Below, piece by piece: positions 1-64,000 of a DNA stretch of 64,000 nt. The notes under the pieces are model-generated. The model saw nothing but the letters and a program-made list of their open reading frames with translations. It was not told where the DNA came from and did not search any database. Location of the stretch: positions 4,682 to 68,681 of the forward strand of contig JAMPDT010000003.1 of assembly GCA_023665525.1 (NCBI GenBank), in the 5' to 3' direction. Position 1 is the stretch's first letter. Every line of letters begins with the position of its first letter. The translations under genes and the position numbers were made by a program. This stretch comes from Butyrivibrio sp. (GTDB lineage Bacteria; Bacillota; Clostridia; Lachnospirales; Lachnospiraceae).

Positions 1-154
1 TATCGCGATTATCGGCATCGTGTGGGTGGAGGTCACGGGAGTGACGGGGACCTATGCGGCAAAGACGAAGGCGCTGAATAAAATTAAGCTTATAGGAAGC
101 CTGCCCGAGGAGCTTCGCTCGCAGGTTGACCTGAATCAAATCATAAACAATTAA
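1..154 (+). CDS. 3' end of small membrane protein, putative phage holin-like (partial)
   Basis: Manual translation of frame 2: IAIIGIVWVEVTGVTGTYAAKTKALNKIKLIGSLPEELRSQVDLNQIINN*, stop TAA at 152-154. Hydrophobic segment plus basic tail, directly upstream of an endolysin with an SD (AAGGAG) in between. Confidence 0.5.
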   Translation, partial: IAIIGIVWVEVTGVTGTYAAKTKALNKIKLIGSLPEELRSQVDLNQIINN

Positions 155-166
155 GGAGAGCTTTAC

Positions 167-1105
167 ATGGCGGAAACTTTTACTCCGAGACTTACCGCGC
201 CCGATAAAAGCAACGAAAATTATTACAGTGACAAAAACCCTTTTTACGCGTATAAGGACGAAAACGGCAGCCGTCCGTTAATGATGCCGAACTGCACCGC
301 GTATGTCTACGGGCGGCTTATGGAAATCACGGGCAGAGGCTTTGACGGGCTTATAGGTGGAAACGCCCATACATGGTACGGCAAGGCGGCTGAGGCGGGG
401 CTTGAAACGGGCGCGTCGCCAAAGCTCGGCGCGGTATGCTGCTTTGACGTGACGGACGGCGGAGCCGGACATATTTCCGTCGTTGAGGAAATAAAGGCAA
501 ACGGGGATATTGTCACCTCGAACAGCGCATACGGCGGCAGCGTGTTTTATCTGAAAACCCTGACTGCGGCGTCGGGCTATAACTACGCGCCTACAAGACC
601 GTTTAAGGGCTTTATATACTGCGGAATCGAGTTCGGGGACGGCGGGGAAAAGCCGCCTGCGGGAGAGGTAAGCGCGGGGCTTGAGGTAACGCTGAATTCC
701 GTACCCTGCTATGAGAGCGAAACCGCCGCGTCCGAGTACGACCGAAAAACGGGCAGATATTTTCTTTGGGACAGCACGGTTGCAAACGGGCGCGTCAGAA
801 TTACAAATACCGCCGACAGGGTTGGCGCGGCGGGGCAGGTGACCTGCTGGATAAATATCGCGGACGTGGGACTTACCGAGGAAAGCGGGGAGCCGATTAT
901 AAAGGCGGGGGAGAAATACGAGCTGAAAAAAGCCGCCGTTTACGACAGTGAAACGGGAGCCTCCGTCGGGACGCGCACGGGGACGTATTATGCTTGGTCC
1001 GAGGATATTGTAAACGGGCGTGTCAGAATGACCAACAGCGCGGCGAGAGCGGGAGAAAAGGGGCAGGTCAGCTTTTGGACTGACACGGATTCGTTGAAAA
1101 AATAG
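167..1105 (+). CDS. CHAP-domain peptidoglycan hydrolase (endolysin-like) with two C-terminal SH3-like repeats
   Basis: CHAP motifs PNCTAYVYGR, GNAHTW, GHISVVE, SNSAY. Duplicated ~60-aa C-terminal module (GRVRITNTADRVG..GQVTCW / GRVRMTNSAARAG..GQVSFW). Confidence 0.8.
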   Translation: MAETFTPRLTAPDKSNENYYSDKNPFYAYKDENGSRPLMMPNCTAYVYGRLMEITGRGFDGLIGGNAHTWYGKAAEAGLETGASPKLGAVCCFDVTDGGAGHISVVEEIKANGDIVTSNSAYGGSVFYLKTLTAASGYNYAPTRPFKGFIYCGIEFGDGGEKPPAGEVSAGLEVTLNSVPCYESETAASEYDRKTGRYFLWDSTVANGRVRITNTADRVGAAGQVTCWINIADVGLTEESGEPIIKAGEKYELKKAAVYDSETGASVGTRTGTYYAWSEDIVNGRVRMTNSAARAGEKGQVSFWTDTDSLKK

Positions 1106-1178
1106 CCGCGCGGCAGCCCTGTCATGCCGTACCGTCTGCGGCTTTGGCGGAGAGCCTGCTCGGACGGAGCCGAAAATT

Positions 1179-1219
1179 TCATACCTTACGGCGCAACGCT
1201 CCTCCGTATTGGCTTATGA
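1179..1219. other. Candidate hybrid attachment site (attL/attR)
   Basis: TACGG (1187-1191) and CCGTA (1204-1208) are symmetric about CG at 1197-1198, with an outer TCATA/TATGA pair offset by 3 nt. Coincides with the cotJC break. Confidence 0.5.
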
Positions 1220-1292
1220 TAACCATAGCTGCCTTCGGGTCGGGATTTTTGATGTTTACGGGAAATTCAAGTCTTTTTTCGTATACCCACAT
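1179..1292 (-). pseudogene. cotJC: 5' fragment of spore coat Mn-catalase-family gene cotJC, interrupted
   Basis: ATG at 1292 overlaps the cotJB stop (TAATG). Translates MWVYEKRLEFPVNIKNPDPKAAMVIISQYGG, the classic CotJC N-terminus, then ALRRKV* instead of (P/A)DGE. Confidence 0.9.
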
Positions 1293-1564
1293 TATGCCAT
1301 TCCTCCTTCCCAAGGCCATTCTTCGGCAACCCATGTCCAGTAATCCTCGGATTTGACGTCGGTAAACGCAATCGGTCCGTAGGTCTTTATATATTCGTTG
1401 TAGTATTCTTGATACTGCTCGTTAAGGCTGTGGTAATTTGAAAGCGCTCCGCAGTCGTCGGGATGTGTGTCAAGGTAGAGCGACAAATCGTAAAGCGCGA
1501 AAAAATATTCGTCTATCCTGCGCATAAGCTCGCATTTTGAAAGCTGTTGGCATTGCTGACTCAT
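1292..1564 (-). CDS. cotJB: Spore coat protein CotJB
   Basis: FALYDLSLYLDTHPDD, YGPI, W.W..EEWPWE motifs; lies between cotJA and cotJC. Confidence 0.92.
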   Translation of the reverse strand: MSQQCQQLSKCELMRRIDEYFFALYDLSLYLDTHPDDCGALSNYHSLNEQYQEYYNEYIKTYGPIAFTDVKSEDYWTWVAEEWPWEGGMA

Positions 1565-1902
1565 CGTTTACAGCCTCCTTTCCCGAGAAAAGGTTTGTCA
1601 AGCTCGGTGTAAATTGTGCCTGCCGTAAGGGCGCGCTCCACGTCATATGTGGGACTGCCCGTTTTTTGGTTGACCACGCCCGCAACCGCAAGGGAGCAGC
1701 AGGGGTTAGTGTCGTCGCCGCAGGAATTTTTTACCGGGCAGGAGGGACGCGTCTGTGCGCGCGCAGGCACGTCGGAGGGACATGACGGCTGCGAGGGGCA
1801 GGCGGAGGGTGCGGCGCTCCGGCAGCCCGAAGCGTTGGTGCGCGGGTTCTGACAGCCTGAGCCTCTTGCGCCGTATGCGCGTTGATTGTGATAATAAGGC
1901 AT
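1561..1902 (-). CDS. cotJA: Spore coat associated protein CotJA (Cys/Pro-rich N-terminal extension)
   Basis: C-terminal LAVAGVVNQ..YDVERALTAGTIYTELDKPF motif. Probable start ATG 1902 after SD GAAAGGA. Confidence 0.85.
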   Translation of the reverse strand: MPYYHNQRAYGARGSGCQNPRTNASGCRSAAPSACPSQPSCPSDVPARAQTRPSCPVKNSCGDDTNPCCSLAVAGVVNQKTGSPTYDVERALTAGTIYTELDKPFLGKGGCKR

Positions 1903-1937
1903 AAGAATTCCTTTCATAAAATTTAATCTTCAATAAT

Positions 1938-1963
1938 ATACTATGAAGCTTATGTCGGTTGGT
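1938..1963 (-). promoter_or_regulatory. Putative mother-cell sigma (SigK/SigE-like) promoter of the cotJ operon
   Basis: Minus strand AC-N16-CATAGTAT, matching the AC-N16-CATA---T pattern. Confidence 0.4.
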
Positions 1964-2086
1964 GATGGCGCAAAAACACAACATCTTGTTCGGAAATGAC
2001 AAAATAAGTGAAAAAACTACAATTTGTAGTTGATTTTTATATTCGATAAATATATAATATAAAAAGGTACACGGCGGAGGAGAATT

Positions 2087-3238
2087 ATGGCGAGAGAAGC
2101 GGTAAGAACGCTTTCAACCAAAAAAGAGCTTCAGGAAACGCTTGACCGCAAGAACACGGTAAGGGCTTTTTTGTCGGCTCTTATTCATCTCGTTGCGATA
2201 CCTGTCCTTATTTTGATTATCCGTTTGACCGATATGTACGGCGGACTTTCCTCCCGAATAATAATTTATTTGGCTGTGTGCGAGGGCGTGCAGCTTGTTT
2301 TCGCAGTATGGGGTTATTATGTTATATCGCGCAATGAGATGGACAGGCGCGTTTTTTACAATAACTCCTGTTTTTTTGTCACGGTGCTCTGTATTGTGGC
2401 GATGGCGGGCATCGACAGGTATAATACGGGAAGCTTCGTCTTTTATTTGCTCGGACTGCTTTACGCGGCTCTCGTTCCTATAATGCAGAGGGGACTGCGG
2501 AGGCTTTACGGCGCGGTGTTTGCCGCGGGCAGCGTCGCTTCCGTTTTAATCGCGCGCGCTTCGGGAAGAAGCATTGCGGACGCCGCCCTGATCGGGCTTG
2601 CCGCCTTTATCGCCTGCGATACGGTGCATAACTGCGCGTCGGAATACGTCAGAATGGGGATAAATCTCCGCGCGAAAACGATAACCTCGGAGAAGGATCC
2701 GCTCACGGGGCTTATGAACAGGCGCGGGCTCGACAAAAACGCGGCTGTGCTGTGGCCCTACTGCTCGAGAACCTCGACCCCTGTCGGCATAATAGAGATT
2801 GATATTGATTTTTTCAAAAAATACAACGACCGCTTCGGACACCCCGCGGGCGACAGGTGCCTTAAGCTGATTGCGAAATCCATAAAGCAGTCGGCAAGGA
2901 GAAGCTCCGATATAACGGCGAGAACGGGTGGAGAGGAATTTCTGATTTTCGTACAGGGAATGAGCGAGGAAGAAATAATTGATTTTGCCATGAAAATACG
3001 CGGCGGCATAAACGATTTGAAGATTCCGCACGCTTACGCGGGAGTGTCGAACTACGTTACCGTCAGCATGGGCACCGCCTGCTGCGTCCCGAATGCCTTA
3101 AACTCCTTTGACGAGCTGTACGAGGAGGCGGACAGGGCGCTCTATACCGCGAAGCAAAACGGGCGAAACTGCGTCGTGTCGGGCAACAGGATTTACGGAA
3201 GAATGAAGAAGGGGCTTGCCACAGTGATTTCCTCGTAA
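2087..3238 (+). CDS. Membrane-bound diguanylate cyclase (GGDEF)
   Basis: Multiple N-terminal TMs; DPLTGLMNRR, DIDFFKKYNDRFGH, GGEEF; I-site RSSD five residues upstream of GGEEF. Confidence 0.92.
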   Translation: MAREAVRTLSTKKELQETLDRKNTVRAFLSALIHLVAIPVLILIIRLTDMYGGLSSRIIIYLAVCEGVQLVFAVWGYYVISRNEMDRRVFYNNSCFFVTVLCIVAMAGIDRYNTGSFVFYLLGLLYAALVPIMQRGLRRLYGAVFAAGSVASVLIARASGRSIADAALIGLAAFIACDTVHNCASEYVRMGINLRAKTITSEKDPLTGLMNRRGLDKNAAVLWPYCSRTSTPVGIIEIDIDFFKKYNDRFGHPAGDRCLKLIAKSIKQSARRSSDITARTGGEEFLIFVQGMSEEEIIDFAMKIRGGINDLKIPHAYAGVSNYVTVSMGTACCVPNALNSFDELYEEADRALYTAKQNGRNCVVSGNRIYGRMKKGLATVISS

Positions 3239-3242
3239 TTAT

Positions 3243-3358
3243 AAAGGAAAACTGCAAGCGCCGACAACGACCCTTGCAGTTTTCTAAGGATATATGTGGG
3301 TTATTTTCAGAGCCTAAGCTCTGAGTAAGAGGGGGGAGTAAGAATTTTGTTCTTACAT
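3243..3358 (-). ncRNA. Candidate small RNA (~115 nt) with two hairpins and a C-rich linker
   Basis: Promoter TTGACT-18-TATAAT upstream. 7-bp hairpins at 3338-3356 and 3307-3324 flank UCCCCCCUCU. Ends at the terminator; the first ATG is followed immediately by a stop. Confidence 0.45.
3247..3284. terminator. Bidirectional intrinsic terminator
   Basis: 12-bp stem GAAAACTGCAAG / CTTGCAGTTTTC with T tracts on both strands. Confidence 0.75.
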
Positions 3359-3362
3359 TGCC

Positions 3363-3392
3363 ATTATATTAAGAAGCTTACGGCACAGTCAA
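3363..3392 (-). promoter_or_regulatory. SigA-type promoter (TTGACT-N18-TATAAT)
   Basis: Near-consensus -35 and perfect -10 on the minus strand, downstream of padR. Confidence 0.6.
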
Positions 3393-3451
3393 CAAGATTC
3401 GACAGACAAAAATCGTCACCGAAACGACAAATGTCGAAAAATGTGCCGCTC

Positions 3452-3802
3452 TTATTTGCGCGGCGCTGCTTCGCATATGCTTAAAAGCTTTTCGACCGCG
3501 CCGACCTGCTCGCGAAACTTCTTGATTAGCGCCTTAAGCTTTTCACGCCCCGCGTCCGTTATGCGGTAATAGACCATTACGCGCCTGCGTCCCGAGGTTT
3601 TCTCGTAGTATTCCACATAATTATTGTCCGACATTTTGTACAGTATAAGATACATTGCTCCCGTAGTAACGGATAATTTTCCGTCGCTTAAGGTTTTGAT
3701 TTCCTTGTACATTTGAGAGCCGTACATATCCTGCCTTGATAGCAGTGATAAAAAAATAATTTCCCAAGGGGTATTTTTGGCATTTGTTCTTTTGTTTTCC
3801 AT
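3452..3802 (-). CDS. PadR family transcriptional regulator
   Basis: IILSLL..QDMYGSQM, GAMYLILYKM, YYRITDAG winged-helix pattern. ATG 3802 follows SD GAGGTG. Confidence 0.88.
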   Translation of the reverse strand: MENKRTNAKNTPWEIIFLSLLSRQDMYGSQMYKEIKTLSDGKLSVTTGAMYLILYKMSDNNYVEYYEKTSGRRRVMVYYRITDAGREKLKALIKKFREQVGAVEKLLSICEAAPRK

Positions 3803-3996
3803 ATTTGTCACCTCGTATTATCTATATTTTAATAATAGACTGAATTTGAAAATAATACAAGCCTTTTTTCTACACAAACGTAAAAATATTTCACTAACAG
3901 TAAAAAACAACCCATCCGTGAGGAAAATACGTCAGCCAAACGGGGATTTTTTGAGAATAATATTAATATATATGTAAAAAGCCGTTTTGGAAATAT

Positions 3997-4815
3997 ATGA
4001 TGAAATTCTTAAAAAAAATCTTAAGGTCTGCCAAAGAGCATCGGACGCGCGCGCTCCTGCTCCTTTGCGCCGCCTTGCTTTTAATCGGGGCGGCGGTCTA
4101 CATACCGTACCGCAGGATAAGCTCCGCGTCCTCCAATATCTCCAAGCGCGAGCTGCCGATATACAGTGTCGATACGGAGGAAAAAAAGGTGGCTCTTTCG
4201 TTTGACGCGGCGTGGGGTAACGAGGACACCCATACGCTTCTGGATATTCTCGCGAAGCATGACGTTCATGTGACGTTTTTTATGACGGGAGGCTGGATAG
4301 AAAGCTATCCCGACGATGTGAAGGCTATTGCCGCCGCGGGACATGATTTGGGCAACCACAGCGAGAACCATAAGGAGATGAGCAAGCTTAACGGGAAGCA
4401 GTGCGAGGAGGAGCTGATGGAGCCGCATGATAAGGTAAAGGCGCTTACGGGAGAGGATATGTTCCTTTTCAGACCGCCCTACGGGGATTACAACGATAAT
4501 CTTATAAAATCGGCGGAAAAATGCGGGTACTATACGATACAATGGGACGTTGACAGCCTTGACTGGAAGGATTACGGAGCCGACAATATTGTGAGCAGGG
4601 TGCTGAACCATAAAAACCTTAGAAACGGCTCGATAATTCTGATGCACAACGGCGCGAAATACACAAAGGACGCGCTTGAGAGGGTGATTGTGGGTCTGCG
4701 CGAGCAGGGCTACACAATCGTTCCGATTTCCGAGCTGATTTATACGGACAATTACACCATTGACAATACGGGCAGGCAGATCCCGTCCGCGCCGAGGGAG
4801 AAGGAAACGACATAG
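3997..4815 (+). CDS. Polysaccharide deacetylase, PdaB-like
   Basis: Intact NodB motifs SFDAAWG, GNHSENH, FRPPYG, DSLDW, ILMHN; N-terminal TM. Confidence 0.88.
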   Translation: MMKFLKKILRSAKEHRTRALLLLCAALLLIGAAVYIPYRRISSASSNISKRELPIYSVDTEEKKVALSFDAAWGNEDTHTLLDILAKHDVHVTFFMTGGWIESYPDDVKAIAAAGHDLGNHSENHKEMSKLNGKQCEEELMEPHDKVKALTGEDMFLFRPPYGDYNDNLIKSAEKCGYYTIQWDVDSLDWKDYGADNIVSRVLNHKNLRNGSIILMHNGAKYTKDALERVIVGLREQGYTIVPISELIYTDNYTIDNTGRQIPSAPREKETT

Positions 4816-4836
4816 CGGCAGCCGAAAGGCTCGAGG

Positions 4837-4865
4837 CGGCGCGGGCGTTGAACCGCGCCGTTTTT
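4837..4865 (+). terminator. Intrinsic terminator
   Basis: CGGCGCGG/CCGCGCCG stem followed by TTTTT. Confidence 0.7.
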
Positions 4866-4868
4866 ATT

Positions 4869-5345
4869 CTATTGTTTGTCAAGCGCCCTGTAATGCTGCC
4901 AATGTATCCCTATATGACCGACTCCGAGTATTGCCGCCGCGGCGGGCAGCCATATTACCCTGCCGTATACGCCCAGCAAAAAGAAGGCGGCGACGGGCAG
5001 GACCGCGCCCGGCAGAGGGATTCCCATAAAGCTTCGGTAAAAATCCCGCAGGGTCTTTTCGCCGCGGAAATAACGGAGCCACCAAAGCTCGTATAACGCC
5101 ATTAAGAAAAAAGCCGCCGCAAGCCACAGCGACCACGGCTCCAATCCGTGCAAATTAAAATCGGAAAATATCAGGACCAGGCAGCTTACCGACGCTTCGC
5201 CGATTCTTTCAAAAACAAGAAGCAGTCTGCTTTCGTTTTCCGCGGAATAGCCCTGCGGTATATTTTTTGTCCATATAATATTGGGAATAAAAAGCAGCAG
5301 AAGAAAAATCAAGCCAATATACGAGAAGCCGAAATGACCGTACAT
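4869..5345 (-). CDS. Hypothetical membrane protein (4-5 TM)
   Basis: 158-aa hydrophobic ORF with a divergent promoter region upstream. Confidence 0.75.
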   Translation of the reverse strand: MYGHFGFSYIGLIFLLLLFIPNIIWTKNIPQGYSAENESRLLLVFERIGEASVSCLVLIFSDFNLHGLEPWSLWLAAAFFLMALYELWWLRYFRGEKTLRDFYRSFMGIPLPGAVLPVAAFFLLGVYGRVIWLPAAAAILGVGHIGIHWQHYRALDKQ

Positions 5346-5431
5346 ACAAATCCTCTTTTTGCTTACATACTATGCCAAACCGCCCGAAAAGTCAATATAG
5401 TTTAAAGATTTTACCGAACGGCGCCGAAATC

Positions 5432-5460
5432 TTGTGAAAGCGTAAGCTTTATGGTACAAT
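5432..5460 (+). promoter_or_regulatory. SigA promoter (TTGTGA-17-TACAAT, extended -10)
   Basis: Consensus spacing and TG motif upstream of the CDS at 5494. Confidence 0.5.
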
Positions 5461-5493
5461 AAGCACATACAAATTATAACGGAGGCGTTTATT

Positions 5494-6123
5494 ATGGATA
5501 ATCTTGTGATAGCGGTTACGAGGACCTGCGGCAGCGGCGCTACGCTGATAAGCCGTCTGCTTGCAAAGAAAATGGGGATTAATTTGTACGACCGCAATCT
5601 TTTGAGGCTCGCGTCCGAGGACAGCGGCATTAACGAGGAGCTTTTCGCCAAGGCGGACGAGAATATGAAAAGGGGGCTTTTGTATAAGGTTTCCAAAAAG
5701 GTCTACAACGGCGAGCTTATCGGACCCGAGAGCGATGATTTTACCTCCAATGACAATCTTTTTAACTATCAGGCGAAGGTGCTTAAGGAGCTTGCGAAAA
5801 ACGAGTCCTTTATATGTATAGGGAGGGCTGCGGATTTTGTGCTCAAGGAGCATAAAAGGCTTATTACGGTTTTTATTTACGCGCCCATGGAGGTATGCAT
5901 ACAAAGAGAGATGGCGTATTATAATATAACCGACAAAAGGAAGGCGGAGCAGATTATCGTTAAGACGGACAAATACCGCCGCGGCTATTATAAGTACCAC
6001 ACGGGAAAGGAGTGGGAAAGCCCCTATAATTATGATATATGTCTTAATACGGGGGACTTTACATACGAGCAGTGCGTTGATATAATATTAAACTATGTAA
6101 ACGTAAGGTACGGCGAAGTTTAA
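5494..6123 (+). CDS. Cytidylate kinase-like family protein
   Basis: IAVTRTCGSGA P-loop variant; IGRAADFVL; DKYRRGYY; YDICLNTG. Confidence 0.85.
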   Translation: MDNLVIAVTRTCGSGATLISRLLAKKMGINLYDRNLLRLASEDSGINEELFAKADENMKRGLLYKVSKKVYNGELIGPESDDFTSNDNLFNYQAKVLKELAKNESFICIGRAADFVLKEHKRLITVFIYAPMEVCIQREMAYYNITDKRKAEQIIVKTDKYRRGYYKYHTGKEWESPYNYDICLNTGDFTYEQCVDIILNYVNVRYGEV

Positions 6124-6140
6124 GCAGGCAGGTTTTAATC

Positions 6141-7877
6141 GTGAAAAAGCTATTGGTTTATCTTAAGGGATATATTAAAGAAAGTGTTTTGGGACCCTTG
6201 TTCAAGCTGCTGGAGGCGGCGTTTGAGCTGATTGTGCCGCTCGTGGTGGCGTCGATAATCGACAACGGAATCGCGGGAGCGGACGGCGGATATATTGTGA
6301 CAAGGATTCTGATTATGATTACCCTCGGCGTGGTCGGGCTTGCCTGTTCGATTACCGCGCAGTATTTTGCGGCGAAGGCGGCGGTCGGCTTCGCTGCAAA
6401 GCTCCGCCGCGAGCTGTTTTCGCATATTCAGGAGCTGTCCTTTTCGGAGATAGACGAGATAGGCACCGCGAGGCTGATTAACCGTATGACAAGCGACGTG
6501 AATTCGGTTCAGGGCTGCGTCAATATGGTGCTCAGGCTTTTTCTGCGTTCGCCCTTTATCGTTTTCGGAGCCATGATTATGGCGTTTTCGATTGACGTAA
6601 AATGCGCCCTGATATTCTGCGTGGCGATTCCCGTGCTTATGGCGGTCGTTTTCGGGATAATGATCGCGTCGATTCCGCTTTACCGCAAGGTTCAGGAAAG
6701 GCTCGACGCGATTCTCAAAACCACGAGGGAGAACCTTAACGGTACGAGGGTTATCCGCGCCTTTAACAAAGAGGAGGACGAGATAAACGCGTTCAACGGG
6801 GGCAATGCGTCGCTTACGGGGATACAGGTTTTCGCGGGAAAAATATCGGCTCTGATGAACCCGATAACCTTTGCGGTCATAAACGCGGCGATGGCGGTGC
6901 TGATATATACGGGTGCGGTCAGGGTGAATATCGGCAGGCTTTCGCAGGGACAGGTCATCGCGCTTGTTAATTATATGTCGCAGATCCTTGTGGAGCTGGT
7001 GAAGCTCGCAAGCCTTATAATACAGATAACAAAGGCTCTTGCCTCGGCAAACAGGGTGCAGGAGATTTTTGAAATAAAACCGTCAATGGAGTTCCCCGAA
7101 AGCTCTCCCGAGAATACGGACAGCCCTTATGCGGTCGAATTTGAAAATGTCGCCCTGACGTACAAAAACGGAGGAGCGGAGGCGCTCGCCGATATAGATT
7201 TCAAGGTTAAAAAAGGCGAACCCATCGGAATTATCGGCGGCACCGGCTCGGGAAAATCCTCGCTGGTCCATATGATCCCCAGATTTTACGACGCGACGGC
7301 GGGAGAGGTCAGGGTTGACGGAATCAATGTAAAAAATTACGCGAAGGACGATTTGCGCGGCAAGATTGCGATCGTTATGCAGAAGGCGGTGCTTTTTAAC
7401 GGCACGATCCGCGAAAATATGCGGTGGGGAAAGCCCGACGCGACGGACGCGGAGATAAGGGAGGCGCTCAAATGCGCGCAGGCGGCGGAGTTTGTCGGCG
7501 ACAAGGAGGGCGAGCTTGACTATATGATAGCTCAGGGGGGACGCAACCTGTCGGGAGGACAGCGCCAAAGGCTTACGATAGCCCGGGCGCTTGTGAGCCG
7601 ACCGCAGATACTGATTCTTGACGACAGCTCCTCGGCGCTCGACTATGCGACGGACGCGAAGCTCCGCGAAGCAATCGGGGGGCTTGGCGGAAAGCTGACC
7701 ACCTTTATCGTGTCGCAGAGAACCGCGTCGCTTAGGAGCGCGGACAGAATTATCGTAATGGAGGACGGCGCGGTTGCGGGAATAGGGACGCACGAGGAGC
7801 TGCTGGCGGGCTGTACCGTCTATAAGGAAATATACGGCACGGACAGCAACAGCGAAGAAGGAGGCGCACATAAATGA
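6141..7877 (+). CDS. ABC exporter, fused permease/ATPase (heterodimer subunit 1)
   Basis: 6-TM domain; Walker A GGTGSGKS; LSGGQRQR; degenerate Walker B ILDDS. Confidence 0.95.
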   Translation: MKKLLVYLKGYIKESVLGPLFKLLEAAFELIVPLVVASIIDNGIAGADGGYIVTRILIMITLGVVGLACSITAQYFAAKAAVGFAAKLRRELFSHIQELSFSEIDEIGTARLINRMTSDVNSVQGCVNMVLRLFLRSPFIVFGAMIMAFSIDVKCALIFCVAIPVLMAVVFGIMIASIPLYRKVQERLDAILKTTRENLNGTRVIRAFNKEEDEINAFNGGNASLTGIQVFAGKISALMNPITFAVINAAMAVLIYTGAVRVNIGRLSQGQVIALVNYMSQILVELVKLASLIIQITKALASANRVQEIFEIKPSMEFPESSPENTDSPYAVEFENVALTYKNGGAEALADIDFKVKKGEPIGIIGGTGSGKSSLVHMIPRFYDATAGEVRVDGINVKNYAKDDLRGKIAIVMQKAVLFNGTIRENMRWGKPDATDAEIREALKCAQAAEFVGDKEGELDYMIAQGGRNLSGGQRQRLTIARALVSRPQILILDDSSSALDYATDAKLREAIGGLGGKLTTFIVSQRTASLRSADRIIVMEDGAVAGIGTHEELLAGCTVYKEIYGTDSNSEEGGAHK

Positions 7878-9610
7878 AGAAAAAATCCTCCACGGTCAAA
7901 AGAGTTTTGAAATATATCGGCAAATACAAGGCGTATCTTGCCGCGTCGCTTTTTCTTGCCCTTGTGACGGTCGCGGGACAGCTCTATATACCGATTCTTC
8001 AGGGACGGGCTATTGACAGGATTGTCGGCGCGGGCAGAGTTGATTTTGCTGCGGTTGCAAAAATACTTGTCATTATTATGATTACGGTCGGGGCGGTTTC
8101 GCTTCTTCAGTGGATTATGAATATCTGCAACAATAAAATAACGTATTCGGTGGTGCACGACATAAGGCGCGACGCATTTGAAAAGCTTCAGCGTCTGCCC
8201 GTGCGTTACGCGGACACGCACCCGACGGGCGAGATTGTCAGCAAGGTTATTTCCGACGCGGACCAGTTCGCGGACGGTCTGCTTATGGGCTTTACGCAGT
8301 TTTTTACGGGACTTATGACCATTGTCGGAACGCTTGCGTTTATGCTTACCATTAATTGGAAAATAACGCTTGTGGTCGTGCTTGTTACGCCGCTTTCGTT
8401 CTTCGTGTCGTCCTTTGTCGCCAAAAAAACCTACGCGATGTTTAGTAAGCAGTCCGAAACGAGGGGAGAGCAGACGGGCTTTATAGACGAGATGATAGGC
8501 AACGAAAAAATAGTCCAGGCGTACAGCCACGAGGCTGAGGCGCTTGAAAAATTCGACGGAATCAACGAAAGGCTGCAAAAGTATTCGCTCAAGGCTATTT
8601 TCTTTTCGTCGCTCACGAATCCGTCAACGCGCTTTATAAACAACGTGGTTTACGCGCTGGTGTGCCTGACGGGCTCCCTTGCGGCGGTTAAGGGAGCGCT
8701 TACCGTCGGAAAGCTTTCGGCGTTTTTAAGCTACGCCAACCAGTATACCAAGCCATTTAACGAGATTACGGGTGTTATCACCGAGCTTCAGAACGCTTTG
8801 GCGTGCGCCGACAGGGTGCTTGATCTGATAGAGGAGGAGCCTCAGAGCGAGGACGCGCCCGATATGCTTGTCGTAAACGAGGGCGGGGGACGCGTCAGCC
8901 TTAAAAACGTTGCTTTTTCATACACTGAGGAAAAGGAGCTTATAAAGAATTTCAATCTTGACGTAAGTCCCGGACAGAGAGTGGCGATAGTAGGACCCAC
9001 GGGCTGCGGCAAAACCACGATCATTAATCTCCTGATGAGGTTTTACGACGTGAGCTCGGGCTCGATAAGCGTGGAGGGCAGGGATATAAGGGACGTTACC
9101 CGCCGCAGTCTGCGAAGCAATTACGGAATGGTTTTGCAGGAAACGTGGCTGAAATCGGGAACAATCCGTGAAAACATCACCACGGGAAAGCCCGACGCCA
9201 CGGACGGGGAAATCGTCGCGGCGGCGAAGGCGGCTCACGCCCACAGCTTTATCAAGCGGCTGCCGAACGGTTACGACACGGTAATCGGAGAGGACGGCGG
9301 AAGTCTTTCGCAGGGGCAGAAGCAGCTTTTGTGCATAGCGAGGGTAATGCTTTGCCTGCCGCCTATGCTGATTCTTGACGAGGCGACCTCCTCGATAGAC
9401 ACGCGTACCGAGATGAAGATTCAGGAGGCGTTTGGGCGTATGATGAACGGGCGCACAAGCTTTATCGTCGCGCACAGGCTGTCCACGATAAGGTCCGCCG
9501 ACATCATTCTTGTAATGAGGGCCGGAAACGTTATCGAGCAGGGCAGCCACGACGAGTTGTTGGCGCGCGGAGGCTTTTACAGCGAGCTGTACAACAGCCA
9601 GTTTTCGTGA
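7874..9610 (+). CDS. ABC exporter, fused permease/ATPase (heterodimer subunit 2)
   Basis: GPTGCGKT; LSQGQKQ; ILDEAT; AHRL. Overlaps the upstream gene. Confidence 0.95.
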   Translation: MKKKSSTVKRVLKYIGKYKAYLAASLFLALVTVAGQLYIPILQGRAIDRIVGAGRVDFAAVAKILVIIMITVGAVSLLQWIMNICNNKITYSVVHDIRRDAFEKLQRLPVRYADTHPTGEIVSKVISDADQFADGLLMGFTQFFTGLMTIVGTLAFMLTINWKITLVVVLVTPLSFFVSSFVAKKTYAMFSKQSETRGEQTGFIDEMIGNEKIVQAYSHEAEALEKFDGINERLQKYSLKAIFFSSLTNPSTRFINNVVYALVCLTGSLAAVKGALTVGKLSAFLSYANQYTKPFNEITGVITELQNALACADRVLDLIEEEPQSEDAPDMLVVNEGGGRVSLKNVAFSYTEEKELIKNFNLDVSPGQRVAIVGPTGCGKTTIINLLMRFYDVSSGSISVEGRDIRDVTRRSLRSNYGMVLQETWLKSGTIRENITTGKPDATDGEIVAAAKAAHAHSFIKRLPNGYDTVIGEDGGSLSQGQKQLLCIARVMLCLPPMLILDEATSSIDTRTEMKIQEAFGRMMNGRTSFIVAHRLSTIRSADIILVMRAGNVIEQGSHDELLARGGFYSELYNSQFS

Positions 9611-9681
9611 GCGCGGGAGACGGGAAGCGTGAGCGGCTTGCGCCTTTAAGGGCAGAGCGGTATCAAAGAAAGGGACACGAA

Positions 9682-10800
9682 ATGAGCACATACAGAGTTG
9701 AGCTTGTAAGGACGGTTGACGATTCCTACAATATCGAGATAGGCTTCGGGCTTACGGACAGGCTTATTGAGGATTTGAAGGCGGGACTTGCGGGAGAAAT
9801 TAAAAAATTCGCGGTCGTGACGGACACGAACGTAAAGCCGCTTTATGCGGACAAAATATACGACGGGCTTGTAGGCGCGGGCTATCTTGCCGATATTATC
9901 GTTTTTGAGGCGGGCGAAAAAAGCAAGACGAGGCAAACCAAGGAATTTATAGAGGATACGATGCTTGCGAGGGGTTACAGGCGCGACTGCTGCATAATCG
10001 CGGTGGGCGGCGGAGTGGTAACGGACGTTGCGGGCTTTGCCGCGGGGACCTACGGGCGCGGCGTGCCCTTTATCAACTACGCGACGACGCTTCTTGCGGC
10101 GGCGGATGCCTCGATCGGCGGCAAGACGGCGGTTGACACTCCGCTTGCGACCAATCTTATCGGTCTTTTCAACCAGCCGAAAAAGGTCTACATAGACATT
10201 GCCGCGTGGAAAACGCTTCCTCCGAGGGAAATAAGCAGCGGTATGGCTGAAACCGTTAAGCACGCCTGTCTTGCGGACGGGGAGCTTTTTGACTATCTCG
10301 AAAAAAATATGGAGCGCATTCTGAACATCGACGCCGAGGCGTGCGAGCATATAGCGAGGCGCAACTGCGAGATAAAATACCGCGTGGTTATGAAGGACGA
10401 GCGTGAAAGCGGGCTCCGCGAAATCTTAAACCTCGGGCATACCGTAGGGCGTGCAATAGAAACGGTGAGCGGCTACAAGCTGCTTCACGGCGAAGCGGTT
10501 GCAATCGGCTTGACGGCGCAGACAAGGCTTGCTCTCAGGCGCGGCTATATGAGCGAAAGCGAGGCGGAGCGCGTCAAGGGGCTTCTTAAAAGCGCGGGGC
10601 TTCCGACGGAGGTTCCCGATTATATAGACTGCAAGGAACTGGTAAAAAAGCTTTACACCGACAAAAAGGTGAAAAACGGCTGCCTCCGCTTCGTGCTTGA
10701 AAAGGGAATCGGCGGCGTCGCCCGCTTCGGCGACAATGTGTACGCGACGCCGGTCAGCGAGGAAGAGGCGGCTGAGATAATCGGGGAGATAAGCGGATAA
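9682..10800 (+). CDS. aroB: 3-dehydroquinate synthase (sugar-phosphate cyclase family)
   Basis: GGGVVTDVAGF, TTLLA..DASIGGKT, NLIG, LNLGHT, LHGEAVAIG. Start MSTYRV after SD AAAGGG. Confidence 0.8.
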   Translation: MSTYRVELVRTVDDSYNIEIGFGLTDRLIEDLKAGLAGEIKKFAVVTDTNVKPLYADKIYDGLVGAGYLADIIVFEAGEKSKTRQTKEFIEDTMLARGYRRDCCIIAVGGGVVTDVAGFAAGTYGRGVPFINYATTLLAAADASIGGKTAVDTPLATNLIGLFNQPKKVYIDIAAWKTLPPREISSGMAETVKHACLADGELFDYLEKNMERILNIDAEACEHIARRNCEIKYRVVMKDERESGLREILNLGHTVGRAIETVSGYKLLHGEAVAIGLTAQTRLALRRGYMSESEAERVKGLLKSAGLPTEVPDYIDCKELVKKLYTDKKVKNGCLRFVLEKGIGGVARFGDNVYATPVSEEEAAEIIGEISG

Positions 10801-10801
10801 A

Positions 10802-11179
10802 ATGTACGAGCAGGATTATTTTATGCGTATGATTCACGAAATGGTGCGAATGCTTATAAAGCTTCTTTTCGGCAAGGATACGCAACGGTGGGAGCAGGCT
10901 GAATTCAAGGACGCGCAGGCAGGAGCGGATTACGAGCGCCTTGTGAGGCTTGCGGACAACGGCGACATATGCGGCGCGGAAAACGAGCTTGTTCAAAGCG
11001 CGGACGTATCGAATACGTACGGTCTGCGCAGGGCGGTGCTTTTTTACGGTCATCTTAACGAAATGAGCGACGAATTTCTTGAGGCGCATAATTTTTCGAG
11101 GGAGGAAATAGCACAGGGACTGCGCTATATGGCGGATATATACGGCTACGGCGATATAGTGGGGATTTTGGAAAAATGA
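10802..11179 (+). CDS. DUF6483-like protein
   Basis: MYEQDYFMRMIHEM start and the FY..LN...DEFLE..NFSREEI..GL pattern. Confidence 0.7.
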   Translation: MYEQDYFMRMIHEMVRMLIKLLFGKDTQRWEQAEFKDAQAGADYERLVRLADNGDICGAENELVQSADVSNTYGLRRAVLFYGHLNEMSDEFLEAHNFSREEIAQGLRYMADIYGYGDIVGILEK

Positions 11180-11273
11180 GATCAAATTTTTTTAAACCCG
11201 AGATAAATGCTTGAAGAACGGGCTTCTTTGTGGTATCCTATATTAGGAAATTTGTACGATTGGGGGCATAAAG

Positions 11274-12338
11274 ATGAGAAATACGATTTTGATAGTCGAT
11301 GACGAAGAGCTTAACAGAGACTTGCTCAAGCAGATGTTTGAAAAAGACTATGAAATTCTTACCGCCAATGACGGCAAGGAGGCGATTCGGTGTCTTGAAA
11401 GGCATAAAAACGAAATCGCCATCATTCTGCTTGACATTGTTATGCCGGTCCTGAACGGTTTTCAGGTGTTGCAGGTTATAAACAACAAAAAGCTTTTGGA
11501 CAAAATTCCGGTAATACTTATAACGGCGCAGGACGATGAGCAGACTGAATTTAGGTGCTATCAAATGGGAGCGACGGCGATTATCAATAAGCCGTTTGTG
11601 GCTCAGACCGTTATCAAAAGAGTTACGAGCACGATTGAGCTGTACCGCAACGTTGACGAGATGGAGGGGACGATCAACGAGCAGCACGTAAAGATCGAGG
11701 AGCAGGAAAAGAAGCTTAACGCGTTCAGCGACACGCTGTTGGAGGCGGTAAGCAATATAGTCGAGTTCCGAAACCTTGAGTCGGGAACGCACGTCAAGAG
11801 GGTTAAAGGCTTTACGCGGATTTTTGCGCAGACCTATCAGAAGCTTTATCCCGAGGAGAATTTAAGCGACGAGCAGATAGAGATAATAGTGAGGGCGGCG
11901 TCCCTTCACGACCTCGGCAAAATAGCCATACCCGACAGTATCCTGCTGAAGCCGGGGCGGCTGACCGACGAGGAGCGCGAGGTTATGATGACACATACCA
12001 CCAAGGGCTGCGAGATCCTCAATATGCTTTCGGACGTTCAGGAGCAGGCGCAGTTTAAGGCATCCTACGAGGTGTGCAGGTACCATCACGAGAGATTTGA
12101 CGGAAAGGGCTATCCCGACGGGCTTAAGGGCGATGAAATTCCCGTATCGGCGAGGCTCGTGTCCATTGCCGACGTGTACGACGCGCTTGTAAGCGAGCGT
12201 GTGTACAAGAGGGCAATAGATAAGGAAACGGCGTACCATATGATTATGAGCGGGCAGTGCGGTGTTTTCGATCCCAAGCTGCTTGGCTGCTTTGAACGCT
12301 GCAAGAAAGAAATTGAAGAATTTGCCGACAATATGTAG
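11274..12338 (+). CDS. Response regulator with HD-GYP cyclic-dinucleotide phosphodiesterase domain
   Basis: REC (IVDDE, LLDIVMP, KP); HDLGK; HHERFDGKGYP; ADVYDAL. Confidence 0.92.
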   Translation: MRNTILIVDDEELNRDLLKQMFEKDYEILTANDGKEAIRCLERHKNEIAIILLDIVMPVLNGFQVLQVINNKKLLDKIPVILITAQDDEQTEFRCYQMGATAIINKPFVAQTVIKRVTSTIELYRNVDEMEGTINEQHVKIEEQEKKLNAFSDTLLEAVSNIVEFRNLESGTHVKRVKGFTRIFAQTYQKLYPEENLSDEQIEIIVRAASLHDLGKIAIPDSILLKPGRLTDEEREVMMTHTTKGCEILNMLSDVQEQAQFKASYEVCRYHHERFDGKGYPDGLKGDEIPVSARLVSIADVYDALVSERVYKRAIDKETAYHMIMSGQCGVFDPKLLGCFERCKKEIEEFADNM

Positions 12339-12369
12339 CGGCTGCGGCAGAAAATGAGAGGTTAAGGAA

Positions 12370-12723
12370 ATGGATGAATTTATAAGCGTATTAAAAGAAA
12401 ACGGTGTTGATACCGACGGCGCGCTTGAAAGATTTATGAATAACGCCGCCATGTACAAAAAATTTCTCGGAAAGTTCGCAAACGACCCCAATTACGAGGC
12501 GTTAAAGACCGCGGTCGAGGCGGGGGACTGCCAAAAGGCGTTTACGGCGGCTCATACCCTCAAGGGCGTGTGCAGCAATCTTTCGCTTACTCCGCTTTTT
12601 GAGGCGGTTGCGAAGCAGACAGAGCTTTTCAGGGCGGATAAGTTCGACGAGGGGGCGGCGCTTATGCCTCAGGTGGACGAAGCCTACCGTAAAATGTCGG
12701 ATTTGATCGCTTCGATTCAGTGA
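12370..12723 (+). CDS. Standalone Hpt (histidine phosphotransfer) protein
   Basis: AAHTLKGVCSNL motif. Confidence 0.9.
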   Translation: MDEFISVLKENGVDTDGALERFMNNAAMYKKFLGKFANDPNYEALKTAVEAGDCQKAFTAAHTLKGVCSNLSLTPLFEAVAKQTELFRADKFDEGAALMPQVDEAYRKMSDLIASIQ

Positions 12724-12745
12724 CGCTCCGAAGGACGTATTACGC

Positions 12746-12775
12746 GCCCCCGCCTTATTCGGCGGGGGTGTTCTG
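12746..12775 (+). terminator. Probable terminator hairpin
   Basis: CCCCCGCC/GGCGGGGG stem; weak U tract. Confidence 0.55.
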
Positions 12776-12821
12776 TTTGCCGCGGCGAAGGGCATATAAA
12801 TTAACGGTATAAGGAAAAACG

Positions 12822-14186
12822 ATGAACAAAGACGTGAGAGAGGACAAATTTATACAGATGACGACAAGGCCCGTTAAAAGGCTTGTTTGCAGTATGGCTG
12901 TGCCTTCAATATTGAGTATGCTTGTGACCGCCTTTTATAATTTGGCGGATACCTTTTTTGTGGGAAAAATCAGCACGCAGGCGACGGGCGCGGTGGGCGT
13001 GGTTTTTTCGTATATGACGCTGATACAGGCGATTGCGTTCTTTTTCGGGCACGGCAGCGGCAATTATATATCGAGAGAGCTCGGAAAGCGCAATTCGGAC
13101 GGCGCGCAGAAAATGGCGTCGCTCGGATTTTTTACCGCCCTCGCGACGGGGGTGCTGCTCGGAGCGGCGGGCTTTGCTTTTATGCGCCCCATACTCGGGC
13201 TGTTGGGAGCGACCGACACGATAATGCCAGAGGCGGTAAGCTACTTTAAATATATTTTGTGCGCAACGCCGTTTATAATGGGCTCGTTTGTGCTTAACAA
13301 CGTGATGAGAATGCAGGGAAACGCAAGACTCGCGGTTATCGGGATAAGCTCGGGCGCGCTCCTTAATGTTGCGCTCGATCCGCTTTTTATATTCGTGATG
13401 AAAATGGACACGGCAGGCGCGGGGCTTGCAACGGCAATATCGCAGACCGTCGGCTTTGTGCTGCTTTTCTTCTTAAGCGGCAGAAAGGACGGCATTAAAA
13501 TCAGGCTTAAGGAGTATAGGCTGAAATGGTCGGGACTGCTTGAAATAGGAGCGGGAGGACTGCCCTCCTTGGGGCGGCAGGGTATGGCGAGCATTGCCGT
13601 CATATGCCTGAACAACGCGGCTAAGACATACGGCGATTCCGCCATAGCCGCGATGTCGGTGGTAAGCCGCGTCACGATGATTGCGGGCTCGGCTCTGATA
13701 GGCTTCGGTCAGGGCTTCCAGCCCGTGTGCGGCTTCAATTACGGGGCGGGGCTTTATGACCGCGTAAAGAAAGCCTTTTGGTTCTGCGTGCGGGTCGCCA
13801 CCGCCGCAATGAGCGTAATAGGCGCTGCCCTGTATGTCTACGCGGAGCCGTTGATCGGGCTGTTCCGCAAGGACGACGCGCTGCTCACGAAAATCGCGGC
13901 GGAGGCGCTCAGGTACCAGTGCATGACGATGCCGTTCATAGGCTTCGTGGTCATGAGCAATATGTTTTTGCAGAACACGAGAAAGACGGTGAGGGCGACT
14001 GTTATCGCAATGGCAAGGCAGGGCGTTATGTTTATTCCCGCGCTGTTTATACTGGAGCATCTGCTGGGGCTTGGGGGAATACAGCTTACGCAGTCGGCGG
14101 CGGATATTCTCTCCTTTATACTGGCGATTCCTCTGTCGCTTTCCGCAATAGGAGATATGAACAGGAGCGCGGGGAGCAGGTCTTGA
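12822..14186 (+). CDS. MATE family efflux transporter
   Basis: 12 TM; YNLADTFFV; N..LDPLFIF; duplicated halves. Confidence 0.93.
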   Translation: MNKDVREDKFIQMTTRPVKRLVCSMAVPSILSMLVTAFYNLADTFFVGKISTQATGAVGVVFSYMTLIQAIAFFFGHGSGNYISRELGKRNSDGAQKMASLGFFTALATGVLLGAAGFAFMRPILGLLGATDTIMPEAVSYFKYILCATPFIMGSFVLNNVMRMQGNARLAVIGISSGALLNVALDPLFIFVMKMDTAGAGLATAISQTVGFVLLFFLSGRKDGIKIRLKEYRLKWSGLLEIGAGGLPSLGRQGMASIAVICLNNAAKTYGDSAIAAMSVVSRVTMIAGSALIGFGQGFQPVCGFNYGAGLYDRVKKAFWFCVRVATAAMSVIGAALYVYAEPLIGLFRKDDALLTKIAAEALRYQCMTMPFIGFVVMSNMFLQNTRKTVRATVIAMARQGVMFIPALFILEHLLGLGGIQLTQSAADILSFILAIPLSLSAIGDMNRSAGSRS

Positions 14187-14308
14187 CAGTATTTGCCAAA
14201 CGCCCGAAAATAATTGTTTTTTCGACAGTAGTCTGATATTATCGTAATATAAGGACAGTGCGGACGGATAAACGCAGGAGGCGCGAAAGGCGCGGCGGGA
14301 GGGAACAA

Positions 14309-15652
14309 ATGAAAATACATAGAAACGCCGTTCGGCGGCTTGCGGCGGCAGTCACGGCGGGGCTTGCCGGAATGCTTTGCGCGGGCTGCGGCGAATATAC
14401 GATAAATTTAATTTCCGACGAGGTGGTTATAAATGTCGGCGGAGAGGTGAGCAAGGATATTGGGGACTATGTAAGGGCGTCAAAGCAGCTTATTTCCGAG
14501 ATGACGCTCGACGTGTCCTCCGTAAATCCGTATATAATCGGGAGCTATACGGCGTCGGTTACGCACGGGGACAATGTAAGGAAATTCACGATCAGGGTGG
14601 CGGACATCGAAGCGCCGAGCATAGAGCTTAAGAGCGACAAAATCTATTTTGAGCTTCAGGGCGTTTTGAGGCTGGAGGACGTCGTGGAAAGCGTGACCGA
14701 CATATCGGAGTGCGAATACGGCTTTTCCGACGATATGACCAAGGCGGACCGCGATAAAGCCATGAGGCAGAGCATAAGCTACGACAAGGAGGGCGAGTAC
14801 ACCGCCGAGATTATAGCGAGGGACGAGTACGGCAATATTTCCGTAAAAGAGATCGGCGTTTTCGTCGTGAACGAGGGAAAGGCTCCCGAGGACGTGAACG
14901 TCGTGACGGATTATTCGAGATATATGAACACGGAGGGCGGAGCCGAAATAACGGATTTGGCTGACTACGGGACGGCGGGCGTGTATTACGGCGTGGGGAA
15001 TACCGTTGAGCCGGGAACGGGACGGCCCGTTATAGATTATTACACGAACGCCTACGGCAAATTCAGGGTTGATTTCATACAGCCCGACAGCAGGTACATA
15101 TGGCTGACCTTTAACGAGATACAGGAAAACGGCAACACGACGTCGATTCTTAACACGCTCGCGAAAAAGGACGTTAAGGCAGTGTTTTTCGTAACGCTTA
15201 ACTATGTGAAAAACAATCCCGAGCTTGTGCAGAGAATGCTTGACGAGGGACATGTAATCGGCAGCTATACTGCCAACTGCTCCAATATTCCCGATTTAAC
15301 CTCAAAGGAATTGACAAGCGAGCTTGATACGTTGTACAATTACGTCTACACGGCATACGGCTATGAAATGTATCTTTTCAGAGCGCCGTCGGGATATTTC
15401 AGCGAGCAGTCGCTGGCGGTGGCGCAAAGCCTAGGGTACCGCACGGTATTTTGGAGCTTCGCGTATGCGGATTGGGATATAAGCAATCAGCCCGATGTGG
15501 GCGAAGCCCTGAGCAACGCGGTTGAAAGGGCGCACGGAGGCGCTGTTTACCAGCTCAGCGGAGCGTCGTCCGCGAACCGAGAGATGCTTTCGGACATGAT
15601 TGACGGAATCAGGGCGAGGGGCTATGAGTTTGCGGAGTATCAGAAATTTTAA
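14309..15652 (+). CDS. PdaA-like NodB-domain lipoprotein with N-terminal Ig-like repeats; catalytic residues degenerate
   Basis: Lipobox-like LCAGC. NodB scaffold FRAPSG and WSFAYADW retained, but TFNEI, GSYTANC and VYQLS replace TFD(D/E)G, H-x-x-x-H and LLH. Confidence 0.78.
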   Translation: MKIHRNAVRRLAAAVTAGLAGMLCAGCGEYTINLISDEVVINVGGEVSKDIGDYVRASKQLISEMTLDVSSVNPYIIGSYTASVTHGDNVRKFTIRVADIEAPSIELKSDKIYFELQGVLRLEDVVESVTDISECEYGFSDDMTKADRDKAMRQSISYDKEGEYTAEIIARDEYGNISVKEIGVFVVNEGKAPEDVNVVTDYSRYMNTEGGAEITDLADYGTAGVYYGVGNTVEPGTGRPVIDYYTNAYGKFRVDFIQPDSRYIWLTFNEIQENGNTTSILNTLAKKDVKAVFFVTLNYVKNNPELVQRMLDEGHVIGSYTANCSNIPDLTSKELTSELDTLYNYVYTAYGYEMYLFRAPSGYFSEQSLAVAQSLGYRTVFWSFAYADWDISNQPDVGEALSNAVERAHGGAVYQLSGASSANREMLSDMIDGIRARGYEFAEYQKF

Positions 15653-15673
15653 ACAGATTAGGAGAAAAGGAAT

Positions 15674-16759
15674 ATGGAAAAGAAGCTGAAGGTCGGTATT
15701 CTCGGAGGAACGGGAATGGTGGGACAGCGGTTTATTTCGCTGCTTGAAAATCATCCTTGGTTTGAGGTGAGCGCAATCGCGGCAAGCCCGCGCTCCGCAG
15801 GCAAAACCTACGAGGAGGCAGTGGGCGGAAGGTGGAAGATGACCTCTCCCATGCCCGACGCCGTTAAAAATATGATTGTTTACAATGTGCTTGACGTGGA
15901 AAAGGTCGCCTCCTCGGTCGATTTTGTATTCAGCGCCGTGGATATGTCCAAGGACGAAATCAAAAAGATAGAAGAGGATTACGCCAAAACCGAGACTCCC
16001 GTGGTGTCCAACAACAGCGCTCACCGCTGGACGGAGGACGTGCCCATGGTTGTGCCCGAGATTAATCCCGAGCATTACGGGCTTATAGAATATCAGAAAA
16101 AAAGGCTTGGAACGAAGAGAGGCTTTATAGCCGTTAAGCCCAACTGCTCGATTCAGAGCTACACTCCCGCGGTTTTCGCGCTCAGGGAATTTGAGCCTAC
16201 GCTTGTGGTTGCCACGACGTATCAGGCAATTTCGGGCGCGGGCAAAACCTTTAAGGACTGGCCCGAGATGGAGGGTAATGTGATTCCCTATATCGCGGGC
16301 GAGGAGGAAAAGAGCGAGCAGGAGCCGTTAAGACTTATGGGAACGCTTGTCGATGGGCATATCGAGAAAGCGAAGCTTCCCGTGATCACGACGCAGTGCA
16401 TACGCGTACCTGTTCTTAACGGGCATACGGCGGCGGTATTTATAAATTTCAACAAAAAGCCGTCCAGGGAGGAAATCATAGACAGGCTTGTAAGCTTCAA
16501 GGGACTGCCGCAGGAGCTTGAGCTTCCCAGCGCGCCCAAGCGGTTCATACAGTATCTTGAGGAGGACAACCGTCCGCAGGTGGCGCTTGACGTTGATTAT
16601 GAGAACGGCTTCGGAGTATCGTTCGGACGGCTGCGCGAGGACAGCGTGTTCGACTGGAAATTTGTAGGTCTTTCGCACAACACGGTAAGGGGAGCCGCGG
16701 GCGGAGCGGTTCTGAGCGCCGAGCTTCTGACGGCGCAGAAATATATCACAGCCAAATAA
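15674..16759 (+). CDS. asd: Aspartate-semialdehyde dehydrogenase
   Basis: GGTGMVGQ; KPNCS; SGAG; HNTVRGAAG. Confidence 0.96.
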   Translation: MEKKLKVGILGGTGMVGQRFISLLENHPWFEVSAIAASPRSAGKTYEEAVGGRWKMTSPMPDAVKNMIVYNVLDVEKVASSVDFVFSAVDMSKDEIKKIEEDYAKTETPVVSNNSAHRWTEDVPMVVPEINPEHYGLIEYQKKRLGTKRGFIAVKPNCSIQSYTPAVFALREFEPTLVVATTYQAISGAGKTFKDWPEMEGNVIPYIAGEEEKSEQEPLRLMGTLVDGHIEKAKLPVITTQCIRVPVLNGHTAAVFINFNKKPSREEIIDRLVSFKGLPQELELPSAPKRFIQYLEEDNRPQVALDVDYENGFGVSFGRLREDSVFDWKFVGLSHNTVRGAAGGAVLSAELLTAQKYITAK

Positions 16760-16766
16760 GGAATTT

Positions 16767-16793
16767 AAAGGGAGGGCTTGCCCTCCCTTTTTT
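16767..16793 (+). terminator. Intrinsic terminator
   Basis: AAAGGGAGGG/CCCTCCCTTT stem followed by a T run. Confidence 0.85.
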
Positions 16794-17619
16794 GTTGCGC
16801 CGCAAAGCAATGCGTCGGGCGCGTGCCGGGCAGTTTTGTCTACGTTTTTCGTGAAGTGTAGCTTTTTAGGCGTAGAATGCAGTTCCAAGGGGTGAAAAAT
16901 AAGATATAATTATAAAGTACTTTTGATTACGCAACGGAGGATAAAATTATGAGCCAAAAGCAAATAATAAGAAAATTACTTTCGGCATTTACGGCGTTTG
17001 TAATGCTTGCCATGCCTGCCGCGGCGGCGGTCCCGGCGGACAGGACTTACGCCGGGAACGAAAGCGCGGCGGAGGCGTCTTACAGCACGGACGGCGGAAA
17101 AACATGGACGGACGTGGAGAAATTAGCAGATATTAATGCGGTTACGGACTATATGACTAAAGACAATACGATTCTGCGTCTCAATAAGGATATTGAGCTG
17201 GGAAGCGGTTCGATTGTTCCCGTTATTAACGGGAATCATACGACCATAGACGGACAGGGACACACAATCAGCCGCGGGAGCTGCAATGCGCAGATGTTTA
17301 CCCTGAGCGGCGAGGGCGCCGTGACCTTTAAGAATATAGTAATCGACGGCGGCGCGCTTTGGGACGACGCCTCCGATGTGCAGAACCGTACAAACGATGA
17401 CGGCTATAAGAGCAGCGGAACCACCAATATTATTTATATCGCGAATGATGAAGCGTCGGCGATTCTGGAGAGCGGAACAATTTTGCAGAACAACGATCTG
17501 GAACAGGCGTCCTTCAACGGCGCGGGCGTGTCGATTGCCGCCGGCAGTCTTGTTATGAAGGACGGAGCGGTTATCCGTAATTGCAGCGCGACGGGCACGA
17601 GCAGCGCCGGAGGCGGCGC

Positions 17620-17628
17620 GGGGGGGGG
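17620..17628 (+). repeat. Homopolymer G9 (candidate slipped-strand switch)
   Basis: GCG GGG GGG G GTG; removing one G fuses the two ORFs. Confidence 0.8.
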
Positions 17629-19157
17629 TGCAGGTCGGCAGCGGCTGTGCTTTTGAAATGGAGGGCGGCGAGATTTACGGCTGCTATGCCTCCGTGAGCG
17701 GAGGAGCCGTTATAAACGAGGGAATGTTTAATTTTACGGGCGGCAAAATATATTCAAACGCGTCGGGCAATAACGGCGGCGCGCTTGTCTCGAAGGGAAC
17801 GACGCTTATAAGCGGCGGAAAAATATACGGCAGCGCCTCTCCCAACGGCGGCGGAATCATAACGTGGAGCGGGGAGCTGACGCTGGAATCGGGAGAAATA
17901 TACGGCAATACCGCTTCAAGGAACGGCGGCGGTATTTATCATAACGGCGGAATCGTTAAGCTGTGCGGAGATACGAGGATTGCGGACAACGAGGGCGGAA
18001 ATCTCTATCTGCCGACAGGCAGGACCGTGAAGGCGGCGGATTTATCGCAAAAAGCAAGCGTGGGAGTGACGACGGCGGCTGCGCCCGCAGACGGAGCGTC
18101 CGTCAAGGTTACTGACGGCGGCGGTTCCGATTACCGTGAATATTTTCACAGCGACGGCGATCTGTACGAGGTGATTAACGGAGAGGGCAACGCGGTCTGC
18201 CTCAGGCTGTTTCCCTTTGAAACGGAGGTAAATTCGGACGGCTCGGACACGCTTATTATACGCGGCTATACGGGCGGGGACGAAAAGGTTGTGATTCCCG
18301 AGCGCATAGGCGGCAAAACCGTAACGGAGGTGTATGACCTCGGCGGCAGATCGGACGTTGCCTCGGTCACGATTCCAAAGACCGTTTCACAGATATGCGG
18401 CGGGGCGTTTTATTCGCTGCCCAATTTGAAGGAGGTGCGTTTCGACGGATTAAACGACGACGCCGTAACCGTAGGTGCCAAAGCCTTTCCCGACAGCCTT
18501 GAAAAAATATATTTCCCGTCGGGACTGACCGATTCGGACATAAAGGCAAAAATGGGACTTGACATATTCCCCGAGGGCGCGGCGCTTTATTCGGGAGACG
18601 TAGTGCTGCCGCATGATTTTTCCGATTATGATTCGGACGAGAGCAGACATTGGCAGGTTTGCGCGGCGTGCGGCGAAATAAAGCCCGACAGCGCGAAGGA
18701 GCATTCGGGCGCGGGAGAATACGAAAAGGTAAGCGATACGCATCACCGTCGGCTGTGCGAATGCGGTCTGCAAATAGACACGCTTCATGAATGGAATGAG
18801 GAGGTGATTACGGTTCCCGCCACGGAAGCCGAGGACGGAGAGGCAAAATATACCTGTACCCTTTGCGGCGCCGAGACGCTGAAAGCGGTTCCCGCCTTGG
18901 GACACACCCACAAATGGGGCGAATGGAGCATAACCTCTGCGCCGAGCGAGACTTTGGGAGGTACGGCGGAGCGGATATGCGAGGGCAATTCAGAGCATAA
19001 GGAGGAGCTTTCGCTTCCGAATCTTAAGGACGGCGCGGTATGGACGGCGGGAGCGAGAGTTGAGCCGACGAAAGATCGCGACGGCTCGCAGGAGTACACG
19101 AGCGTCTACGGAAAGGTTACGGTTATTCTTCCCAAAACGGGAGGCGGAGCCGATACG

Positions 19158-19229
19158 CCTGAGGAGCCGACCTCACCTGAGGAGCCGACAGATCCCGAAG
19201 AACCGACCTCGCCCGAGGAGCCGACAACG
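19158..19229 (+). repeat. 4 x 18-bp tandem repeat (PEEPT[S/D/T])
   Basis: cctgaggagccgacctca-like units. Confidence 0.9.
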
Positions 19230-19992
19230 CCCGTCGATCCCGACGACGGAAGCCTTGCGGAGGATACGCAGATAGGAGCCGACGCGCCGAGGGCGGAGTT
19301 TTCGATGACGCTCGAGAAGCTTGCCGGTGCGGTTCTGACGGAGCAAGAGCTCGCAAAAATAAAGGACGGCGTTGACATAAAGATTATCCTGACGGTTGAG
19401 GACGCGCGGAATACGGCTTCCGCCGAGGATAAAACGGCTGTGGAGGACGCGTTGAGGGGGCTGGACGGCTATAAGCTCGGACAGTACCTCGACATAGGTC
19501 TTATCAAGGAGATCGGGGAGGCGCGCGAAAGGGTCGTCAAAACCTCGAAGCCCATAGCCGTAACGCTTGAGCTGCCAGAGGAGCTTTTGGGCAAAAACAG
19601 AAGCTGCGCGATAATACGCATTCATGACGGCAGGGCTGATATATTGGAGGATCGGGACGATAATCCGAATACGGTTACCGTTGAAACCGACCTGTTTTCG
19701 ACCTACGCAATCGTATTTTACGAGGAGAGGACGCCTGTCGCGACGGGCGTAAAATCCGCCGCCGCGCTTTGTGTCGCGCTCGGAGTATGCGCTCTGCTTA
19801 TGCTTGCGCTTCTCTGTTTTACGACGGGCAGGAACGGAATGTCCGAGGAAAAGAAGGAGCGTATTTTCTCAGGGCTTGTCGCTTGGGGAAAGAAGGGCGG
19901 AAGGCTTCGCACGCGCATTGCGCTGGCGCTGATTTTCCTTCTGCTGAGCTTTTATTACTGCATAGGCAAAAGGACCTTGCCCGAAAAACAGC

Positions 19993-20021
19993 TTGACAGC
20001 AGCTTTAAATAGTGTTATGTT
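19993..20021 (+). promoter_or_regulatory. SigA promoter for the T-box-pheST leader
   Basis: TTGACA-17-TATGTT with a TG extension; lies in the 3' end of the upstream CDS. Confidence 0.6.
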
Positions 20022-20038
20022 GGTAACAAGTTTTGATA

Positions 20039-20275
20039 AAGGCTGTGAAGGCACACAGTAGTCAGCGAAAAGCACCGACAGAGAGAAGAGGTCGTCGGCT
20101 GTAAGCCTCTTCGGGTTAAGTCCGCTGACGAATTTCATGCCGGAGCCGCGGTCCTTAAAGCGCAGGCGAGTAGGGACCGACGTCAATGCACGTTACGCAT
20201 AGAGTGCCGATTTACTGCAATCGGAATCAGGGTGGTACCGCGATTAACCTCGTCCCTTTGGGGACGGGGTTTTTT
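20039..20275 (+). ncRNA. T-box riboswitch (Phe)
   Basis: T-box AATCAGGGTGGTACCGCG at 20225-20242; AGAGA/GCTG stem I motifs; probable specifier TTC at 20134-20136; terminator AACCTCGTCCC-GGGACGGGGTT plus T run; directly upstream of pheS. Confidence 0.93.
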
Positions 20276-20322
20276 AATGCGTCGGGGAAACGGCGCGGCA
20301 ATCAAGGAAAGGACAGGGACAT

Positions 20323-21342
20323 ATGAAGGAGAAATTACAGGCAATAAGGGAGAAAGCCCTTGCCCGCATCGCAGAATCCGACAGCTTGGAAAAGCTGAAC
20401 GAGATCCGCGTGGCGTATCTTGGCAAGAAGGGCGAGCTTACCGAGGTTTTGAAGGGAATGAAGGACGTAAAGCCCGAGGACAGACCCAAAATCGGAGCCA
20501 TGGTCAACGACGCGCGCGAGGCGATAGAACAGAAAATCGACGAGATTAAGAATAAGCTTTCCGCGGCGGCAAGGGAGGCAAGGCTCAAAAAAGAGGTTAT
20601 AGACGTTAGCCTCCCCGCCAAAAGGAATGCCGTGGGACATTCGCACCCCAATACGGTCGCGCTCGAAGAGGTTGAGCGGATTTTCATAGGAATGGGCTAC
20701 GAGGTGGTAGAGGGACCCGAGGTCGAGTACGATTACTACAATTTCGAGGCGCTTAATATTCCCGCAAATCACCCCGCGAAGGACGAGCAGGACACCTTTT
20801 ACGTCACCGACAAAATCGTGCTGAGAACCCAAACCTCGTCAACGCAGGTGCATGAAATGGAAAAGGGAAAGCTCCCGATAAGAATGATTGCGCCCGGACG
20901 CGTTTTCCGTTCGGACGAGGTGGACGCGACGCATTCGCCCTCCTTTCATCAGGTGGAGGGGCTTGTCATAGACAAAAATATCACCTTTGCCGACCTTAAG
21001 GGTACGCTCGACGTATTTGCGAAGGAGCTTTTCGGTTCAAAGACAAGGGTTAAATTCAGACCCCATCATTTTCCGTTCACGGAGCCGAGCGCGGAGATGG
21101 ATGTGTCCTGCTTTAAGTGCGGCGGAAAGGGCTGCCGCTTCTGCAAGGATTCGGGTTGGATTGAAATTCTCGGCTGCGGTATGGTCCACCCCCATGTGCT
21201 GGAGATGAGCGGGATCGACCCCGAGGAATACACGGGCTTTGCCTTTGGCATAGGACTTGAGCGTATCGCTATTCTGAAATACGAGATAGACGATATGAGG
21301 CTTCTTTACGAAAACGACATAAGGTTCCTGAACCAGTTTTAA
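20323..21342 (+). CDS. pheS: Phenylalanyl-tRNA synthetase alpha subunit
   Basis: LRTQTS; FRSD; HFPFTEPS; GFAFGIGLERIA. Confidence 0.98.
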   Translation: MKEKLQAIREKALARIAESDSLEKLNEIRVAYLGKKGELTEVLKGMKDVKPEDRPKIGAMVNDAREAIEQKIDEIKNKLSAAAREARLKKEVIDVSLPAKRNAVGHSHPNTVALEEVERIFIGMGYEVVEGPEVEYDYYNFEALNIPANHPAKDEQDTFYVTDKIVLRTQTSSTQVHEMEKGKLPIRMIAPGRVFRSDEVDATHSPSFHQVEGLVIDKNITFADLKGTLDVFAKELFGSKTRVKFRPHHFPFTEPSAEMDVSCFKCGGKGCRFCKDSGWIEILGCGMVHPHVLEMSGIDPEEYTGFAFGIGLERIAILKYEIDDMRLLYENDIRFLNQF

Positions 21343-21360
21343 ACAGAAAGGATTGCATAT

Positions 21361-23778
21361 ATGAACACAGCGTTATCATGGATTAAAGCGTATGTGCCCG
21401 ATTTGGACTGCACGGCACAGGAATATACGGATAAAATGACACTGACGGGCACCAAGGTCGAGGGCTTTGAGAGACTTGACGCGGATTTGGATAAAATAGT
21501 CGTCGGTCAGATTAAAAAAATCGAGCGCCACCCCGACGCGGACAAGCTTGTGATCTGTCAGGTCGATATTGGAACGGAAACAATTCAGATTGTTACGGGC
21601 GCGCCCAATGTGTACGAGGGAATGAAAGCTCCCGTGTGTCTTGACGGCGGAAGAGTCGCGGGCGGTCATGACGGGAGCAGGACGCCAGGCGGGATCAAAA
21701 TCAAAAAGGGCAAGCTCAGAGGCGTCGAGTCCTGCGGAATGATGTGCTCGATAGAGGAGCTTGGCTCCTCAAAGGATTATTACCCGAACGCTCCCGAGGA
21801 CGGGATTTACGACATGGGAGAGCAGGCGGCTGTGGGCGCGGACGCCATTGAGGCGCTCGGACTGCGCGACGTGGTTTTTGAATATGAAATAACCTCCAAC
21901 AGAGTTGACTGTTACAGCGTGCTGGGCATAGCCAGAGAGGCGGCGGCAGCCTTCGGCAAGTCCTTTGTGCCTCCGATTGTGGAGGCGGCGGGCAGCGGCG
22001 AGGACGTAAATTCCATGATCGAGATCGAGGTCAGGGACGAAAAGCTCTGCCCCCGCTACTGCGCGCGGATTGTCAAAAACATAAAGCTCGCGCCCTCGCC
22101 CGAGTGGATGCAAAGAAGGCTTGCCGCGAGCGGCATAAGGCCGATAAACAATATTGTGGATATAACCAATTACGTTATGGAGGAGTACGGTCAGCCCATG
22201 CACGCCTACGATTACGATACGCTTGCGGGACACCGCATTGTGGTGCGCAGGGCGGACGACGGAGAGGTGTTTCGGACGCTCGACGGACAGGACAGAAGGC
22301 TGGATTCCTCGGCGCTTATGATCTGCGACGGCGAGAAGGCTGTCGGACTCGCGGGAATTATGGGCGGTGAAAATTCCAAGATTACCGACGGCGTAAAGAC
22401 CCTGCTGTTTGAGGCTGCCTGCTTTGACGGAACAAACATAAGGCTGTCCTCCAAAAAGGTGGGCTTGAGGACGGACGCCTCGGGCAAGTTCGAGAAAGGG
22501 CTTGATCCGTACAACGCCGAGGCGGCGATCAACAGGGCGTGCCGGCTTATTGAGGAGCTTGGAGCGGGAGAGGTTGTCGGAGGAATTGCCGACGTGTTCC
22601 CCAAAAAGCCCGAGGGCAGAAAACTTCCCTTTGAGCCCGATAAATACAACAGGCTTCTCGGGACCGACGTATCCGAAAAGGAAATGCTGTCGTATTTTGA
22701 AAAGCTGGAGCTTAAGTACAGTGAGGCGGACAATATGATTGAGATACCCTCGTTCAGGCAGGATCTGTTAAGAAGCTGCGATTTGGCTGAGGAGGTCGCG
22801 CGCTTCTACGGCTATGACAGGATCCCCGTTACACTGCCGAGGGGCGAATCGACCTTCGGACGGCTTTCGTTCAAGCTTACGGTTGAGGCGCTCGCGAGGG
22901 AGGTAGCGCAGTTTTGCGGCTTCTCGCAGTCGATGAATTACTCCTTTGAAAGCCCCAAGGCGCTTGACAAGCTTCTGATTCCCGAGGATTCTCCGCTTCG
23001 CGGCGCGGTGACGATACAAAATCCCCTGGGACAGGATTTCAGCATAATGAGGACGCAGGCGCTCAACGGAATGCTTTCCTCGCTCGCCACGAATTTTAAC
23101 CGCAAAAACAAAAACGTGCGCCTTTACGAAATCGGCAATATCTATATTCCGAAGAGCCTTCCCCTGACGGAGCTGCCCGACGAGATAAGCCGCTTCACCC
23201 TTGGAATGTACGGAGAGGGAGATTTCTTTTCACTCAAGGGAGTTGTGGAGGAGTTCCTCGAGAAGGCGGGGCTGACGGGAAAAATCGTTTACAGTCCCGA
23301 GGATAAGAAGCCTTATTTTCATCCGGGGAGACAGGCGGATATAATCTACGACGGAGAAACGCTCGGATTCTTGGGAGAAATCCACCCCGAGGTCGCCGAC
23401 AGCTACGGAATCGGCGAGAGAGTGTACTATGCCGACATAAATATGCGCGCCGTGGAGGCGAGGGCGGACTTCGGCAAAAAGTACAGGGAAATAGCCAAAT
23501 TTCCCGCTTCGACAAGGGATATAAGCCTTGTCGCGGACAAATCCTTAATGATCGGCACGATGGAGGCGGCGATAGAAAAGCGCGGCGGAAAGCTTCTTGA
23601 AAGCTGTAAGCTGTTTGATATATACGAGGGAGAGCAGGTCGGAGAGGACAAAAAGTCGGTTGCGTTCAGCCTTGTTTTCCGAGCAAACGACAGAACTCTT
23701 TCCGACGCGGAAATAAACGGCGTTATGGATAAAATCCTCGCGGAGCTTGCGGGATTGGGAGCCGTTCTCAGACAGTAG
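21361..23778 (+). CDS. pheT: Phenylalanyl-tRNA synthetase beta subunit
   Basis: HPDADKL; KLRGVESCGMMCS; NRVDC; B3/B4, B5 and FDX-ACB domains. Confidence 0.98.
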   Translation: MNTALSWIKAYVPDLDCTAQEYTDKMTLTGTKVEGFERLDADLDKIVVGQIKKIERHPDADKLVICQVDIGTETIQIVTGAPNVYEGMKAPVCLDGGRVAGGHDGSRTPGGIKIKKGKLRGVESCGMMCSIEELGSSKDYYPNAPEDGIYDMGEQAAVGADAIEALGLRDVVFEYEITSNRVDCYSVLGIAREAAAAFGKSFVPPIVEAAGSGEDVNSMIEIEVRDEKLCPRYCARIVKNIKLAPSPEWMQRRLAASGIRPINNIVDITNYVMEEYGQPMHAYDYDTLAGHRIVVRRADDGEVFRTLDGQDRRLDSSALMICDGEKAVGLAGIMGGENSKITDGVKTLLFEAACFDGTNIRLSSKKVGLRTDASGKFEKGLDPYNAEAAINRACRLIEELGAGEVVGGIADVFPKKPEGRKLPFEPDKYNRLLGTDVSEKEMLSYFEKLELKYSEADNMIEIPSFRQDLLRSCDLAEEVARFYGYDRIPVTLPRGESTFGRLSFKLTVEALAREVAQFCGFSQSMNYSFESPKALDKLLIPEDSPLRGAVTIQNPLGQDFSIMRTQALNGMLSSLATNFNRKNKNVRLYEIGNIYIPKSLPLTELPDEISRFTLGMYGEGDFFSLKGVVEEFLEKAGLTGKIVYSPEDKKPYFHPGRQADIIYDGETLGFLGEIHPEVADSYGIGERVYYADINMRAVEARADFGKKYREIAKFPASTRDISLVADKSLMIGTMEAAIEKRGGKLLESCKLFDIYEGEQVGEDKKSVAFSLVFRANDRTLSDAEINGVMDKILAELAGLGAVLRQ

Positions 23779-23787
23779 GTTAAAAAT

Positions 23788-24558
23788 ATGTGGGTTAAAA
23801 TAATTGTCTGCTTTATATCGGGAATGGGAGCGGGCTTGGGTACGGGTTTTGCGGGAATGAGCGCGGCGGCGGTCATCACGCCCATGCTTGTTACCTTTCT
23901 CGGACTTCCCGCCTACGAGGCGGTCGGAATCGCGCTTGCCAGCGACGTGCTTGCGAGCGCGGTAAGCGCCTGCACCTATGGGCGCAGCCGCAACCTCGAC
24001 GTTAAAAACGGGCTTATAATGATGGCGGCGGTGCTCGCGTTTACGATGCTTGGGAGCTTTGCGTCGAGCAAGGTGCCCAATACTGCCATGGGTAATTTTT
24101 CCGTGGTGATGACGCTTTTTCTCGGAATAAAATTTATCGTAAAGCCCGTTATGACGACCAAGGAAAAAATGCTGTCGGCGGACGCGAAAAAGCGCGCCGT
24201 ACAGTCGCTTTTGTGCGGCAGTCTGATAGGCTTTATCTGCGGCTTTGTCGGAGCGGGCGGCGGAATGATGATGCTTTTGATACTGACCTCGGTGCTGGGC
24301 TATGAGCTTAAAACCGCCGTCGGCACAAGCGTTTTTATTATGACCTTTACCGCGCTCGTAGGCTCCGTCAGCCATTTTGCGATAGGCGGCGCTCCCGATT
24401 GGCGCATACTTCTGATGTGTGCTGCGTCCACCTTTTTGTGGGCTAGGGCTGCGGCGGTTATAGCCAACAGGGCGAAGCCCGTGTTTTTGAACAGGGCGAC
24501 GGGCGTTATTCTCATAGTATTGAGCGCGGCGGTGCTTATCGTGAATATATTTGTTTGA
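23788..24558 (+). CDS. Sulfite exporter TauE/SafE family protein
   Basis: Hydrophobic; GFVGAGGG; AVGTS. Confidence 0.85.
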   Translation: MWVKIIVCFISGMGAGLGTGFAGMSAAAVITPMLVTFLGLPAYEAVGIALASDVLASAVSACTYGRSRNLDVKNGLIMMAAVLAFTMLGSFASSKVPNTAMGNFSVVMTLFLGIKFIVKPVMTTKEKMLSADAKKRAVQSLLCGSLIGFICGFVGAGGGMMMLLILTSVLGYELKTAVGTSVFIMTFTALVGSVSHFAIGGAPDWRILLMCAASTFLWARAAAVIANRAKPVFLNRATGVILIVLSAAVLIVNIFV

Positions 24559-24580
24559 ATTTTTTTAAATAGGTGTTAAA

Positions 24581-25606
24581 ATGGAATTAAAGGAATTTGA
24601 TTATTATCTTCCGAAGGAGCTTATCGCTCAGGATCCGCTTGAGGAACGCTCCGCGTCGAGGCTCCTTGTTTTGGACCGCACCACGGGAGAAATCGAGCAT
24701 AGGAGATTCACGGATATAGCGGATTATCTGAACGAGGGCGACTGTCTGGTCATAAACGATACAAGGGTTATTCCCGCGAGGCTTTACGGCACGAAGGAAA
24801 ATACGGGCGCTCTGATAGAGATTCTTTTGCTGAAACGGAGAAGCGGCGATACATGGGAATGCCTTGTGCGTCCCGGGAAAAAGGCGCGCGCGGGTACGGT
24901 GATTTCTTTCGGCGGAGGACTTCTTAGGGGAGAGATAACGGAGATTGTCGAGGACGGCAACAGGCTCATACATTTCGAGTACGAGGGCATTTTCGAGGAG
25001 CTTCTCGATAAGCTGGGACAGATGCCCCTGCCGCCCTACATCACGCATGAGCTTAAGGATAAGAGCCGCTATCAGACCGTTTACGCGAAGCATGACGGCT
25101 CGGCAGCCGCGCCCACCGCGGGGCTTCATTTTACGGAGGAGCTGCTGCAAAGGATTGAGGCGAAGGGAGTACGGCTCGCGAGGGTGACGCTTCATGTGGG
25201 GCTGGGGACGTTCAGACCCGTCAAGGTCGAAAATATACGGGAGCACCGTATGCATTCGGAGTTTTTTTGCATAGAAAAGGAACAGGCGGATATTATTAAT
25301 TCGGCTAAGGCTTCGGGAGGGCGCGTCGTCTGCGTCGGGACCACGAGCTGCCGGAGCGTTGAGTCCGCCGCCGCAGAGGACGGGTATGTTCCCGCCGCAA
25401 GCGGGGAAACCGATATTTTTATTTATCCGGGCTATTGTTTTAAAGCGCTTGACTGTCTTATAACGAACTTTCACCTGCCGGAGTCAACCCTGCTTATGCT
25501 TGTTTCGGCTCTTGCGGGTAAGGATAAAATAATGCGCGCGTACGAGGAGGCGGTAAGGGAGCGGTACAGGTTCTTCAGCTTCGGGGACGCGATGCTTATA
25601 AAATAA
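24581..25606 (+). CDS. queA: SAM:tRNA ribosyltransferase-isomerase
   Basis: LIAQDP; MPLPPYI; AAPTAGLHF; TNFHLPEST; FFSFGDAM. Confidence 0.98.
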
Positions 25607-25621
25607 TCAGGAGGTTGCCAA

Positions 25622-25981
25622 ATGGAACAAAACGAAAAAAGATGGAGCAAAAGAATGGAGATTAACGCCACCATCAAGCTTAAAACCATCAGGAACGAAA
25701 AAATGCTTTTTGAGCCGAAGCAGGAGGAATTCGAGGTGGACGTAATCAATATCTCCAAGGGCGGAATGGCTTTCCGCACAAAGGAGCTGCTACCGCTCAA
25801 CTCGTACTACGACGCCAAGGTCGTGCTGTGGACGAAGGACAGCTTTAACGCGGTGCTTGAGATCATAAGAATGGAAAACGAGGATTTGGAGGGCGATATT
25901 ACCTACGGCTGCAAGTTTATCGGACTGAATCCCGCGGAGCAGTTTAAAATAGACGTGTACGAAATAGTAAACGAGTCATAA
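25622..25981 (+). CDS. PilZ domain protein
   Basis: RWSKR (RxxxR) and NISKGG ([D/N]xSxxG). Confidence 0.8.
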   Translation: MEQNEKRWSKRMEINATIKLKTIRNEKMLFEPKQEEFEVDVINISKGGMAFRTKELLPLNSYYDAKVVLWTKDSFNAVLEIIRMENEDLEGDITYGCKFIGLNPAEQFKIDVYEIVNES

Positions 25982-26006
25982 AATATTTTTCATAAGGAGA
26001 TGCGAG

Positions 26007-27080
26007 ATGTCTGTTGAGACGGCAAATTTCGGCAAAACGAAGGACGGCAGGGAGATAAAGCTTTATACGGTCGCCAACTCTGGCAATACTGTGCTTAAGC
26101 TCACCGATATGGGGGCGGTTTGGGTTTCCATGCTTGTGAGGGATAAAAACGGCGTGACGGAGGACGTGGTTCTCGGGCTTGAATCGGGGGAGGAATACGA
26201 GCAAAGAAGCTACGACGCTTTCGGCGCGACTGTCGGACGCAATGCGAACCGTATTTACAGGCATAAATTTGCCCTTAACGGCAGTGAATACGATCTCGCG
26301 GACAATGATTCGGGAAATAATCTGCACAGCGGACCGAATACCTATTACACGAGGCTTTGGGAGAGCAGAGCCGTCAGGACGGACGAGGGCGAGGGCGCAG
26401 AGTTTTCGCTTTTCAGCCCCGACGGCGACCAGGGAATGCCGGGGAACCTTAAGCTTTCCGTAACCTATATCCTTACGGAGGACGACTCCGTCATTATCGA
26501 GTACAGGGCTTTGAGCGACGCCGACACGGTTTTTAATATGACGAACCATTCGTATTTTAACCTCGGCGGACATAAGAGCGGGAGCATCGACGGGCATACG
26601 GTGCAGATATACGCGGACAAATTTACCTTCGGAACGAACGGCAGGATCGCGGACGACGAGCTGTACGCCGTGAAGGGAACTCCGCTTGATTTCGGAGCGC
26701 CCAAGAGAATCGGGGACGGTCTGCGTTCCGAGCAGGAGGTCATAAGGACAAAGGGCGGCTACGACCATAATTTCTGCCTTGAAAACAACGGAAGGCTTAT
26801 GCCCGCCGCAAGGGTTGCGGAGCCAAAAAGCGGCAGAGTAATGGAAATCAGCACGGATATGCCGGGCTTGCAGATGTACACGGGGAATTATATAAGCCCG
26901 AAAAACAAGGGCAAGGACGGCGCGGTTTACGCTCCCTACGGCGGAGTGGCTTTTGAAACGCAGTGTTACCCCGACGCAGTCAATCACCCCTCCTTTCCCT
27001 CGCCGATAATCAGGGCGGGCGAGGAGAAGGTAAGCCGTACCGTATATCATTTTGACACAGCTAAGGAGAGCCGCGCATAG
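26007..27080 (+). CDS. galM: Aldose 1-epimerase (galactose mutarotase)
   Basis: GRNANRI; LHSG; NMTNHSYFNL; GYDHNF; FETQ. Confidence 0.92.
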   Translation: MSVETANFGKTKDGREIKLYTVANSGNTVLKLTDMGAVWVSMLVRDKNGVTEDVVLGLESGEEYEQRSYDAFGATVGRNANRIYRHKFALNGSEYDLADNDSGNNLHSGPNTYYTRLWESRAVRTDEGEGAEFSLFSPDGDQGMPGNLKLSVTYILTEDDSVIIEYRALSDADTVFNMTNHSYFNLGGHKSGSIDGHTVQIYADKFTFGTNGRIADDELYAVKGTPLDFGAPKRIGDGLRSEQEVIRTKGGYDHNFCLENNGRLMPAARVAEPKSGRVMEISTDMPGLQMYTGNYISPKNKGKDGAVYAPYGGVAFETQCYPDAVNHPSFPSPIIRAGEEKVSRTVYHFDTAKESRA

Positions 27081-27665
27081 ATGAAGGACAATCATTTTTT
27101 TGCCATGATGTCCCGTATGAAGTATATCAACAGATGGGGGCTTATGCGCAATACTTTTAAGGAAAACATAAGCGAGCACAGCCTTGAGGTGGCGATGATC
27201 GCCCATGCCTTGGGCGTGATAAGCAACAGCATATTCGGGGGCGGCGTAAACGCGGAAAGGCTCGCGCTTATGGGAATGTACCATGACGCCACCGAAATAA
27301 TAACGGGGGATATGCCGACGCCGATAAAATATTACAACCCTGCGATCCGCGACGCCTACAAGGAGGTCGAGGGGATTGCCGCAAAGGAGCTGCTGACGGG
27401 GCTTCCCCGCGAGATCAGGGACGCGTATTCGGGCATTCTTGACGAAACGGAGGAGGAAAAGGAGCTTTGGCGCTTTGTAAAGGCTGCGGACAAAATTTCC
27501 GCTTATATAAAATGCGTCGAGGAAAAACGTATGGGAAACAGTGATTTTGAGAAGGCGGGGGAATCGGTAAAGCGGATAATCGAAGATATGGGAATGCGCG
27601 AGGCGGACTATTTTATGAAAAATTTTATGCCCGCATACGAGCTTACGCTTGACGAATCCAAATAA
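27081..27665 (+). CDS. 5'-deoxynucleotidase, YfbR-like HD hydrolase
   Basis: RWGLMRN; ENISEHS; HDATEIITGDMPTP; ADK. Confidence 0.92.
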   Translation: MKDNHFFAMMSRMKYINRWGLMRNTFKENISEHSLEVAMIAHALGVISNSIFGGGVNAERLALMGMYHDATEIITGDMPTPIKYYNPAIRDAYKEVEGIAAKELLTGLPREIRDAYSGILDETEEEKELWRFVKAADKISAYIKCVEEKRMGNSDFEKAGESVKRIIEDMGMREADYFMKNFMPAYELTLDESK

Positions 27666-27680
27666 GGCTACGGGGGATAT

Positions 27681-29039
27681 ATGTTTATGGTCGGAAGAGA
27701 GGAACAGCTTAAGGTCCTGAACGGTTATTACGTTTCGGACAAAAATAATCTGACGGTTCTGTACGGAAGGCGCGGAATCGGCAAAACCGCGCTTATAAGA
27801 ACGTTTGCGGGCGATAAGCGCCATATATGCTTCAACGCCGCGCCCGCCGCGGACTTTGATTTGCTGGAGGGCTTCAGGAAATGCGTCCGAGAGCAGATTG
27901 AGGGCTTTGAGGCGTCGGGGGACTACGCGGATATTTTTCGAGGCGTTATTTTGAGGCAGGAGGAGCCTGTCCTTTTTGTTTTTGAGGAATTTCAGAATAT
28001 AGTCAGGGCGGACGCTTCGTTTATGGGCGCGCTCGCGGCGATGATGCGCGGAAATCTCGGAGAGCGCAAGGTCATGGTGATCCTTGCAAGCTCCTCGGTG
28101 CTGTGGGTGGAAAACTCCATGGTCAAGGCGATCGGAGACGCGGCGTATTCGATTAACGCCTTTCTTAAGCTTAAGGAGTTAAGCTACGCCGATACGGTGG
28201 CAATGTTTCCCGAAATGCGCGCGCGCGATCTGCTTTATATGTACGCGGTAACGGGCGGCGTGCCGAGGTACCTTGCGGCATGGGACGGCGGCGGAGACGT
28301 GAGGAGCAATATATGCAGGCTGTTTTTGGAGGACGGGGCGCGCTTCCGGGAAGAGGCGGAGCTTTTCGTCAAGGAGGAATTCCGCGAAACGGGCGTGTAC
28401 CGCACCATACTGGGCTGTCTTGCCGCGGGCATGAACAAGCTTAACGATATACACGCCTACACAGGCTACGGAAGGGACAAAATAAGCGTATATCTGAATA
28501 ATCTTATCGGACGCGAGCTTGCGGAGAAGATTTTTTCATACGAATCGGGCGCAAGCCGCAACGTGCGCAAGGGGCTTTATCGGATAAAGGATGATTTGAC
28601 GGGCTTTTGGTTCAGGTTCGTATATCCTTATTACGGGCTTTTGGAGCGCGCGGGAGCGGAGAGCTTTTATGACAGGTATATAGGAGAGCGGCTTGACGGC
28701 TTTGCGCTCGAGGCGTTTATCGGGATCGCCGCAGAGCTTATGCAGCTTATGAACGACGCGGGACGGCTTGCCGTGCGCGGCGAATATATGGGCAGATGGT
28801 ACGGCAAGGCGGGCGATATTCATATAATATACGGCGACGGAACGGCTTTCGCGGTCGGACAGGCGTATACGGGAGGCGAACCGATAGGAAGAACGGAGCT
28901 TGAAGAACTTCGCGAAAGCGTAAAGCTCGCGGGCATAAACGCGGAGCAGTATTTTCTTTTTTCCGCGGGGGGCTTTGACGGAGAGCTTGAAAAGCTCGGG
29001 GGAAAGAGCCTTATGCTGATCGGGATCGACGATTTATAG
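27681..29039 (+). CDS. Archaeal-type (DUF234-like) ATPase, divergent copy
   Basis: GREEQL; YGRRGIGKT; GGVPRYL; FWFRF. Walker B is EEFQ and the C-terminal nuclease motif is eroded. Confidence 0.8.
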   Translation: MFMVGREEQLKVLNGYYVSDKNNLTVLYGRRGIGKTALIRTFAGDKRHICFNAAPAADFDLLEGFRKCVREQIEGFEASGDYADIFRGVILRQEEPVLFVFEEFQNIVRADASFMGALAAMMRGNLGERKVMVILASSSVLWVENSMVKAIGDAAYSINAFLKLKELSYADTVAMFPEMRARDLLYMYAVTGGVPRYLAAWDGGGDVRSNICRLFLEDGARFREEAELFVKEEFRETGVYRTILGCLAAGMNKLNDIHAYTGYGRDKISVYLNNLIGRELAEKIFSYESGASRNVRKGLYRIKDDLTGFWFRFVYPYYGLLERAGAESFYDRYIGERLDGFALEAFIGIAAELMQLMNDAGRLAVRGEYMGRWYGKAGDIHIIYGDGTAFAVGQAYTGGEPIGRTELEELRESVKLAGINAEQYFLFSAGGFDGELEKLGGKSLMLIGIDDL

Positions 29040-29053
29040 AAAGAGAGCTTTAT

Positions 29054-31051
29054 ATGGCAAAAAGTTTGTTTATAGCCGAAAAGCCGAGCGTTGCGCAGGA
29101 ATTTATGAAATCGCTCGGAAAGCAGGCGGCAAGGCGCGACGGGTACGCGGAGTCCGAGGACGCGGTTTTCACATGGTGCGTGGGGCACCTTGTGACGATG
29201 AGCTATCCCGCGGCATACGATACGGCGCTTAAAAGGTGGAGCATGGAAACGCTCCCCTTCATACCGACCGAGTGGAGGTACGAGGTTATCCCCGCGGTAA
29301 AAAAACAGTTTGACGTCGTGTCGGGACTTCTTAAAAGGGAGGACATCGACACGATTTATGTTTGTACGGACTCGGGGCGCGAGGGAGAGTACATATACCG
29401 TCTTGTCGAGCAGATGTCGGGCGTTTCGGGCAAAAAAAGAAGGCGCGTATGGATAGATTCCCAGACGGAGGAGGAAATAAAGCGCGGCGTCGAACAGGCG
29501 AAGGATCTGTCGGAGTACGACAGCCTTTCCGACGCGGCGTATCTGCGCGCCAAGGAGGACTATCTTATGGGAATTAATTTTTCCAGGGTCCTCACGCTCA
29601 AATACGGAAACGCGATTTCGTCCTTCTTAAGGAGCAGCGGGCGCACCGTTATCGCGGTGGGGCGCGTTATGACCTGCGTGCTGGGAATGGTGGTGAAGCG
29701 GGAGCGCGAGATACGCGATTTTGTGAAAACCCCCTTTTACCGTGTGCTTGCCTCGGTGAGCCTTGACGGGGACAGGAGCTTTGAGGCGGAGTGGAGAGCC
29801 GCCGAGGGCTCGGCGTATTTTGGATCCCCTTTTTTGTATAAGGAAAACGGCTTCAAGGAGGAGGCGCGCGCGAGGGAGCTTATCGGCAGAATGAGCGCGA
29901 ACCCTCCGCTTGTCATGCAGGTGCAGTCGGCGGAGCGCAAAAACGAGAATAAGCAGCCGCCGCTTTTGTATAATCTTGCGGAGCTTCAGAACGACTGCTC
30001 CAAATTTTTTAAGCTGAGTCCCGACGAGACGCTTAAGCACACGCAGGAGCTTTACGAGAAAAAGCTTGTCACCTATCCGAGAACGGACGCGAGGGTGCTT
30101 TCGAGCGCCGTGGCTAAGGTTATTGAGCGCAATATCGCAGGGCTTAAAAATTTGGGAGAATATCGGGAGTTTGCCGCGAATATTCTTGAGAGAGGCGCGC
30201 ACAGGGGAATTTCCAAAAGCAGATACGTAAACGATAAGCAGATAACGGACCATTACGCGATAATCCCCACGGGTCAGGGCTTTGGCGCGCTGGGCAGTCT
30301 TTCGCCCGTAACGAAAAGCGTTTATTACGCAATCGTGCGCAGGTTCCTGTGTATTTTTTATCCGGCGGCGGTCTACCGTAAGGCGGGGATCGTGCTTAAG
30401 CGCGAAACGGAGAGCTTTTTTGCCAATTTCAAGGTGCTTGCCGACGAGGGCTACCTTAGGGTGCTTGATTCGTGGAAAAAGAACCGTTCCGACGACGAGG
30501 ACGGGGAAAACGGTACAAAATGCGACGCGGCGCTGCTTGAGCGTCTTAAAAGCATTAAAAAGGGCGATCTGCTTGAGGTAAAGGAGTTTGCAATAAAGGA
30601 GGGGGAAACCTCTCCGCCGAAGCGCTACAATTCGGGCTCGATGATTCTCGCGATGGAGAACGCGGGACAGCTTATAGAGGACGAGGAGCTTCGCGCGCAG
30701 ATAAAGGGCAGCGGAATCGGCACGAGCGCGACGCGCGCCGAGATACTCAAAAAACTTGTTGACAAAAAATACATTATGCTCAACAATAAAACACAGATAA
30801 TAACTCCGGCGCAGCTTGGCGAGATGGTGTACGACGTTGTGAACGGCTCCGTCACAAGGCTTTTGGATCCGCAGCTCACGGCAAGCTGGGAAAAGGGGCT
30901 TACGGGAGTGGCAAACGGAAACATTTCCACGGAGGAATATCTCGGAAAGCTGGAGGCTTTTATAGTCAGAAACACCAATCTTGTCAAGGGGCTTAACAAT
31001 CAGTACGATTTGAGGGAGTTTTTTGACAGGTCGGCGGCATATTATAAATAA
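29054..31051 (+). CDS. topB: DNA topoisomerase III
   Basis: IAEKPS TOPRIM; TDSGREGE; TYPRTD catalytic Tyr; GIGTSATRA. Confidence 0.93.
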   Translation: MAKSLFIAEKPSVAQEFMKSLGKQAARRDGYAESEDAVFTWCVGHLVTMSYPAAYDTALKRWSMETLPFIPTEWRYEVIPAVKKQFDVVSGLLKREDIDTIYVCTDSGREGEYIYRLVEQMSGVSGKKRRRVWIDSQTEEEIKRGVEQAKDLSEYDSLSDAAYLRAKEDYLMGINFSRVLTLKYGNAISSFLRSSGRTVIAVGRVMTCVLGMVVKREREIRDFVKTPFYRVLASVSLDGDRSFEAEWRAAEGSAYFGSPFLYKENGFKEEARARELIGRMSANPPLVMQVQSAERKNENKQPPLLYNLAELQNDCSKFFKLSPDETLKHTQELYEKKLVTYPRTDARVLSSAVAKVIERNIAGLKNLGEYREFAANILERGAHRGISKSRYVNDKQITDHYAIIPTGQGFGALGSLSPVTKSVYYAIVRRFLCIFYPAAVYRKAGIVLKRETESFFANFKVLADEGYLRVLDSWKKNRSDDEDGENGTKCDAALLERLKSIKKGDLLEVKEFAIKEGETSPPKRYNSGSMILAMENAGQLIEDEELRAQIKGSGIGTSATRAEILKKLVDKKYIMLNNKTQIITPAQLGEMVYDVVNGSVTRLLDPQLTASWEKGLTGVANGNISTEEYLGKLEAFIVRNTNLVKGLNNQYDLREFFDRSAAYYK

Positions 31052-31077
31052 TCGGAATCGGATATGGGAGGAATATT

Positions 31078-32898
31078 ATGTGCGGAATAGTGGGGTATAC
31101 AGGCCACAGGGATTGCAGCGACGTTCTCATCGACGGACTGCGCAAGCTCGAATACAGGGGATACGACTCCGCGGGAATCGCAGTTTTTGAAAACAACAAA
31201 ATAGTCGTGGAAAAATGCCAAGGCAAGCTTGACAATCTTGTGAACAAGATGAAAACGGACGGAAAGCCGTCGGGGCACTGCGGAATCGGACATACGAGGT
31301 GGGCGACCCACGGGGAGCCGTCGGACATCAATTCCCACCCTCACGGAAATAAAAGGGTTTCCGTCGTCCACAACGGAATCATAGAAAATTATGCGGGCAT
31401 AAAGTCGTTTTTGGAGGAGCAGGGTTACAGCTTCGTGAGCCAGACGGACACGGAAACAGTCGCAAAGCTTCTTGATTACTATTATAACGGAGATCCCGTC
31501 GATACCATAATAAAGGTGCTTTCGGAGATAGAGGGCTCGTATGCGCTGGGAATCGCGTTTCGGGATTTTCCCGACAGGATTTACGCGGCGCGCAAGGACA
31601 GCCCGCTTATTATCGGAGTGGGCGACGGCGAGAATTTCATAGCCTCCGACGTGCCCGCGATCCTTAATTATACAAGGGATTATTACCTTTTGGAGCAGGA
31701 GGAAATAGCCGTTTTATCCTCGGATAAAATAAGGATTTACGATATTCATAAGGAGCTTGTGCAAAAGGAGCTGCAAACGGCGGACTGGGACGTTGATTCC
31801 GCGCAGAAGGGCGGCTACGAGCATTTTATGCTTAAGGAGATACATGAGCAGCCGCAGGCGATACGGACCACGATTACGCCGAGAATAGCGGACGGTATGC
31901 CCGACTTTTCCGAGTGCGGACTTACCGACGAGGTGCTTGCGTCGTACCGCGGCATATATATTGTGGCGTGCGGAACCGCCATGCACGCGGGAATGGTCGG
32001 CAAATACGTTATAGAAAGACTGGCGAGGGTTCCCGTTACGGTGGATATGGCGTCGGAGTTCCGCTACCGCGAGCCGATTATCGGCGAGGGGGATTTGGTC
32101 ATACTTATCTCGCAGTCGGGTGAAACCGCCGATACCAAGGAGGCGCTTAAAATATCAAAGCTAAAGGGTGCGAAAACCCTTGCGCTCGTGAACGTCAAGG
32201 GCTCCTCAATAGCGCGCGAGGCGGATATGGTTATGTATACGCACGCGGGACCCGAAATATCCGTCGCCTCCACCAAGGCGTTTACGGTCCAGCTTTCAAT
32301 GATGTATCTTTTTGCCTTTAAGCTCGCCTTCGTCAAAGGAAAAATGAGCGGGGAGGAATGCGCCTCATATGTAAAAAAGCTTCAGGAAATCCCCGACATT
32401 ATAGACTCGTATCTGAACGAGAAAAATCAGGTTCAGTACGCCGCCTCCAAAATAATGAACGCGGACAGTCTTCTCTATATCGGAAGGGGGCTTGACTATG
32501 CCCTTTGCATGGAGGGCTCGTTAAAGCTCAAGGAGATTTCCTATATACATTCGGAGGCGGACGCGGCGGGAGAGCTTAAGCACGGACCGATTGCGCTGAT
32601 TTCCGACCAAACGCCCGTTGTAGCCGTGGCTACTCAGAGCGATCTGTACGAGAAAACCGTAAGCAATATTAAGGAGGTTAAGGCAAGGGGCGCTAAGGTC
32701 GTGCTTATGTGCGGCGCAAACGCCGAGGTCGGCGCGGACGTCGCCGATTATATAATCCGCATACCCGAAACCGACGTGCTGCTTATGCCGATTGTCGCGT
32801 CGGTGCCCTTGCAGCTTATGGCGTATTACACGGCGGTGCTGAGAGGAAACGACGTCGATCAGCCGCGCAATCTTGCGAAATCCGTTACGGTGGAATGA
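31078..32898 (+). CDS. glmS: Glutamine-fructose-6-phosphate aminotransferase
   Basis: MCGIVG; EYRGYDSAG; GHTRWATHG; SQSGET; QPRNLAKSVTVE. Confidence 0.98.
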   Translation: MCGIVGYTGHRDCSDVLIDGLRKLEYRGYDSAGIAVFENNKIVVEKCQGKLDNLVNKMKTDGKPSGHCGIGHTRWATHGEPSDINSHPHGNKRVSVVHNGIIENYAGIKSFLEEQGYSFVSQTDTETVAKLLDYYYNGDPVDTIIKVLSEIEGSYALGIAFRDFPDRIYAARKDSPLIIGVGDGENFIASDVPAILNYTRDYYLLEQEEIAVLSSDKIRIYDIHKELVQKELQTADWDVDSAQKGGYEHFMLKEIHEQPQAIRTTITPRIADGMPDFSECGLTDEVLASYRGIYIVACGTAMHAGMVGKYVIERLARVPVTVDMASEFRYREPIIGEGDLVILISQSGETADTKEALKISKLKGAKTLALVNVKGSSIAREADMVMYTHAGPEISVASTKAFTVQLSMMYLFAFKLAFVKGKMSGEECASYVKKLQEIPDIIDSYLNEKNQVQYAASKIMNADSLLYIGRGLDYALCMEGSLKLKEISYIHSEADAAGELKHGPIALISDQTPVVAVATQSDLYEKTVSNIKEVKARGAKVVLMCGANAEVGADVADYIIRIPETDVLLMPIVASVPLQLMAYYTAVLRGNDVDQPRNLAKSVTVE

Positions 32899-32917
32899 CG
32901 GGAATTAAGGAGACAAT

Positions 32918-33583
32918 ATGAAAGAGCTGGAAATAAAGGAATTGTTTGATCTGAAAGAAACTATCGCGGCGGATTATCTGTCGGGCTTTCGCTACCCGTG
33001 GGAGGCTTTGGGCGGAATCGCGGATTTCATAAAAAGACTTGGGGCTGCGCTTCCCTCGGAGGAGTATGACTGCCCGTCGGAAAACGTATGGATAGCCAAA
33101 ACCGCCGCCGTTGCACCGACCGCGTGTATAGACCCTCCCTGCATTATCTGCGGCGGCGCCGAGGTGAGGCACTGCGCTTTTATCAGGGGCAGCGTGATTG
33201 TGGGAGAAAACGCCGTTGTGGGAAATTCGACCGAGCTTAAGAACGTTATACTTTTTAACGGGGTCCAGGTGCCGCATTACAATTATGTCGGAGATTCCAT
33301 TTTGGGCTTTAAATCGCATATGGGCGCGGGGTCGATTACCTCCAATGTGAAATCCGACAAAACCTTGGTGGAGATAAAGACCGAAAATGAGAAAATTAAA
33401 ACAGGACTTAAGAAAATGGGAGCGATTCTCGGCGACTGTGTGGAGGTCGGCTGCGGCTCGGTGCTGAATCCGGGTACCGTGGTCGGAGCGCACACCAATA
33501 TTTATCCCCTTTCAAGCGTCAGGGGCTATGTCGCGGCGGGGAGCATTTACAAGAAGCACGGAGATATTGTGCCCAAGAATTAA
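32918..33583 (+). CDS. Hexapeptide-repeat acetyltransferase resembling the C-terminal half of GlmU
   Basis: Left-handed beta-helix repeats; PHYNYVGDS; GAGSITSN; KMGAILGD. Directly downstream of glmS. Confidence 0.8.
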   Translation: MKELEIKELFDLKETIAADYLSGFRYPWEALGGIADFIKRLGAALPSEEYDCPSENVWIAKTAAVAPTACIDPPCIICGGAEVRHCAFIRGSVIVGENAVVGNSTELKNVILFNGVQVPHYNYVGDSILGFKSHMGAGSITSNVKSDKTLVEIKTENEKIKTGLKKMGAILGDCVEVGCGSVLNPGTVVGAHTNIYPLSSVRGYVAAGSIYKKHGDIVPKN

Positions 33584-33685
33584 GCGGGTTTGGAATATAT
33601 CGGACAGCCGGGAATATATATTACTAAAAGTCGGCTTTGGCGGAACGGATGGACAGGAGCCGATAAGGATTGATGAGGTGATATA

Positions 33686-34042
33686 TTGGGAAAAAAGCTG
33701 TTGTCCGTGTTCAAGGTGCTGACGCTTGCGTATGCCGTTACGGGAATTTTGCTTTTGCTGGCAGCCTTTATTATGTATAAGGCAGGGCTGGGCGAGGGGC
33801 AGATGCGCATTTTCATTATGGTGATTTACGGCATAGCAACCATAGTGGCGGGCTTTTCGTTCGGTAAGGCAAAGGGCGGCAAAAGACTGCCGATGGGGGC
33901 TTTGATCGGTCTTTTGTATTTTGTTTTCCTTACGTTGGTGTCCTTTATTGTAAACAGAGGTTTTTACGAGGATACGCCCAAGGCGGTGCTTTCTCTTGTA
34001 ATATGCGTCGTCGGGGGAATTTTGGGCGGAGTGATGAGCTGA
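33686..34042 (+). CDS. TIGR04086 family membrane protein
   Basis: 4 TM, 118 aa, characteristic G-rich TM pattern. Confidence 0.75.
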   Translation: MGKKLLSVFKVLTLAYAVTGILLLLAAFIMYKAGLGEGQMRIFIMVIYGIATIVAGFSFGKAKGGKRLPMGALIGLLYFVFLTLVSFIVNRGFYEDTPKAVLSLVICVVGGILGGVMS

Positions 34043-34059
34043 TTTTGCCGCCGAAAAGG

Positions 34060-34089
34060 ATTGACCTTAAGGTCAATAAAAGCTATACT
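34060..34089 (+). promoter_or_regulatory. SigA promoter (TTGACC-17-TATACT) overlapped by a perfect 18-bp palindrome
   Basis: ATTGACCTTAAGGTCAAT at 34060-34077. Confidence 0.75.
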
Positions 34090-34116
34090 ATAAGCATATA
34101 AATGCGGAGGTGTTTT

Positions 34117-34893
34117 ATGAAGAACGTTGCGGATAAGGAAATAAGCGAGCTTACCAAGAATATTCAGACCGCGCAGATGCGGATAACCAATATAAGCGCG
34201 GCTATCGGAAGAGCGTATTATATGCAGAAAAAGGAGGCGCCGGAGCCTGAATTTGCGCAGATGTTCGCGGATATGGCTTCAACCGAGAAGCAGATCGAGC
34301 AGATGCAGACGAGAATTAAGTTCCTTAACGGAATCGTGGTATGCACGAACTGCAAGGCGGATAATTCGGTGAATTCCGCGTTCTGCGCCGCCTGCGGAAG
34401 CAGACTGCCCCATACCTTTACGGCGGACGGGGCGAACCGCTGTACGCGCTGCGGCAATATAATAAACCCGGGACAGCTTTTCTGCGGAAGCTGCGGACAG
34501 AAGGTTGAGAACGCGCAGAGCGCGCCCGCACCTCAGCCCGAGCCTGCGCCCGCTGCGGCTGCCGAGCCGACACCCGCGCCCGTTGTAGCTGCGGCACCGA
34601 CACCCATGCCCGCTGCGGCTGCCGAACCCGCACCTGCGCCTGTGCCTGTCGCCGAACCTGTTCAGATACCGAATCCTGCCGAAAACGCCGCCGTGCAGAC
34701 GGCGCAGGAGCAGACCTTTTTCGCCGAAGCAGCCGCGGCAGCCGAGAACACGGAGCAGACGGCGCAGGAAAATGCTTGCGAGCAGTTTACGGAGCCGCAG
34801 AATGAAGCGGCAGCCTGCTGTCCGAACTGTGGCACGCCGATTAAGGTTATGGACGCGCTTTTCTGCGCGGAATGCGGAACAAGGCTCAGGTAA
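34117..34893 (+). CDS. Zinc-ribbon domain protein (coiled coil, double zinc ribbon, Pro/Ala linker, zinc ribbon)
   Basis: CTNC..CAACG, CTRCG..CGSCG, CPNCG..CAECG; PAPAAAAE repeats. Confidence 0.85.
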   Translation: MKNVADKEISELTKNIQTAQMRITNISAAIGRAYYMQKKEAPEPEFAQMFADMASTEKQIEQMQTRIKFLNGIVVCTNCKADNSVNSAFCAACGSRLPHTFTADGANRCTRCGNIINPGQLFCGSCGQKVENAQSAPAPQPEPAPAAAAEPTPAPVVAAAPTPMPAAAAEPAPAPVPVAEPVQIPNPAENAAVQTAQEQTFFAEAAAAAENTEQTAQENACEQFTEPQNEAAACCPNCGTPIKVMDALFCAECGTRLR

Positions 34894-34911
34894 TCAATAT
34901 ACATAACCGAC

Positions 34912-34940
34912 AGGGCAGCGGATAAGTCCGTTGCCCTTAA
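34912..34940 (+). terminator. Probable terminator hairpin
   Basis: AGGGCAGCGGA/TCCGTTGCCCT stem. Confidence 0.55.
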
Positions 34941-34975
34941 ATTAAGTTAAAGCATTGCTTTGGAGGAAATGGACG

Positions 34976-36076
34976 ATGTCGGGTTCAACTTTCGGAACCT
35001 TATTTAAAATAACGACTTGGGGGGAATCGCACGGCGCGGGCTTGGGCGCGGTTATCGACGGCTGTCCCGCGGGTCTGCCGCTTTGCGGGGAGGACATACA
35101 GCGCTTTTTGGACAGGCGTAAGCCGGGCCAGTCCGCCTATGTCACACAGCGTAAGGAAAGCGATACGGCGCGCATAATGTCGGGAGTTTTCGAGGGGAAA
35201 ACCACGGGAACCCCCATAGCGATTGTGATTGAAAACGAAAATCAGCGCTCCGCCGATTATTCGGACATAGCCTTGGTGTACAGACCCGGACACGCGGATT
35301 ATACCTACGACGCGAAATACGGCTTCAGGGATTACCGAGGCGGCGGGAGATCGTCGGGCAGGGAAACCGCGGCGAGAGTGGCAGGAGGCGCAGTGGCGGC
35401 AAAGCTGCTTGAGCGGCTTGGGATTAAGGTGTGCGCCTATTCGCAGTGCATAGGCGGAAACGGCATAGATTACGGCAGATTTGACCTTAAGGAGCGCGAG
35501 CAGAACCCCTTTGCCATGCCCGATCGTGAAGCCGCAAAGGCGGTGGAGGCGGACGCGAAGGCGGCTGTCGGCAGTCTTGACTCCCTCGGAGGTATAATCG
35601 AGTGCGTAATATCGGGTATGCCCGCGGGAATAGGGGAGCCTGTTTTTGACAAGCTGGACGCGAATCTTGCGAAGGCGGTACTTTCGATAGGCGCCGTCAA
35701 GGGCTTTGAAATTGGCGACGGTTTTATGGTGGCGGAGCTTAAGGGCAGCGAGAACAACGACGAATTTTATATGGACGGCGGCAAAATAAAAAAACGCACC
35801 AACCATTCGGGCGGAGTATTGGGCGGCATAAGCGACGGCGGGGATATTGTTTTCCGCGCGGCAGTAAAGCCCACGCCCTCAATCGCCTCCTTGCAGAGCA
35901 CGGTTACGAGGGACGGCGAGGATACGAGCATTGCCGTAAAGGGGCGGCACGACCCCATGATAGTACCGAGGGCTGTGGTCGTGGTTGAGGCTATGGCGGC
36001 GTGCACGGTTGCGGATCTGCTTTTGCAGAATCTCGGCTCGCGCCTCGATAATGTCATCAAAATATATGAAAGGTAG
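34976..36076 (+). CDS. aroC: Chorismate synthase
   Basis: TWGESHG; RPGHAD; [10 protein letters not shown]; KPTPSI; GRHDP. Confidence 0.97.
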
Positions 36077-36111
36077 TTCCTTTTTGACCGACGATAAAGG
36101 AATTTCGGAAT

Positions 36112-37248
36112 ATGTACAGAATTATATGCACGGACAAAAGAGCCAAGCGCGCGGAGCTTAAAACAGTCCACGGAACGATACAGACGCCCGTATTTATGAA
36201 CGTCGGCACGGTCGGCGCGATAAAGGGGGCGGTTTCCGCCTCCGATCTTAAGGAGATAGGAACGCAGGTGGAGCTTTCCAATACTTACCATCTCCATGTG
36301 AGAACGGGCGACGAGGTGATAAAGGAGATGGGAGGGCTTCGCCGTTTTATGAACTGGGACGGACCGATACTTACGGATTCGGGCGGCTTTCAGGTGTTCT
36401 CGCTTGCGGGACTGCGCAAAATAAAGGAGGAGGGCGTCTCCTTCCGTTCACACATAGACGGGCGCAAAATTTTTATGGGTCCCGAGGAAAGTATGCACAT
36501 ACAGTCAAATCTCGGCTCGACCATAGCCATGGCGTTTGACGAATGCGTTGAAAATCCTTCGCCGAGGGACTATGTTCAAAAATCAGTTGACAGAACCACA
36601 AGATGGCTTGTAAGATGTAAGAATGAGTTAAAAAGACTTAACGCGCTGCCCGATACCGTAAATCCCTCGCAAATGCTGTTCGGAATCAATCAGGGCGGAG
36701 TGTACGACGATATTCGCATAAATCACGCGAAGGAAATAGCGGAGCTTGATTTGGACGGATACGCAATCGGCGGTTTGGCGGTCGGAGAATCCCACGAGGA
36801 AATGTACCGCATACTTGATTCGACCGTGCCGTATCTACCCGCGGACAAGCCCACCTACCTTATGGGCGTGGGAACTCCCGCCAATATTTTGGAGGGCGTC
36901 GAGCGCGGAGTTGATTTTTTCGACTGCGTTTACCCAACGCGCAACGGAAGGCATGGACACGTCTATACGCACAGGGGCAGGCTCAATCTTTTTAACGCAA
37001 GGTACGAAAGGGATATGTCGCCCATCGAGGAGGGCTGCGGCTGTCCCGTATGCCGAAGCTACAACAGAGCGTATATAAGGCATTTGCTGAAGGCGGGGGA
37101 AATGCTGGGAATGAGGCTTTGCGTCCTTCATAATCTGTATTTTTACAATCATCTTATGGAGGAAATAAGGTACGCCATAGAGGAGCAAAGATATGGCGAA
37201 TTTAAAAAGAAAACATTGGAAGCAATGAATCGGGAGGACAGAAAATGA
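36112..37248 (+). CDS. tgt: tRNA-guanine transglycosylase
   Basis: TDSGGFQ; GGLAVGE; YLMGVG; DCVYPTRNGR; CGCPVC Zn site. Confidence 0.97.
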   Translation: MYRIICTDKRAKRAELKTVHGTIQTPVFMNVGTVGAIKGAVSASDLKEIGTQVELSNTYHLHVRTGDEVIKEMGGLRRFMNWDGPILTDSGGFQVFSLAGLRKIKEEGVSFRSHIDGRKIFMGPEESMHIQSNLGSTIAMAFDECVENPSPRDYVQKSVDRTTRWLVRCKNELKRLNALPDTVNPSQMLFGINQGGVYDDIRINHAKEIAELDLDGYAIGGLAVGESHEEMYRILDSTVPYLPADKPTYLMGVGTPANILEGVERGVDFFDCVYPTRNGRHGHVYTHRGRLNLFNARYERDMSPIEEGCGCPVCRSYNRAYIRHLLKAGEMLGMRLCVLHNLYFYNHLMEEIRYAIEEQRYGEFKKKTLEAMNREDRK

Positions 37249-37541
37249 TTTTAGCGGCGTCAAGCGGAACAAACATTTTATTTATTGTGGGATATATTGC
37301 CTTTTTCGCAGTATTGATGTATTTTATCGCAATCAGACCACAGAAGAAGCAGCAGAAGAAGCAGCAAGAGCTTTTAAGCTCCATGGAGGTGGGAGACAGC
37401 GTGCTTACCACGAGCGGCTTCTACGGCGTGGTTATTGATATTACCGACGATACGGTTATCGTCGAGTTCGGAAGCAACAAAAATTGTAGGATTCCCATGC
37501 AGAAATCCGCCATTGTCGAGATTGAAAAGGCGGAGGAGTAG
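37245..37541 (+). CDS. yajC: Preprotein translocase subunit YajC
   Basis: IRPQKKQQ; GDSVLTTSGFYG; follows tgt. Confidence 0.93.
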   Translation: MILAASSGTNILFIVGYIAFFAVLMYFIAIRPQKKQQKKQQELLSSMEVGDSVLTTSGFYGVVIDITDDTVIVEFGSNKNCRIPMQKSAIVEIEKAEE

Positions 37542-37585
37542 GGAATAATACGGTAAAAATATAATTTAATTTAAGGAGGACATCT

Positions 37586-38344
37586 ATGAAACTTGACGGA
37601 AAATCCGTTGTCGTTACGGGGGCATCTTCGGGAATGGGAAAGGCAATCGTCGAACTTTTCGTAAGGGAGGGCGCGTCGGTGGTCGCGGTCGCAAGACGCA
37701 AGGAGAGGCTTGACAGCCTTGTGGAAAGCTTAAAGGACGCCCCGGGCAGGGTTGTCTCGTTTGCGGGCGACGTTTCCAAAAAAGAGGACGACGAGGCGAT
37801 GATAGATTTCGCGGTAAAGGAGTTCGGCAGGCTTGACATTCTTGTGAACAACGCCGGAGTTATGGACGATATGGCTCCGATTGCCAAGGCGTCGGATGAG
37901 AAGTACGAGTATGTGTTCGGGATCAATGTGTACGGTCCCTTCGCGGCTATGAGAAAGGCTTGCCAAGTATTCCTCGAACAGGGGAACGGAGGCAATATAA
38001 TCAACGTGTCCTCCATAGGCTCCATGCATCAGGCGGCGGGTCCCGTGTACGGGGCGAGCAAGGCGGCGCTCAACGCAATGAGCAAAAATACCGCTTTCAT
38101 GTATATGAAGGATAAAATACGCTGCAATGTCATAGCTCCGGGAGGAATCAAGACGGAGATAGGCGCGGCGATGGGTATGCCGGACGGCGAGGGCTACCAA
38201 AAGATAAGCGGCGTTCTGGGGCTTGCGCCCGAGCAGGGCGAGGCTGAGGATATAGCCAACGCGGCTCTGTTTTTGGCGAGCGACGAATCCTCGTATATCA
38301 GCGGAGTGATTATGCCCGTTGACGGAGGCTGGATTTCTTTTTAA
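37586..38344 (+). CDS. SDR family oxidoreductase
   Basis: TGASSGMG; NNAG; YGASK. Confidence 0.93.
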   Translation: MKLDGKSVVVTGASSGMGKAIVELFVREGASVVAVARRKERLDSLVESLKDAPGRVVSFAGDVSKKEDDEAMIDFAVKEFGRLDILVNNAGVMDDMAPIAKASDEKYEYVFGINVYGPFAAMRKACQVFLEQGNGGNIINVSSIGSMHQAAGPVYGASKAALNAMSKNTAFMYMKDKIRCNVIAPGGIKTEIGAAMGMPDGEGYQKISGVLGLAPEQGEAEDIANAALFLASDESSYISGVIMPVDGGWISF

Positions 38345-38353
38345 AATAAAAGC

Positions 38354-38380
38354 AATGCCCTGCCTCGGCGGGGCATTTTT
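38354..38380 (+). terminator. Intrinsic terminator
   Basis: AATGCCC/GGGCATT stem followed by TTT. Confidence 0.65.
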
Positions 38381-38397
38381 CAAGGGAGGTAATACAT

Positions 38398-40224
38398 ATG
38401 AAGGTAAAAAGGCTTTTGGCGGCGGCTCTTGCGCTGTCGCTTGCTTTCGGAACGGCGCTTTCGGCGGCTGCGTGCGGCAAGACGGAGGAGCCGGCGAAGA
38501 GCCCGACGGACAGCGGCTCGGACGCCGAAACGGAGTCGGCGGCGGGCGGCGGCGAGAACACGGAAAGCACGGGCTCGCTTGCTTTTGTCAAGGAAATGGG
38601 CAACGGAATTAATCTCGGGAACACCATGGAGGCTTACGGCGCGCGCGACAAGGGCACGGAGCTTGCGGTCAAGCTTTACGAAACCTCGTGGGGACAGCCC
38701 GAAACCACCAAAGAGATGATACAGGGAATGAAGTCGGCGGGCTTTGACACCATCCGCGTTCCCGTGGCGTGGACAAACGCCATGAATTACGAAAAGGGCG
38801 ATTACAAGATTGCGGACGCGTATCTTGACCGCGTCGGACAGATTATCGAATGGGCGATAGAGGCGGATATGTACGTAATCGTCAACGACCACTGGGACGG
38901 CGGCTGGTGGGGAATGTTCGGCTCCGCGACGCAGGAAACAAGGGACGCCGCAATGACGATGTACACGGAGATGTGGAAGCAGATTGCGGACAAATACAAG
39001 GATTACGACGAGCATTTGATTCTTGAGTCAGCCAACGAGGAGCTGGGAAGGAGCCTTAACGACAATTCCAACAAGCTTGCGGCGGACAGCGGCGCGCTCA
39101 CCGAAACCGAGTGCTATGAAACGACGAACAAAATAAATCAGGCGTTCGTGGATACCGTCAGAGCGTTGGGCGGAAACAATGCCGAAAGGTATCTTCTCAT
39201 AGCGGGCTTTAATACCAATATAGCCGATACCTGCAACGACAAATTTGTGATGCCGACCGATACCGCGAAGGACAGACTGCTGGTTTCGGTGCATTATTAC
39301 GACCCGTGGAGCTACTGCGGAAACGAGGAGCAGTCGGACTGGGGAATCAAATCGGAATACGAAACCATGAACAGGGAGCTTGCGAAGCTCACGAAATTCA
39401 CCGACAAGGGAATAGGCGTGGTAATCGGCGAGTACGGCGCGCTTCCCACCTCGGACGGGGAGCTTAAGAAAAATACTCCCGCATATTTTACCAATTTCAT
39501 CGACAACTGCGATAAGCTCAATCTTTGCCCCGTGCTTTGGGACAGGAGCGATTTTTACAGCAAAAAGGACTGCAAGATTGCGGACGATTGGCTCGCGGAG
39601 TTTTTCGCGGAACGGGCAAGGGAAAAGGAGGCAGCCAAGGACGAAGCCGCGCTGCTTGCCGAAATTGACGAGAGAATGGCAAAGGCGATAGAGGACGCGC
39701 CCAAGGAGAGGGAGGCGGAAACCGTTGACGCCTCGAAGGTGGAGCCCGTGGCGTGGATTATGTGGAACGGCGGAAACCTGTCGTACAGCGTCGGAGATAC
39801 CTACAACCCCTCGGACTGCTCGGGCGGGCTTAAGGCGACCGACGTAAAGGTTGACGGAGCGGGAACCTATACGGTGGGACTTGATTTTACCGAAACGGAC
39901 GGCGGCAAGGCGTCGGGCGTGACCTTCTCGGCTCTTGCGGTAGCCTACGGCGAGGATCTGTATCCCGGCTACACCATCGAGATCAAGGAGGTGCTTCTTA
40001 ACGGCGAGCCTTACGAGCTTACTGCGAAGCCCTATACCGCCTCGGACGACAAGCACTGCACAAGGGTGAACCTGATAAACGAATGGGTAAGCAGTCTGCC
40101 CGATGACGCGCGCCGCGCCGACGGGGATCTGACGGACGCGTCTCCCGTAATTATCGACAAGACGGCGTTCAACAATGTTCAGACCTTGCAGATTACCTTT
40201 GACTATGTCGCTCCTGCCGAATAA
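38398..40224 (+). CDS. GH5 endoglucanase-like lipoprotein with C-terminal accessory (CBM-like) domain
   Basis: Lipobox AAAC; GINLGNT; IRVPVAW; ESANEE; VHYY; IGEYG. Confidence 0.88.
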   Translation: MKVKRLLAAALALSLAFGTALSAAACGKTEEPAKSPTDSGSDAETESAAGGGENTESTGSLAFVKEMGNGINLGNTMEAYGARDKGTELAVKLYETSWGQPETTKEMIQGMKSAGFDTIRVPVAWTNAMNYEKGDYKIADAYLDRVGQIIEWAIEADMYVIVNDHWDGGWWGMFGSATQETRDAAMTMYTEMWKQIADKYKDYDEHLILESANEELGRSLNDNSNKLAADSGALTETECYETTNKINQAFVDTVRALGGNNAERYLLIAGFNTNIADTCNDKFVMPTDTAKDRLLVSVHYYDPWSYCGNEEQSDWGIKSEYETMNRELAKLTKFTDKGIGVVIGEYGALPTSDGELKKNTPAYFTNFIDNCDKLNLCPVLWDRSDFYSKKDCKIADDWLAEFFAERAREKEAAKDEAALLAEIDERMAKAIEDAPKEREAETVDASKVEPVAWIMWNGGNLSYSVGDTYNPSDCSGGLKATDVKVDGAGTYTVGLDFTETDGGKASGVTFSALAVAYGEDLYPGYTIEIKEVLLNGEPYELTAKPYTASDDKHCTRVNLINEWVSSLPDDARRADGDLTDASPVIIDKTAFNNVQTLQITFDYVAPAE

Positions 40225-40455
40225 TTAAATAAAATCAACCAAATAACATAAAAGACATCATTTTCCCGAGGGCATTATTCACTTATAATTACCGATAGGC
40301 ATAAAATGGTGTCTTTTTTGTGGCTGAAAGTCTTGTATTTTACGGCTTTGTGTTATAAAATTATATTTAATTATGTGTTTTGGAAGCGGCGTTTCGGCAT
40401 ACCGTTATGTGCCGACGGGCGCGGTAAAAAAGAATTTAACGAAAGGAAGCTTTTT

Positions 40456-41541
40456 ATGAAAAACTATAAAGTAACGCTGATTCCCGGCGACGGGATCGGA
40501 CCCGAAATAGTCGCCGAGGCGGTCAAGGTGCTTGACGCGGCGGGCGAAAAATTCGGATATTCTCTCGAATACACGAAAATACTTATGGGAGGCTGCTCGA
40601 TTGACGAATACGGGGTTCCGCTGACCGACGAGGCGATAGCGACCGCAAAATCGGGCGACGCCGTGCTTTTGGGAGCGGTGGGCGGCAATGTCGGCAATTC
40701 AAAATGGTACGACGTCGCGCCGAATCTCAGACCCGAGGCGGGGCTTCTCAAAATACGCAAGGAGCTGGAGCTTTTCGTGAATATGAGACCTGCGTATCTC
40801 TACGACGAGCTTAAGGAGGCGTGCCCGCTTAAGAGCGAGGTGGTGGGCGGCGGCTTCGATATGGTCATAATGAGGGAGCTTACGGGCGGACTTTATTTCG
40901 GCGAGAGATACACAAAGGAAATAGACGGGGTTGTGACGGCGGTGGACACGCTGACCTACAACGAGAACGAAATCCGCAGGATCGCCGTTAAGGCGTTCGA
41001 GATCGCGATGAAGAGGCGCAGGCTCGTGACGAGCGTGGACAAGGCTAACGTGCTTGATTCGTCAAGGCTTTGGCGCAGGGTGGTAAAGGAGGTCGCGGCG
41101 GATTATCCCGAGGTTACATATACGGATATGCTTGTGGACAACTGCGCGATGCAGCTTGTCATGAATCCGGGACAGTTCGACGTGATCCTCACCGAGAATA
41201 TGTTCGGCGACATACTTTCGGACGAGGCGAGCATGATTACAGGCTCGATAGGAATGCTCTCAAGCGCGAGCCTCGGCAGAACAAAGCTCGGGCTTTACGA
41301 GCCGTCGCACGGCTCCGCACCCGACATAGCGGGCAAAAATATTGCCAATCCCATCGCGACAATTCTTTCGGCGGCAATGATGTTACGGTACTCCTTTGAT
41401 TTGGACGGGGCGGCGGACGCGATAGAAAACGCGGTGGCGCGGGTTTTGAAGGACGGATACAGGACGACGGATATTATGTCGGACGGCATGACGCTTGTCG
41501 GCACCGACAGAATGGGCGATTTAATAAAAGAAAGGTTATAG
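40456..41541 (+). CDS. leuB: 3-isopropylmalate dehydrogenase
   Basis: PGDGIGPE; RELTGG; NMFGDILSD; [10 protein letters not shown]. Confidence 0.96.
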
Positions 41542-41548
41542 GGTGATA

Positions 41549-43216
41549 ATGATGAAAAGTGATGCGGTTAAGACAGGAGCGGCACAGGCTCCCCACAGGT
41601 CCTTGTTCAACGCTTTGGGGCTTACGGCGGAGGAGCTGTCAAAGCCGCTTGTGGGAATTGTAAGCTCACAGAGCGAGATTATTCCGGGACATATGAATCT
41701 TGATAAAATCGTCGAGGCGGTAAAGCTCGGCGTGGCAATGGCGGGAGGAACGCCGATAGTGGTTCCCGCAATCGCCGTATGCGACGGCATAGCGATGGGA
41801 CATATCGGAATGAAATATTCCCTCGTCACGAGAGATCTGATCGCCGATTCCACGGAGTGCCTCGCGACGGCGCACCAATTCGACGCGCTTGTAATGGTTC
41901 CCAACTGCGACAAAAACGTGCCGGGGCTTCTTATGGCGGCGGCGCGAATCAACGTGCCCACCGTATTTGTGAGCGGCGGACCCATGCTTGCGGGTCATGT
42001 AAAGGGCTGCAAGACCAGCCTTTCGAGTATGTTCGAGGCGGTGGGAGCCTATTCCGCAGGCAAAATAACCGCCGAGGAGCTTGACGAGTACGAGAACAAC
42101 GCGTGTCCCACCTGCGGCTCCTGCTCGGGAATGTACACTGCCAACAGCATGAACTGCCTTACCGAGGCAATCGGTATGGGGCTTAAGGGCAACGGCACAA
42201 TACCAGCCGTGTATTCGGACAGGATCAAGCTTGCCAAGCACGCGGGAATGAAGGTTATGGAGCTTTTGGAAAAAAATATAAGACCGCTTGACATTATGAC
42301 CGAGGAGGCGTTTATGAACGCCCTGACGGTCGATATGGCGCTCGGCTGCTCGACCAATACAATGCTTCATCTTCCCGCAATCGCGAGGGAGGCGGGCGTT
42401 TCGATCAATCTTGACATTGCCAACGAGATAAGCGCGAAAACTCCCAATCTCTGTCACCTTGCTCCGGCGGGACATACCTATATGGAGGAGCTTAACGAGG
42501 CGGGCGGAATCTATGCGGTTATGAACGAGCTTTCCAAGAAAGACTTGTTAAATCTTGACTTAATAACGGCGACGGGAAAGACCGTCGGCGAGAACATAAA
42601 GGACTGCGCAAACAAAAATACCGAGGTCATAAGACCGATAGACAATCCTTACAGCGAGACGGGCGGTATAGCGGTTCTGCGCGGCAACATAGCTCCCGAC
42701 TCCTGCGTGGTCAAGCGCTCTGCGGTAGTGCCCGAGATGCTTGTGCATGAGGGTCCCGCAAGAGTTTTCGACTGTGAGGAGGACGCGATTGAGGCGATAA
42801 AGGGAGGCAGAATCGTATCGGGCGACGTGGTTGTCATAAGATACGAGGGTCCCAAGGGAGGTCCTGGTATGAGAGAGATGCTCAATCCCACGTCGGCTAT
42901 TGCGGGTATGGGACTTGGCTCAAGCGTCGCGCTTATAACGGACGGACGCTTTTCGGGCGCGTCCAGAGGCGCGTCGATCGGTCATATTTCGCCCGAGGCG
43001 GCGGTCGGAGGACCTATCGCCCTGATCGAGGAGGGCGATGTCATAAGCATTGATATACCTGCGAATACGATAAACGTAAGGCTTGACGAGGAAACGCTCG
43101 CCGCCCGCAGGGCGAAATGGCAGCCCAAGGAGCCGAAGGTTACGACGGGCTATCTTGCGCGTTACGCGAAAATGGTAACGTCGGCGGATAAGGGCGCGGT
43201 TTTGGAAATACAATAG
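41549..43216 (+). CDS. ilvD: Dihydroxy-acid dehydratase
   Basis: VCDGIAMGH; NCDK; GMYTAN; EGPKGGPGM; TDGRFSG. Start may be 41552. Confidence 0.97.
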
Positions 43217-43230
43217 GGTTGGAGAAAAAT

Positions 43231-44895
43231 ATGCAGCTTACAGGTTCACAGATTTTAATCGAATGCTTGAAGGAGCAGGGCGTTGATACCGTTTTCGGCT
43301 ATCCCGGGGGCGCGATTTTGAACGTATACGACGAGCTTTACAAGCATTCCTCGGAGATAACCCATATTTTGACCTCGCACGAGCAGGGCGCGGCGCACGC
43401 GGCGGACGGCTACGCGAGAGCCACGGGAAAGGTCGGGGTATGCCTCGCGACCTCGGGACCGGGAGCGACCAATCTCGTTACGGGAATCGCGACGGCATAT
43501 ATGGATTCGGTTCCGATGGTTGCGGTTACCTGCAATGTCGGAGTGCCGCTTCTCGGAAAGGACAGCTTTCAGGAGATAGACATAGTGGGAGTTACGCTTC
43601 CGATTACAAAGCATAATTATATTGTCAAGGACGTTGCAATGCTCGCGGATATTATCAGGGACGCGTTCAGAATTGCGGCGAGCGGCAGACCGGGTCCCGT
43701 GCTTGTGGACATACCCAAGGACGTGACGGCTCAGAGCGCAGAATACACCGCAAAGGCTCCCGTTAAAATAACGAGGGATAAATCGGGAATTACGCCCGAG
43801 GCGGTAAACACCGCGGCGGATATGATCAAAAAATCCGAGAAGCCCTTTGTTTTCGTCGGAGGAGGGGCGGTCATAGCGGGCGCGAGCGCGGAGCTTGCCG
43901 AGTTTGTCGCGAAAATCGACGCTCCCGTTGCGGATTCCCTTATGGGAAAGGGCGCGTACAACGGAACGTCGGACAATTACACGGGAATGCTCGGAATGCA
44001 CGGCACCAAGGCGTCAAATTTCGGCGTTATGGAGTGCGACCTTTTAATTGTGGTCGGAGCTAGATTTTCCGACCGCGTGACGGGGGACACGGCAAAATTT
44101 GCTCCCAACGCGAAAATACTCCAGCTTGACATAGATCCCGCCGAAATCAACAAGAATATCCGCGTTGATGCCTGCATTATCGGCGATATAAAGGATATAC
44201 TGCGCGCGCTCAACGCCAATTTGGGAAGCTTTGAGCATAAGGAATGGCAGAAGCGTATAGCGGATCTTAAGGCGGATTATCCGCTCAAATACGACAAAAG
44301 CAGGCTCACGGGTCCCTATATCGCGGAAAAGCTTTATGAGGTGACAAAGGGGAACGCTCTTATCGCGACGGAGGTCGGACAGCACCAGATGTGGGTGGCG
44401 CAGTATTACAAGTACCGCGAGCCACGCACGCTCATAACCTCGGGCGGCTTGGGAACAATGGGATACGGGCTCGGAGCCGCGATCGGAGCCAAAATGGGGC
44501 GTAAGGACAAAATCGTCGTAAACGTTGCGGGCGACGGGTGCTTCAGAATGAATATGAACGAGCTTGCGACCGCCGTAAGGCATAATATCCCGATTATAGA
44601 AATCGTCGTGAACAACCATGTCCTCGGAATGGTGCGCCAGTGGCAGACGCTTTATTACGGGGAGCGCTATTCGTATACCGTCCTAAACGACGGCGTTGAC
44701 TATGTAAAGCTTGCCGAGGCGATGGGGGCGAGGGCGTTCCGCGTTGCCCGCGCGGAGGAATTTGAGCCCGCGCTCCGCGAGGCGATAGAGCTTAATATTC
44801 CCTGTCTCATCGACTGCGTTATTGAAAAGGACGATAAGGTAATGCCCATGGTTTCGCCGGGCGCGTCGCTGGCGGATACCTTCGACGATATTTAA
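43231..44895 (+). CDS. ilvB: Acetolactate synthase large subunit
   Basis: FGYPGG; TSGPGATN; GMHG; GQHQMW; GDGCF..N. Confidence 0.96.
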   Translation: MQLTGSQILIECLKEQGVDTVFGYPGGAILNVYDELYKHSSEITHILTSHEQGAAHAADGYARATGKVGVCLATSGPGATNLVTGIATAYMDSVPMVAVTCNVGVPLLGKDSFQEIDIVGVTLPITKHNYIVKDVAMLADIIRDAFRIAASGRPGPVLVDIPKDVTAQSAEYTAKAPVKITRDKSGITPEAVNTAADMIKKSEKPFVFVGGGAVIAGASAELAEFVAKIDAPVADSLMGKGAYNGTSDNYTGMLGMHGTKASNFGVMECDLLIVVGARFSDRVTGDTAKFAPNAKILQLDIDPAEINKNIRVDACIIGDIKDILRALNANLGSFEHKEWQKRIADLKADYPLKYDKSRLTGPYIAEKLYEVTKGNALIATEVGQHQMWVAQYYKYREPRTLITSGGLGTMGYGLGAAIGAKMGRKDKIVVNVAGDGCFRMNMNELATAVRHNIPIIEIVVNNHVLGMVRQWQTLYYGERYSYTVLNDGVDYVKLAEAMGARAFRVARAEEFEPALREAIELNIPCLIDCVIEKDDKVMPMVSPGASLADTFDDI

Positions 44896-44916
44896 AATTG
44901 AAAAAGGAGTCTGCGT

Positions 44917-47007
44917 ATGGGAGGGAGTTCTTTTTTCGGTAAAATGCCGAGAAGCGCGGTTTTTGCGGTATGTAGCCTTGCGGCGTGCGTCCTTGCGGAA
45001 ATCTTCATCTTTAACATGAATTTTATGCATCTCTGGGGACGGGATTACAAAGAAACCGTCCTCCCTCTTGCGCAGGCGCACACCGTTAATTTTGATACGG
45101 ACAGCGGCTTAAGCACGGGCGGCAAAACGGTTATCGAATTTGACGAGGTCGGCATTCCCGTCGGCACGCTTTCTTTGGACGCGGCGCTTATAGGCATGGA
45201 TACGCTCCACATAAGCATTGACGCGGCGGACGATACGAACGCGGAATACAGATACGGGATTGCAGAGCTTGATATTATCAAGGGCAATAAAAAAAGCTGC
45301 ACAATTCCCCTCAATCTTTCGGGAAACGTGCATAAGCTGAGGCTTTCCTTTTCGGCGGAGGATAACTGCGCCGTCGGAATATCCGAGATAACGCTCAACA
45401 AGCCGATCGGGCTTCATTTTTCGCCCGTCAGGGTGCTTTTGATATGGGCGGGAATTATTTTTATATATTTGATGACGGCGTCGAAGCTGTTCAAAACGCC
45501 GTTTGAGGATAATGCCGCGTGCGTGAAAATATGCGCCTACGCGCTTACGGCGGTTCTGATACTCACGGCGCTTATGCTTACGAATTCGGTCAGGTGGGCG
45601 ACCTCGGGCAATACGCTTGCCGACGATTTTACGCAGACCTCGGGCAACCAGATTACGCAGGAAATCGTTGACGCATTTGAGGCGGGGCGCGCCGATTTGC
45701 TCATAGATATGAACGAGGAGCTTTTAAAGCTCGACAATCCTTACGATTGGAGCCAGCGCGGCGGCATTGGGAGCTATCCGTGGGATCATCTTCTTTATAA
45801 CGGGAAATATTATTCCTATTACGGCGTGGCTCCCGTGCTTGCGCTGTTTTTGCCGTACCACAAGCTGACGGGCTTTTATTTTCCGTCCGTGTGGGCTATA
45901 TGGCTTTTCGGCTGTATCGGTATCTTTTTCCTCACCAAAACCTATCTCTGCATTATGCGCAAATTTATGGGAAAAACAAGGTCCTCCCTGGTGCTTATGG
46001 GACTGCTTATGACGCAGCTTGTAAGCGGGATCTGGTTCTGCTTCAATCTCAAAAACTTCTACGAGATAGCGCAGACCTGCGGCTTTGCGTGCGTGACCGC
46101 GGGAGCGTATTTCCTGATAAGCTCCAACGTTGTGGGCGAGGGAAAAATAAGCGCCGCAAGGCTTGCGGCGGCTACGGCGTTTTTAAGCCTCGGCGTGCTC
46201 TCAAGACCGACCTTGGCGGTCTACTGCGTGGCGGCGCTTATTTTCGTATACGCGGGCTTTAAAAAAAAGAAAGCGCTTTACGTCGGCGGCAGCAAGGCGA
46301 AATATTATATCCCCTACTTCCTTTGCGCGCTCTTGCCGTTCGTGCTGTTCGGCGGCTTCCAAATGTACTATAATTACGTGCGCTTCGGCTCGTTCTTTGA
46401 CTTCGGCATACAGTATTCGCTGACCATAAACGATTTTACGAGGGCGGAGTACCACACGCATTTTGTGCTGATCGGCTTTTGGAACTATCTTTTGGCGTTA
46501 CCCTCGTTCAGTCAGGATTTCCCGTTTATAATACCGTCGTCGGTGGATACCTTTCATCCGAACGGCTATTATTTCGTGGCGACGGCAAGCGCGATAGGCC
46601 TGCTTTGGAAGGCTCTGCCGCTTTTTTCCTACGGCTGCGGCTTTAAGGCGTACCGCCAAAGCGCCTGTAAGGAAAAAAGGCTGTACGCTCTTATGATCGC
46701 GGCTTCCTGCCTGCTTGCCCCCGCGGTGATAATCGCCTCGATATGGGAGAGCGGCTACGGCGCGCGCTACTGCGTGGATTTTGCGTGGCAGCTTCTTACG
46801 GGCGCGCTCCTAATCGCCTTTACGGTTTACGGCAGGGCGGGAGAAAATACAAAAAAGCACCTCAACAACCTTATGGCGCTGTCCTGCGTTATATGCGGTG
46901 CGCTTACGGCATCGCAGACGATTGCGTGGGTGCTTGGCGGAAGCATGACCTCGGAGGGCAGGCAGCTTTTGCTGTCCTTCGGGAGGCTGTGGGAATTTTG
47001 GAGATGA
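44917..47007 (+). CDS. Large polytopic membrane protein, possibly GT-C glycosyltransferase-like
   Basis: ~12 TM with extracytoplasmic loops; WD..LYNGKYYSYYG..P; RY.VDF. Confidence 0.6.
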   Translation: MGGSSFFGKMPRSAVFAVCSLAACVLAEIFIFNMNFMHLWGRDYKETVLPLAQAHTVNFDTDSGLSTGGKTVIEFDEVGIPVGTLSLDAALIGMDTLHISIDAADDTNAEYRYGIAELDIIKGNKKSCTIPLNLSGNVHKLRLSFSAEDNCAVGISEITLNKPIGLHFSPVRVLLIWAGIIFIYLMTASKLFKTPFEDNAACVKICAYALTAVLILTALMLTNSVRWATSGNTLADDFTQTSGNQITQEIVDAFEAGRADLLIDMNEELLKLDNPYDWSQRGGIGSYPWDHLLYNGKYYSYYGVAPVLALFLPYHKLTGFYFPSVWAIWLFGCIGIFFLTKTYLCIMRKFMGKTRSSLVLMGLLMTQLVSGIWFCFNLKNFYEIAQTCGFACVTAGAYFLISSNVVGEGKISAARLAAATAFLSLGVLSRPTLAVYCVAALIFVYAGFKKKKALYVGGSKAKYYIPYFLCALLPFVLFGGFQMYYNYVRFGSFFDFGIQYSLTINDFTRAEYHTHFVLIGFWNYLLALPSFSQDFPFIIPSSVDTFHPNGYYFVATASAIGLLWKALPLFSYGCGFKAYRQSACKEKRLYALMIAASCLLAPAVIIASIWESGYGARYCVDFAWQLLTGALLIAFTVYGRAGENTKKHLNNLMALSCVICGALTASQTIAWVLGGSMTSEGRQLLLSFGRLWEFWR

Positions 47008-47014
47008 AAACGCT

Positions 47015-47617
47015 TCAGTCCTCCCAAGCGCGGATCCTGTATTTTGCGCCGATGCGTTCGCATATTCCGCGGCATTCCTCCTCCTCATCGGGAGAAATGG
47101 TGGTCGCGACGGTGGTCATAACCACGTTCGGAACGTATTTTACCGCGCTTTTTGCAAAATCAAGCATAGCGTCAAAGGAGCCTATCCCGAAGCGGCTGCG
47201 CGTAAGCTCGTGGTAGCGCTCCCTGTTCGGCGTGTTAAGGCTTATTGATACGGTGTCGATAAGTCCCTCCATATCGGGGCAGATGTCCCTGTTGTTTATC
47301 AGGCTTCCCAGCCCGTTGGTATTGATTCTTGTTTTCTTGCCGTAGGTATCCTTTACATAACGTGCGGTCCGCAAAACGGCGTCCATTCTCTCCGTCGGCT
47401 CGCCGAAGCCGCAGAACACCACCTCGTTAAATTCGTCCATATTGAAGTTCTCAAACTCCGCGAGTATTTCCTCGACCGACGGCTCGCGCTCCAGCCAAAG
47501 CGTGCCCGAGCCCTCCATGCTGTCCCTTGTCTGCCGCAGGCAGAAGGTGCAGGCGCAGGGACATTTGTTGGTCAGATTGACATAGAGATTATTGTGTACC
47601 TTATACAAAACAGTCAT
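47015..47617 (-). CDS. TatD-associated radical SAM protein (TIGR04100-like)
   Basis: YVNLTNKCPCACTFC (CxxxCxxC); VFCGFGEPT. Confidence 0.88.
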   Translation of the reverse strand: MTVLYKVHNNLYVNLTNKCPCACTFCLRQTRDSMEGSGTLWLEREPSVEEILAEFENFNMDEFNEVVFCGFGEPTERMDAVLRTARYVKDTYGKKTRINTNGLGSLINNRDICPDMEGLIDTVSISLNTPNRERYHELTRSRFGIGSFDAMLDFAKSAVKYVPNVVMTTVATTISPDEEEECRGICERIGAKYRIRAWED

Positions 47618-47652
47618 TTCTTAAATTCTCCTTTAATATTTCTGTGGGCGTT

Positions 47653-48492
47653 TTATTTTAGCTCGTGCAAAATCTCCTCAAAGCATACGCCGTCCGTGGG
47701 CGGTATGTCAAATTCCTCCGTGACACGTATGCATTTTTTTACAAAGGCGGACGCTCTGCGCACCGCCGTCACAAAGTCGGTTCGGCGCACGCTTTCGGCG
47801 GCGATTATCGCGGAGAATACGTCGCCGGTCCCCGAGCGCTCGTGCCCTATGCGCTTCTGCTTAAGAAGCAGAGGCTTGCCGCCGCGCTCGCACACGGCGT
47901 TGACTATGAACGACCCCATGCTTATCCCCGAAATCACGATTTTGTCCGCGCCCGTGTCAAGCAGCCTTTCGCAAAGCGCGCGGTAGTCCGAGGCGGTAAA
48001 GCTTTCCGGCATATATGGAGTGTCGGTGAGTATGCACGCCTCCGTCAGATTCGGCGTGAGTATGTCGGCGTGGCACACCAGCTCCTTCATACGCTCGCAC
48101 ATATCGGCGGTATAGGTGGGGTAGGGCTTGCCGTTGTCGCCCATAACGGGGTCGATTATAATATTCGTTTCCTCGTCCCCGAAATCCTCTATGAACCTGT
48201 GGACGGTTTCAATCTGCCCCGCCGAGCCGAGAAAGCCCGTCAGAATCCCGTCGAAGCGAAGCCCCAGCTTCGCCCATTCGTCGATATACGCCTGCATTTT
48301 ATCGGTGTAATCGTCAAAAAAGTACGACTCAAAGCCCGTGTGGTCCGAAAAAATCGAGGTCGGAACGGGACAGCACTGGATCCGAAGCTGTGAGATTATC
48401 GGCATCGCCACCGCCAGCGAGCACCTGCCGAAGCCCGTGTAATCGTTGATAACCGCTATTTTTTTCTGTTTGTTATGATCGGTCATATTCAT
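47653..48492 (-). CDS. Pyridoxamine/pyridoxal kinase
   Basis: GRCSL; DPVMGD; TPNLTEA; GTGDVF. Confidence 0.9.
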   Translation of the reverse strand: MNMTDHNKQKKIAVINDYTGFGRCSLAVAMPIISQLRIQCCPVPTSIFSDHTGFESYFFDDYTDKMQAYIDEWAKLGLRFDGILTGFLGSAGQIETVHRFIEDFGDEETNIIIDPVMGDNGKPYPTYTADMCERMKELVCHADILTPNLTEACILTDTPYMPESFTASDYRALCERLLDTGADKIVISGISMGSFIVNAVCERGGKPLLLKQKRIGHERSGTGDVFSAIIAAESVRRTDFVTAVRRASAFVKKCIRVTEEFDIPPTDGVCFEEILHELK

Positions 48493-48618
48493 AGCTCATA
48501 ATCATAGCACAAAAGCTGGAATATGTAAAATAGCCAGTTTGAATAATTAGGAGCATACCAGACGGGATTCGGATCGGAATGATGTATAATAAAAGATACT
48601 ATACGTGAAAAATAAAAC

Positions 48619-48649
48619 TTGACAAATCAGAGTGAGCGTAATATAGAAT
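48619..48649 (+). promoter_or_regulatory. SigA promoter of the LytTR gene
   Basis: TTGACA-17-TATAGA. Confidence 0.55.
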
Positions 48650-48685
48650 AAAAAAAGATATACTTACATTTGAGGAGAAGCGAAA

Positions 48686-49396
48686 ATGAAGATTGCTGTT
48701 TGTGACGACAATGCAGACACGTTAAATATATTGAAGGATATGCTGGAAACACGTACAGATATTGATTTGGCTCACTATTATGATAAAATAGAGAATTTTT
48801 GGGAATCGGTTATGCACGAATGTGTTTACGACGTCGTGTTGATGGATATAGATTGGGAAGGAACGGATATGGGAATTGATTTTGCAAATCGCCTGCTCGA
48901 TAAAAATATTAATTCGCAAATCATTTATATGACAGGCTATAACGATAGATTTTCGCAGCAGATTTTTTTAACTCCGTCAAATCTCTGCGGGTATTTGGTG
49001 AAGCCCGTGGAAGAAAAAATGCTTGACGCTATGCTGGTACTGGCGGCAAAGGCGATTGATAAAGCCCGTAAACAGCGGCTTATTATCAAAAAAAGAAACG
49101 GAATTTGTTCAATTTCGTACAATGACATTATATGGATCTCGAGTGAATTGCGTAAAGCAATAATTCATTGCAGAGAGGGCGAGCACAGCTATAACGGAAG
49201 CTTGAGCGAATTAAAGAAGCTGCTTCCGAGCAGCTTCACCGAATGCCATAAATCGTTTTGGGTAAATATGGATTATATTAAACGTATCGGCAAAACAGAG
49301 GTAGAAATGCTTTCGGGCGCGACCGTACCCGTCAGCAGAGCGAAATACGGTATTTTTTTGGAGCGGTATATGAAGTATATGGGCTATAAAATTTAA
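48686..49396 (+). CDS. LytTR family response regulator (orphan)
   Basis: REC (VCDD, LMDID, KP); LytTR domain (CHKSFWVN, PVSR). Confidence 0.92.
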   Translation: MKIAVCDDNADTLNILKDMLETRTDIDLAHYYDKIENFWESVMHECVYDVVLMDIDWEGTDMGIDFANRLLDKNINSQIIYMTGYNDRFSQQIFLTPSNLCGYLVKPVEEKMLDAMLVLAAKAIDKARKQRLIIKKRNGICSISYNDIIWISSELRKAIIHCREGEHSYNGSLSELKKLLPSSFTECHKSFWVNMDYIKRIGKTEVEMLSGATVPVSRAKYGIFLERYMKYMGYKI

Positions 49397-49451
49397 CGAC
49401 AGGAAATTAAGCGCGGCAGCTTGATTTTTTAATTCTCATCGGCTATAATCA

Positions 49452-50961
49452 TATCAAATCAGGATTTACTAAATCAAGATTAGATGAAAGGGTGCGCTAT
49501 GTTTATAGGCAGAGAGGCGGAGCTTCGGTTCCTGAACGATAAATACAAAGAAAAAAAAGGACAACTGATTGTTCTTTACGGCAGGAGGCGCGTCGGCAAA
49601 ACGGAAACGCTTAGGGAGTTCTGCAAGGACAAGCCGCATATATTTTTTTCATGCACGCAGAGCACCGACCGCGTGCAGCTTGCAAAATTTTCACGTCAAA
49701 TCTTAAAAGAGGATATTCCGGCAAGTCGGTACATCACGGAATTTCCCGATTGGGAAAGGGCGTTTCGCGCCGTTTTGGACCTGCCCTGCGGCGGGCAAAA
49801 GAAGCTTGTCGTTATAGACGAGTTTCCGTATATGTGCCGCGCCAATAAAAGCATTCCCTCCGTTTTGCAAAACCTGTGGGATTCCGAATTCAGGGAAAGC
49901 GACGTTATGCTTATTCTTTGCGGGAGCGCGATGAGCTTTATCGAAAAAGAACTGCTCGCGGAGAAAAATCCTCTTTACGGCAGAGCGACAGGCATATACA
50001 AAATGAAAGAGATGGGCTTCTATGACGCCGTGAAATTTTTTCCGACATATTCCGAACGCGACAAGGTGCTTGCTTATGCGGTGCTCGGCGGCATACCTCA
50101 TTATCTGAACCAGTGGGATCCCGAAATTTCCGTCGCGGAAAATATTAAGCGCAATATTTTGACAAAGGGCTGCGTTCTTTACAGCGAGGCGGATTTCCTG
50201 CTTCATCAGGAGCTGAGAGAAACTCCGATTTACAATTCCATTATTGAGGCGGTGGCTTTGGGCAGCACAAGACTGAATGACATCAGCCAAAAATCGCTCG
50301 TCGAGGATACTGCCAAAACCAGCGTATATCTGAAAAATTTGATTGAGCTTGGGATTGTTGAGCGGGAATTTTCCGTTGACGCGGGCATAAAGGAAAAAGC
50401 AAATTCGGGCAGGGGGACATACCGTCTGACCGATAATTTCTTCCGCTTTTGGTACGCTTTCGGGTTTGCCAACTACTCTCAGCTTGAGGACGGCGATTCG
50501 GACGGAGTGTATAAATATGTCGTAGAGCCTGCCCTGCATGAGTTCGCCTCCTTTGCCTTTGAGAATATATGCAGAGAGTTCGTCAGAGAAATGCAAAAGA
50601 AAAACGAGCTGCCCTTCAGGTACTCAAAAATGGGAAGGTGGACGGGAAAAACCACCGTTCGGGACGCTAAAGCCAAGAACGGGCTGCGGGTTGCCGAAAC
50701 GGAGATTGATTTGCTAGGCATCAACGGCAGTGCCGACGAATATTTGGTCGGCGAATGCAAATTCCGAAGCAGTCCGTTCAGCTATTCCGAATATCTTGAT
50801 ACTGCGGCAAAATTAACGCCGTTAAAGCAGAACGCAAGATTTTATTACGCGCTGTTCTCCGAAAACGGCTTTGACGTGAAAATCATAAAGGAATCGGAGA
50901 AATCCGACATACAATTATATTCGCTTGAAACCATAGTGAATTATAAGTAGTATCAAATCAG
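49452..50961 (+). repeat. 11-bp direct repeat TATCAAATCAG flanking the ATPase gene
   Basis: Identical copies at 49452-49462 and 50951-50961. Confidence 0.75.
49499..50950 (+). CDS. Archaeal-type ATPase with DUF234 region and C-terminal PD-(D/E)xK-like domain
   Basis: GREAEL; YGRRRVGKT; IDEFPY; GGIPHYL; EIDLL..GECKF. Confidence 0.88.
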   Translation: MFIGREAELRFLNDKYKEKKGQLIVLYGRRRVGKTETLREFCKDKPHIFFSCTQSTDRVQLAKFSRQILKEDIPASRYITEFPDWERAFRAVLDLPCGGQKKLVVIDEFPYMCRANKSIPSVLQNLWDSEFRESDVMLILCGSAMSFIEKELLAEKNPLYGRATGIYKMKEMGFYDAVKFFPTYSERDKVLAYAVLGGIPHYLNQWDPEISVAENIKRNILTKGCVLYSEADFLLHQELRETPIYNSIIEAVALGSTRLNDISQKSLVEDTAKTSVYLKNLIELGIVEREFSVDAGIKEKANSGRGTYRLTDNFFRFWYAFGFANYSQLEDGDSDGVYKYVVEPALHEFASFAFENICREFVREMQKKNELPFRYSKMGRWTGKTTVRDAKAKNGLRVAETEIDLLGINGSADEYLVGECKFRSSPFSYSEYLDTAAKLTPLKQNARFYYALFSENGFDVKIIKESEKSDIQLYSLETIVNYK

Positions 50962-50966
50962 CTTTT

Positions 50967-50994
50967 AAACGCCCGCGAACCGACGGGCGTTTTT
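50967..50994 (+). terminator. Intrinsic terminator
   Basis: AAACGCCC/GGGCGTTT stem followed by TT. Confidence 0.75.
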
Positions 50995-51036
50995 ATATGC
51001 TGTGGCATAGATATGACACATAAGATTGATTTTTTA

Positions 51037-51070
51037 ACCAATTCTTACACTAAACATACCAATTTTACAA
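51037..51070 (+). promoter_or_regulatory. LytTR-type direct repeats (ACCAATT, 21-bp period) just upstream of the promoter region
   Basis: ACCAATTCTTACA at 51037 and ACCAATTTTACA at 51058. Confidence 0.5.
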
Positions 51071-51150
51071 TTTGACTTGAAGATGTGAAATATTGTGGTA
51101 AAATTTTCTGTATGATTTAATGCAATAAAAATAGTTGGAGGTTAGTTTGA

Positions 51151-54100
51151 ATGAAGATTAAAAAAGTATTGGCGGCAGTCTGTGCGTGCGCCGTTGCGCT
51201 TTCGCCTCTTGTGTGCGGACTTGTGCAGACGAGCGCAGAAACGGTCCGATATGAAGCGGAGGAGAATAAGCCGCTTTCCGTTCTTAAGAATGTGCGCAAG
51301 GACACGATTACGACGGAGGACGGCTTTGTAAAGGACTGCATTAGGTGGGACGAGATGGAAGAGGCTTACGGCTATTTCGTGCGTGTGTGCAAGGGTGGAG
51401 AAGAGGCGGCTTTGGCTACATACTACGATCCTTTCGTCGAGTACAGGCGCTTTTTCTATGACCGTGAAATGGATTTCGGAGAGTACACGTTTGAAATATG
51501 CGCTTTTGACAAGGCTCAAAACAGCGGCGAATGGTCGGAGCCGATAACGGTCGTGTACGAGCCTACGCTTGAGGCGAAGCTGAATGTGAGGCTGAACGAG
51601 GACGGAGACGATATTTACTGGGACGCAGTGGAAGGAGCTGTTCGCTATAATTACCGCATTTTAGGTAAGGATCGGGAATATAGCTATCGCGATTGGAAGG
51701 AATATATAAATATATATTCAAATAACTTTGGCTGGCGAGTTAATGAAGAGAGCGGCGAGTATACCGTTGAAATTCAGGCAATGGATAAGAATTACAATGT
51801 CAGCGCATGGTCGGAGCCGCTATTATATACCTATATCAGGAGGGAAGAGGAAGAACCTGTTGAAATCCCCGGACCGGAAGCTCCGAAAAATGTCCGTTTG
51901 GACGAGAGCGGAAATACTGTGCTGTGGGACGCGGTAGAAGGAGCTGATAAATATTCGATTGATGTTGAATTTTATGGTGAATTTAATGGTGAGGCGTTTG
52001 GTGCATATAGCATTGGTACCTATTCCACCGAACCTAAATACGAAAACTGGAGAGATTTAGTTTATTATCCGTTTTCCACAGGAAAATACAGCATTACAAT
52101 TCGTGCGTATGCTGATAGTGGTGCTTCTGCTTACAGCGAAGCGTTGGAAGTGGATTTTACTTCACTGCGGGATGAAGCGATACCTCTTCCCGAGAAGGTA
52201 TGGTTGGAAGAAGATTATTTATATTGGGATGAGATTGAAGAAGCGAAGGGATACATGACATTTTTTTCGATGTATTCAAAGGACGGAAAACAGGTATACA
52301 CTGATAATGACTGTGGTTATGGTTATTATATATATCATTACCCGAAGCTGCCTGCCGGAGCTTACGAGGCGGAAATAGAAATAGTCGTTATAGATGAAAA
52401 CGACAATTTCAACAGCAAGAAATATACTGTTGAGATTGAAATTTCACCTGACGAAGCAGTGTGGGTTCCCAAGCTGTATTATAAATATGACGATCTTCTA
52501 TGGGACTGGGACAGGCTGCGTTATGGCAATACAGAAGCTTTTTGGATTCGGATCAAAAAAAATGACGGTACGCTCGTCGAGTTAGATTACGATTATGGCA
52601 ACAGTTATAGTTTGTGGCGGTATGATTTGGAAAACGGAGACTATACCGCCGAAGTATGCGTAGTTGACCGAGATGAAGACTGGAATTACAGAATTGGAAA
52701 TTGGTCCGAGCCGCGTTCTTTAAATAAGCATGGCGACAGTTTTTTTGACGACGAAAACGAAAGCACCTCCGAGGTTGAGCAAGCGCCCGAAGCCGACAAA
52801 GTACCCGATGACGACAGAATTTTGAGTATTACGGTAAATCCTGCGTTCAATATGAAAAATAAACATGATGAAAATGTGGAATTTGACCTTTCAAATATTC
52901 GGGTAAAGGCAAAGGAGATTTACGACGAAGAGGGCTTAAAACGAGCCGAGGAGGCGCTCGGAGAGAAAATCGTCGGAAACAAGCATTATAATCTTTTGGA
53001 TTTGACGCTTTGGGAGGGCGATAGGGACATTTCAAACGGCTATGACGGTTTGGTGCAGGTTATCATTCCTCTTCCGAAGGGACACAGAAATAAGACATTC
53101 TCCTGCTACCGACTGACAGAGATTGACGGTAAAATGACCAAGGAAGTTATACCCGGCGAGCAGACAGAGGACAGCTATATCATTTACCTCGAGCATTTCA
53201 GTACATATGCTCTTGTCGCTGACGGAGGCGAGGAGGAAGATGAAGAAGATGATGAAGATACTTATAGTGACTGGGAATATGAGCTTCTTGAGGACGGAAC
53301 TGCGGAGATAACGGCATATAAGGGAAAAGAGTCTGAACTTAAAATTCCGAAAAGCATAGACGGAGTGAGCGTGACTAAAATAAAGGATCATGTATTTTCG
53401 GGCTGCGGCTACTTAACAAGCGTGACGATACCGAATGGCGTGACGAGCATAGGAGACGGCGCGTTTGAAAAATGCGTAGGCTTGACAAGCGTGACGATAC
53501 CTGACAGCGTGACAAGCATAAGTGTTTATGCATTTGAAGGGTGCAGCGGCTTGACAAGCGTGACGATACCCAACGGCTTGACAAGCATAAGTAACGGTGT
53601 ATTTTATGGCTGCGGCGGTTTAACAAGCGTGACGATACCGAACAGTGTGACGAGCATAGGAGACGGCGCATTTGAAAGATGCGGCGGCTTGACAAGTGTG
53701 ACGATACCTAACAGTGTGACAAGCATAGGGACTTGTGCATTTGCTCATTGCAGCAGTTTAACAAGCGTGACAATACCTAACAGTGTGACAAACATAGGCG
53801 CTACCGCATTTCACGATTGCAGCGCTTTAACAAGCGTGACAATACCGAGCAGTGTGACAGTCATAGATGTCAAGGCATTGGGGTATATCTTGAAAGACAA
53901 TAGCTATGTCAAGGTTCCGAACTTCACAATCTGCGGATACCCCGGCACTGCCTCAGAAGCCTATGCGAAGGAAAACGGCTTTGCTTTCGTTGAGATAAAA
54001 GAGGGCTCCGGGGAAACGCCGCCCGAGCAACCGTCCGATGATAAGGATTATTCGGACGTTGCGTCAGGACGCGATATTCCGATTACCTTTATAGCGATCT

Positions 54101-54186
54101 TCCTGCTTACGGGCTTGGCTGTAATTGCGGCGGGGGCTGTTGTAGTGACAAAGGCGTTTAGGGCTTCTGCCGAAAGCAGACGATAA
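51151..54186 (+). CDS. Surface protein with ~5 FN3-like modules and BspA-type leucine-rich repeats
   Basis: Signal peptide; repeated NVRL..WDAVEGA..Y..WSEP modules; LTSVTIPNSVTSIG..AF..C repeats; C-terminal TM with basic tail. Confidence 0.9.
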   Translation: MKIKKVLAAVCACAVALSPLVCGLVQTSAETVRYEAEENKPLSVLKNVRKDTITTEDGFVKDCIRWDEMEEAYGYFVRVCKGGEEAALATYYDPFVEYRRFFYDREMDFGEYTFEICAFDKAQNSGEWSEPITVVYEPTLEAKLNVRLNEDGDDIYWDAVEGAVRYNYRILGKDREYSYRDWKEYINIYSNNFGWRVNEESGEYTVEIQAMDKNYNVSAWSEPLLYTYIRREEEEPVEIPGPEAPKNVRLDESGNTVLWDAVEGADKYSIDVEFYGEFNGEAFGAYSIGTYSTEPKYENWRDLVYYPFSTGKYSITIRAYADSGASAYSEALEVDFTSLRDEAIPLPEKVWLEEDYLYWDEIEEAKGYMTFFSMYSKDGKQVYTDNDCGYGYYIYHYPKLPAGAYEAEIEIVVIDENDNFNSKKYTVEIEISPDEAVWVPKLYYKYDDLLWDWDRLRYGNTEAFWIRIKKNDGTLVELDYDYGNSYSLWRYDLENGDYTAEVCVVDRDEDWNYRIGNWSEPRSLNKHGDSFFDDENESTSEVEQAPEADKVPDDDRILSITVNPAFNMKNKHDENVEFDLSNIRVKAKEIYDEEGLKRAEEALGEKIVGNKHYNLLDLTLWEGDRDISNGYDGLVQVIIPLPKGHRNKTFSCYRLTEIDGKMTKEVIPGEQTEDSYIIYLEHFSTYALVADGGEEEDEEDDEDTYSDWEYELLEDGTAEITAYKGKESELKIPKSIDGVSVTKIKDHVFSGCGYLTSVTIPNGVTSIGDGAFEKCVGLTSVTIPDSVTSISVYAFEGCSGLTSVTIPNGLTSISNGVFYGCGGLTSVTIPNSVTSIGDGAFERCGGLTSVTIPNSVTSIGTCAFAHCSSLTSVTIPNSVTNIGATAFHDCSALTSVTIPSSVTVIDVKALGYILKDNSYVKVPNFTICGYPGTASEAYAKENGFAFVEIKEGSGETPPEQPSDDKDYSDVASGRDIPITFIAIFLLTGLAVIAAGAVVVTKAFRASAESRR
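53413..53895 (+). repeat. 7 x 69-bp tandem LRR repeats
   Basis: Units start at 53413, 53482, 53551, 53620, 53689, 53758 and 53827. Confidence 0.92.
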
Positions 54187-54206
54187 TTTGGTGCAAGGTG
54201 CAAGCC

Positions 54207-54240
54207 AATGCTGCCGCCGAAACGGCGGCAGCATTACTTT
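54207..54240 (+). terminator. Intrinsic terminator
   Basis: Perfect 12-bp stem AATGCTGCCGCC/GGCGGCAGCATT. Confidence 0.8.
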
Positions 54241-54346
54241 GCATTATCGGCACGGAAATTCTTACGGAGTTTACAGAGTATTTGCAAAAGTCGGGATACA
54301 GCCTTGCTCCGATACAATGATTTAATGGATAAGGAACATACTTAAG

Positions 54347-55423
54347 ATGAAAAGGCGCGGCGGACTTCGTGAGTTGTTAAAAAATATTCTTTTTACGGAC
54401 GCAGTTGTAATATTGATTGGTCTACTCGTGTTTGGGATACTCAGGATTAGTCGGATAGGATATGATTTAACGGAAATTGACAGCGCCGCATATGAATTTG
54501 TCGAAGAGCAGGAACAAATAAAGGTTGCGGATGTAATCGACGCAATGGCATACATAAAGGATTCCAGAGTGGCGGCAACGGAGCAGTCCATACAGGAGTC
54601 GGTGCGGCGTTCGATTGAAGAATCGGTTTCGGAATCAATTTCCGAATATATCAGAGTATCCGAAATTGAATCTATGGAGGAATCACAGCAGCAATCAATA
54701 GCGGAATCAATACAGCAATCGGTCGAGGCGTCCATAGCTGAGTCGGTTCAGGCGTCGATAGCCGAATCAATAGCGGCAAGAGAAGCGTCGATAGCGGCGA
54801 TGGAAGCGGCGGCTGAGGCGGCGCTTGCCGAGGGGAAGCTGTGCGAGGGTATGGTGGTTAAAGCAGGTACCGATGTAATTCCGCTTATAAGGAAGCTTTA
54901 TTCAAATACTGTCGTGATAGGCGATTCAAGGGCGAAGGGCATAGTGGACAACGGTGTGCTTACCGATAACGAGGTTGCGTATTACGGAGGGGCAAGCGTC
55001 GGAACCTTGTACGATACGACCAAGCGGGCGGCGGGACTTATGCGCGCCAAAACTCTTTTTATAGTCGGGCTTAACGATTTGGGCTATTACGGCGGCGACG
55101 CCGCAGTCTTTAAGGCGGATTTTATCAATCTTATTAAAACATATCTGTCCGTAAATCCGCAAAGCTCGATATATCTCCAGGAAATATTGCCTGTACAGGA
55201 ATACGGCAGGTTTGCCTGGCGAAGAATGGATTCTATTCCCGAATTTAACAATGCGATACGTGAAATATGCGATGAATACGGCTATACATACGTGAGCGCA
55301 ACGCAATACTGTCTGTCTAAATATGTCAATTCGTCCGACGGAGCGCATTTCAATTTTAATTTCTATATTTTGTGGGCGCAGACGATAGCAAATCAAATGG
55401 GATTGTGGGGAAGCTTGAATTGA
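54347..55423 (+). CDS. Membrane-anchored SGNH/GDSL hydrolase with a periodic SIxES helical stalk
   Basis: IGDSR; GLND; DGAH; N-terminal TM. Confidence 0.85.
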   Translation: MKRRGGLRELLKNILFTDAVVILIGLLVFGILRISRIGYDLTEIDSAAYEFVEEQEQIKVADVIDAMAYIKDSRVAATEQSIQESVRRSIEESVSESISEYIRVSEIESMEESQQQSIAESIQQSVEASIAESVQASIAESIAAREASIAAMEAAAEAALAEGKLCEGMVVKAGTDVIPLIRKLYSNTVVIGDSRAKGIVDNGVLTDNEVAYYGGASVGTLYDTTKRAAGLMRAKTLFIVGLNDLGYYGGDAAVFKADFINLIKTYLSVNPQSSIYLQEILPVQEYGRFAWRRMDSIPEFNNAIREICDEYGYTYVSATQYCLSKYVNSSDGAHFNFNFYILWAQTIANQMGLWGSLN

Positions 55424-55911
55424 GGCGGGGAATTTTTAAAATAATAGTATGGCAAATCTTTTTCGCCGCCGTGACGGCGGTTATCATAAGGGCGGTGCTG
55501 ACTGAAAGAACGCCCGCGGATATTCCGCTTGACGTTATAGAGGCGGAGTTTGACGAGAATTATGCCGTTGAAGGTATGCAAAAGGCGGGAGCAATGCGCA
55601 TTAAGCGCGCATACGGCGTCAATGCTTCCGATTATGCGGATTACATATATTACGCACCCTCTGATACTATGGACGTGAATGAGTTTTTTATGGTTAAGGT
55701 TACCGATGAGGCTCAGAAAAAAGAAGTCGTAAAGGCTATGGAGTATCGGCTTAACGAGCAGAAGAAGATTTTTGACGGGTACGGAACCGATCAGATTGAG
55801 CTTTTGGAAAAGGCGCGTATTTTTTCCGAGGGCAATTATGTATGCTTTATGGTATCAAGCTATTCTAAGGCGTGGCTCAATATGATTAAGGATAAAATAG
55901 AGGTTAAATAA
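55420..55911 (+). CDS. DUF4358-like protein
   Basis: LKRxYG-like segment; M.V.EF..VK; FDGYG. Probable TTG start overlaps the upstream stop. Confidence 0.65.
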   Translation: MRRGIFKIIVWQIFFAAVTAVIIRAVLTERTPADIPLDVIEAEFDENYAVEGMQKAGAMRIKRAYGVNASDYADYIYYAPSDTMDVNEFFMVKVTDEAQKKEVVKAMEYRLNEQKKIFDGYGTDQIELLEKARIFSEGNYVCFMVSSYSKAWLNMIKDKIEVK

Positions 55912-57297
55912 ATGGTATTCAGCAGCTTGACTTTTTTATTGGGTTTTCTTCCTGTGACGTTAGCTCTGTATTATGCGGTCCCCCAAAAAGCCAAAAATTT
56001 TATTTTGCTGCTATGCAGCCTTGTTTTTTATGCATGGGGAGAGCCTGTTTATGTGTTCCTGATGATATACAGTATACTGTTCAATTATACCCTTGGCAGA
56101 TTAATGGATAAGTACAAGGTGTACAAAAGAATGGTTATGATATTTGCCGTGCTTATGAACCTTATCATACTTGGTTTTTTTAAGTATTACGGATTTATTG
56201 TAAATGCGCTGAACAGCATTATGGGGCTGTCGCTGAAGGCGAGGGATATACCGCTTCCGATAGGAATCTCCTTTTACACATTTCAGGCGATGTCGTATAT
56301 TATAGATTTGTACAGAGGCAAATTCGGGGCGCAGAAGAATCTGATAACATTTGCGGCATATATAACAATGTTTCCGCAATTAATTGCGGGACCCATTGTC
56401 AGATACGAGGATTTGCAGAGTGAGCTGGAGGAAAGAAGGCTGTCCTTGGAACGCTTCGGCTACGGCTGCGCAAGATTTTTGTACGGACTTGCCAAAAAGG
56501 TTCTTTTAGCCAATTCGACGGGCGCGGTATTTGAAAGCGTCGGTGCGCTTGACGGAAGCGGCATTGCCGCGGCGAACGGGTGGATTGGCGCCGTTTCGTA
56601 TACATTTCAAATATATTTTGATTTTTCGGGCTATTCCGATATGGCGATCGGTCTTGGAAGTATGCTTGGCTTTTCATTTGATGAAAATTTTAACGAGCCT
56701 TATACGGCTGTCGGCGTGAGCGATTTTTGGCGGAGATGGCATATATCGCTTGGGGCTTGGTTTCGCGAATATGTATATATTCCCTTGGGAGGCAGCCGTG
56801 TACGGGTATGGAAGCATATAAGAAATATTATGGTTGTGTGGACGCTGACGGGACTGTGGCACGGAGCGGGCTGGAATTACATACTGTGGGGAGCTTATTA
56901 CGGCATTCTTTTGATAATTGACAAGTATTTGATTGAACGCATTAAGCTTTTTCCAAAATGGCTTAAGCGAATATTTACAATTCCTGCGGTAATTATAGGC
57001 TGGGTCATATTTACCTCGGATTCGCCACACGGCGCAATGTCGGCAATAGGAAGTATGTTTGGTTCAACGGGAGTTTGGTTCAATGATGAAACATTTTATT
57101 TACTGAGAACAAACGGAATACTTCTTGTGATTTGTGCGATATTGTGTACGGGAGTTCATAAAAGAATTTATGATAAGGTATGCACGCTGAGCGCCGGCAG
57201 AGCGGTAACGATTGCCTTTAATGCGGCGTTGCTTGCGTTGTGCTTTGTCTGCTTAGTCACACAAAGCTATAACCCTTTTCTTTACTTTCAGTTTTGA
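55912..57297 (+). CDS. MBOAT family O-acyltransferase (AlgI/PatA-like)
   Basis: LPIGISFYTF; FPQLIAGPI; QIYFDFSGYSDMA; FWRRWHISL; GLWHG. Confidence 0.95.
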   Translation: MVFSSLTFLLGFLPVTLALYYAVPQKAKNFILLLCSLVFYAWGEPVYVFLMIYSILFNYTLGRLMDKYKVYKRMVMIFAVLMNLIILGFFKYYGFIVNALNSIMGLSLKARDIPLPIGISFYTFQAMSYIIDLYRGKFGAQKNLITFAAYITMFPQLIAGPIVRYEDLQSELEERRLSLERFGYGCARFLYGLAKKVLLANSTGAVFESVGALDGSGIAAANGWIGAVSYTFQIYFDFSGYSDMAIGLGSMLGFSFDENFNEPYTAVGVSDFWRRWHISLGAWFREYVYIPLGGSRVRVWKHIRNIMVVWTLTGLWHGAGWNYILWGAYYGILLIIDKYLIERIKLFPKWLKRIFTIPAVIIGWVIFTSDSPHGAMSAIGSMFGSTGVWFNDETFYLLRTNGILLVICAILCTGVHKRIYDKVCTLSAGRAVTIAFNAALLALCFVCLVTQSYNPFLYFQF

Positions 57298-57310
57298 CGG
57301 AGGCGGCTTT

Positions 57311-58483
57311 ATGAATAAATATGCGAATATGTACAGAATATGGGGAATTTGTTTTATTCTGATAATTGCGGCAGTATTGGCGGCGCATATTTTGATTAAG
57401 GATAAAAATTATTCGCCTGCGGAAAAGAGAAGCCTTGCGACCTTAGAGGCGTTGAAGAAAAGCTTTGTTTCCGATAAAATATCGTCGGAGGAGGTTGAGG
57501 AGTATTTGGCAGACCAATTTCCGTCAAGGGATATAATTGTAGAAGCTAAAGCTATGCTCGACAGAATGTTCGGCACGGTTAAATTTCTTGATGTGTATCT
57601 CTGCGGGAACGGATATTTAATGCAGGATTTTGCAAAGCCCGACGACGGGAATATGGCGGAGACATACAGACAAATATCGGATTTTGCGGACCGCTATTCG
57701 GACAGCTCGACATATATGATGCTTGTGCCGAATGCGATTTCCGTGTATAGCAAATATCTTCCCCCATATATTAAGGTGAACAGCCAAGATGATTTTATAT
57801 CGAAAACATATTCCGAAATATCCGATAATGTTGAGTGCATAGATATTGCGGGAATCTTTTCTCAAATGAGCGAAAACGGCGACGCGACTCAGTTGTATTA
57901 TTATACGGATCACCATTGGACGACCGACGCCGCGTATATCGCATATAAGGCGCTCGCCATGCACCTTCGGCTTGATATGGAGGCTTGCTTTGAAAGCGGA
58001 ATTGTTTGTAATGATTTTTCGGGCTCTCTTGCGTCGCGCAGCGGCTTAAAGCCCTTGGTAAACGACAGCATAACGTTGTACTATCCGTCGGAGGCTTCCG
58101 AGGAAATATTTTATCGGGTTTTGTACGAGGACGAACAGAGACTGGAAGGAACCTGCTATGCGCTTGACAGGCTTGACGGAGATAATCCGTATGAGATATT
58201 TTTTGGCGGAAATCATTCGTCGATTGAGATAAACACAAGTGCCGACACAGAAAGAAAGCTGTTGATATTTAAGGACTCATACGCAAATTGCCTCATTCCT
58301 TTTTTGATTCCGCAGTATTCCAAGATAAAAATCGTGGATCCGCGCTATTACTATGAAGATATTGATATTGTAATGCAGATGGACAATTATACGGATATTC
58401 TTTTTTTGTACAATGTCAACACATTTTCTCAGGATACGAGCCTTAAGGCTGTTCTGCAAAACGAGCAGTATGACGCGGAGTAA
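57311..58483 (+). CDS. DHHW family O-acetyltransferase (AlgJ/AlgX/PatB-like)
   Basis: YYYTDHHWT; KDSYAN; DPRYY. Confidence 0.88.
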   Translation: MNKYANMYRIWGICFILIIAAVLAAHILIKDKNYSPAEKRSLATLEALKKSFVSDKISSEEVEEYLADQFPSRDIIVEAKAMLDRMFGTVKFLDVYLCGNGYLMQDFAKPDDGNMAETYRQISDFADRYSDSSTYMMLVPNAISVYSKYLPPYIKVNSQDDFISKTYSEISDNVECIDIAGIFSQMSENGDATQLYYYTDHHWTTDAAYIAYKALAMHLRLDMEACFESGIVCNDFSGSLASRSGLKPLVNDSITLYYPSEASEEIFYRVLYEDEQRLEGTCYALDRLDGDNPYEIFFGGNHSSIEINTSADTERKLLIFKDSYANCLIPFLIPQYSKIKIVDPRYYYEDIDIVMQMDNYTDILFLYNVNTFSQDTSLKAVLQNEQYDAE

Positions 58484-58560
58484 TAAAGGAATTGGCAGCT
58501 CAATCAATGCAGTCCGCATAATTAACCTTATCAATCAAAATAAAATACGGTGTCACCGTT

Positions 58561-58598
58561 AGGGCGTACGGAAATTGCAAATCCATACGCCCTGTTTT
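58561..58598 (+). terminator. Probable terminator
   Basis: AGGGCGTA..GGA / TCC..TACGCCCT stem followed by TTTTT. Confidence 0.65.
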
Positions 58599-58726
58599 TA
58601 TATGAAGTAAAATACGATCCGATCCCCGAAAAGGTTTGACGATTGCGGACAGCTTTGTTAAAATTAACTGTGACGGGGCGGTTTTGTTCTGTCGGATTAA
58701 ATAGGATCACGGAGGAAAACAAACAT

Positions 58727-60088
58727 ATGAATCCATATCTTCCCTCTTGGGAGTATATTCCCGACGGAGAGCCGCGCGTGTTTGGGGACCGCGTTTACAT
58801 TTACGGCTCGCACGACAGGGCGGGCAGCAGCAAATTCTGCGATTACGTTTTGAAATGCTGGAGCGCGCCGCTTGACAACCTTAACGACTGGGTGTGCCAC
58901 GGCGATATTTTTCATACGAAAGCCGACAGGGACCATGAGAGCGATACGGACTGGACGGGGGAGAATAACGAGCTTTACGCGCCGGACGTCGTTGAAAAGG
59001 ACGGCAAATACTATCTCTACGCGTATATAGTCAACGCGCCGGGCTGCGTCGCGGTCAGCGACAGACCCGAGGGACCCTTTAAGCTGCTTTCAAAATACAA
59101 GTACACGATGTCCGACGAAATCTGCTGCAACGGCTGGTTCATCGACCCGGGCGTGCTTGTGGACGACGACGGCAGGACTTATATATACTGCGGCTTTGAA
59201 CGCTCCTTTATGGCTGAGATAAACAGCGAAAATATGTATGAGGTTATTGACGGGAGCGAGCTTGAACATATTATCCCGTGTAAGGAGCAAAAGGAGGGCG
59301 GCTTTGACGAGAACGACAGGCTGTTTTTTGAGGCGTGCTCGCCGCGCAAAATCAACGGGATTTATTATCTGATATATTCGCCCAAAAGGGGCAGCAGGCT
59401 GGCTTACGCCACGTCGGATTCCCCGACGGGTCCGTTTGTGTACAGGGGTTGGATCGTTGATAACGGAGTTGACTATCCGGGCGGCAACAATCACGGCTCG
59501 GTGGCGAAGCTTAACGGGCAGTGGTATGTTTTTTATCACAGAACGACCAACGGCACCATTATGTCGAGGAGGGGCTGCGTCGAGCGCATCGAATTTGAGG
59601 CGGATGGGACGATAAAGCCCGTGGAAATGACCTCGCTCGGCTTTGAGGAGTCGCTTTCGCCGTACCGGATCACGCCTGCGGAGGCGGCGTGCGTGCTTAA
59701 GGGCGGCAGCGGCAGTGCCATGGTCACGGAGAAAAATGTTTTTGAACGCGTGGTTTCGGGAATAACCGACGGCACGGTAATAGGATATAAATATTTTGAT
59801 TTCGGAGAGGATTTTTCGAGCAAAACAATGGAATTTGCGGCATATACAAACGGTACGGGCTGCGATTCGAGAATGAGGCTTTTTATCGACGCGGAGGACG
59901 GCGAGGAAATCGGCGAATGCGTTATAGGCAGGGACGGCGGCGTCGCGACGGCGGTCGTCAAAAGCGTGATGGGACGGCACGCGCTGTTTTTTAAGATCGA
60001 AACGGATTATACGGGCTGGACCGCCGATATGTTTGCGGGACGAAATCTTTTCGAGCTGAAAGCATTTGTTTTTATGAAAGATAATTAG
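58727..60088 (+). CDS. GH43 glycoside hydrolase with C-terminal CBM6-like domain
   Basis: YIPDGEP; LYAPD; IDPG; FEA; GNNHG. Confidence 0.88.
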   Translation: MNPYLPSWEYIPDGEPRVFGDRVYIYGSHDRAGSSKFCDYVLKCWSAPLDNLNDWVCHGDIFHTKADRDHESDTDWTGENNELYAPDVVEKDGKYYLYAYIVNAPGCVAVSDRPEGPFKLLSKYKYTMSDEICCNGWFIDPGVLVDDDGRTYIYCGFERSFMAEINSENMYEVIDGSELEHIIPCKEQKEGGFDENDRLFFEACSPRKINGIYYLIYSPKRGSRLAYATSDSPTGPFVYRGWIVDNGVDYPGGNNHGSVAKLNGQWYVFYHRTTNGTIMSRRGCVERIEFEADGTIKPVEMTSLGFEESLSPYRITPAEAACVLKGGSGSAMVTEKNVFERVVSGITDGTVIGYKYFDFGEDFSSKTMEFAAYTNGTGCDSRMRLFIDAEDGEEIGECVIGRDGGVATAVVKSVMGRHALFFKIETDYTGWTADMFAGRNLFELKAFVFMKDN

Positions 60089-60091
60089 GCG

Positions 60092-60865
60092 GTGAGTGCG
60101 CGGGTGCAGACGAGGGAGATTCTTGAACAGCTTAAAAACGGACAGATAAGCGTCGAGGAGGCGGAAAGCTTTTTTAAGCGCGCCCCCTATGAGGAAATGG
60201 GCTTTGCGAAGCTCGACACGCACCGCAGGGTGCGTTCGGGCTTTGCGGAGGTGATTTTCTGTCAGGGCAAAACGGACGGGCATCTGCGGGAAATTTTCGG
60301 CAAAATATACGAGGCTGAGGGAGAGGTTATGGGAACGCGCGCTTCAAGGGAGCAGTACGAAATGCTCTGCGCCGCGTATCCTCCGGCGGTTTACGACGAG
60401 GTATCCCGAATCGTTTCGATTGTCAAGGAAAAGGAGCTTACGGGCAGGATTGCGGTCTGCACCGCGGGAACGGCTGATATTCCCGTTGCGGAGGAGGCGG
60501 CAAGAACCGCGGAGTTTTTCGGCAGCTATGTGGACAGGATATACGACGTGGGCGTGTGCGGGATACACAGGCTTTTGGCGCAGCTTGACAGGCTTTCGGC
60601 AGCAAACTGCGTTGTGGCTGTCGCGGGAATGGAGGGCGCGCTTGCGAGCGTAATAGGCGGTCTTATCGACAAGCCCGTAATCGCCGTTCCGACCTCGGTG
60701 GGGTACGGCGCGAGCTTCGGCGGCGTTTCGGCGCTTCTGACCATGATCAATTCCTGCGCAAACGGGATCGCGGTCGTAAATATAGACAACGGCTTCGGCG
60801 GCGGCTATATTGCCACGCAGATCAACAGAATGGGGGTTCGCAATGGACAAAATACTGTATCTTGA
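60092..60865 (+). CDS. larB: Nickel pincer cofactor biosynthesis protein LarB
   Basis: AGTADIPVAEEA; DVGV.GIHR; VAGMEGAL; AVPTSVGYG; NIDNGFG. Confidence 0.93.
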   Translation: MSARVQTREILEQLKNGQISVEEAESFFKRAPYEEMGFAKLDTHRRVRSGFAEVIFCQGKTDGHLREIFGKIYEAEGEVMGTRASREQYEMLCAAYPPAVYDEVSRIVSIVKEKELTGRIAVCTAGTADIPVAEEAARTAEFFGSYVDRIYDVGVCGIHRLLAQLDRLSAANCVVAVAGMEGALASVIGGLIDKPVIAVPTSVGYGASFGGVSALLTMINSCANGIAVVNIDNGFGGGYIATQINRMGVRNGQNTVS

Positions 60866-62186
60866 ATGCGAGAGCGGAATCAGCGGTGATATGAGCGTCG
60901 CGGCTCTGCTCGATTTGGGCGCCGACGGGGACGCGCTTTTTCGCGCGCTTGACAGCCTGAATATAGAGGGCTTGAGGGTAAGCGTTTCGAGGGTAAGCAA
61001 GAGCGGGCTTGACTGCGCGGATTTCAACGTGCTGACGGGCGCGGACAGCGACGGGCACGACCACGATATGGAGTATCTCTACGGGCACACGCACGGTGCG
61101 TCGGACGGACGTCACGCCGAGGAGGGCGCGCATTCTCACGCCGACGGGCATACTCATACGCACGGAGAACACGGACATTCCCATTCCCACACACACGGGC
61201 ATTCGCACAGAAGCTTTAAGGATATAAAGGCGATAATAGACGGCGCGGATCTTACCGCGGGAGCGAGGGAGCTTTCGCTTAGGATTTTTGACATACTCGC
61301 GGGAGCGGAGGCAAAGGCTCACGGCGTCGGCAAGGACGAGGTGCATTTCCACGAGGTCGGAGCGGCGGATTCCATCGCCGACATAGTGGGCTTTGCGGTC
61401 TGCTATGACAATCTCGGAATAAAAAGAACCGTTATCACGGATATAGCCGAGGGCGGCGGAACGGTGAGGTGCAGGCACGGCATTCTGCCCGTCCCCGTAC
61501 CCGCAGTGGCAAATATCGCCGCCGAGCACGGTCTTAGACTCAAAAAAACAGGAATATCGGGAGAGCTTGTCACGCCGACGGGGGCTGCCATTGCCGCGGC
61601 GGTCAGAACGGACGGCTCGCTGCCCGAAAGCTATATAATTAAGAAAACGGGGCTTGGCGCGGGCAAACGCAGCTATGAGCTTTCGGGCTTTGTGCGCGCA
61701 ATGCTTATAGAGGACGCCTCCGATACCGCAAGGGATGCCGTGTACAGGCTTGAGAGCGACATTGACGACTGCGGCGGCGAGGCGCTTGGCTTTGCGCAGG
61801 AGCTTTTGTACGGCGCGGGCGCGAAAGAGGTGCATTTTACGCCTATTTATATGAAAAAAAACAGACCCGCCTACGAGCTTGTCGTGATATGCGGCGAGGA
61901 GCGCGTAAGGGCTATGGAAGAAATTATTTTTGGCAATACCACGACAATAGGCATAAGGAAAGTGAAAATGGAGCGCGCCGTGCTGGAGCGTGAGCTTATA
62001 AGCGTGAAAACCTCCTTGGGCGAGGCGCAGGTTAAGGTGTGCGGGTTCGGCGGCAGAAAGCTTTTTTATCCCGAATACGAAAGCGCCGCGGCGATATGTA
62101 GGGAGAGAGGGCTTTCGTACTGGGAGGCGTATGAAATCATACAAAGAGAGGCAGCCGTCGAATATAATTCCCGAGAGGGGCAATAA
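60843..62186 (+). CDS. larC: Nickel pincer cofactor biosynthesis protein LarC (His-rich)
   Basis: SGISGDM; His-rich insert; VHFHEVG; ELVTPTGAA; MKKNRP; PEYE. Confidence 0.93.
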   Translation: MDKILYLECESGISGDMSVAALLDLGADGDALFRALDSLNIEGLRVSVSRVSKSGLDCADFNVLTGADSDGHDHDMEYLYGHTHGASDGRHAEEGAHSHADGHTHTHGEHGHSHSHTHGHSHRSFKDIKAIIDGADLTAGARELSLRIFDILAGAEAKAHGVGKDEVHFHEVGAADSIADIVGFAVCYDNLGIKRTVITDIAEGGGTVRCRHGILPVPVPAVANIAAEHGLRLKKTGISGELVTPTGAAIAAAVRTDGSLPESYIIKKTGLGAGKRSYELSGFVRAMLIEDASDTARDAVYRLESDIDDCGGEALGFAQELLYGAGAKEVHFTPIYMKKNRPAYELVVICGEERVRAMEEIIFGNTTTIGIRKVKMERAVLERELISVKTSLGEAQVKVCGFGGRKLFYPEYESAAAICRERGLSYWEAYEIIQREAAVEYNSREGQ

Positions 62187-62212
62187 TCTAAGCGGAAACG
62201 GAGGGAACGCGA

Positions 62213-63073
62213 ATGGTTAAAATTATAGCCGACAGCACCTGCGATTTATCGCGGGACATTATTGAAAAATACGACATAACAATTATTCCGCTCAGCATAA
62301 TTATGGGAGACAAAAGCTATTACGACGGGCTTGACATCACGCCCGAGGAAATCTACAAATGGGCGGACGAGAACCGCACCACGCCCAAAACGGCGGCGGT
62401 GAGCGCGGATATGGTCAGGGATATTCTCGGAAAATTCAAGGAGCGCGAGGTTATCTTTTTCGGGATTTCCTCAAAAATGAGCTCAACCTGCGACGTTGTG
62501 CGCAGCGCCGCTGCCGAGGAGGGCTTTGACAACGTGAAGGTGGTGGATTCGCGGAACCTTTCTACGGGGATAGGGCTTCAGGTTGTCAGAGCGTGCGAGC
62601 TGGCGCGTGCGGGCTGTACGCAGAGCGAAATAATAGAGGCGGTGAGCGGCGAAAGGGATAAGGTAAGCGCGAGCTTTGTCGTGGATACGCTCACTTATCT
62701 TGCGCGCGGCGGACGGTGCGGGCAGGCGACGGCGCTTATAGGCAATATGCTGGGGCTTAAGCCCGAAATCGTCGTTAAGGACGGCGAGATGCACGTCGGG
62801 AAAAAATACCGCGGGACGCTTTCAAAGGTTATTCTTAAGTATGTGAAGGATATGGAACAGGATTTAGTTAATGCCGATCCGAGACTGATTTTCATAACGC
62901 ATTCGGGCTGCAAGCCCGAAATCGTGTCCAAGGTGAGAGAATATCTGGTCGGACTGGGACATTTTACTAATATAGCCGAAACCCGCGCGGGAGGCGTAAT
63001 TTCAAGCCACTGCGGACCGGGGACGCTAGGCGTACTTTATTATCGGGAGGAAAAAAATGAACAGACTTGTTAA
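62213..63073 (+). CDS. DegV family fatty-acid binding protein
   Basis: IIADSTCD; PKTA; ISS.MS; DSRNLS; L.RGGR; HCGPG. Confidence 0.93.
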   Translation: MVKIIADSTCDLSRDIIEKYDITIIPLSIIMGDKSYYDGLDITPEEIYKWADENRTTPKTAAVSADMVRDILGKFKEREVIFFGISSKMSSTCDVVRSAAAEEGFDNVKVVDSRNLSTGIGLQVVRACELARAGCTQSEIIEAVSGERDKVSASFVVDTLTYLARGGRCGQATALIGNMLGLKPEIVVKDGEMHVGKKYRGTLSKVILKYVKDMEQDLVNADPRLIFITHSGCKPEIVSKVREYLVGLGHFTNIAETRAGGVISSHCGPGTLGVLYYREEKNEQTC

Positions 63074-64000
63074 AACACAGCTTACACCCGCCTCGTTTGC
63101 GGTGGATCTGGGTGACGGAAGCGAGAGAGGGCTTTACGTCAATCAGGACTATATCCTGAGAAAGCTCGGAAGACCTCACCGCGCAGTCAATATCATGTAC
63201 TGCTATTATCCGCTTGACAAGGAGTGGCCCGCCCGCGTCAGCGAGGCGTGCAGGGACGCGGATATTTCGTTCCAGTGGGACTATCCCTACGACGATTATT
63301 TTCCGTACAGAGGCGGTATCGACGGCAATACCGAGGGCGAGCCGTTCACCTGCATGAGGGACATAAGAAAGCACGGGCAGGACGTTGTGCTTACCCTTAC
63401 CTGCGACCCCAATGTAAGCGACGAGCACATAATAGCGATTGCAAAGGACCTGAGAAATTACGGACGTATGATGCTGCGCCTTAACCACGAGGCTACGGGC
63501 GACTGGTTTTCCTTTACCAAAAGAACGGATTATCAAGGAGTCGCGGATTTCTTTGTACGCTTTGCGGGCATCGTAAAGGAGTACGCTCCCAATGTTCAGA
63601 CGATTATCTGCATAGGCGCAATCGAGCAGGACGGCGAGCGCATAGAAAAAGAAAAGGAGTTCGCGCAGACCGTGAGAGCCGCCGATATATGGTCGATTGA
63701 CCAGTATCTTTCGTTAAACTGGGGCTGGCCCTACGAGGTCGCGCTTAAGGAAAACAACCAGCACAACCGCAAGGACGTGAAGGCTGTTTACGATATGACA
63801 AAGCGCACCTTCGAGCGCTTTACATACCTTAACGGGGGCGTAAAAAAGCCCATGCTCATATCCGAGTTCAATGCCGACGGCGACGTGACTGGTCCCTTCG
63901 AGCAGTTGGGCGACGTAAAGAAATTCTGCGATTTGATAAAGGCGGATCCCGACAGGTGGCTTTCGGGCTTTACGTTTTACCAGTTCAGGGACGACGGGAG
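63057..64000 (+). CDS. Glycoside hydrolase-like protein, GH26-type fold (partial; runs off the window)
   Basis: Manual translation from ATG 63057: MNRLVKTQL...MMLRLNHEATGDWFSF...; the HE and W motif resembles GH26. Later IWSIDQY and ISEF segments. Confidence 0.6.
   Translation, partial: MNRLVKTQLTPASFAVDLGDGSERGLYVNQDYILRKLGRPHRAVNIMYCYYPLDKEWPARVSEACRDADISFQWDYPYDDYFPYRGGIDGNTEGEPFTCMRDIRKHGQDVVLTLTCDPNVSDEHIIAIAKDLRNYGRMMLRLNHEATGDWFSFTKRTDYQGVADFFVRFAGIVKEYAPNVQTIICIGAIEQDGERIEKEKEFAQTVRAADIWSIDQYLSLNWGWPYEVALKENNQHNRKDVKAVYDMTKRTFERFTYLNGGVKKPMLISEFNADGDVTGPFEQLGDVKKFCDLIKADPDRWLSGFTFYQFRDDG

Follow-up and report, generated by a model that had tools for sequence, protein, structure and literature searches.

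The spore-coat gene cotJC of a Butyrivibrio sp. (genome G000) is encoded in five pieces on three contigs (C124, C174 and C135), split by four elements, A, B1, B2 and C, each of which carries its own large serine recombinase (LSR). It is fairly probable, in our judgement, that four precise recombinations rebuild the gene in the mother cell. The DNA analysed, here called the window, is a stretch of 64,000 nucleotides on C124, in which positions 1200-1292 correspond to C124:5881-5973. Mother-cell expression of cotJC is known from B. subtilis, and G000 retains an intact SpoIVA, taken as the mark of a spore-former. Known cases of programmed DNA rearrangement in spore-formers concern a handful of genes, with single elements; here, four elements occupy four fixed docking sites within one gene of 594 bp, each with its own recombinase lineage.

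The cotJ operon is read from the minus strand of the window. It includes cotJA (118 aa; 1561..1917, -; PF11007, E 7.9e-10) and cotJB (90 aa; 1292..1564, -; PF12652, E 2.8e-26), the latter 86-87% identical to its orthologues in G019 and G008, two sister species represented by independent assemblies. The cotJB stop overlaps the ATG of cotJC (ATAATG), from which MWVYEKRLEFPVNIKNPDPKAAMVIISQYGG and then ALRRKV* are translated (window 1179-1292). Piece 1 of cotJC, its promoter-proximal end with codons 1-31 (...QYGG), occupies 1200..1292 (-) and matches positions 1-32 of PF05067 (Mn_catalase) with 25 bits (E 1e-5), under the 27-bit cut-off because it is just a 31-codon piece; its protein is 100% identical to piece 1 of G019. 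The PF11007, PF12652 and PF05067 matches confirm the arrangement proposed in the earlier note, in which cotJA and cotJB are followed by a coupled ATG and the CotJC N-terminus. The loss of CotJC homology described there also stands, as relatives read PDGE after the GG at which homology ends in the window, and the spurious tail ALRRKV* is supplied by the element-side arm of attL(A). The break itself, formerly placed at about 1197, needs a small correction, as cotJC sequence ends at window 1200 and the common core covers 1200-1207. An assembly chimera had been raised for this position, but the break is not one: the same junction and its 19-bp arm, GCGTTGCGCCGTAAGGTAT, recur in the independent G019 and G008 assemblies.

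The inserted DNA is a mini-element of 3.1 kb (element A; C124:2743-5880), of which 1..1199 lies within the window and the remainder reaches 1.9 kb to its left; orthologous elements of 3.07-3.16 kb are present in G019 and G008. The 3,132 bp between its att sites hold four ORFs only: LSR-A (494 aa; C124:2769-4253, -), directly beside cotJC piece 2; a 57-aa ORF (C124:4394-4567, +); a holin-like gene of 88 aa with two TM segments (C124:4569-4835, +; phrog_17876, E 1.8e-9), which starts 112 bp before the window and has its 3' part at window 1-154 (+); and a CHAP-domain endolysin of 312 aa (167..1105, +; PF05257, E 2.7e-13) that ends 94 bp beyond the break. The last two are the lysis genes already noticed in the window. 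The C-terminal end of the endolysin has two wall-binding repeats, which are common to host proteins on contigs C66 and C122. Both ends of the element carry an 8-bp common core and 17-19-bp inverted arms. The core, ACGGAGGA on the cotJC sense strand, lies at 1200..1207 (-), and the same 8 bases precede PDGE at C124:2743-2750; the 19-bp element-side arm of attL(A) (1181..1199, -) is the reverse complement of the arm adjoining piece 2, ATACCTTACGGCGCAAC. These arms are kept in G019 and G008, where the adjoining element DNA has diverged.

With holin-like and endolysin genes at the junction, and with real prophages among the relatives of B2 (in G022, and Roseburia phage Jekyll), the window might be read as the lysis end of a complete, inducible prophage in cotJC, much as the earlier note had supposed. 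The contig to the left of the window refutes this, since the whole element, read from end to end, contains no structural, replication or packaging genes beside its four ORFs, and the prophage reading retains practically no probability. A remainder of cotJC had also been predicted next to a recombinase gene at the far end. PDGE does follow on the minus strand (C124:2651-2742), adjoining LSR-A, but it opens a second piece of 31 codons and not the 3' part of the gene. The divergence of element A across the three species is of about the same extent as that of their hosts; the element appears vertically inherited, and we infer that it is an old, domesticated unit.

The rest of cotJC lies further along C124 and on two other contigs. 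Piece 2 (PDGE..TDIG; C124:2651-2742, -) is followed by element B1, seen as C124:1-2650 and C174:1-5585, which encodes an LSR, MazF, AbiE and an ABC transporter; a terminator-like hairpin at its start faces cotJ transcription. Next comes a 9-bp micro-piece that completes GTEE (C174:5590-5598, inside a 13-bp cotJC match at 5586-5598), and then element B2, which begins at C174:5599 and extends up to C135:16175, with its LSR at C135:16210-17904. Piece 3 (C135:15962-16174) is separated by the 9-kb element C, with its LSR, a Fic/PDC-S72 gene and two GmrSD-like genes, from piece 4 (C135:6782-6931 plus tail). The micro-piece came from an unbiased genome search for an inverted copy of the B2 arm, which returned a 19-bp perfect inverted repeat as the only match in the genome, adjoined by the cotJC-matching bases TAGGGACGGAAGA. 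Splitting pieces 2 and 3 by one element would have given DIGRELAH, one codon short and with T changed to R; the micro-piece on C174 rules out that arrangement. The links between the left and right parts of B1, and between those of B2, are drawn from att-arm symmetry and gene continuity rather than from contiguous sequence; a search of C124, C135 and C174 for contig-end overlaps that would close the two elements found none.

As encoded, the ferritin-like domain of CotJC is not continuous, and the ~190-aa domain appears only after in-silico joining. The shared cores are ACGGAGGA for A, TAGG for B1, GA for B2 and GCAGA for C, with arms of 17-19 bp for A and B2, clear arms for C, and weak arms for B1, where the inverted-repeat match is a 9-bp block with a 2-bp offset. 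None of the cotJC pieces has a stop or frameshift, the four cores match, and joining at them is exactly in frame, producing a single 197-aa ORF in which QYGGPDGE, DIGTEELAH and DLAAEQKAR are intact (predicted joints CAATACGGAGGACCTGACGG, GGATATAGGGACGG, GGAAGAACTCGC and GCGGCAGAGCAAAAGG). The joined protein scores 164 bits against PF05067, like intact relatives, and has both ExxH motifs (TEELAH and REVVHF).

The G000 assembly is a 190-contig draft with 2.2% estimated contamination, so that the pieces could in principle derive from co-binned strains or species, or from chimeric junctions. Such an artefact is very improbable, as three pairs of junctions lie within single contigs: C124 has the complete element A with pieces 1 and 2, C174 the micro-piece with the ends of B1 and B2, and C135 pieces 3 and 4 with element C between them. 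Independent assemblies of two other species also show the A junctions. Additionally, a PF05067 scan of the whole genome returned four non-overlapping pieces only (profile positions 1-32, 30-65, 64-150 and 147-197) and no second copy, and the pieces tile cotJC without overlap or gap. The B2 contigs also lead to the two sides of what is an unbroken locus in G019, an outcome that random chimerism would not give.

The gene is in five pieces parted by four elements, and the recombinases match the elements in number. The PF07508 LSR genes of G000 number exactly four; all are intact and lie at cotJC, with one in each element within about 100 bp of one junction. The four are 21-31% identical to one another, keep the YxRxS nucleophile motif (4/4) and match the phrog_95 integrase (4/4). 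LSR-A, LSR-B1 and LSR-C match PF00239, PF07508 and PF13408; LSR-B2 matches PF00239 weakly (40 bits) and PF07508, has no Pfam zinc-ribbon match, and aligns to phrog_95 over its full length. Each type is found again at its own site elsewhere, in six other genomes for A, one for B1, three for B2 and one for C. Candidate small partners are the 57-aa ORF beside LSR-A, a 66-aa ORF before LSR-B1 and a 59-aa ORF beside LSR-B2. These candidate directionality factors match no known family in Pfam or PHROGs. A family of small ORFs (~50-70 aa; motif L-S/T-x-E-E...LN..A..A.GY) adjoins A-type LSRs in at least 12 loci of different families, and a conserved GAATAGCATATA block lies upstream of it; these ORFs are a candidate new family of directionality factors. 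A promoter scan found no confident sigE or sigK promoter. Under the preferred reading, each LSR, probably with a small directionality factor, would bring about, in the terminally differentiated mother cell, a precise recombination between its own attL and attR. Excision would fall within sporulation, and a gene for a 197-aa Mn-catalase, lying downstream of cotJA and cotJB, would result from the four reactions together.

Selection was assessed in three species, G000, G019 and G008, all of which carry element A. Their cotJC genes have dN/dS of 0.008-0.018 at dS 0.7-1.0. The element A LSR, holin-like gene and endolysin have dS of 0.9-2.1 and dN/dS of 0.05-0.17; against the G019 and G008 orthologues the values are 0.13-0.16 for the endolysin and 0.05-0.10 for the holin-like gene. 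Because dN/dS is low for both cotJC and the element A genes in species that share A, the split gene appears to be still in use and is probably rebuilt during spore formation. The contrary proposal is that cotJC, being dispensable and highly conserved, has served as an integrase landing site, and that B1, C and the B2 rearrangement inactivated it permanently, with nothing rebuilt. B1 and C do look like recent mobile islands: their GC is low and foreign (0.33-0.46 vs about 0.52), and their defence or toxin-antitoxin cargo (MazF, AbiE, GmrSD-like, Fic) is typical of mobile DNA. Another family has a C-type LSR of 78% identity alongside a CotJC of only about 58%, a pattern indicative of recent horizontal transfer. 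The inner sides of B2 are ordinary chromosome, and in C. difficile, mutants of the cotJC type have no gross coat defect (PMC11222575). Moreover, B1, B2 and C are specific to G000 in the genus as sampled. What the selection argument dates is therefore element A only, and a recent inactivation by the other three could have happened. Permanent loss is nonetheless rather unlikely, as the uninterrupted reading frames of the pieces, the in-frame cores and the four intact LSRs all speak against it. The first 135 codons contain only one amino-acid change unique to G000, despite dS of at least 0.7 to the sisters. In species that already had A before they diverged, cotJC retains a dN/dS of 0.01, and the gene is therefore not dispensable in this lineage.

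The B2 junction differs in kind, as both inner ends of B2 are ordinary chromosome. G019 has the contiguous order AAA-rSAM-RumA-DUF1848-[3.8 kb]-MIF-membrane-sigma; in G000, the two sides of this DUF1848/MIF locus are joined to the two ends of B2. A chromosomal inversion could have left the B2 att sites far apart, in which case the cotJC junction could be restored only if the segment were inverted back or a very large arc were excised, and gene restoration by chromosomal inversion becomes a possibility in Firmicutes. B2 keeps just an integrase and about 1 kb, and is best viewed as a truncated prophage integrase module. A search of the genus for a B2-type LSR between DUF1848 and MIF (the resident attP state) found none; matches were confined to cotJC in G022, where the relative is a real prophage, and in G011, together with a 32% relative in G015. 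Synteny with the complete genome G001 was uninformative, as it is rearranged and places RumA about 500 kb from cotJC.

Interruption of cotJC extends well beyond this genome. Of 80 loci with an A-type LSR, drawn from many families of Clostridia, 58 have a cotJC piece, broken in nearly all of them at about codon 31 beside the LSR, and cotJC is also cut in 14 or more of the 30 related genomes that gave a cotJC match. On these counts, no other locus in gut spore-formers may be so heavily used for rearrangement, and cotJC is almost undescribed in print in this role. The comparison with an intact carrier suggested in the earlier note is available in a related species, in which the order GGDEF-cotJB-cotJC(intact)-RR-purA-MatE joins the flanks seen on C124 and C135. 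The best uninterrupted CotJC in public data (95% protein and 83% DNA identity) belongs to another species, and is thus no conspecific empty site.

A bolder extension of the rebuilding model, which we hold to be quite doubtful, treats cotJC as a four-input DNA logic gate and element A as a domesticated phage remnant whose lysis pair is kept for spore release. Production of the coat catalase would then require four serine recombinases, unrelated to one another, to act in the mother cell, and one of these would do so by inverting a large stretch of the chromosome. The conserved holin and endolysin would owe their retention to a role in mother-cell lysis and spore release, and antisense transcription running on from the cotJ operon might keep them in check up to excision. 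No lysis cassette turned up in A-type elements of the other species and families that were examined, and it is thus specific to the G000/G019/G008 clade; co-option of a phage lysis cassette for spore release is a testable idea. More practically, the locus is a source of orthogonal LSR/att pairs whose natural targets lie a few dozen bases from one another, and it sets an annotation trap in which split cotJC pieces are missed or called pseudogenes.

The locus shows the features of a gene-intervening element: the coding sequence of a sporulation gene is cut, a dedicated recombinase lies near one att site, and a core with inverted arms is present. Interruption of cotJC by a skin-like or phage-related element has been mentioned before (Abe et al. 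2013, as cited in bioRxiv 10.1101/2021.11.22.469490; Laceyella sacchari, bioRxiv 10.1101/2022.02.25.481979). These are single interruptions given in passing, which offer no site map or selection evidence, and no multi-element case, mini-element with lysis genes, or inversion. A relative of B2 is Roseburia phage Jekyll, an active, mitomycin-inducible siphovirus (bioRxiv 10.1101/575076), in contrast to the integrase and about 1 kb left of B2. Its integrase (LR596902.1) is 40.6% identical to LSR-B2, the arms at the ends of its record (...ATATCCAACAT...GAT[GAATT]...ATGTTGGATAT) are built like the reconstructed attP of B2, and its core fits the E-L codons of cotJC, from which we infer that Jekyll probably integrates into cotJC.

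Among characterized systems, the skin element in sigK is excised by SpoIVCA in B. subtilis, and skinCd in C. difficile by the LSR CD1231 with the directionality factor CD1234 (PMC5025042). The likeness lies in a defective element of prophage origin, its LSR at one edge, that cuts a mother-cell sporulation gene whose ORF is, or here would be, restored by precise excision, and element A, like skin, appears vertically inherited and domesticated. Here, however, the target encodes a coat enzyme instead of a sigma factor, element A measures just 3.1 kb, one 594-bp gene accommodates four elements, and excision is predicted from the sequence. SPbeta in spsM (SprA with SprB; PMC4191935, PMC5499854) and gin in gerE of B. 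cereus ATCC 10987 (GirC with GirX; PMC5595907) similarly combine an LSR and a small directionality factor with attL/attR sites of short common core and inverted arms. The cargo of gin is non-phage, and B1 and C likewise lack phage structural genes in the parts seen; here, by contrast, each element has a single LSR and its small partner is a candidate only, matching no known family. A further parallel is the fragmented nifBHDK of Calothrix sp. NIES-4101, in which seven excisions and two inversions have been shown experimentally to restore the genes in heterocysts (PMC11249958). Both cases involve many cuts in genes of a terminally differentiated cell, a recombinase gene beside the repeat at each cut, and some pieces that are, or here would be, rejoined only by inversion. 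They differ in that Calothrix rearranges its genes in the cyanobacterial heterocyst, whereas cotJC would be rearranged in the sporulation mother cell, as five pieces of a single small gene, with an inversion that synteny suggests.

The window corresponds to C124:4682-68681 of the source genome (G000). At its left end, cotJA (window 1561-1917, minus strand) is followed by cotJB (window 1292-1564, minus strand), whose stop codon overlaps the start ATG of cotJC. The latter opens with MWVYEKRLEFPVNIKNPDPKAAMVIISQYGG followed by ALRRKV and a stop; its codons 1-31 match positions 1-32 of Mn_catalase, after which relatives continue with PDGE. Downstream of the break, on the strand opposite the cotJ genes, lies a 312-aa CHAP-domain protein, the endolysin of element A (window 167-1105), beside which an 88-aa, two-TM holin-like gene ends on the same side and strand. 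An earlier note had described this arrangement accurately, and all of its features were located. At its C-terminus the endolysin has two repeats (window 650-1100) that share 47-65% identity with repeats of host proteins encoded on other contigs (G000:C66:25946-26674 and C122:2-193) and that probably represent a wall-binding module common to the lysin and host surface proteins.

The contig, C124, continues 4.7 kb left of the window, and there cotJC is in frame again, starting PDGEAAASMRYLSQRYSMPDKRVAGLLTDIG, directly beyond a large serine recombinase (LSR). A continuation of the gene beside a recombinase at the far end, as the earlier note had predicted, is thus present. The inserted DNA, which it called prophage-like, is a mini-element and not a prophage. 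This element A, of 3,132 bp, is bounded by C124:2743 and the break at C124:5880; besides the endolysin and the holin-like gene it contains an ORF of 57 aa and the divergently transcribed 494-aa LSR-A (PF00239, PF07508, PF13408). Its ends have a common core, ACGGAGGA, and inverted arms of 17-19 bp (ATACCTTACGGCGCAAC / GCGTTGCGCCGTAAGGTAT), an arrangement characteristic of LSR attL and attR sites. Within window 1181-1219, comparison of attL with attR places the core at 1200-1207 rather than at the CG of 1197-1198. In two sister species, G019 and G008, one core position differs (GGAGGA in attL, GGCGGA in attR), so that the exchange must fall either within ACGG or within the last three bases, GGA.

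Element A is only one of four insertions; the earlier reading of a recombinase element splitting cotJC was right in kind, but overlooked that the gene is cut four times and that the element in view is a mini-element. Scanned with PF05067, the entire draft genome (2.52 Mb) yields only four cotJC pieces, on two contigs, covering profile positions 1-32, 30-65, 64-150 and 147-197. Piece 2 stops after DIG and adjoins the LSR of element B1, while piece 3 (C135:15962-16174) starts at ELAHFE and adjoins that of element B2. These two pieces do not join cleanly, and the genome was therefore searched for an inverted copy of the arm adjoining piece 3. The single match, a 19-bp perfect inverted repeat on C174, is immediately preceded by the bases TAGGGACGGAAGA, encoding (I)GTEE. 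The 13-bp cotJC match found there takes in the two shared cores, and the 9 bases between them constitute the fifth piece, a micro-piece flanked by the right end of B1 on one side and the left end of B2 on the other. Joined at the shared cores (ACGGAGGA, TAGG, GA and GCAGA), the five pieces yield a single open reading frame of 197 aa, without interruption, in which every conserved motif is present; it scores 164 bits against PF05067, similar to intact relatives. The genome contains exactly four LSR genes, all intact and all at cotJC. SpoIVA is also intact, which marks the organism as a spore-former.

In both sister species an orthologue of element A, 3.07-3.16 kb long and with the same four ORFs, occupies this site. 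Purifying selection acts on the split gene and on the element: over 135 codons of cotJC, the source genome against either species gives dS of 0.7-1.0 and dN/dS of 0.008-0.018, and across the three species LSR-A, the holin-like gene and the endolysin give dS of 0.9-2.1 and dN/dS of 0.05-0.17. The att arms are conserved, with the adjoining element DNA diverged. LSR-A is 70-79% identical, versus 76-94% for neighbouring host proteins, so that the element has diverged as much as host genes have, and the insertion is older than these species. Because cotJC has been kept under strong constraint while split, it would have to be reconstituted. This constraint is the strongest argument for reconstitution and dates element A only; the main rival reading is that the three younger events have already killed cotJC in this genome. 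Excision of the elements would take place in the mother cell, and the lysis cassette of element A may have some role in spore release.

LSR-B1 (C124:1001-2698, left of the window; 565 aa) has an ORF that crosses its own att junction, the last ~15 codons being antisense of piece 2, so that its integrated and excised forms would differ in C-terminus. Roseburia phage Shimadzu is reported to be alike in this respect, its integrase gene containing the integration site (bioRxiv 10.1101/575076). At its right end, B1 is low in GC and encodes both AbiEi and AbiEii, a complete pair, together with an orphan response regulator and an ABC transporter made up of an ATPase and an FtsX permease; its cargo (G000:C124:258-620 and C174:703-5179) further includes a MazF/PemK toxin with no obvious antitoxin among the called ORFs. 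Element C, 9 kb between pieces 3 and 4, has a GC content of 0.33-0.37 versus ~0.52 for the host and carries the fourth LSR (584 aa). Its cargo (G000:C135:9931-15729) is a defence island in which two GmrSD-like (DUF262) proteins accompany a Fic/PDC-S72 protein (E 2e-134), an HTH protein and an unknown protein of 155 aa.

The context of B2 is rearranged: inward of each of its ends lies ordinary chromosome, with the GC content of the host. From C174:5599 onward lie DUF1848, RumA, a radical-SAM protein and an AAA ATPase; from C135:16177 onward, LSR-B2 (C135:16210-17904) and 460 bp precede MIF, membrane proteins, a sigma factor, a serpin and the trp operon. G019 has the two sets side by side, with 3.8 kb and no LSR between them, and the uninterrupted cotJ locus of another related species (GGDEF-cotJB-cotJC-RR-purA-MatE) links the C124 and C135 flanks. 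The source genome thus shows that cotJC site 2b and the DUF1848|MIF locus have undergone a reciprocal exchange, which on one circular chromosome would amount to an inversion. Two origins are likely: intramolecular attP x attB recombination, or an inversion of which one breakpoint lay within a former B2 prophage. To restore the junction would take either LSR-mediated re-inversion, attL and attR of B2 then being inverted relative to each other, or excision of a very large arc, a step that we infer from a draft assembly. Divergent from LSR-B2 is a 59-aa ORF (MSEKTMILKFDNCTVTIRRPDLSPEEYERRF...; G000:C135:18084-18263), possibly its partner or directionality factor, which resembles the small sporulation proteins of the YrzI family weakly and below threshold (E 0.017).

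Each LSR type recurs at its own cotJC site in other genomes: A-type in G019 (70% protein identity), G008 (79%), G004 (61%), G017 (57%), G028 (41%) and G036 (40%); B1-type in G031 (68%); B2-type in G022 (44%), G011 (40%) and G029 (32%); and C-type in G028 (78%). In G022 the element is a genuine prophage that includes phage genes and a cI-like repressor. G011 has an intact cotJC-type gene (G011:C49:1263-1814) alongside another copy, which is interrupted by a 39.5-kb element with a B2-type LSR (G011:C2:44515-84538). Of 40 relatives examined, 30 have a cotJC match, and in at least 14 of these the gene is in pieces, at the same three break regions. A profile built from A-type LSRs picked up 80 loci, spread over Lachnospiraceae, Oscillospiraceae, Acutalibacteraceae, Defluviitaleaceae, Petroclostridium, Sinanaerobacter and others; 58 contain a cotJC piece, nearly all broken at ~codon 31 beside the LSR, and many of these also have a middle piece ending at ~codon 65-69, indicating that the second site is occupied too. 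A family of small ORFs (50-70 aa) accompanies A-type LSRs in at least a dozen of these loci, and is a candidate for their directionality factor. Among isolated phages, Roseburia phage Jekyll comes closest to LSR-B2 (40.6%); its record (LR596902.1; ends at L130:3040-3090 and L131:1-40) starts and ends with GAATT and has inverted arms ATATCCAACAT / ATGTTGGATAT, similar in arms and core to the B2 attP. This likeness suggests that Jekyll, an active phage, integrates into cotJC of Roseburia intestinalis as its attB, of which the phage paper makes no mention (bioRxiv 10.1101/575076).

In the literature, no description was found of several elements in cotJC or of a site map, of a mini-element with a conserved lysis cassette, or of a cotJC junction needing inversion. 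That cotJC can be a target has been mentioned twice: in Abe et al. 2013, as cited in bioRxiv 10.1101/2021.11.22.469490, and for Laceyella sacchari (bioRxiv 10.1101/2022.02.25.481979). The elements described here are of the same kind as the known gene-intervening elements skin/sigK, SPbeta/spsM, vfbin and gin/gerE (PMC5595907, PMC4191935, PMC5025042), and the inversion-dependent restoration proposed at B2 has a precedent in the nif cluster of Calothrix NIES-4101, whose restoration takes seven excisions as well as two inversions (PMC11249958).

Follow-up and report, generated by a model that had tools for sequence, protein, structure and literature searches.

The window, as the whole 64-kb stretch of DNA analysed here is called, belongs to a metagenome-assembled genome of an uncultured gut Clostridia bacterium (190 contigs, 2.52 Mb, N50 of 19 kb, 50% GC, and three 100-N gaps). 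Between asd and pheST it carries two forward-strand open reading frames, ORF1 and ORF2, which meet at a run of guanines (Table 1). Read directly from the sequence, this run contains exactly nine G's, is the site at which the frame breaks, and is the sole G or C run of at least 7 nucleotides in the window. ORF1 ends 9 codons past it. A consensus promoter scan called no promoter upstream of ORF1, because the −35 region is weak.

Table 1. Features of the interval between asd and pheST and of its borders (window positions)
Feature	Position	Strand	Description
asd terminator; left edge of the slot	16767-16790	+	10-pair hairpin, then a T run; asd stop and terminator align with those of the sister genomes G019 and G008
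Possible −10 box, TATAAT	16905-16910	+	Read by eye
Possible ribosome-binding site, GGAGG	16936-16940	+	8 nt ahead of the ATG; read by eye
ORF1	16949-17656	+	235 aa; signal-peptide-like N terminus (MSQKQIIRKLLSAFTAFVMLAMPAAAAVPAD), SYSTDGGxTW motif, first beta-helix-head coils
G9 tract	17620-17628	+	Frame-break site
ORF2	17628-20012	+	794 aa; GTG start within the G9 tract
Remaining Gly-rich beta-helix-head coils (start of ORF2)	17628-18221	+	Homologue alignment and P0003 model
BspA-like leucine-rich-repeat (LRR) segment, one only	18246-18611	+	PF13306 below cut-off; kept in the G019 locus protein
Cys/His-rich repeats (HxW..C..CG), then Pro-rich (PEEPT) linker	18612-19247	+	From the translation; common to the G019 protein
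Conserved C-terminal globular domain (..GQYLDI..RIHDG..TVETDLFSTYAIVFY)	19248-19727	+	Aligned in P0002-P0005 and G019
Anchor module: PVATG, transmembrane helix 1, GMSEEKK amphipathic helix, transmembrane helix 2	19728-19973	+	
pheST promoter, TTGACA-17-TATGTT; right edge of the slot	19993-20021	+	Overlaps the gene's last codons and stop
T-box leader of pheS/pheT	20036-20260	+	RF00230, 122.9 bits; context, outside the gene

Reading frames and intact homologues

Deletion of one G in silico yields a single open frame of 1020 aa that reads ..SAGGGAGGVQVGSGCAFEMEGG.. and has the predicted junction peptide ..AGGVQVGSGCAFEMEGGEIYG... The fusion of ORF1 and ORF2 into a protein of ~1020 aa on loss of one G from G9, which the original prediction had proposed, was therefore reproduced, with the same junction sequence. 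Computed products were full length for tracts of G5, G8, and G11 (1019 to 1021 aa), were stopped at ~235 aa for G6, G9, and G12, and were stopped at ~249 aa for G7, G10, and G13, the non-ON range being 234 to 250 aa. The tract lies at codon 224 of 1020, i.e., 22% into the gene. By a simple model of independent bases, a G9 run would not be improbable; for this genome it is nevertheless unusual, given the low counts of G/C runs and GGG-GGG dicodons described below.

Comparison with relatives supports descent of both ORFs from one ancestral gene that probably underwent a +1G frameshift at a slippage-prone G9 run. First, a search of the joined protein against ~5.8 billion proteins found three intact homologues (P0002, P0003, and P0004; 812 to 832 aa) with 51 to 55% identity over the head, to which the N-terminal 420 residues of the joined protein align. 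ORF1 matches their N-terminal part up to ‘..VIRNNSA.GT...GGGG’, and the next residues of these homologues, ‘..SGC.F.M.GGEIYGNYAS.GGAV..’, correspond to ORF2 without a gap, which bears out the earlier remark that the repeat pattern continues across the join. Chance concatenation of ORF1 and ORF2 was dismissed because these intact homologues span the join. Second, ORF2 residues 198 to 783 (586 residues) are 58% identical, with no stops, to the protein encoded at the same locus in a sister species (G019). The gene has only one lesion, as had been claimed: the joined frame is open over 1020 codons, and both of its ends align to relatives.

The G run itself is not shared with these relatives. Homologue codons at the Gly run are mixed (TGG GGA GGA GGC GGC; GGC GGT GGC GGT GGC; GGA GGC GGC GGC), and no homologue examined has a homopolymer at the equivalent site, so the tract is lineage specific rather than conserved.

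Searches for other alleles recovered only the allele in the window. An exact-flank DNA pattern with a variable G tract had 0 matches in metagenome contigs, and a protein-guided scan of metagenome contigs found relatives of ≤50% identity only; the corresponding scan of genome contigs found only relatives of 33 to 41%. Neither the full joined protein nor a 303-aa piece centered on the join had a near-identical allele or fragment in the 5.8-billion-protein collection, and exact look-up placed each ORF on a single contig.

Predicted architecture of the joined protein

The product is predicted to be a secreted, membrane- or wall-anchored beta-helix/LRR protein, and its location would be the cell surface. 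In the AlphaFold model of homologue P0003, the mean pLDDT is 61, with values of 70 to 94 over residues ~110 to 480, which form periodic short strands. The equivalent of the join (residues ~283 to 292) falls inside this predicted beta-helix domain, so that a complete head should not form from either fragment by itself. Foldseek comparison with the PDB gave weak matches only, none of them significant (best E value, 0.02), every one of them to a right-handed beta-helix protein (Rhombotarget A, PL6/PL3 lyases, RbmB, the binding region of L. reuteri SRRP, and phage tailspikes).

Searches of Pfam and NCBIfam found nothing above threshold for the joined protein; PF20585 and PF13229 were not reached, and the C-terminal globular domain had no match. 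The BspA-type LRR family PF13306 scored 18.1 to 18.5 bits, below its gathering cut-off of 27.7. The label ‘adhesin’ is thus only a reasonable guess from the architecture, since no family was above threshold and the Foldseek matches were weak, and a glycan-lyase head is equally compatible with the data.

The C-terminal module of homologues P0002 to P0007 consists of an xPxTG-like motif (EPKTGD; PVATG in the window protein), a transmembrane helix, RGMSEExK, an amphipathic helix (WAKKGG), and a second transmembrane helix ending in YYHSIGKK. The P0003 model has helices at residues 729 to 750, 759 to 775, and 778 to 803, in the anchor region. This arrangement is unusual and has no Pfam or NCBIfam match. 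Sortase signals do not normally extend beyond the first helix; past PVATG and the first helix, the window protein runs for ~50 more residues, including the second helix. The sortase-B target model TIGR03063 scored 14.1 in P0003, against a cut-off of 18.15, and had no match in the window protein.

The slot between asd and pheST

The same chromosomal position differs in content between close relatives. In G008, whose Asd and PheS are 95% and 96% identical to those of the window, the slot, within the region G008:C54:28200-30800, is empty, with an asd-pheS gap of ~370 bp, and CCCGAAAAACAGCTTGACA directly follows the asd terminator. The same sequence forms the last codons of the window gene: at window positions 19975 to 20021, the last ~11 codons and the stop correspond to what is, in G008, plain intergenic DNA with the pheS −35 box. 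The end of the gene is therefore built of G008-like intergenic sequence with a −35 box, so that its 3′ end overlaps the pheST promoter.

In G019, whose Asd is 96% identical, the slot (within the region G019:C1:24400-32500) is occupied by a LytTR/GHKL two-component system together with a protein of 1009 aa. The last 594 residues of this protein (LRR, Cys-rich repeats, Pro-rich stalk, C-terminal domain, and anchor) are the part that matches ORF2 residues 198 to 783 at 58% identity, and its first ~400 residues are unrelated to the beta-helix head. A homologue of that head was found in none of 22 same-genus genomes. With a head like that of P0002 to P0004 and a stalk like that of G019, the window gene appears to be a mosaic in a fluid accessory slot. 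The contents of the slot (window positions 16760 to 20035) suggest that head domains are exchanged at one fixed place in the chromosome, and from these comparisons the gene appears dispensable and the locus fluid.

A further homologue of the beta-helix head, P0054 (333 aa; ENA ERZ27288454 k119_35964, 2654-5344), also adjoins a LytTR/GHKL pair, as the G019 gene does. Its candidacy as a second truncation at a G run was rejected, as it is cut by an inserted element encoding a large serine recombinase.

Origin of the G9 allele and comparison with known systems

On balance, we consider it probable that G9 is truly present in the sampled population and that the gene is a null (OFF) allele made by slippage, without evidence of selection for switching. 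The ancestral gene would have encoded an exported protein of ~1020 aa with, in order, a signal peptide, a right-handed beta-helix head, BspA-like LRR, Cys-rich repeats, a Pro-rich stalk, a C-terminal domain, and a two-helix membrane anchor, the in-frame state being GCG GGG GGG GTG (G8). After addition of one G by replication slippage, translation would run 9 codons further and end midway through the beta-helix, and a G9 cell would make at most a 235-aa secreted stub. A signal-less ORF2 product might arise by re-initiation at the GTG, with GGAGG 13 nt upstream, and could not reach the surface; as ORF2 has no signal peptide even if re-initiated, surface display would be off. Because a G9/G8 run is intrinsically hypermutable, reversion from G9 to G8 should be far more frequent than ordinary mutation, which would make the tract a switch in principle, and a move to G11 would be the other easy route to restoration. 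We infer that G9 exists in the organism and was not introduced by the consensus, that it probably arose by slippage, and that it would be reversible.

The original prediction of an adhesin gene switched OFF thus stands in so far as one gene appears to be split by a +1G at G9 and to be restorable by G8 or G11; its ‘adhesin’ part derives from architecture, no curated family having reached threshold. Most simply, the allele would have lost function recently, in an accessory surface-protein slot that is dispensable and evolves fast, and nothing indicates that the tract has been selected as a switch. G9 could be the majority state of a mixed G8/G9 population. The lack of a second lesion is equally expected of a maintained phase-variable gene and so counts against the plain null reading.

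An evolved contingency locus, in which selection keeps the poly-G tract and the gene alternates at high frequency between ON (G8/G11) and OFF (G9/G10) states, e.g., under antibody, phage, or niche pressure, is a tentative alternative that we regard as somewhat unlikely. A tract of nine G's is long enough for frequent slippage, the gene is otherwise intact, its predicted product is a surface protein, and the locus is hypervariable. G runs are also avoided elsewhere in this genome: among 4020 Gly-Gly pairs, GGG-GGG dicodons were observed 22 times against ~94 expected, a four-fold depletion, so that codon usage by itself would not be expected to produce a coding run of G8/G9. The presence of such a run in a surface-protein gene despite this depletion gives a mild hint that mutability has been selected for. 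Switching of surface proteins by slipped-strand mispairing is, moreover, established in other bacteria, including Gram-positives (PMC2831843; bioRxiv 10.1101/2020.09.16.300947).

Against selection for switching stand the absence of the tract from every homologue examined and the lack of any tract-length variant on record in the protein and metagenome collections searched. The tract also lies 224 codons into the gene and does not closely follow the start codon or the signal peptide, whereas evolved switches are usually at the 5′ end. Nor is there a second coding poly-G gate in the genome. G or C runs of at least 7 number 11 in 2.52 Mb, two of them of length 9; eight of the 11 lie in intact in-frame ORFs, mostly housekeeping and including two G8 runs, two are 5′-untranslated-region (5′-UTR) or Shine-Dalgarno (SD) elements, and only the G9 in the window splits a gene. 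The 22 congeners have 0 to 3 runs of at least G9 per genome; most of these are intergenic and lie a short way ahead of genes, and no long gene is split by one. Such runs are missing from 11 of the 23 genomes searched, and G019 likewise has none. A genome- or genus-wide ‘phasome’ was therefore rejected, there being no second coding poly-G gate in this genome and none in the 22 congeners. Mismatch repair counts against a contingency locus as well: mutS1 and mutL are intact, so that a mutator background is neither needed nor indicated. We consider it unlikely that this spore-forming gut Clostridia commensal combines a true poly-G switch with head exchange at the asd-pheST slot, which would couple a slow exchange of cassettes to rapid ON/OFF slippage in a cell with intact mismatch repair.

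An artefact of assembly or consensus, in which the organism has G8 (or G11) and an intact gene and the extra G comes from sequencing or assembly of the genome from a metagenome, is improbable. The genome is fragmented, homopolymers are the commonest site of indel errors, and the sequence is the sole copy on record. However, frame-break signatures, defined as places where one long ORF stops and a different frame opens on that strand, mark 32 of 1657 homopolymer runs (1.9%), compared with 70 of 5000 random positions (1.4%). With the rate at homopolymers close to that at random positions, the assembly has no general homopolymer indel problem and no genome-wide excess of frame breaks at such runs, and neither of the two other coding G8 runs, nor any coding G7/C7 run, disrupts its reading frame. 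A noisy long-read assembly was rejected as unlikely, as the frame breaks show no homopolymer excess. With short reads at normal depth, the consensus length of a 9-mer is rarely wrong, which likewise speaks against an artefact.

Recoding of a fixed G9, giving a set low level of full-length protein by +1 ribosomal slippage of tRNA-Gly on GGG GGG or by RNA polymerase slippage on the G run, is very improbable: GGG_GGG_GGT permits perfect +1 re-pairing, the next codon, GGT, is the rarest Gly codon in the genome (9%), and an SD-like GGAGG lies 9 nt upstream, but this spacing differs from that of the known prfB +1 site, and the shift site is conserved in no homologue, all of which are single-frame without a slippery run. 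Transcriptional slippage, in addition, is documented mainly for A/T runs (PMC2831843 treats Buchnera poly-A).

Several noncoding tracts in the genus were noted in the same survey. The other G9 of this genome (G000:C170:9407-9415) lies downstream of the −10-like GATATAAT; a mini-ORF of 6 codons (MIDYIN) begins 9 nt after the tract, ahead of a response-regulator gene. A G8 (G000:C168:17033-17040) forms the SD sequence of another gene; these two 5′-UTR runs could modulate expression if their lengths vary. Longer tracts, C12/G12 (G015:C112:904-915) and G10 (G011:C160:195-204), lie directly upstream of ORFs of 300 to 360 aa in two congeners and are better candidates for promoter or 5′-UTR switches in the genus than any coding tract.

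Among known systems in the Firmicutes, the one functionally closest is inlA of Listeria monocytogenes. There, as proposed here for the window gene, a one-base change in a lineage-specific coding homopolymer, a poly(A) tract, truncates an anchored surface protein with LRRs (Orsi et al. 2010, PMC2831843). Reversion of inlA is possible but infrequent, and both switching and recurrence in populations were shown experimentally (PMC2831843). Unlike the A7 of inlA, which is near the 5′ end, the G9 described here is at codon 224. The poly-G/C contingency genes of Neisseria, Haemophilus, Campylobacter, and Helicobacter (e.g., pilC and the LOS and capsule genes) similarly have a coding G run of 8 to 11 that sets the frame of a surface-structure gene (PMC5084427, PMC3025981). 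Those tracts are conserved among strains, numerous within a genome (‘phasome’), variable in length within populations, and usually near the 5′ end (PMC5084427, PMC3025981); in contrast, conservation and multiplicity were tested for the present tract and neither was found.

The poly-C tract of the NanH3 sialidase of Gardnerella, a mucosal commensal or opportunist, provides a Gram-positive parallel in which a coding homopolymer gates a cell-wall-associated protein (bioRxiv 10.1101/2020.09.16.300947). Variation in its length has been demonstrated among and within isolates, whereas one allele only is available here.

Mycobacterium tuberculosis is not known to have canonical MutS/MutL, unlike this genome, which has both mutS and mutL. 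Its homopolymer frameshifts resemble the present case in that they concern isolated coding homopolymers with no obvious evolved ‘phasome’, and across thousands of genomes they mark recurrent, reversible sites of loss of function (PMC10334774).

For annotation, the practical value is that two ORFs deposited as separate proteins would be recognized as one frameshifted gene in a head-swapping asd-pheST slot. If the tract does switch, it would document slipped-strand phase variation in a mismatch-repair-proficient gut Clostridia commensal, and such switching would bear on the evasion of IgA or phage by these bacteria.
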